A stretch of 23,737 bases of DNA, taken from positions 1 through 23,737 of the forward strand of contig SUPR01000056.1 of the NCBI GenBank assembly GCA_005191425.1, read 5' to 3'. Below, piece by piece: positions 1-23,737 of this stretch (position 1 is its first letter; each line of letters begins with the position of its first letter). A model generated the notes under the pieces. The model was given only the letters and a program-made list of their open reading frames with translations. It was not told the DNA's origin and ran no database searches. Source of the stretch: Candidatus Helarchaeota ASGARD archaeon Hel_GB_B. GTDB lineage: Archaea; Asgardarchaeota; Lokiarchaeia; Helarchaeales; HEL-GB-B. A program made the translations under genes and the position numbers.

Positions 1-1149
1 ATAATAAAGTGGTGGGCTATAATAGTCTACTAAAAAGAATACTACCGAGCCAACTATTGAAACGACAATTCCTTGTAGTATACTGAAGGGCTTAAGTCCT
101 GGATAATACATAGCCAATAATCCCGGGTCATTATATAAATTCATTAAAATAAAATAACTAAATAATGAAAAGATTAATGCTGAAATAAATCCACCGATGC
201 ACCCAGCCCATGTCTTCTTAGAACCTTTATGAACTTTTTTCTTTCCCATTGTTATTCCAACAATTGTTGCCACTGCATCAGCAAGCCCCGAAATTGAAAT
301 AACAGACATTGCTATTGGCGGAGGTAAAACTACGCCAACAAAAGCCATGCCGGTTAATAGGTAAATATGTGGTCCCATAGCCTCGCGCTCACTTTCTCTA
401 TAGGTTCCTTCAATCGTTTTAATTGGATAATATCTAAAATTAAAAAACCTGAGAAAATCTGACAAAATTAATAGAAGATCTATTACTATTGAAATAAAAA
501 TTACAAGCCATTTGTTTAATATAAATGTAAAATAATGGTTATCTATTAAATCTTGAAAATCAATTTGGTCATAGGGTATATATGATGCAGCTGGAAGATG
601 AGCATATAGTGATACTGTGGAATTAAATACACCCATTCCAATTAATTTTCCCAACACTAAATAACCTATTAAAATTGCGATAATACAAATATGAAACATT
701 TTTCTTGAGATTTCAAGGTCCAATGGGTGGATTTTATTTTCTTTTAGTTTTTCGATTTTCTCCTTTGAGTCAAAATTCTTAGAAATGTATTTTTCTTTAA
801 TAAAATAAAACCCAAAAAATATGAAAATGAAGGACGTGAAATATAACCCAAAACAACCAATGGGATATGGAAATGTCCCGTGCAATAACGCATATTTTAA
901 GGCATCTACATAAGCTTGTTGAGTACCTTTTGCAATATATGCCATGGTAGTATAATAAATAGAAGCCCCTTCTATAATAAATTTTAAAGATAAAAATACC
1001 AAAACCCCTGACACCAAAATAGGAGTCCATCCACCTGTCTTATTTTCTTTTATCACTGATTTGCCCATATAAAGGATCATAGGTACCATAATTAATAATT
1101 CTATTCCTATTCCTATCGTATAAATACCATAATTCGGGACTAATACCAT
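1..1149 (-). CDS. CTP-dependent polyprenol/diacylglycerol kinase family membrane protein (SEC59/DGK1/phytol-kinase-like, cytidylyltransferase family); 3' end runs off the window
   Basis: Absent from the ORF track because there is no stop in the window. Hand translation from ATG at 1149 is open to base 1: MVLVPNYGIYTIGIGIELLIMVP...DLEISRKMFHICIIA...MGPHIY...SGLADAVATIVGITMGKKKVHKGSKKTWAGCIGG...FFLVDYYSPPLYY. The motifs match the upstream paralog one for one. Confidence 0.85.
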   Translation of the reverse strand, partial: MVLVPNYGIYTIGIGIELLIMVPMILYMGKSVIKENKTGGWTPILVSGVLVFLSLKFIIEGASIYYTTMAYIAKGTQQAYVDALKYALLHGTFPYPIGCFGLYFTSFIFIFFGFYFIKEKYISKNFDSKEKIEKLKENKIHPLDLEISRKMFHICIIAILIGYLVLGKLIGMGVFNSTVSLYAHLPAASYIPYDQIDFQDLIDNHYFTFILNKWLVIFISIVIDLLLILSDFLRFFNFRYYPIKTIEGTYRESEREAMGPHIYLLTGMAFVGVVLPPPIAMSVISISGLADAVATIVGITMGKKKVHKGSKKTWAGCIGGFISALIFSLFSYFILMNLYNDPGLLAMYYPGLKPFSILQGIVVSIVGSVVFFLVDYYSPPLYY

Positions 1150-1180
1150 TATAATTTCACTTTTCCTTTAATTTTTCTAA

Positions 1181-2341
1181 TTAAATGGTTGGTAATAAAT
1201 AAATTAAATATGTACCAAATCCTATAATTATAGGATTTAAAATGTTATCTGACATTTTTATTGGGGGACTGAAATAATCTATAATAAAGAACAAACCTGC
1301 TCCTACTAATGTCATAATTGTTCCATTTATTATAGACCCGCCATATATTGGCATTAATAAGAAATAACACATGATACCAAAAATTAAAGATGAAACAACT
1401 CCACCAATTCCTCCTTCCCATGTTTTACTCGAACCTTTTTTAAACTTATGTTTTCCAAAGGTAATTCCGATAATCGTAGCAAATGCATCTCCAATCCCTG
1501 AAATTATTATAGTAATTGTTGCGGGCTGCGCTGGAAAAAACATAACAACAAATAATATGCCAAAAACAAAATATATATGCGGTCCTAAACTAGTTTTCTC
1601 TCTTTTTCTATATGTTTGAGACACCAACTTTAAGGGATAAAATCGATAGTATGATAATCTAACAAAATCTGTAAAAATTAATAATAAACAAATAATCGCT
1701 AAAATAAAAACTATCAGAAATCTAGCCATATCAAAATTAGTCAATATGCTCGAAATATCTATGCTTTGCCACAGGAACTGTGTATATCCAAGGTCATATA
1801 ACCGCTGATTTGAGTCAACAAGAAATTGAAATATTGACTGATACATAATTTTTCCAAGGAATAAATAACAAATTATGACTGCAATAATTGTAATATGAAA
1901 TGTTTTTCTTGAAACTTCTAAATCACTTTTATCAACTTCTATGCTCAATTTTTCACTTATTTTTGTTTCACTTACAAAATTCTTACTAATTAACTCTTTA
2001 ACTACATATGCTCCCATAAAAAGAAATATCATTGGCATAAAATAAATCACAAAAGTAGCAGTCGGATATGGTAAAATCAAATGAGCAATTCCATACTCTA
2101 AAGCTGCTTGATTCAAGCCAAGACTATATAAATAATTTGACCAAGCAAAACAATTTAGACCTTCTACTAAAAAAAATATTCCTATAACTCCAGAGGTAAT
2201 AGCTGTAACTATTGCAGAATACCCGTCTATTTTATTTTTATGCTTTTTAAAGCAATCTCTTGCTACATATATTATAGGAATAATAATACATAAAAAAATT
2301 ATACCAATTAATGCCTCATATAGCCCAAATGTCACAAACAT
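1181..2341 (-). CDS. CTP-dependent polyprenol/diacylglycerol kinase family membrane protein (SEC59/DGK1/phytol-kinase-like)
   Basis: Multi-TM 386 aa. Contains the RKTFH motif, GPHIY and the family signature SGIGDAFATIIGITFGKHK...SSKTWEGGIGG, with C-terminal DNILNP. Confidence 0.85.
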   Translation of the reverse strand: MFVTFGLYEALIGIIFLCIIIPIIYVARDCFKKHKNKIDGYSAIVTAITSGVIGIFFLVEGLNCFAWSNYLYSLGLNQAALEYGIAHLILPYPTATFVIYFMPMIFLFMGAYVVKELISKNFVSETKISEKLSIEVDKSDLEVSRKTFHITIIAVIICYLFLGKIMYQSIFQFLVDSNQRLYDLGYTQFLWQSIDISSILTNFDMARFLIVFILAIICLLLIFTDFVRLSYYRFYPLKLVSQTYRKREKTSLGPHIYFVFGILFVVMFFPAQPATITIIISGIGDAFATIIGITFGKHKFKKGSSKTWEGGIGGVVSSLIFGIMCYFLLMPIYGGSIINGTIMTLVGAGLFFIIDYFSPPIKMSDNILNPIIIGFGTYLIYLLPTI

Positions 2342-2475
2342 GTTCCATTAACTCGCGTTCTTAAAATTTTAAATAATCGAATAATATAAAATAACCAATT
2401 TAAGTTAATTTAAAAATATATATTTTATAGAATTAAAATAAATTATATTTATTAAAAATACATTTTTCGATTAAA

Positions 2476-3414
2476 ATGAATGAACTATTGGATTTTTTAA
2501 AGGAAGAAGGTAAGCATTTAATTCTATTTGGAGGTAAAGGTGGGGTAGGAAAAACTTCTATAGCTGCTGCTACCGCTATAAAATGTTCCGAAATGGGATT
2601 AAAGACCCTGATTACATCAAGTGACCCAGCTCATTCATTATCAGATGTTTTTGAACAAAAATCAATAATTGGAGGACAAATTGTCGAAGTCTGGAGTAAT
2701 AAAAATCTTTTTGCTTTAGAAACAGATCCAAAAAAAGTATTGGACGAATATAACCATTATCTAGAAGAATTTCCTGAGTTAAAAATATTATTAGGCGAAG
2801 AATTTGAGGAATTTCCTGGTGCAAACGAGGGGTTCGGACTTTTAAACATAATTCGTAGATTTAACAATGATGATTGGGATGTTATTATTGTAGATACTGC
2901 ACCTACTGGACATACGCTTAAATTATTAAGTTTTCCTGATTTCTTGAGTAAGACTGCTATTAAGTTAATAAGAATTCGAGATGTACTTGGCTCATTTGTT
3001 GATAAAATTACTAATTTCTTCCGTAGGAGAAAAGCTGAACGAAAGGATATATCCGAATTTCTTGAAATAGCTAAACAATGGTCCGAAGAGACCCAAAAAG
3101 TTCTGTCCAATGTTGATTTGACCCGCTTTTTTGTTGTAATGATACCTGAATTGTTAAGTATAAATGAAACACAACGATTAATTGCAAGTCTACAAGGATA
3201 CAATATTTCAATCGGCGGAATTTTTGTTAACAAATTTTTTCCAAACAATACTACATGTCCATTCTGTCAAAAAAAGCGTAAACAACAAGATAAAAATTTT
3301 AAAATAATCAAGGAAATTTTTCAAAATTTTTTAATACGACAGATACCCTTCTTTAACGATGAAATTCACGGTCAAATAATGCTCAAAAAGTTAAAAGATA
3401 TATTATTTGAATAA
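2476..3414 (+). CDS. Get3/TRC40/ArsA-family ATPase, single-domain, with C-terminal CxxC
   Basis: P-loop FGGKGGVGKTS, switch I SDPAHSLSD, switch II DTAPTGHT, VVMIPELLSINETQRL, and CPFC. Confidence 0.93.
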   Translation: MNELLDFLKEEGKHLILFGGKGGVGKTSIAAATAIKCSEMGLKTLITSSDPAHSLSDVFEQKSIIGGQIVEVWSNKNLFALETDPKKVLDEYNHYLEEFPELKILLGEEFEEFPGANEGFGLLNIIRRFNNDDWDVIIVDTAPTGHTLKLLSFPDFLSKTAIKLIRIRDVLGSFVDKITNFFRRRKAERKDISEFLEIAKQWSEETQKVLSNVDLTRFFVVMIPELLSINETQRLIASLQGYNISIGGIFVNKFFPNNTTCPFCQKKRKQQDKNFKIIKEIFQNFLIRQIPFFNDEIHGQIMLKKLKDILFE

Positions 3415-3695
3415 AAATACTTAAATTATAATATATTAGCGTTTCAAAATAATTGTTAATTGCTCTGGTTATATAAAAAATAATTTCTATTCCAATAGAA
3501 TAGGTCATAATTATTGCATCAGAAAAATACATTATCTTAAAAATAGTTGGTTAAGATATTGAAATAGAAAACGATAAATATATAATAATAATATATTGCC
3601 TCTAAAAAAGGCGTAATATAAAGGATATAATCAAGTTAAATTTAATGATCGTTTAAAAATCTCTTTTTTATTAATTCTTTTCTTAGAAATTCAAA

Positions 3696-3711
3696 TCGAA
3701 AACTTTATAAA
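3696..3711 (+). promoter_or_regulatory. BRE-like element plus TATA box for the PadR-Hsp20 operon
   Basis: TCGAAAAC followed by TTTATAAA (3704-3711), about 90 bp upstream of the PadR ATG. Confidence 0.55.
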
Positions 3712-3718
3712 TTTTTTA

Positions 3719-3760
3719 GAGCTAACAACTTTGAGTTAACAATTTTGAGCTAACAATATT
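3719..3760 (+). repeat. Three tandem 14-bp direct repeats; candidate operator
   Basis: GAGCTAACAACTTT (3719-3732), GAGTTAACAATTTT (3733-3746), GAGCTAACAATATT (3747-3760). They lie immediately downstream of the TATA box. Confidence 0.9.
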
Positions 3761-3799
3761 CAAAAATTTTATAGAAAACATTTTTTCAGGTAAATAAAG

Positions 3800-4321
3800 A
3801 TGTTCTGGTTTGGTCGCGGAATAGCAAGACAATTTTTAGATAGAGATAAAAGAAAAGCCAGCCCCACTGAATATTTAATCCTTTCTATTTTAAACAATTA
3901 TGGTAATAAATCCGGCCCAGATATAATCAAAATATTATCCTCTCAATTTATGAATATCTGGACTCCAAAAGCAGGGACAATATATCCTATACTTAACAAA
4001 TTGGAATATCGCCAATTTATCAAATCAAGAGGAAATTATCCTAAAATTTATTCGATTACTGAAAAAGGAAAAGAACAGATAAATTTTCTAGCCAGTATTT
4101 TTACGAATGAAATTGATTTTTTCAAAAAATTTGCTAATTTAGTTTGTGGTCATCAATACATTCCCGGTTTAGATCGATTATTACAAACTAATCTTGAAAA
4201 TTATAAAAAGTGGTTAAAAAATGAGCTGAAAACAGTAAATGAAATTCTAAAATTAAAAAAGTCTCAAGCTGATGATGATAACGATGATATCAAAGAAGAT
4301 TATGAAATTCCAATTAAATAA
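3800..4321 (+). CDS. PadR-family transcriptional regulator
   Basis: EYLILSIL...SGPDIIKIL...WTPKAGTIYPILNKLEYRQFI...KIYSITEKGKE is the PadR winged-helix pattern, followed by a C-terminal helix and an acidic tail. Confidence 0.88.
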   Translation: MFWFGRGIARQFLDRDKRKASPTEYLILSILNNYGNKSGPDIIKILSSQFMNIWTPKAGTIYPILNKLEYRQFIKSRGNYPKIYSITEKGKEQINFLASIFTNEIDFFKKFANLVCGHQYIPGLDRLLQTNLENYKKWLKNELKTVNEILKLKKSQADDDNDDIKEDYEIPIK

Positions 4322-4771
4322 ATGGAGGTGATAAAACTGGTAAAATTGGATGATAATGATGAAGATGATAGATATTGGACATGGTTTAAAGATATTTTTT
4401 TCGGTAAAAACTTACCATTTATTGGTATTAGAAATAACTTTATAAATGAAGGTATTCGCAATGGTTTCAAGGAAATTATGAACTGGTTAACCGAGTTTAC
4501 AACCGAATTCATAAATCCTAATATGTTTGATGATGGAAATGAATTAATAATCACTGTTAATACCCCTGGTATTCCAAAAAAAGATTTAAAAATCAAGACC
4601 GATAAATCATCTATCATCATAATAATAAATAAGGATGGTAGAGAAATTAAACGTAAAATAAGATTACCAGTTGAAATTATTCCTGAAAAATCTTATTCTA
4701 AATATAAAGATGGACAATTAAAAATACATCTTTTCAAAAAAAATTCTACCAGCGATATTGAGATAAACTAA
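4322..4771 (+). CDS. Small heat shock protein (Hsp20/alpha-crystallin domain)
   Basis: ELIITVNTPGIPKKDLKIK...IKRKIRLPVEIIPEKSYSKYKDGQLKIHLFK, with a W/F-rich N-terminal arm and C-terminal IEI (IxI) motif. The ATG directly abuts the PadR stop (TAA-ATG). Confidence 0.9.
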   Translation: MEVIKLVKLDDNDEDDRYWTWFKDIFFGKNLPFIGIRNNFINEGIRNGFKEIMNWLTEFTTEFINPNMFDDGNELIITVNTPGIPKKDLKIKTDKSSIIIIINKDGREIKRKIRLPVEIIPEKSYSKYKDGQLKIHLFKKNSTSDIEIN

Positions 4772-4793
4772 TAAATCATATTTACATACATCG

Positions 4794-4848
4794 AAAAAAA
4801 AAAATGGATGAAATTAAAATGGTGTTCATCCATAGCGATAATAATCGC
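4794..4848 (-). terminator. Double hairpin followed by a U-tract on the minus strand; candidate terminator between convergent hsp20 and GH genes
   Basis: Perfect 9-bp inverted repeat ATGGATGAA (4804-4812) / TTCATCCAT (4825-4833). A second stem GCGAT/ATCGC lies at 4835-4848. The A11 run at 4794-4804 reads as U11 right after the hairpin on the minus strand. Confidence 0.5.
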
Positions 4849-5017
4849 CATATAATTATATCTTATTCGATTATTTATTTTTTTCTATAAATTAAATTGG
4901 AATCATAAACGCAGTTTAATTGTATAATTCAATAATTTTAGGGTACAAATAATTTTAAATTAAGAAAATTGTTATAAGTTAAAATAAATTATTTTTATAT
5001 TCTTAATAAATTATAAA

Positions 5018-6046
5018 TTACAGATGGTATTTTCTTTTTAACTCATTGTATACATCACCAATTACATCCCAAACTTTTTTAGGGTTGCTACATGATAAAG
5101 ACATGCCTTCAGCACCTCTAAAACACCAGGTAAAAATAGAATCTACGTTATATTTATCAAAAATTTTAATAGCCTCTTTTAATTCTAATTCTTTTTTTCT
5201 TTGGACTAAAAATCCAAGACACCACAATTGAGAATTAATACCATATTTTTTAGCAATTGATACGGTTTTTTCGGTAAATTTTTCTACATAATTGAGTGAT
5301 TTTCCGAATAATAACCAATATGGGTCTGAAGCAAAAACATCAATTACATCTTTTAAAGAATAAACAAAATTATCCCAATCTGAAATCCCACTTTCTAACG
5401 GCGGAGGATTAAGACATACAATAATTTTTTTGGACGGTGAAATTTCTTTAATCTTTAACGATAAATCTTTTAGAAATTTAATGATGGAATTCTCCTTAAA
5501 TTTAATAACATCATTATCCAATTTAACCGGCATTTCTCTATTATATTCTTGTTTGAAAAGTTTTTGACAAGTGTCGCACCTGCAAGTAAATGAGATTGCA
5601 GATTTTGGTAAATAATAAAAATGCGGTTCATCCCAAAAAAATCCGTCAATAAATTCATATTTACAGACATTTTTAATGGCTTTAAATAAATAATTTTTAA
5701 ATTCGCTAGTATTAAAGCAAACTGCAGCTACTTTATCATGAGTACCTCTTTTATTAGAAATTGACTTTACCTGTCTAAAATCAGTATTTTTGTGTAGAAA
5801 AAAAGACGGCGCTTCTCCTCCAAAAATGCCACCCCACGACCAAAAATTTAGATATACATTGAAATTAAATTCTTCCTTAGCAATATGGGCTATTTTCATA
5901 ATATTCTTTCTCCAAACCTCCCAATCATATTCTGACATCGCGATCAAAACTGAATTACAACCATGTCTTGCCATTTCTTCTAAGTCTATTCTCGCATGGT
6001 CTGGAAATACATTTCCATAATATGCAACTCCTAGTTCCTTTACCAT
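5018..6046 (-). CDS. Glycoside hydrolase-like TIM-barrel protein (GH42/clan-A-like), cytoplasmic
   Basis: GVAYY...DLEEMARHGCNSV, DGFFWDEPH, a CRCDTC Zn-type motif followed by FKQEY, and DPYW. No signal peptide. Confidence 0.65.
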   Translation of the reverse strand: MVKELGVAYYGNVFPDHARIDLEEMARHGCNSVLIAMSEYDWEVWRKNIMKIAHIAKEEFNFNVYLNFWSWGGIFGGEAPSFFLHKNTDFRQVKSISNKRGTHDKVAAVCFNTSEFKNYLFKAIKNVCKYEFIDGFFWDEPHFYYLPKSAISFTCRCDTCQKLFKQEYNREMPVKLDNDVIKFKENSIIKFLKDLSLKIKEISPSKKIIVCLNPPPLESGISDWDNFVYSLKDVIDVFASDPYWLLFGKSLNYVEKFTEKTVSIAKKYGINSQLWCLGFLVQRKKELELKEAIKIFDKYNVDSIFTWCFRGAEGMSLSCSNPKKVWDVIGDVYNELKRKYHL

Positions 6047-6154
6047 ATTTGTATTATTTTATTATTGAAATTAAAGAGTTCCGTTTCAAATGAATTCTAA
6101 TAAATAAACATATTAGAAATATTTATAATTGAAAAAGTTATAACTGGTGAAATA

Positions 6155-6592
6155 ATGGTGAATATAATTAAAAGGTTTAGTGGAAAATATAGTTTTTTAT
6201 CAAATTTTTATCCATGTAAGATAATATATGAAAATATATGTTATCCATCAGTAGAGCATGCATATCAAGCTTCTAAGACTCTTGATATTAATTTAAGAAA
6301 AGAGATCGCCAGTCAAAAAACTCCTGCACTAGCAAAGAAATTAGGACGGGCTATAAAATTGAGGTCTGATTGGGATAGAGTCAAATTATCCATTATGGAA
6401 ACACTAGTAAGACTGAAATTTACAACAAATGAGGAATTGAAAAAGAAGATAATAGAGTTAGAAAATTGTATCTTAATTGAAGGCAATACTTGGGGCGATA
6501 CCTTCTGGGGTGTATATAATGGCAATGGAAAAAACCACTTAGGAAAAATATTAATGAAAGTTAGAGATGATCTAATTAGAAAAAATATATAG
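6155..6592 (+). CDS. NADAR family protein (YbiA-like N-glycosidase)
   Basis: FLSNFY, YPSVEHAYQASK, TPALAKKLGR, DWDRVK, KF, LIEGNTWGDTFWGV, GKNHLGKILMKVR. A GGTGA SD-like site lies upstream. Confidence 0.92.
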   Translation: MVNIIKRFSGKYSFLSNFYPCKIIYENICYPSVEHAYQASKTLDINLRKEIASQKTPALAKKLGRAIKLRSDWDRVKLSIMETLVRLKFTTNEELKKKIIELENCILIEGNTWGDTFWGVYNGNGKNHLGKILMKVRDDLIRKNI

Positions 6593-6633
6593 CTATAACC
6601 AAGATTTAGATAGTAATATTCCGTGATATTAAT

Positions 6634-7341
6634 ATGAAGATGAAAATATTAGCCATTGGGGCGCATCCTGATGATTTAGAAATATTAGCGGGTGGTACTT
6701 TATTAAAATATCATGATTTAGGCTATGAAATCAATTTATTAATAGTTACTGATGGGTCTGCTGGGCATGAACAAATTATTCCCGAAAAATTGAGAAAAAT
6801 TAGGTATGATGAAGCTAAAAAGACCGCTGAATTTTTAAAAGCCGGCTTTTTTTGGCTAGGAATTAGAGATGAATTCATTTTTGCAAATGAAGATTTAAGA
6901 ATGAAAGTAATCGATGTAATCCGGAAAGTATCCCCTGATGTTATCATTACTCATTCTCCTAACGATTATCATCCAGACCATGTAAACCTCAGTAAGTTAG
7001 TACTTGACGCTAGTTTTGTTAGCACATTACCAAATATTAAAACAAATAATCCAAATAACCAAATAGTAGTCCCCATTTTTTATATGGACACACTTACTGG
7101 AGTAAATTTCATCCCTGACTATTATGTTGATATTTCAGATCAATTTGAAAGAAAAATTAAGATATTACAAAACCATAAATCTCAAATTCAGTGGCTAAAA
7201 GACCATGACGATTTAGATATAATTGAACTTGTTAAAATATCAGCAAAATTTAGAGGTTTTCAATGTGGTGTTTCTTATGCTGAATGTTTTAAACATACAA
7301 ATGTCTGGCCCAGATTAAGACCCGAACGACTTCTGCCATAA
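6634..7341 (+). CDS. PIG-L/LmbE-family N-acetyl-sugar deacetylase
   Basis: AIGAHPDDLE...GGTL...TDGSAG...RYDE, THSPNDYHPDH and C-terminal YAECF. Confidence 0.92.
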   Translation: MKMKILAIGAHPDDLEILAGGTLLKYHDLGYEINLLIVTDGSAGHEQIIPEKLRKIRYDEAKKTAEFLKAGFFWLGIRDEFIFANEDLRMKVIDVIRKVSPDVIITHSPNDYHPDHVNLSKLVLDASFVSTLPNIKTNNPNNQIVVPIFYMDTLTGVNFIPDYYVDISDQFERKIKILQNHKSQIQWLKDHDDLDIIELVKISAKFRGFQCGVSYAECFKHTNVWPRLRPERLLP

Positions 7342-7385
7342 TAAGTAAAAAAAAGTAAGAATAATTGATTTAAGTAATTTCAGAA

Positions 7386-9167
7386 TTATTTTACTTCTAT
7401 TTCAAGTTCAGGAGCTACATATTCTCCAGTACCCTTAATAGTATACCCTAAATTTAGCTTTTCGTTAGGTTGAACTAGTGGAAAACGCCATATTAGCTCA
7501 GTACCGTCCTCTAGATCTTTTATTTCTGGTTTAATATCCTCGGGTTCCCAGGACATAAGATCGAAATTTTTAGGAATAAAATCTTTAATGACGATATTTT
7601 CCAGTACTATTTCACCCTTATTATGGAAAACAACGGGAATTTTATACTGTCCTTCTTCACTTAATGGCTGAATTTGCTTAAATGCACGTATTCGTCTTTG
7701 TACATATTTTATCTTAATTTCAATATCATCTAATTTATTTTCAACAGGTGGTCCAATCGGGAGCGTATTTGCAAAAATTTCTACAGGACATAAATAGTTT
7801 TTCGTAGGTGGCGGATTCCAAGCTTGAATTGGGTATTTAATAATTAACCTACTATTCGGTTTAAATCCGCCAAATAATTTATCCATATTTGTAATTTTAT
7901 GCACTATTAAATGTTCATTTTCGAGATTATCGTCCTCTGGAGTAATTTCATAATAAATTCCTTCTTTAATTTCCCGGTCATCTAAAAAATATTCTATAGT
8001 ACCTTTTTCAGGTGGTCTAAAATGAGCTGGTATTCTATCTTTTAAAATAATTTCATTTAATGATGCCGAACCAATATTATCTGCCAAAATTTCTATATTT
8101 AAATCATTTTTCGTGTTGGCTAATATTTCATTTGGTTCTATTTGTTTTTGAATTTTAACAGCTGCGATAGGAATTTTATTTTCCTCTATTTCTAAACTTC
8201 CAAAAATTGTTTTCTGAACGATATAATCAACAGAAAATTCGTAATCTTTTTTAAATTTAGGAATATTATCGGATTGTGCCACAAAATCTTTACTCCAAGA
8301 ATTATTTATTTCAATAATTTGATCTGGATTTTCTTCTATTATTAATTCTTGTACATTATTTTTAATTTGGAATATTTTTATTCTTTTTAATAAAACATCT
8401 AAATTACTGGAATTTTCAAATTCAGCTGTACAATCCCATTTAAATGGTGTGTCCATATTTTCTTCGACATCTATGGCAAATAAATTATCTGTATTAGCTT
8501 CTACCCTTGCATCTAATTTGGTTCGTATTGCATTTTCAACTTTATATGTCGCCATAATTTTACCTGCACCATATGGCTCTGGCATTTCTGGAGTAAAACC
8601 TGTTTTAATTGTCACACCAAGACTTTTTCCAGGATCAATTTTATCAATTTTCCAAATAATATTTCTTGTCCCAGAGTCAAAAGTTAATGATTCTAATGTG
8701 GTTGTTGGATTTAAAATTGGGTCATCAAAATATTCTGGTAATTCTTTAGTTATTATTACATTTCTAATAATTGAATTTGATTTATTTTTAACAAATAATT
8801 TAAAGGCAGTTGGACTCCTCTTCCCGATAATTCCAGCCCAATTTGGTGCATCTATCTCATAATATGTGTCTATCTCTTCTGAAATATCTAGTACTGGCTC
8901 TTTTATAAAATCATCATTAACTTTATATTCACGAGACCACTGTTCACTAGGTTTTACTTCATTTATAATAAATTTATCGTTTTCCAGATTAGTTGGGTTT
9001 ATATTGGTTAAAAATAATTTTGCATTCCAAATTCTAGACGTTGAAGGATTGATTATTGTAAATTTTCCTGAAAGGTTAATCTTTTTTACCTGCCCAGTAT
9101 TGTCTAAATTACATGATTCATTCTCGATTAAATCAATAATTATCTTATTTTTAATTTCATCTTGCAT
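7386..9167 (-). CDS. Cytoplasmic multi-beta-sandwich protein with an N-terminal mu-homology-like (adaptin mu/delta-COP C-terminal) region and two C-terminal DUF11-like sandwiches
   Basis: Strong GGAGG SD upstream; no signal peptide or TM helix. IIIDLIENESCNLDNTGQVKKINLSGKFTI follows the MHD opening pattern, and IIWKIDKIDPG and KIMATYKV match subdomain B and the return strand. The unit NxG...NIxIKDxIP recurs. Confidence 0.55.
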   Translation of the reverse strand: MQDEIKNKIIIDLIENESCNLDNTGQVKKINLSGKFTIINPSTSRIWNAKLFLTNINPTNLENDKFIINEVKPSEQWSREYKVNDDFIKEPVLDISEEIDTYYEIDAPNWAGIIGKRSPTAFKLFVKNKSNSIIRNVIITKELPEYFDDPILNPTTTLESLTFDSGTRNIIWKIDKIDPGKSLGVTIKTGFTPEMPEPYGAGKIMATYKVENAIRTKLDARVEANTDNLFAIDVEENMDTPFKWDCTAEFENSSNLDVLLKRIKIFQIKNNVQELIIEENPDQIIEINNSWSKDFVAQSDNIPKFKKDYEFSVDYIVQKTIFGSLEIEENKIPIAAVKIQKQIEPNEILANTKNDLNIEILADNIGSASLNEIILKDRIPAHFRPPEKGTIEYFLDDREIKEGIYYEITPEDDNLENEHLIVHKITNMDKLFGGFKPNSRLIIKYPIQAWNPPPTKNYLCPVEIFANTLPIGPPVENKLDDIEIKIKYVQRRIRAFKQIQPLSEEGQYKIPVVFHNKGEIVLENIVIKDFIPKNFDLMSWEPEDIKPEIKDLEDGTELIWRFPLVQPNEKLNLGYTIKGTGEYVAPELEIEVK

Positions 9168-9312
9168 TAAAAAACCTCCGTCTTTAATTACATAAATGTA
9201 CGGATTTTTCTAAAAGAAATAGTTAAAAATTTAAAAAAATAGTTTTTCTAAATTCCTTACCTATTAAAATCTATGAAATATTTATTATTATTTTTTGTCT
9301 AAAGAATTCTAA

Positions 9313-9708
9313 TCATTTATTTGGTGGAATTATTATCTTCTTGTAAATAGAATATCCTTTATCTTTACAAAACTGATAAAACATATCCAAATTTATTATA
9401 ATATCATAATTAGTAATTATAGTAAGCGTATAATCGTCTTCTATTCTAGCTATCTTGTATTTTGCTAGCTGACATTCAATCTCATTTAAATCTTCCGGCT
9501 TTCCTATTAATTGGAGATAAATCTCCTTCATTTCATCTCCAATCAGTTCAATCTCGTATTCATAACTTTTATTTTTAGGACTACTAGGCTTTTTACAAGG
9601 TGGAGTCGCAAAAATTGATTTCCAAAATCCAAAATTCCAACTCTCTTTTCCATAATACAACAAATATTTTCTATGTTCAATCATATTTATTCTTACCAAA
9701 TTATTCAT
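9313..9708 (-). CDS. Hypothetical protein
   Basis: 131-aa ORF with ATG start, co-oriented 48 bp downstream of the propeller gene. No family recognised. Confidence 0.6.
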   Translation of the reverse strand: MNNLVRINMIEHRKYLLYYGKESWNFGFWKSIFATPPCKKPSSPKNKSYEYEIELIGDEMKEIYLQLIGKPEDLNEIECQLAKYKIARIEDDYTLTIITNYDIIINLDMFYQFCKDKGYSIYKKIIIPPNK

Positions 9709-9756
9709 TTAATAATATTATTTGGGAATTTTAAAATTTTATTGCAAATTTATAAA

Positions 9757-10677
9757 TTATTCAATTTTTAGTGTGGACAATCCTATTTTTTCTACTCCGA
9801 AAAACCATCCATTTCTTGCATTATAATAGAGCCAATAATTATTTTTATATTTTCTAATATCTAACTGATAAACAAACGACTTTTTCCAACCTTTTGTAGG
9901 AAAAATAATTGGCTGTTTAAAGCACTCATTAAAGTGAATCCCGTCCTTAGACATTAATAGTAATATACTTGAGCGTGATTTTGATTTTTTATCTTTAAAA
10001 ATTCCATTATTAAAGCCCAAAAAAGTCTCATTTTCTTTTAAATATATTACCTTCATTGCTCCTGCCCCTAAATTTCTAAAAGTATTATCTTTTTCTGGGT
10101 AAATTATTGGCATTGCCCTCTTTTTATATGGCCCAAAAATATTTTTAGAAATAGCAATCCCAATATATTTCGGTTCGTAAAATAGACAATCTTTAAGAAA
10201 GACCAGTCCTGCTGAATAATAAAGATAATAGCGCCCTTTATGCTTCAATAAACACGGATTACCATTATTTGGATTATATTTTCCCTCCCAAGATAATGTA
10301 GGGGTTAATATATCTTTTGGCTTACTCCAATTTGATAAGTCTTTTGATTCCCTAATTGATATCACGGATTTATTAAAAATGTTCAACAATCTTTCATATA
10401 AAAGATAATACTTATCGTTTTCTTTGAAAAGAAATGGTCTCATACCTGGGAATGTTTTATCAAAACTGTTTTGCCAGGTGATCCCATCTTTTGATTTAAA
10501 ATGATTAATTCCCGTGATGATACTATGGGCAAATAAATGCCATAAGCCATCAGGCGACTCTTCACTTGTAATAAATGTGGGGTCTGCTATTATCCAATCT
10601 GGAGGTCTGGGCTTTATCAACGGATTTCTGGGGTCGTCCCTCCATTTTTTCCATTTGCCAAGAAATTTAACGTCCAT
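9757..10677 (-). CDS. Five-bladed beta-propeller glycoside hydrolase (GH43/GH130/GH32-like)
   Basis: NPLI, ADPTF, WHLF, GNPCLLKHKGRYYLYYSAG, IGIAISKNIFGPY, YWLYYNA...IGL. A GGTGA SD lies upstream. Confidence 0.75.
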   Translation of the reverse strand: MDVKFLGKWKKWRDDPRNPLIKPRPPDWIIADPTFITSEESPDGLWHLFAHSIITGINHFKSKDGITWQNSFDKTFPGMRPFLFKENDKYYLLYERLLNIFNKSVISIRESKDLSNWSKPKDILTPTLSWEGKYNPNNGNPCLLKHKGRYYLYYSAGLVFLKDCLFYEPKYIGIAISKNIFGPYKKRAMPIIYPEKDNTFRNLGAGAMKVIYLKENETFLGFNNGIFKDKKSKSRSSILLLMSKDGIHFNECFKQPIIFPTKGWKKSFVYQLDIRKYKNNYWLYYNARNGWFFGVEKIGLSTLKIE

Positions 10678-10771
10678 GTTTTAATTTCACCTAAATATTT
10701 TATTAAATAAAATCATTTAAAATCATAATTCATAAAAGTAATCTTAAATAATATCGTTAATTCTTTAACGG

Positions 10772-10955
10772 ATATTTCTAGATTTGCTAATGAAAAAGAC
10801 ATCCCTTCTTCTCACCTGAAACTCCAAGTAAATATAGAATCTACGGTATGTTTAATAAAAATTTTAAGAAATTCTTTTTAATTCTAATTCTTTTTACATA
10901 GGGCATTGAAATCCAAGATACTATGATTGAGAGTTAACGCCACATTTTTTAGCAA
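10772..10955 (-). pseudogene. Degenerate fragment homologous to the 3' end of the GH-like gene at 5018-6046
   Basis: Translates as AKKCGVNSQS*YLGFQCPM*KELELK../..KHTVDSIFTWSFR*EEGMSFS, versus AKKYGINSQLWCLGFLVQRKKELELK...KYNVDSIFTWCFRGAEGMSLS encoded at about 5075-5256. Several stops and small indels. Confidence 0.9.
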
Positions 10956-10976
10956 GTAATGTTCTTATTTAAGTCA

Positions 10977-11438
10977 TTAATCCTCGGCTGGTCCTGCATA
11001 TATTACTATTAAATCATCTTCTAACAACTCTTCAAGTCTGGATTTACTCATTTCCCATCCAAGTTTAACAAAAAACGCGTCAATGAAATCGATCCACCCA
11101 CCTCCAGAATAAACTTGAACAGTTACATCAATCGAGCTGATTTGATAGCCACTACGGCAATCATCTGGTATATTGTCCAAAGTAATATGATATCCTTCAT
11201 AATTTTCAAAATCTTTCGAATCTATTATTCTATCTGGCGGGCAATTAATAAATCGATTATTAATGAATTTTTTATCCAAGGTGTTAGCAAGATCAGCTAT
11301 GAATGGATTATTAAGATCCATTCCTAATTTTTTCAACACATCTGAAAAATTTAAATTATATTTTAACGCTAGCACTAATGGGGCGCTGGAACTACTGGAA
11401 TTTGTTACAAATCCATCAATTATTTTTAATATTCTCAT
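10977..11438 (-). CDS. Hypothetical protein with N-terminal GFVTNSSSSS motif
   Basis: MRILKIIDGFVTNSSSSSAPLVLAL. Its ATG overlaps the reconstructed LRR stop (ATGA). Confidence 0.75.
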   Translation of the reverse strand: MRILKIIDGFVTNSSSSSAPLVLALKYNLNFSDVLKKLGMDLNNPFIADLANTLDKKFINNRFINCPPDRIIDSKDFENYEGYHITLDNIPDDCRSGYQISSIDVTVQVYSGGGWIDFIDAFFVKLGWEMSKSRLEELLEDDLIVIYAGPAED

Positions 11439-12120
11439 CTTTTGACCACTCTATTTGAAAAATCTTCTAAAAATTTTATTTTTTCTTTTGTATTCATATC
11501 TATCATACCTAAAAATTCATTATCTAACAGATTATATCATAGAAATAAACGTCTTAGGTTTTTTAAATTTTTTAATGAAAAAGGTACTTTTTTAAGTTTG
11601 TTCTTATTAAGCATTAAGATTTTTAAATTTATTAAATTTCCAATTTCTTTAGGTATATACTCTAATTTATTATCGTTTAGATACAATTTTTTTAATTTAA
11701 TTAAGTTTTTTATCTCGTTAGGTATTTTCGTTAGTTCATTATTATTCAAAAAACAAATTAAAAGTTTATCTAATAAACAGAAATCTGGTACTAAATTAAT
11801 TATTTTATTCTTTGATAGATATAAACGCTCTAATGAAGGAAAAAATTTAATTGCACTAGATATTTCCTTCAAATTATTAGAATGTAAATCAAGTTTCTTT
11901 AAATTTTGAAGGGACGCATGTAATTCAGGTAATGATTCAATCTCATTTCTTCTAAATCTAATACCACTAAACTTTGTAATTCTGAGATTTCTACGGATAT
12001 TTCTTGGAGTTGGTTCCATTTACAATATAGAAATTTAAGGTTCTTACAGTTGCTTATTGGTTTAAGAATCTTTTTAAGGTAATTATTATTGCAGGTTCCC
12101 AAAAATAATCATCTCTTAAA
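11435..12120 (-). pseudogene. Leucine-rich repeat protein, disrupted by one frameshift and in-frame TGA codons
   Basis: Track ORFs 11899-12102 and 11537-12019 join into one LxxLxLxxNxL array across a 1-nt deletion near 11952 (LVVLDL / RNEIESLP). The TGA at 11537-11539 sits inside LFL*YNLL, and the frame continues to a TGA at 11435-11437. A further TGA is at 12109-12111. Confidence 0.85.
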
Positions 12121-12296
12121 ATAGTAAAAAGTGTAATAAATTATCAAACCTAATTAATATAATTTATTTCAATGGAATTGAAGTAGGGACGAATAAAATA
12201 AAAGATAAAGTATGAGTAAACAATAAAGAAAAAGGTAATAATAGAGTAAGCATTAATAATAATGCAAAATATTAATAAAAATCTTATAAATTCACT

Positions 12297-13433
12297 TTAA
12301 AAAATTTTTAGTTTTCCACCTTTTTTATCACATGCAACAATTGACGGGTCTAAAGGACAGCCACCCCAACAGCTTTTAAAAAAGTTGCAAGTTTTACATC
12401 CAATATATCTATAATTAGTTAATTTATTTCTAAAATCAACAAAAAGTTCTGATTGCCATATTTTTTTAAATGAATTATTTTTTAAATCTACACCCTGTTG
12501 GTCCTGCATAAAAGAGCATGGTTTTACTTTTAAATTCCAATCAATATAGCAACTATATCTACTCCCATTACACCCATCAATTGATTCCGCTAAAAATGGC
12601 ATATCTTTTAATAAAGGGGCTGAACAAGCGTCAAAATTTAATTTAAAATCATATTTTTCTTTTAGAGCCAATATTTCAAAAATCTTTAATAATAAAAGTT
12701 TTGTATCTTGCTGTGCTAATACTTCCTTCCTTAAATTTTTTCCACGTCCCATTGGCTTAAACAATAATAATACGATACCATTTACGCCCAGCTTCAGATA
12801 TTTTTCTACTATTAAATTAAGATTTTGTAATCTAGATTTTAATAATACGATATGTACATTAGCTTGTATACCATAGTCCAATAATTTTTTAGCAGATACT
12901 AATGTTTCTTTATATAAATTCTCCATATAACTTACTGCAACTGCTCCACAATATTTTTTTGATGCCTCCAATATTTCATTTGTTAATACTGTTCCGTTTG
13001 TTGTGTAGTTCGGGACTATGTCTCCATCTAATCTTAACTTTCTAAGAATCTCCGCGAAATTTGGGTGCAATGTTGGCTCGCCGCCGCCTAAAGCAATCTG
13101 GAGCACCCTAGCTTCCTTCATCTTTTTTAATAAGATTTCAAAATCGTCCAAAGATAAAAATTTCCCATCATTTACTGGCAATGAATCCATATAACAATAT
13201 GAACAATGAAGATTACATTTATTTGTAAGCGATAAATCTATCAAAACTGGAGTATTTGTAATTATATTCGGCCCTGATGCAAATTTTATCTCCGGATCTA
13301 ATAAAAATTTTAACTTTTTCGGTGAATCTGATTTAACTAATATGTTTAAAAATTTCAATTCATCTTCGGATAACTTCTTTTTGTTAGCTAACTTCAATAA
13401 AACATTAAAACCTTCAATATCCACCATTGACAT
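12297..13433 (-). CDS. Radical SAM enzyme with C-terminal SPASM domain; true start probably further upstream (frame open to 13523)
   Basis: CNLHCSYC (CxxxCxxC), GGGEPTLHP, VPNYTTNG. The SPASM region reads CNGSRYSCYIDWNLKVKPCSF...CKTCNFFKSCWGGC...C. Confidence 0.92.
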   Translation of the reverse strand: MSMVDIEGFNVLLKLANKKKLSEDELKFLNILVKSDSPKKLKFLLDPEIKFASGPNIITNTPVLIDLSLTNKCNLHCSYCYMDSLPVNDGKFLSLDDFEILLKKMKEARVLQIALGGGEPTLHPNFAEILRKLRLDGDIVPNYTTNGTVLTNEILEASKKYCGAVAVSYMENLYKETLVSAKKLLDYGIQANVHIVLLKSRLQNLNLIVEKYLKLGVNGIVLLLFKPMGRGKNLRKEVLAQQDTKLLLLKIFEILALKEKYDFKLNFDACSAPLLKDMPFLAESIDGCNGSRYSCYIDWNLKVKPCSFMQDQQGVDLKNNSFKKIWQSELFVDFRNKLTNYRYIGCKTCNFFKSCWGGCPLDPSIVACDKKGGKLKIF

Positions 13434-13931
13434 AGAACCATATTTCTGATCAAAAATAACCCCACCAAATTGCTCATTACGGACAATTATTTTTTGTTCT
13501 ATCTCAATTTCACCTATATTCTCTCATTAAAAGGTTTAATACTAAAATATATACTACACTCCAAAAGGTCTTCTAATTTATTTCTGCAATATAATATCTC
13601 AGTATTGTTTTAATTTTTATTATTTTTTTGAATACTAATCTACTTTTTAATTATAAATATATATTTTTCCATTTTCTTATCATAATTAACTTCTGAATTC
13701 ATTAATTCGATTATCGTTAATTTAAAATGGTTTTAAATAATTTTTTAAATTCCATTAATCGGGGACTTAAAGTTATGATTTGAAGATGACCATTCTAAAT
13801 TAGAGAAATTATGAACGAGCAAATTATTAAGTGATAATAAAATAAAGATATTAAATCAAAATTACAATATAATTTAAATTTAATACAAGATAAATTCAAA
13901 TTAATTAACATGATTTTATTCTTTAAAGGCA

Positions 13932-15119
13932 ATGGCAGATAAAATGAGTGATTTACCGAAACTAAATAAAGACGAGAAAAAAGTTTTTAGTATAGTAAAG
14001 GAGTTTTCGACTAAAAAATCTAATTTTACAATAGATGAACTTACAAAATATTGTAAGCAAAATACTAAATTTTCTAATAAAAAGATATATTCAATTTTAA
14101 AAGACTTCATCAATAAAAAAATCATAATCGAAGAGAATTTGTTTAATAAAAGTCAAATTTTAGACATCCAAGAAAGATATAAAATTTATGATTATATCTC
14201 TAAAAATCCCGGCATGGAATATAATGCTCTTCATGAAAAATTCAAATTACATCCTAAAGTTTTCAAATGGCATATAGAAATGCTCAAGAATTTTGGTTAT
14301 ATTAGAGAAAAAAGTTATCTTTTTTATAAAATATATTATCATAAATATTTTCCGAAAGAAAATGAGATTAGAATTTTTATTATGAGAGACCCTGATATTT
14401 ATAGGATTTATCTTCTTTTAATGAATCAGCAATTAGACCCTGAATCATTATCAAAAATTCTTGACATAAAATTGTCTCTGATTAAATTTTATCTTAATAA
14501 AATGGTAGATGCCGGCATTATTAAATATGAAAATGGAAAAACTTTTTCAATTAATAAAGAAAAGCAAGATTTTTTTAAAAATTATTTTGATTTAAAAATT
14601 TCCAATAATTTAAAAGAACGATTATTAGATTTTAATGAACTTAAAAAATTGCTATATTTAATATTAATGAACAAAGAAACCGGGATTATGATTTACCAAT
14701 ATAATTTTATCGAATCTAATATTGACGCTGATTTGGTGAGTGGTTTTTTAACAGCAATTCAACAATTTGGTAGTGAATTAAACAAGAAAGCATGTTCTAT
14801 AAGTAAAATTACATATAAAGGTTTTGAAATTAATATTGAAGATGGTAATTGGGCACGAGCCGCTTTAATATTGGACGGAAAAAGTTCTGACTCACTTAAT
14901 AAAAGACTTTCATCTTTTATATCTTTTTATGAAAATGAATACAAAGAACATTTTGCTCAATGGACTGGGGATATATCTATATTTCATGATTCAAAATTAA
15001 TAATTGAGGACTTTTTTTCTCCAAAATCTGAAAATGAGAAAAGTTTAATAGATAACGGAAATATCGGGGCGGTAAATATTTTAAAGGACGAAAATAAAAA
15101 TAAAAATCAAATAAATTAG
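13932..15119 (+). CDS. Three winged-helix domains fused to a C-terminal Asgard-type longin-like domain
   Basis: The HTH-like units end in KKIIIE, NFGYIRE and DAGIIKY. The C-terminal region reads LYLILMNKETGIMIY...DADLVSGFLTAIQQFGSEL...ISKITYKGFEI...WTGDISIF. Confidence 0.75.
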   Translation: MADKMSDLPKLNKDEKKVFSIVKEFSTKKSNFTIDELTKYCKQNTKFSNKKIYSILKDFINKKIIIEENLFNKSQILDIQERYKIYDYISKNPGMEYNALHEKFKLHPKVFKWHIEMLKNFGYIREKSYLFYKIYYHKYFPKENEIRIFIMRDPDIYRIYLLLMNQQLDPESLSKILDIKLSLIKFYLNKMVDAGIIKYENGKTFSINKEKQDFFKNYFDLKISNNLKERLLDFNELKKLLYLILMNKETGIMIYQYNFIESNIDADLVSGFLTAIQQFGSELNKKACSISKITYKGFEINIEDGNWARAALILDGKSSDSLNKRLSSFISFYENEYKEHFAQWTGDISIFHDSKLIIEDFFSPKSENEKSLIDNGNIGAVNILKDENKNKNQIN

Positions 15120-15135
15120 TTAAAAAAGCGGTGTA

Positions 15136-15534
15136 TTGAGAATGGAATTTTTAACAGAAAAAGAAAAACGATATACTATTAATAAATCATTAGAGGAGTT
15201 TAGTGAAATTAAAAATCGAATTAATGAGTTAAATGTATCTGATGTATATAAACAATTAATGTTTGAAGAATTTCAGAGAGTTCCTAAAGAAAAAAGCTTA
15301 GCAATACTCAAAAAAATCATCGAAGATGAACCATTAAATATTAAAAAGATCAAAATTAATGAATTAATTAGACAATTTGATGAGTTATATACGGCTCAAA
15401 ACTGGAATGAAGCAATTAAATTACTTGAAATAATATTAGAACTGGCAATAAAAGAATATTATGAAATTATATTTGATAAATTGTACTTGAAATATGAAAA
15501 ACTTAAATTGAAATTAAAAAGAAACGTAATATAA
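15136..15534 (+). CDS. Hypothetical all-helical protein (TTG start, or ATG at 15142)
   Basis: 132-aa charged helical ORF 16 bp after the wHTH-longin gene, with GGTG upstream. Confidence 0.65.
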   Translation: MRMEFLTEKEKRYTINKSLEEFSEIKNRINELNVSDVYKQLMFEEFQRVPKEKSLAILKKIIEDEPLNIKKIKINELIRQFDELYTAQNWNEAIKLLEIILELAIKEYYEIIFDKLYLKYEKLKLKLKRNVI

Positions 15535-15546
15535 AAAAATTTAATT

Positions 15547-16929
15547 TTATAATGATTTCAGATATTGATTAAATTCATACATCATTTTAAAGGCTTTAAT
15601 GGAGTCTTTGATAGAGGGAACAACTGGAATATTATATTTTAAAGCCGTATTTATTATAAAATCAAAGACCCATCTAGAACCAAAACATGATATGACGCAT
15701 GGTTTATTTAATTTTTCCGTGAGATTTTTAATTATTCCAAAAGGCTTTTTAAAAGAATAACCAAAATTTTTTAATGGATTTTTTGGGACAGTAAATATAA
15801 ATAGAATAGAATCAACATTTGGGTCTGCATATAATGCTCTCAAAGCGGGTTCAAGTGTTATAAATTGGGATGGGCCTAAATCTACAGGGTTCTTCAGAGA
15901 TACCCAATTTGGTGCATATTCTTTTATTTGGTCAATAGTATTTTTTTCTAACTTAGCCAGATTTAACCCCTCATGATTAATATAATCACAGGCTAAAATA
16001 CCCAGACTTCCCGACCCTGTTATTATAGCCACGTTCTTACCATTTGGTAAAGGCTGGACCGAAAATATTTTGGCAATATTAAACATTTCATAGAAATCAT
16101 TAACTCGAAAAATACAGTTAAATTGTCTGAAAATTGCGTCATATATTTCATTATTTCCAGCAATTGACCCTGTATGACTTTGAATTGCTCTTGCACTAAT
16201 ATCACTTTTACCATTTTTAACCACAATTATTGGTTTGGTCATTTTTTTAAGAACATTGATAAATTCCTTACCCCTTTTAACTCCTTCTAAATACATTGTT
16301 ATAACTTTTGTATTTTTGTCCTCTTGTAAATATTCAAGAAGGTCTACCTCATCAACGTCCACTTTATTTCCTAACGTTATCGATTTTGAAAAACCAATTT
16401 TTTGACTCATCCCCCAATCGATAAAAACATTTCCAAGAACTCCACTTTGTGCGATAATTGAGATATTTCCCACTAAAATAGGTTCATTAAAATCAACTTC
16501 TGTACTGGTAAATTTATTATAAAAGTTAGTTATTCCTACGCAATTTGGTCCTATTATTCTAACACCTGATTTTTTAGCCAAATTCTCAATTTGTTTTTGC
16601 AGTTTTACATATTTATCAATATTTGTTTCAGCAAAACCAGCAGTCTCTATTATTATACCTTTTACTTTTTTTTCTATACAGTCCTTTACAGCCCCTAAAA
16701 CATTATCATTTTTTACTAATATAATTGCAAGCTCGACCGGCTCAGGTATATCTTTCACATTTTTATATGCTTTATGTCCTAAAATTGTCTCTTTGTATAA
16801 ATGAACAGGATAAGTTTTAAACTTGGAATTTAAAAGATATTGAGTAGTAGGAAACCCAAATTTTAATGTTTCACTTGCTCCAATAATTGCAATAGACTTA
16901 GGTTCAAAAAATATATTTAGTTCATTCAT
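15547..16929 (-). CDS. acdA: ADP-forming acetate/acyl-CoA synthetase alpha subunit (CoA-binding, ACD family)
   Basis: FEPKSIAIIGAS, RIIGPNCVGI, AQSG, LGNKVDV, YLEG, phospho-His motif SHTGSIAG, NPVDLG. Confidence 0.9.
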   Translation of the reverse strand: MNELNIFFEPKSIAIIGASETLKFGFPTTQYLLNSKFKTYPVHLYKETILGHKAYKNVKDIPEPVELAIILVKNDNVLGAVKDCIEKKVKGIIIETAGFAETNIDKYVKLQKQIENLAKKSGVRIIGPNCVGITNFYNKFTSTEVDFNEPILVGNISIIAQSGVLGNVFIDWGMSQKIGFSKSITLGNKVDVDEVDLLEYLQEDKNTKVITMYLEGVKRGKEFINVLKKMTKPIIVVKNGKSDISARAIQSHTGSIAGNNEIYDAIFRQFNCIFRVNDFYEMFNIAKIFSVQPLPNGKNVAIITGSGSLGILACDYINHEGLNLAKLEKNTIDQIKEYAPNWVSLKNPVDLGPSQFITLEPALRALYADPNVDSILFIFTVPKNPLKNFGYSFKKPFGIIKNLTEKLNKPCVISCFGSRWVFDFIINTALKYNIPVVPSIKDSIKAFKMMYEFNQYLKSL

Positions 16930-17129
16930 TTTCTATTGACCACTTAATTGATAATTTAATTTTTATGTAAACTCTTTTAAATATTAATTATAAATACCAA
17001 ATTTCTATTAATCTAATAATAAAAATCTTGAGGTACTATTTGGTCTTTAAAAAACTATTTACATTAATTAGGATTACTCTTGTCGCTACTAAAATAATTA
17101 AATCCTAAATTAAATAAGTTTAAAGCAAT

Positions 17130-17504
17130 CTATTTAGTAATTAAGGTGCCTATCATAACGGCTGACCACCAAATTTCCATAAATAATGTTTTATAGACGA
17201 ATGCAAAAGGTGAAATCCAAATTACCGAAAATATCCAGATAATAGCAAAAATATATGCTAATAATGTTGTGATTATATGTAAAATGATCACTTTATTGTT
17301 CTTTTTTTCGGTATCTTCCAGTTTCATCCATCCAGTCGGAAGTGGTAACCAATCAAAGACTGCACCAATTAAAATTAAATACCATAAATCGAAAATAACA
17401 GCAAATATGAATAATAGACCTGCTGCTGCTACACATGACAAGGTTTTAATCTGATTTTTCATATAAAAAATTGAAAGGTCAATTGATTTAAATTTATTCA
17501 TCAT
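17130..17504 (-). CDS. Small hypothetical membrane protein (3-4 TM)
   Basis: Hydrophobic segments flank a short polar loop (MKLEDTEKKNNK). No family recognised. Confidence 0.65.
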   Translation of the reverse strand: MMNKFKSIDLSIFYMKNQIKTLSCVAAAGLLFIFAVIFDLWYLILIGAVFDWLPLPTGWMKLEDTEKKNNKVIILHIITTLLAYIFAIIWIFSVIWISPFAFVYKTLFMEIWWSAVMIGTLITK

Positions 17505-17660
17505 AATTGCAAATTCTTATTATTGGTTCTTATAAATTCTTAAATATGATAAAAAAATATCAATTTCATTTGTTTTTTTTGGGTTAAAAATCAATTTATA
17601 ATTCTATATACTCGAAAAATCTTTTATAAATGGCTTTTAATTTTTAACTTATTGTTTTAT

Positions 17661-17807
17661 TGGCGTTTGGGGGCTCACAGCATATCGAAAGTATAGATAT
17701 TCTGAATCCGGATAATTGAAATCATATACTAATCTAGTATCAAGTAATATTTTTTGGATAAAAGAAGATATATCTATAAATATTATTATTCTGTGGTTAA
17801 TACGCCA
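17661..17807 (+). ncRNA. Candidate structured RNA: ~150-nt imperfect rod-like hairpin
   Basis: Nested stems: TGGCGT/ACGCCA, CACAG/CTGTG, TATAGATAT/ATATCTATA, TCT/AGA, ATCC/GGAT and ATACTA/TAGTAT. All are centred near 17733. A TATA-like TTTATAAA lies at 17623-17630. Confidence 0.4.
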
Positions 17808-18099
17808 CATTGCTATGATTTAAAATGAATAATAATTCTCTCTTTATAGTAAAGAGGAAAAAACCGTTATATAAATGTAGGAAGGTTCATTTAAAATTTA
17901 TTTCAAACTTTATTCCATCCTTACTTAATTTTAATTAAATGTTTAATAAGAATTTATTTATTATTTTATTTATTTTTATAATGTAAATCCGTCTTGATTA
18001 TTATATCCGTAAGATATCTGTTGATTAAAAGCGAAAATTATTCCACTCTGATTTATCATTTTATTTAAATACCATCTTCTCTATAATTTTTAATGTATC

Positions 18100-18120
18100 G
18101 AACTTAAGTTCTTTTATAAT
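18100..18120 (+). promoter_or_regulatory. 12-bp palindrome plus TATA box upstream of the nucleoside phosphorylase gene
   Basis: GAACTTAAGTTC (18100-18111) then TTTATAAT (18113-18120), 24 bp before the ATG at 18145. Confidence 0.45.
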
Positions 18121-18144
18121 TCTTAAAAAAATAAATAGATAAAA

Positions 18145-18918
18145 ATGACGCATCTAAAAAGCAAATTAATATCTTTTTTTACGAATTTAGGACTGAAATT
18201 TATGAATGAAGATTTGAAAATTTCCTATATGATTTTAAACTGCAGACCTTCTCAAATCTCGGAAATAGTAATAGTCCCAATAGTCAAGTTTATTATTAAC
18301 AAATTTAAAAATAATCTTTCAAATGTTTCAATGCATGGAATTACATATAAAGGTAAATATAATGGTAAAGTCATATCTATTGTTCCAGCGACAATGGGTG
18401 CTCCAGCGGCAGCGGTACTAATGGAAGCGTTAAATAAGACAAAAGCAAAATATATCTTAAAAGTAGATTATTGTGGTGGACTGACTCCAGATATTAATAT
18501 TGGCGATATATTAGTCGCTGATAAAGCTATTTGCGGTGATGGAACAACTACTCATTACAATAATAATTTGAAATTTATCGAAAGCGACCCTGATCTTCTG
18601 TTTGGACTGCAAAAATTTTTTGACCAAAAGAAAATTAAATTCAAAACAGGGCCAATTTATACAACTGACGCTATTTTCAGGGAAACAGAAGAATTATTGA
18701 ACGAAGCAAAAAAATTAGGGGCAATATCTATTGATATGGAGACTTCGATATTGTATTTACTGGGAAAATTATATGATAAGAAAGTAATTTCGATAAATAT
18801 AGTTAGTGATAAACCCGATCCAAAAAAGAAATTTGATTTAAAAATAAATTCTCAATTGATTGATAATATGGAACTTTTAGTTAAAAGTGTACTTGAGTTT
18901 GTCAGTGGATTTTCATAA
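18145..18918 (+). CDS. Nucleoside phosphorylase (PNP/UDP family, DeoD/Udp-like)
   Basis: MGAPAAAVLMEAL, CGGL...IGDILV...GDGTT.HY, GPIYTTDAIFRET, IDMETS, IVSD. Confidence 0.9.
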   Translation: MTHLKSKLISFFTNLGLKFMNEDLKISYMILNCRPSQISEIVIVPIVKFIINKFKNNLSNVSMHGITYKGKYNGKVISIVPATMGAPAAAVLMEALNKTKAKYILKVDYCGGLTPDINIGDILVADKAICGDGTTTHYNNNLKFIESDPDLLFGLQKFFDQKKIKFKTGPIYTTDAIFRETEELLNEAKKLGAISIDMETSILYLLGKLYDKKVISINIVSDKPDPKKKFDLKINSQLIDNMELLVKSVLEFVSGFS

Positions 18919-18935
18919 TTAAAACTTATTTGGAA

Positions 18936-20126
18936 TTAGATTACATTTTTCTTTTTGAGTTCTTTTATTTTTTCTTCAGGATAATTTAAAAGTTCTTTTA
19001 GTATCTCCTTTGAATCTTGTCCGACTTTCATTGCTGCTCCAAATCTAATTTCAGGTTTAGTATCACTGAACTTTATAGGGAACCCTAATTGTTTAACAAT
19101 ACCATCACCAGTTTTTACATCTATAATTAAATTTCTGGCTTGAATTTGTGGATCATTCGGCACTTCTTCTATTTCATAAAGTGGAGTGACACATACTTCT
19201 TTTTCCATTAAATCTTTTACCCACTCATCCCGAGTTTTCGTTAGAAACTTTTTAGCTAGTTTTTGCTTGATTGAATCAGCACTATCTACTCCACCTTTTA
19301 TCTCAACATTTAATTCCTTATATAATTTATTATGAAATTTAGGCTCTAACGCCCCTACTGCAAGAAATTTATTGTCCTTAGTTTTGAATATTTGATAGCT
19401 CGGAGTTGCTCCGCATAGTGTCATTTGATCTAAAATCGGGATCCATTCTTCTCCTCCAGCTAGATATTGCCCTAATGGCATTGATAATAATGAAAATGCA
19501 CCGTCAGTCATCGAAATATCTAGAAATTGACCTTTACCAGTTTTATTTCTTGATATTAGTGCCATCAAAATTGCTATTACACTATATAACCCGCCTCCGA
19601 TCATATCAGCAAGTTGGAGTCCGGGTAATATTGGGCCTTCTTTGTCCCGTATTGTCGCTCCGACCCCTGATATTCCTATATAATTTAAATCATGCCCTGG
19701 GTAGTATTTATAGGGACCGGTTTCACCATAACCTGTGATCGAACAATAAATAATTTTCTCATTTACCTTTTTTAAAGTTTCATAATCAATACCTAACCGT
19801 TCAACAACTCCAGGTCTAAATTGGAACGCAATAACATCCGAAATTTTTACAAGTTCTTTTAAAATTTTTACTCCTTCTGGAGCACTTAAATTTAAACTTA
19901 AATTCTTTTTGTTTCTGTTTAGAAAATGATAAAAATAGCTCCATTTACCTTTTTTTCCATCCGCTTTTTTAACAAATGGTGGTAAATATCTTGACATATC
20001 TGGCTTACTTTTATATTCAATCTTAATAACTTCTGCTCCATAATCGGCTAATAACCTCATACCAAAAGGGCCTGGAAATAGTGAAGTAACGTCCAAAACT
20101 CTAATTCCATCTAATGGTCCAGTCAT
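18936..20126 (-). CDS. Family III CoA-transferase (CaiB/BaiF; alpha-methylacyl-CoA racemase-like)
   Basis: GPLDGIRVLD...PGPF...LADYGAEVIKIE, NRNKK, FRPGVVERLGIDYE, SITGYGETGPY, GHDLNY, QLADMIGGG. Confidence 0.93.
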   Translation of the reverse strand: MTGPLDGIRVLDVTSLFPGPFGMRLLADYGAEVIKIEYKSKPDMSRYLPPFVKKADGKKGKWSYFYHFLNRNKKNLSLNLSAPEGVKILKELVKISDVIAFQFRPGVVERLGIDYETLKKVNEKIIYCSITGYGETGPYKYYPGHDLNYIGISGVGATIRDKEGPILPGLQLADMIGGGLYSVIAILMALISRNKTGKGQFLDISMTDGAFSLLSMPLGQYLAGGEEWIPILDQMTLCGATPSYQIFKTKDNKFLAVGALEPKFHNKLYKELNVEIKGGVDSADSIKQKLAKKFLTKTRDEWVKDLMEKEVCVTPLYEIEEVPNDPQIQARNLIIDVKTGDGIVKQLGFPIKFSDTKPEIRFGAAMKVGQDSKEILKELLNYPEEKIKELKKKNVI

Positions 20127-20221
20127 AATTTGAATCTCCTAAATCTTTTTTTAAATTATATTACTCTAAAAACTCTTTAATTTTGAAATTATAATTTCAG
20201 ATTATTAAATAAAAGTATGAT

Positions 20222-20806
20222 TTAAAATTTTTCGTAATGGACTATTTCAGAGAGTTGTTTCCTACTTGTTTTTACAATGCCATCGGCAGCTGGATAACCT
20301 AATGGTGTAATGGTTATTAATTTGATTTTACCAAAGAGTTTTTCGGGGATACCTAAAATTTTATTGATATTTTTTTCAAGTTCGGGATTTTTCTCGATAT
20401 TTGGCCAACACGCGCACCAACATGTCCCCAGTCCTCTAGCAGCAGCTTCTAAAGTAATGTGCGTCATCGCTATTACACCATCAACAATCGCCCACATCGA
20501 TTTAAGGTGGACTAATATTGCTATTGCTATCGGTGCATTTTTAATAAATCGACCCCAAGGAAGCATCTCTGCCAACTTTTTTTGAGTGTCTTTATTTTTA
20601 ATGACAATAAAATGCCAAGGCTGTTTATTTGTCCCAGAAGGTGCCCACCTGGCAGCTTCAAGGACACCATTCAAATCCTCATCAGATACACTTGTATTTT
20701 CAAATTTTCGGACACTATGTCTCGCTTTTATTATTTCTAATATTGAGTTTTTTTCCGTCAATTTACCAACCATCATTTTTTTACTAATTGAGTTATAAGT
20801 TAACAT
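20222..20806 (-). CDS. Nitroreductase family protein (start may be ATG at 20776)
   Basis: IKARHSVRKF, ARWAPSGTNKQPWHFIVI, AAARGLGTCW, LGYP, RKQLSEIVH. Confidence 0.92.
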   Translation of the reverse strand: MLTYNSISKKMMVGKLTEKNSILEIIKARHSVRKFENTSVSDEDLNGVLEAARWAPSGTNKQPWHFIVIKNKDTQKKLAEMLPWGRFIKNAPIAIAILVHLKSMWAIVDGVIAMTHITLEAAARGLGTCWCACWPNIEKNPELEKNINKILGIPEKLFGKIKLITITPLGYPAADGIVKTSRKQLSEIVHYEKF

Positions 20807-20978
20807 TTATTTTACAAAACTTATAAGACTTAAAATTTTTTTAATAAAAATTAATATTTATCTAAATTTAAAATCATCTACAGATAAATATATTAATATT
20901 TCAAGTGCTAAAATAATAAAATTAGTAATTATGTGAAAAATCCAAGATAAAAATAAATATTTATAGGGATGATATTTT

Positions 20979-22097
20979 ATGAACAAACGAACTTTTCTAA
21001 TTTCTGCATTTCTCTTTTTTATGATCCTAATTCCAGTTACCATAAATTCGGCAGGTAATTCTAATATTGGCTATTTGGACACAACAAATTCTTCAGGGTT
21101 TTATGAAGATGTAGTTGTAGGTACAAATTACGTATACTTAGCACAAGATGGTGTAAATGACGCAGGACTTGTTATAATTTCAATTAATGACCATGGATAT
21201 CCAACTATCATAGGAAAGGGAATCAGGGATTCTGGCGATAGTGTCCACTGCGTCTCTGTAAACAGCGCAGAAACTGTGGCAGTTATTGGTGCTAGCTCTA
21301 AATTGTACATTTATAATATTACAAACAAATCAAATCCAATTAGGACAGATGTAATCACAATTGGTAGCACTGTTTATGACGTTCAAATCGTAGGTGATTT
21401 AGCTTATCTTGCTGCTTTTAGCACCGGTTTACCTGTTGTTAATATATCTGATATCAATAATGGTACAATTATCTTCAATGGAAAATATCCGTCTTATAAT
21501 GACCACTGGATGCAAGGACTTTACGTCGACACTTCAAGGAATTTAATTTATGGTGCGGGTGGTGGTGATATTATTATTTTCCAAATTAATTCCAGTAAAC
21601 TACCGGACAACCCTGCATATTTATCATTGACTTCTGGTACTACTTATTCTGTAAGTAAAATTGATGATAACAAAATAACAATTGGAGATGGCAACGGAAA
21701 TGTTTATTTGATTAATATACAAAATCCAAACAGTCCAAGTCTTATTTCTAGTAGTAAAGTAAGTGATTCCATCATTTATGAATTAGTATATTCAGGAAAT
21801 AATTTTATATTACTTGCGGATTATGCATATGGATTAATCGTTTCAAATATTGGATATGGAACACCAGTAATCTTTAAAAAAATGTTACCAAGTTATAATG
21901 GTTATGGACTCGCAATAAAAAATAATTTTGTTTTAATAGCTGGAGGTAGTTATGGCCTTTATATTTACAGTTATTCTGATTGTGTAACTAACTATTCATC
22001 AATAAATATTCCTGGGTTCACTCTCTTTTATATTATTTTACCAATATTGGCAGTTGCACCTATTGTGATCTATCGAAATCATAAAAGGAAATTTTAA
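20979..22097 (+). CDS. Secreted LVIVD-repeat beta-propeller surface protein with a C-terminal IPGF-TM-basic (Loki/PGF-CTERM-type) sorting signal
   Basis: Signal peptide MNKRTFLISAFLFFMILIP. Repeats include YVYLA..GLVIISI, LYIYNITNKSNP, YLAAFSTGLPVVNI and GLYIY. The tail is NIPGFTLFYIILPILAVAPIVIYRNHKRKF. Confidence 0.85.
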   Translation: MNKRTFLISAFLFFMILIPVTINSAGNSNIGYLDTTNSSGFYEDVVVGTNYVYLAQDGVNDAGLVIISINDHGYPTIIGKGIRDSGDSVHCVSVNSAETVAVIGASSKLYIYNITNKSNPIRTDVITIGSTVYDVQIVGDLAYLAAFSTGLPVVNISDINNGTIIFNGKYPSYNDHWMQGLYVDTSRNLIYGAGGGDIIIFQINSSKLPDNPAYLSLTSGTTYSVSKIDDNKITIGDGNGNVYLINIQNPNSPSLISSSKVSDSIIYELVYSGNNFILLADYAYGLIVSNIGYGTPVIFKKMLPSYNGYGLAIKNNFVLIAGGSYGLYIYSYSDCVTNYSSINIPGFTLFYIILPILAVAPIVIYRNHKRKF

Positions 22098-22249
22098 ATT
22101 CAAAACATATTTTATTTTTTTTAAATTAAAAAGGTCTTGTTAATTTTGCTGAACTATCTAAATACTTAGATTAAATAACATATCATTTATAAACAAGGAG
22201 TTGAATTGATACGGAGAAAAATAAATCAAGAGCTACAATATTTAGGTTA

Positions 22250-22765
22250 ATGTCTTTTGTCCCGATTTTAATATTATTATGGTTAGTTATGCTGATTTTC
22301 AAGCCAAGTTATGAAAATATAATTGCTGGAATAGTTTCTGGAGTTACAATTGCAATTCATGATTTTATCATTGAATATTATGCATATAAACGTGGGTTGT
22401 GGTATTGTTATGGAGGTTTTCAGCAGGTAGGTAAATATAATTTACATGTACCAATTGACATGAGTGTTCTTTTTTTCATTGGCGGTTTTGTTCTGGGTAA
22501 TTTTTCAATTTTTCCAATTTATATTCGAGAACATGGACTGATAACAGATCCTATTATTATAAGTCCTTATTTGGACATAGTTTGGATTTTTCTGGCATTA
22601 ATTATTCTAGCGTTTATTGGTGCTGGTATGGATTTTTTATCAAAGAAATTTGGGGTTTGGGAAAATGGCAGGACATGGACTTACTGGAAATGCGCAATTT
22701 ACGCCTGGTTTCCACTTCTGGCTTTTTCAGTTATAATGAATTATTTGACTTTAATTTTAATATAA
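22250..22765 (+). CDS. Hypothetical membrane protein with a duplicated D-x(4-8)-G-x-W motif
   Basis: About 5 TM segments; HDFIIEYYAYKRGLWYCYGG and MDFLSKKFGVWENG. Confidence 0.7.
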   Translation: MSFVPILILLWLVMLIFKPSYENIIAGIVSGVTIAIHDFIIEYYAYKRGLWYCYGGFQQVGKYNLHVPIDMSVLFFIGGFVLGNFSIFPIYIREHGLITDPIIISPYLDIVWIFLALIILAFIGAGMDFLSKKFGVWENGRTWTYWKCAIYAWFPLLAFSVIMNYLTLILI

Positions 22766-22788
22766 AAAACAGAAATAATGGTTTTTAT

Positions 22789-23737
22789 TTATTTATAAAA
22801 TCCAAAAACTTCTGCAATCACACTATATGCGACTTGAAATTTTGTCAAATCGCCAGTCCAATTCTCCAATTCTTTTCCATATCGTTTTTCGAAAATAGAT
22901 AAAAATTTCTTTAATTTATATCGTATATCAAATGTTTCTTTATTAGCAATAAGAATAGCATTCGAATATTTTCCATATTCTATCATAATTTTCCCCTCTT
23001 CATAATCTATCGTTTTCAAGTGTTTTTTAGTCTCAAAAGTCTCGGATATTAAGCCAGAAACTCCAGCAAGTGCAGACATAGCCAATGTAGAGTCAATTTT
23101 AAGAGGAGAAAAATGACTTTCTACTAATACTCGTCCGTCAGGGGAGGTCAAAAATATTCCCATAATTTTAACATTTCTCGAAAGGGATATATCAATCGAT
23201 TCAGCAGCTATTATTAAAGGTGCAATGCTTAAAAGAACTCCAAAAATTACTATTAAAGATATTTGAGGAATATAGGAAATAATTGAAATTGTGGAGATAA
23301 AATTGATATAAATTATTTGGCTAAAAATGATAGCTGAAGTAGTAGATAAGTATAAAAAAGAATTATAACTACCTTTCGAGCGTGGCCCTGCGAAGTCTGC
23401 ACAAATAACTGGCTCAATCATCAAATCTAATCCATTTCCCGCTGAAGCTAGGATTATTACAGGTACCATTGACATAAAGCTAAAATCAGTTAAAAAAAGC
23501 CCGAAAATAAAGAAACTACCGCCCAATATAATTGATGTAGTTAATATACTCCTTTTTCTACTCCATTTATCTGTAATTATTCCCCCTACTATTGCCATAA
23601 TGCTCAAGCAAATGGTAAAAATTAAAGCCGTATAAAATATGTCCTCGGAGTTATTAATCAAAATCTGGATGAAAGATAAAGATATAATTAGAAAAAAGAA
23701 CGACAACGCATATAATAAAAACTGCTTGTCCTTATAT
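22789..23737 (-). CDS. MFS-type transporter C-terminal half fused to an Asgard-type longin-like domain; 5' end lies outside the window
   Basis: The frame stays open upstream of the track's TTG to the window edge (YKDKQFLLYAL...). MFS motif-A-like GGIITDKWSRKR. The C-terminal soluble domain reads GIFLTSPDGRVL...DSTLAMSALAGVSGLISETF...WTGDLTKF. Confidence 0.78.
   Translation of the reverse strand, partial: YKDKQFLLYALSFFFLIISLSFIQILINNSEDIFYTALIFTICLSIMAIVGGIITDKWSRKRSILTTSIILGGSFFIFGLFLTDFSFMSMVPVIILASAGNGLDLMIEPVICADFAGPRSKGSYNSFLYLSTTSAIIFSQIIYINFISTISIISYIPQISLIVIFGVLLSIAPLIIAAESIDISLSRNVKIMGIFLTSPDGRVLVESHFSPLKIDSTLAMSALAGVSGLISETFETKKHLKTIDYEEGKIMIEYGKYSNAILIANKETFDIRYKLKKFLSIFEKRYGKELENWTGDLTKFQVAYSVIAEVFGFYK

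Follow-up and report, generated by a model that had tools for sequence, protein, structure and literature searches.

Background

Among the described systems closest to the one treated here is that of SuiB/StrB, which forms the Lys-Trp crosslink of streptide. SuiB combines an RRE-like N-terminal domain, a radical SAM barrel and a SPASM domain with two auxiliary clusters, and it is paired with an adjacent ribosomal substrate, SuiA, a 22-aa peptide made of an N-terminal leader with a conserved recognition sequence and a C-terminal core that is released. In SuiB, as in other RiPP maturases, the recognised leader is kept apart from the modified core. Complete proteins can also be substrates: the radical SAM/SPASM enzyme anSME/AtsB oxidises a Ser or Cys residue within a short conserved motif and so matures whole proteins, the sulfatases, and QhpD is a precedent for a radical SAM/SPASM enzyme modifying a complete protein, QhpC, which stays in complex.

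Two other families bear on the present locus. Triceptide radical SAM/SPASM enzymes (XyeB, ChlB, HaaB) act on an Omega1-X2-X3 motif, crosslinking the aromatic ring to the C-beta of X3 (PMC11499958). FxsB-type enzymes are encoded next to STAND NTPases and to variable proteins that share a conserved peptide at one terminus (PMC7159879).

We analysed a stretch of 23,737 nucleotides from a Helarchaeota (Asgard) archaeon, hereafter the window, which contains a radical SAM/SPASM gene close to a gene for a 153-aa protein with a conspicuous serine-rich N-terminus. In our assessment the two probably form the enzyme-substrate pair of an undescribed protein-maturation module. The most likely function of such a pair is to mark whole proteins by a radical-based change at the N-terminus.

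Results and discussion

A three-part locus with one decayed member

The minus strand of the window carries three co-oriented features: a radical SAM/SPASM ORF, an LRR-coding stretch and a 153-aa ORF. The enzyme lies 860 nt upstream of the 153-aa gene. An original prediction, made from the sequence, had read the features as three genes; all three are present, but the LRR stretch is a pseudogene remnant, not a gene. The annotated elements are as follows.

10977..11438, minus strand: 153-aa tagged protein, a tag followed by a small alpha/beta body (family, AF2 model, dN/dS)
11391..11438, minus strand: codons 1-16 of this gene, the invariant tag MRILKIIDGFVTNSSS (family conservation, AF2 model)
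~11435..12102, minus strand: pseudogene remnant, 3' end of a giant 1464-aa LRR gene (Pfam LRR_4 and LRR_8 on both frame pieces)
11537..11539, minus strand: nonsense codon (TGA) of the LRR remnant where the intact orthologue reads GGA (alignment to L054)
11949..11950, minus strand: 1-nt deletion (frameshift) in the LRR remnant (alignment to L054)
12098..12200, no strand: deletion scar between the 3' flank of the enzyme gene and the LRR remnant (break of homology with L054)
12297..13433, minus strand: radical SAM/SPASM enzyme, 378 aa from the first ATG (Pfam, AF2 model, PDB matches)
13434..13514, minus strand: in-frame extension with the first two beta-strands of an RRE-like domain, no canonical start (open frame, orthologue)

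The fate of the LRR gene can be followed against the intact 1464-aa orthologue at a related locus, L054. Homology stops at window position 12201 (L054 position 242) and resumes at 12097 (L054 position 4050), so that about 3.7 kb, the 5' part of the gene, has been lost; what is left matches the final ~660 nt of the L054 gene at 85% DNA identity. Because of a 1-nt deletion (GAAGGAAAT in L054 against GAA-GAAAT in the window), the remnant is read in two overlapping frames, 11899-12102 and 11537-12019, and an in-frame TGA sits 33 codons before the junction with the next gene. The original prediction had proposed that LRR and 153-aa genes are translationally coupled at this junction. The overlap is real, since the final stop of the LRR frame (TGA, 11435-11437) overlaps the start codon of the 153-aa gene (ATG, 11436-11438) in the sequence ATGA, but the coupling is inoperable in the window and must be regarded as ancestral, because the LRR frame is broken, stopped early and deprived of its 5' part. 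It is intact in L054, and is also found in the paralogous locus of L006 and L007. We considered recoding of the TGA (code 4/25) and rejected it: the orthologue has GGA, the remnant also carries a frameshift and a 3.7-kb deletion, and TGA is a genuine stop genome-wide, with in-frame TGA away from the ends absent in 817 of the 861 long TAA/TAG-delimited frames of the whole genome.

Asgard loci show repeated instances in which a tag is fused to an LRR protein or translationally coupled to one. The proposal of an LRR partner thus holds for the relatives, where gene fusions and coupling indicate a link that is real yet specific to the Asgard clade, but not for the pseudogene remnant of the window.

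Such damage, in a locus bordered by other gene fossils, could mean that the entire cassette is decaying in this genome and no longer has a function. Besides the three lesions of the LRR gene, the replacement of the enzyme's TTG start by ATA is of this kind, as is the sister species, where the LRR and tag genes have gone from the same locus. Both remaining ORFs are nevertheless intact, and their dN/dS of about 0.12 (0.12 for the 153-aa gene against its L054 orthologue, 0.12 for the enzyme against a same-genus orthologue) denotes purifying selection; every catalytic cysteine is kept, the 27 codons upstream of the enzyme's first ATG are still open and conserved, and translation table 11 permits ATA and ATT as rare starts. 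We thus judge the loss of all function to be rather unlikely; the module may be running here in a reduced form, with its LRR gene decayed and the canonical start of its enzyme lost.

A peptide maturase-like enzyme

The enzyme matches the Pfam models Radical_SAM (PF04055, 1.4e-17) and SPASM (PF13186, 5.7e-7), in a frame that is open up to 13523 and preceded by a stop at 13524-13526. It has the traits of the radical SAM superfamily, CX3CX2C in a partial TIM barrel and a GGE-type SAM-binding motif, as well as those of SPASM proteins, that is, a C-terminal seven-cysteine motif (CX2CX5CX3C plus an upstream Cys) for two auxiliary 4Fe-4S clusters. The enzyme alignments A5/A9 show no variation in the CX3CX2C motif or in any SPASM cysteine: C100, C104 and C107, with GGGEP, in A9, and C297, C315, C333, C373, C376, C382, C386 and C395 in the SPASM region. 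In some phage or short forms (L035, P0144) the SPASM domain is shortened to a twitch-like one. The signatures GGGEPTLHP, PNYTTNG and CGAVAVS, all three of them present in the window and singled out by the original prediction, are conserved across the family.

The AF2 model of the enzyme has a pLDDT of 93.6, with the barrel above 90. SuiB ranks first in the PDB whether profiles are compared (E=1.6e-19, with the alignment beginning at SuiB residue 27) or folds (Foldseek E=1.5e-19, TM 0.70/0.65), at an identity of only 16-17%; SkfB and CteB come next among solved structures, again by profile and fold and with the N-terminal domain included. This N-terminal domain is modelled with pLDDT above 90 as three strands followed by helices (E9-14, E17-22, E27-31, H33-43, H50-59), and the profile of the Asgard enzyme clade aligns from its position 3 to residue 27 of SuiB, within the SuiB N-terminal domain. 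The N-domain profile by itself found no match in the PDB, and Pfam PqqD has none in the enzyme. In the window's own protein the first two RRE strands (AF2 residues 9-14 and 17-22) lie upstream of the first ATG, in the extension IIVRNEQFGGVIF, which aligns to the SuiB RRE strands and is devoid of a canonical start. The G126 orthologue starts within this extension with TTG, where the window has ATA and no indel. Profile and model together suggest an RRE-rSAM-SPASM architecture of the peptide- or protein-modifying type.

An assignment to a characterised cofactor family (PqqE, MftC or Ahb-type) had been named beforehand as the outcome that would count against a protein-modifying role. Instead, the enzyme falls below every cut-off of the curated cofactor and anSME families of NCBIfam. 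Rejected assignments are NirJ2 (score 87.6, cut-off 500), MftC (71.8, cut-off 265), AhbD (70.1, cut-off 500), PqqE (56.5, cut-off 381) and the W-cofactor maturase (70.5, cut-off 380), and no pqq, mft or heme-d1 genes occur among the window neighbours. It is not an anSME (TIGR03942, 44 bits against a cut-off of 349), and the (C/S)-x-(P/A)-x-R motif is missing from the tag and no sulfatase lies nearby. Nor is it a prokaryotic viperin (NF038283, 50.6 against 180), given its full SPASM domain; the PADLOC pVip match covers the enzyme core only. The reading of the enzyme as a peptide- or protein-type SPASM protein, outside PqqE, MftC, NirJ/Ahb and anSME, is supported, and neither Pfam, NCBIfam, PADLOC nor the literature provides a pathway name for the gene set.

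The radical SAM core does match models of viperin, NirJ2, AhbD and MoaA weakly, as might be expected if the enzyme had a small-molecule substrate (nucleotide, cofactor or lipid) and the small proteins were its accessory subunits or carriers, their Ser-rich N-terminus being a ligand-binding loop; a beta-strand with a Ser/Thr-rich loop can indeed bind phosphates. However, all of these scores are far under their cut-offs, those for viperin and NirJ2 being examples, and the architecture, a full SPASM domain plus a probable RRE, is that of peptide maturases, as are the nearest structures. The tag, moreover, lies outside the predicted fold, and as many as six different tagged proteins can accompany one enzyme, some of them LRR proteins with lengths of 400 to 1100 aa, which does not suit a fixed subunit. 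We consider a small-molecule substrate improbable and retain a protein substrate as the preferred reading.

An N-terminal tag that accompanies the enzyme across genomes

The 153-aa protein, which starts MRILKIIDGFVTNSSSSSA, is the sole copy in its genome and belongs to a family of about 36 clusters in which every named member is Asgard. Its first 16 residues are almost invariant throughout the family (M1, K5, F10, N13 and S14-16, with T12 nearly so), and conservation reaches the first ~45 residues. The motif is far beyond chance: a search of every open frame of the 3.54-Mb genome gave F[VI]TNSSS a single time; the background in these 3.54 Mb amounts to three loose matches, one of them real.

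To sample the linkage, loci were chosen by similarity of the radical SAM protein alone (80 metagenome and 68 viral loci), the enzyme genes being located with an HMM. The module was defined as M-(3-8 residues)-F-[VI]-T-N-S-S-S beside a radical SAM protein with GGGEP/PNYTTNG/CGAVAVS, a rule to which the window conforms and which holds in 127 of the 148 enzyme-picked loci. Among metagenome loci, 66 of 80 have at least one ORF with the motif among its first residues, and in 63 of the 80 no more than 400 nt separate a tagged ORF from the enzyme, the two invariably sharing a strand; most of the 14 tagless loci are contig-edge cases. Viral loci carry tagged ORFs in 61 of 68 cases, up to six per locus. 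Altogether, the core F[VI]TNSSS stands at the head of 266 distinct ORFs that adjoin homologous radical SAM genes. The recurrence of the motif in bacterial and phage proteins next to enzymes of this signature, which the original prediction had put forward, is thus reproduced.

Sampling in the other direction gave the same picture: starting from tags, a radical SAM gene adjoins in L001, L002/3/5, L010/11, L029, L031, L034, L035, L051, L055 and L056. A motif scan of genome contigs confirmed only three loci. Across 400 Asgard genomes, the enzyme clade (E<1e-80) is found in exactly the six with strong matches to the tag family. Enzymes of the clade without a tag gene in view occur as well (G196:C3 in L049; G387), as do tagged genes far from any enzyme (L006-9, L032, L033). 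One enzyme can be surrounded by several tagged paralogues, with six each in L001 and L035.

Enzyme and tag also vary together. Long, RRE-type enzymes are paired with tags whose F stands at position 10 in 11 loci, and short enzymes with tags whose F stands at position 7 in 114 loci; the tag paired with the long (RRE) enzymes is three residues longer, and four exceptions to the length pairing were seen. Many of the loci lie in phages or by defence-type genes, such as an Avs2-like STAND with Cas1/PolB in L055 or an MmeI-type methylase in L001, a setting in which unrelated genes might hitch-hike together in mobile or defence islands. Such an origin of the link is scarcely credible in view of the same-strand adjacency at independently sampled loci, the co-variation of enzyme and tag subtypes and the perfect phyletic match in the 400 genomes. 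Judged from gene order and sequence, the case for an enzyme-tag link across archaea, bacteria and phages is strong.

Whole proteins as bearers of the tag

In the AF2 model of the 153-aa protein (pLDDT 84), the body, residues 16-153, is confident at above 90, and tag residues 1-14 fall below 50 and outside the alpha/beta fold, a predicted disorder that rests on a 17-row alignment. The median tagged partner is 137 aa long and the longest reaches 1150 aa. The original prediction of a matured whole protein rather than a short RiPP agrees with these partners, which are folded proteins of 60 to over 1000 aa. With such partners and no adjoining protease or transporter, the module is not a RiPP system in the strict sense, which would have a short precursor of leader and core whose modified core is cut free and/or exported: neither the window nor most Asgard loci have a protease or transporter beside the pair, and an A24 peptidase follows the paralogous locus only. 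That peptidase raised the idea of a prepilin-type signal (...G|F...), which we set aside as the general reading, since 192 of 228 short tags have Asp at position -1 and the modelled tag runs into a soluble alpha/beta body.

The bodies that carry the tag are diverse. Tagged proteins have no match in Pfam, NCBIfam or PADLOC. For the Asgard body, PHROGs returned only matches with E of at least 0.016 and tblastn nothing useful, so the family is not in phages as far as sequence can tell; its profile scores below 1% probability against bacterial and phage bodies, and these do not align with one another. Sequence comparison thus indicates that the tag alone is common to otherwise unrelated bodies, and that the family of the 153-aa body does not extend beyond Asgard genomes. 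By fold, the 153-aa model has no significant PDB match (Foldseek, E of at least 0.45), reaches at most Z 3.8 in VIA, to generic ferredoxin/ACT-like folds, and matches nothing in AFDB clusters or BFVD. Two leads may be recorded: Atlas gave TM 0.51-0.58 to unnamed phage and bacterial clusters of 134-137 aa, and a language-model look-alike search with the 153-aa protein scored 0.87.

Proposed mechanism

The layout of the locus, the class of the enzyme, the conservation and the genomic linkage are observed; the binding, the site of modification and the chemistry of the module we infer as follows. The first ~16 residues of the small protein would serve as a flexible N-terminal handle, which the enzyme would bind, in the Asgard clade probably through its RRE-like domain with the tag as an added beta-strand. 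The 5'-deoxyadenosyl radical would then attack the [F]-[V/I]-[T]-N-S-S-S core, where hydrogen abstraction would lead to a covalent change, most likely a -2 Da event. The F-V-T triad, read as Omega1-X2-X3, could receive an aromatic-to-C-beta crosslink of the kind made by SuiB or triceptide synthases; alternatively, a serine could be oxidised, as by anSME. The product would be a matured whole protein, with no peptide released. In the Asgard clade, the fusion of tagged proteins to LRR proteins, or their translational coupling to giant ones, makes LRR-protein complexes the probable place of action of the modified N-terminus.

The tag might instead be a leader-like recognition element and nothing else; the enzyme would then modify another part of the tagged protein, or a further protein recruited by it, for instance the LRR partner. 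The separation of leader and core in SuiB, the structural match, would be a model for this, and the conservation of ~45 N-terminal residues, not of 16 alone, in the Asgard family and the LRR proteins fused or coupled to tagged proteins speak for it too. On the other hand, the bodies are unrelated across bacteria, phages and archaea and therefore share no conserved second site, and the invariant positions of the tag include abstractable C-beta hydrogens next to the sole invariant aromatic. A tag used for docking only seems to us unlikely, though less so than the other alternatives weighed above, and modification within the tag is the reading we carry forward.

A broader form of this reading, which we find plausible but would not bet on, is that the radical SAM family installs a novel covalent N-terminal mark (for example a Phe-Thr cyclophane or a serine-derived aldehyde) through a portable tag of ~13-16 residues common to phages, bacterial defence islands and Asgard archaea. 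The Asgard clade would then have gained the RRE and the giant-LRR wiring, giving a new PTM switch in LRR-based sensing or conflict machinery.

If the enzyme does modify the tag, it represents a new radical-chemistry protein PTM with a short portable recognition sequence, one that nature would have attached to hundreds of unrelated phage, bacterial and archaeal proteins. A portable tag for site-specific radical modification could serve as a tool, and the enzyme-tag pair is small and easily tested. The Asgard branch is of value in three respects: an enzyme subtype with a probable peptide-recognition domain co-varies with a longer tag, which is direct comparative evidence that the tag is recognised; LRR proteins are repeatedly fused or coupled to tagged ones in the closest prokaryotic relatives of eukaryotes; and a natural series of decay (intact, LRR lost, tag lost) tells which parts the module can do without.

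Comparison with described systems

As in SuiB and SuiA, one enzyme stands beside what would be its ribosomal substrate, with a conserved putative recognition sequence, and the enzyme seems to share the three-domain architecture of SuiB. In contrast to the short SuiA peptide, the conserved element here is at the extreme N-terminus of folded proteins, the tag has no Lys/Trp motif, and the loci have no protease or exporter. The anSME enzymes are clear structural neighbours (Foldseek E about 1e-11, TM about 0.6) and resemble the proposed module in maturing whole proteins, but they are without an RRE, and the partners of the module are not sulfatases. QhpD is further removed, with a quino_hemo_SAM score of 39.6 against a cut-off of 453, and the crosslinks of QhpC need Cys, of which the tag has none.

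The conserved F-[V/I]-[T/S/A] of the tag fits the Omega1-X2-X3 motif of the triceptides, the crosslink being a prediction in the present case, and ChlB is a structural neighbour of the enzyme. Triceptide motifs are C-terminal or internal in short precursors, whereas the tag is N-terminal on proteins; triceptide family models are not among the enzyme's best NCBIfam matches.

Text searches of the literature returned no relevant paper linking TNSSS/VTNSSS with radical SAM enzymes. The FxsA/B work of Kaur et al. (2020) was considered as a prior description and set aside, since the peptide there is a C-terminal FxSxx, of another sequence and at the opposite end. One of our loci, L055, does resemble the FxsA/FxsB conflict islands in having a STAND beside the enzyme.

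The cassette

The three co-oriented minus-strand features of the original prediction, and the overlap of the LRR stop with the next start codon, are real according to ORF calls, Pfam matches and an ATGA junction:

12297-13433, minus strand: radical SAM/SPASM (rSAM) ORF (Pfam Radical_SAM 1.4e-17, SPASM 5.7e-7)
11899-12102 and 11537-12019, minus strand: LRR-coding DNA in two overlapping frames
10977-11438, minus strand: 153-aa ORF, N-terminus MRILKIIDGFVTNSSSSSA

The LRR frame meets an in-frame TGA at 11537-11539 and runs 33 codons further, to a final TGA that shares bases with the start codon of the 153-aa gene (ATGA). The source archaeon is low in GC (about 28%), the nearest named proteins come from Candidatus Helarchaeota MAGs, and stop codon usage over the 22 ORFs of the window is extreme (18 TAA, 3 TAG and 1 TGA).

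A probable peptide- or protein-modifying radical SAM enzyme

As first supposed, the rSAM protein is not a characterised cofactor enzyme: it lies far below the cut-off of every curated cofactor or maturase model, including those for PqqE, MftC and AhbD.

Scores of the window enzyme against curated models
NirJ2: score 87.6, cut-off 500
MftC: score 71.8, cut-off 265
AhbD: score 70.1, cut-off 500
PqqE: score 56.5, cut-off 381
anSME: score 44, cut-off 349
Viperin: score 50.6, cut-off 180

The best PDB match of the enzyme family profile is SuiB (E=1.6e-19), followed by SkfB, PqqE, anSME and CteB, and the SuiB alignment begins at the N-terminal strands (…ILRNExFGG… vs SuiB 27 DILFRLEKFGG). An AlphaFold2 model of the window protein with its upstream extension (pLDDT 93.6, pTM 0.92) starts with three strands followed by helices, and Foldseek ranks SuiB (TM 0.70), SkfB and CteB highest. 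From these top matches and the three-stranded N-terminus, the enzyme is predicted to be an RRE-rSAM-SPASM protein of the peptide- or protein-modifying kind, the RRE being a PqqD-like recognition element. Its homologues form two groups, each with support of 100/100. The first, an Asgard clade with members in Helarchaeota, Lokiarchaeota, Hermodarchaeota, Hodarchaeales and Odinarchaeota, comprises proteins of about 400 aa that are 40-88% identical and have some 75 aa more at the N-terminus, forming an additional domain. The second comprises short forms (340-360 aa, 30-42% identical) found in bacteria, Methanobacterium, phages and other Asgard lineages.

In the window enzyme, the coding sequence for the first two N-terminal strands (13434-13514) precedes the first ATG. 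This extension is still open and conserved, and the whole gene has a dN/dS of 0.12; the extension starts with TTG in G126, a genome of the same genus, and with ATA in the window, with no indel. The window enzyme may be missing part of its recognition domain.

An N-terminal tag travels with the enzyme

Four independent lines of evidence agree in linking the enzyme to the tag, the N-terminal …GFVTNSSS… peptide of the 153-aa protein. In contigs found via tagged proteins, rSAM genes of the Asgard clade are neighbours in L001, L002/3/5, L010/11, L029, L031 and L034, and several tagged paralogues often flank one enzyme (six in L001, three in L002). Conversely, 80 metagenome and 68 viral loci were chosen by enzyme similarity alone and scanned for ORFs that carry, in the first residues behind a start codon, the expression [FYWH][VIL][TSA]NSS, which fixes N-S-S and leaves only the positions outside it as free observations. 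Tagged ORFs were present in 66 of the 80 metagenome loci, 63 of them at most 400 nt from the enzyme and without exception on the same strand, and in 61 of the 68 viral loci, with as many as six per locus, although the relatedness of the sampled loci means that these counts overstate independence. Most of the 14 tagless metagenome loci were flanked on one or both sides by less than 1 kb of sequence, and the same scan of the 3.54-Mb genome of the window organism gave a background of three matches, one of them real. This sampling reproduces the initial statement that the motif recurs in bacterial and phage proteins, often near such rSAM genes. A tagged ORF also adjoins the enzyme gene in a bacterial chromosome (L055), in Methanobacterium (L056) and in another Asgard class (L051), with direct abutment in the first two.

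Of 400 Asgard species genomes, six contain the enzyme clade at E<1e-80 (G000, G126, G132, G176, G196 and G213), and strong tag-family matches were found in exactly the same six. Tag and enzyme also co-vary. With start codons of tagged ORFs picked by spacing, a short tag with F at residue 7 (MK[IV][KR]xDF[VI]TNSSS[ST]S[FY], 228 distinct ORFs) was distinguished from a long one with F at residue 10 (M[RK]I[LI]KIxDGF[VI]TNSSS, 29 ORFs); long RRE-type enzymes accompany the longer tag in 11 loci and short enzymes the short tag in 114, the four exceptions being probably start-codon or alignment calls. Stripped of its tag, the Asgard body has no relation to bacterial or phage bodies (hhalign probability <1%), and the latter do not align with each other. 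Only the N-terminal peptide accompanies the enzyme throughout.

The tagged protein

The 153-aa protein belongs, according to sequence searches, to a small family of proteins 57-160 aa long that form about 36 clusters at 90% identity; the named members all come from Asgard MAGs (Helarchaeota, Lokiarchaeota/Promethearchaeota and Hermodarchaeota). The family shows no variation at M1, K5, F10, N13 and S14-16 and almost none at T12; outside the tag, identity to the window copy is only 17-50%, except for the orthologue from its own genus (81%). With the family alignment, AlphaFold2 confidently predicts an alpha/beta body, most of residues 20-150 having a pLDDT above 90, whereas pLDDT is below 50 for residues 1-14, the invariant part. 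None of the libraries searched gave a significant structural match to the body, and no model of it exists in Pfam, NCBIfam, PHROGs or PADLOC. The gene is single-copy in its genome and, with a dN/dS of 0.12 against the related Helarchaeota contig L054, under purifying selection. An untagged metagenomic protein (P0011, 181 aa) aligns with residues 92-152 of the window protein alone (E=1.6e-9), so that this C-terminal half of the body, with its YSGGGW… motif, also exists independently.

LRR proteins: a probable partner in relatives, a remnant in the window

These genomes are rich in LRR genes (roughly a dozen or more per 3.5-4 Mb), but the link of such genes to tagged loci is far tighter than this frequency predicts. 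Tag, body and LRR are fused in P0017/L031 (473 aa), L001 (>424 aa) and L058 (780 and 666 aa); in L054 and L006/7, a giant LRR gene runs into the start of the tagged gene; and LRR genes adjoin the enzyme-tag pair in L002, L034 and L059. Such Rosetta-stone-type evidence points to joint action of the small body and LRR proteins in the Asgard clade; bacterial and phage versions have no such link. The proposal that the LRR protein acts as a partner thus gains support from Asgard relatives but fails for the window itself, where the LRR is a dead remnant.

In L054, the 3' end of the rSAM gene is followed by an intact 1464-aa all-LRR gene and an 82%-identical orthologue of the 153-aa gene, again with an ATGA overlap. 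Window DNA matches L054 only at 12439-12201 (L054 3-242) and 12097-10981 (L054 4050-5166), so about 3.7 kb of the LRR gene has been deleted. In the surviving 660 nt, one nucleotide is missing between 11950 and 11949, and a TGA stands in place of the GGA of L054. Recoding of TGA was ruled out by a survey of 861 long frames delimited by TAA/TAG across the genome: 547 lack an in-frame TGA altogether, and in another 270 it lies near an end only. In G126 (L048:10928-13025, G126:C17), the enzyme is intact (402 aa, TTG start) and directly abuts an MBL-fold gene that in L054 comes after the tagged gene, so both LRR and tagged genes have been lost from that locus. A second G126 locus retains a 1384-aa LRR gene overlapping a paralogous tagged gene (54% identical), and the enzyme is evidently able to serve tagged proteins encoded at a distance.

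An A24 prepilin/preflagellin-type peptidase gene follows a paralogous pair of giant LRR and tagged genes in all contigs of that locus (L006:6104-6958, L007:4433-5287, L009:2822-3676); by sequence, the Asgard tag …DG|F… is loosely reminiscent of a class III signal cleavage site. A second neighbour that recurs in Lokiarchaeial tag/rSAM loci is a domain of about 150 aa starting …EFKVNxYLxLKLE… (L001:8399-14242, L029:10473-16301, L002:3988-6630 and 8403-10511, L059:6867-14076, L031:523-1889, L033:2929-3720, L036:18134-19342). It heads LRR proteins and is present twice in giants of 1942-1947 aa, whose C-terminal region of about 690 aa is common to 880-aa and 702-aa proteins; none of these proteins has a Pfam or PADLOC match.

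Possible chemistry and relation to known systems

Enzyme class, conservation and exposure of the tag, adjacency, co-variation and a multi-substrate layout are demonstrated by these data. The N-terminal strand of the tagged protein would be bound by the enzyme, via the RRE in long forms, and a hydrogen atom would be abstracted inside the F-[V/I]-T-N-S-S-S core. Candidate outcomes, both with precedent in the closest relatives, are an aromatic-to-C-beta crosslink and serine oxidation, the latter as in anSME. SuiB forms a Lys-Trp C-C bond. Triceptide synthases work on Omega1-X2-X3 motifs (PMC11499958); F-V-T in the tag fits this pattern, and the natural variants F-V-S and F-V-A retain the C-beta hydrogen. 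We consider covalent modification of the tag somewhat more likely than not. Should it occur, a cyclophane-type link is a tentative candidate and serine oxidation a less likely one, the remainder falling to other chemistry.

The enzyme-tag pair is unnamed in family models, defence catalogues and the searchable literature, in line with the initial view that no known name fits the gene set. In kind, it is an rSAM/SPASM maturase with tagged ribosomal substrates. The nearest published concept is FxsA/FxsB (Kaur et al. 2020), whose FxSxx peptide is C-terminal whereas the present tag is N-terminal. What is new is an Asgard subfamily whose enzyme bears an RRE, whose tag is longer and which has a single dedicated body family, the coupling of this subfamily to LRR proteins, and the decay series across the window and its relatives.

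Other loci with enzyme or tag

A BRCT-like gene lies directly upstream of the clade rSAM gene at L049:8166-8405 (G196:C3) and on an Odinarchaeota contig (L057:5982-6941), in lineages where no tagged gene is adjacent to that rSAM. The latter contig encodes a degenerate tag (…GFIANSSG…) in a 163-aa ORF (L057:4834-5325) and, after the enzyme, a small Arf/Ras-type GTPase. On the 1.9-Mb bacterial contig L055 (3313-14410), an Avs2-like STAND NTPase (PADLOC 5.6e-26), a 140-aa tagged protein and a short-form rSAM are encoded in this order, followed beyond the rSAM by Cas1 and a family-B DNA polymerase, a context that looks casposon-like or like a defence island. Finally, an Asgard genome bin includes a phage-like region (L035, G254:C134:24000-43999) that may be a virus of the archaeon or a binning contaminant. 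Besides a tail-sheath gene, this region carries three tandem MKIKxDFVTNSSS proteins of 121-122 aa and three more of 140-193 aa around an rSAM that is C-terminally truncated and twitch-like.
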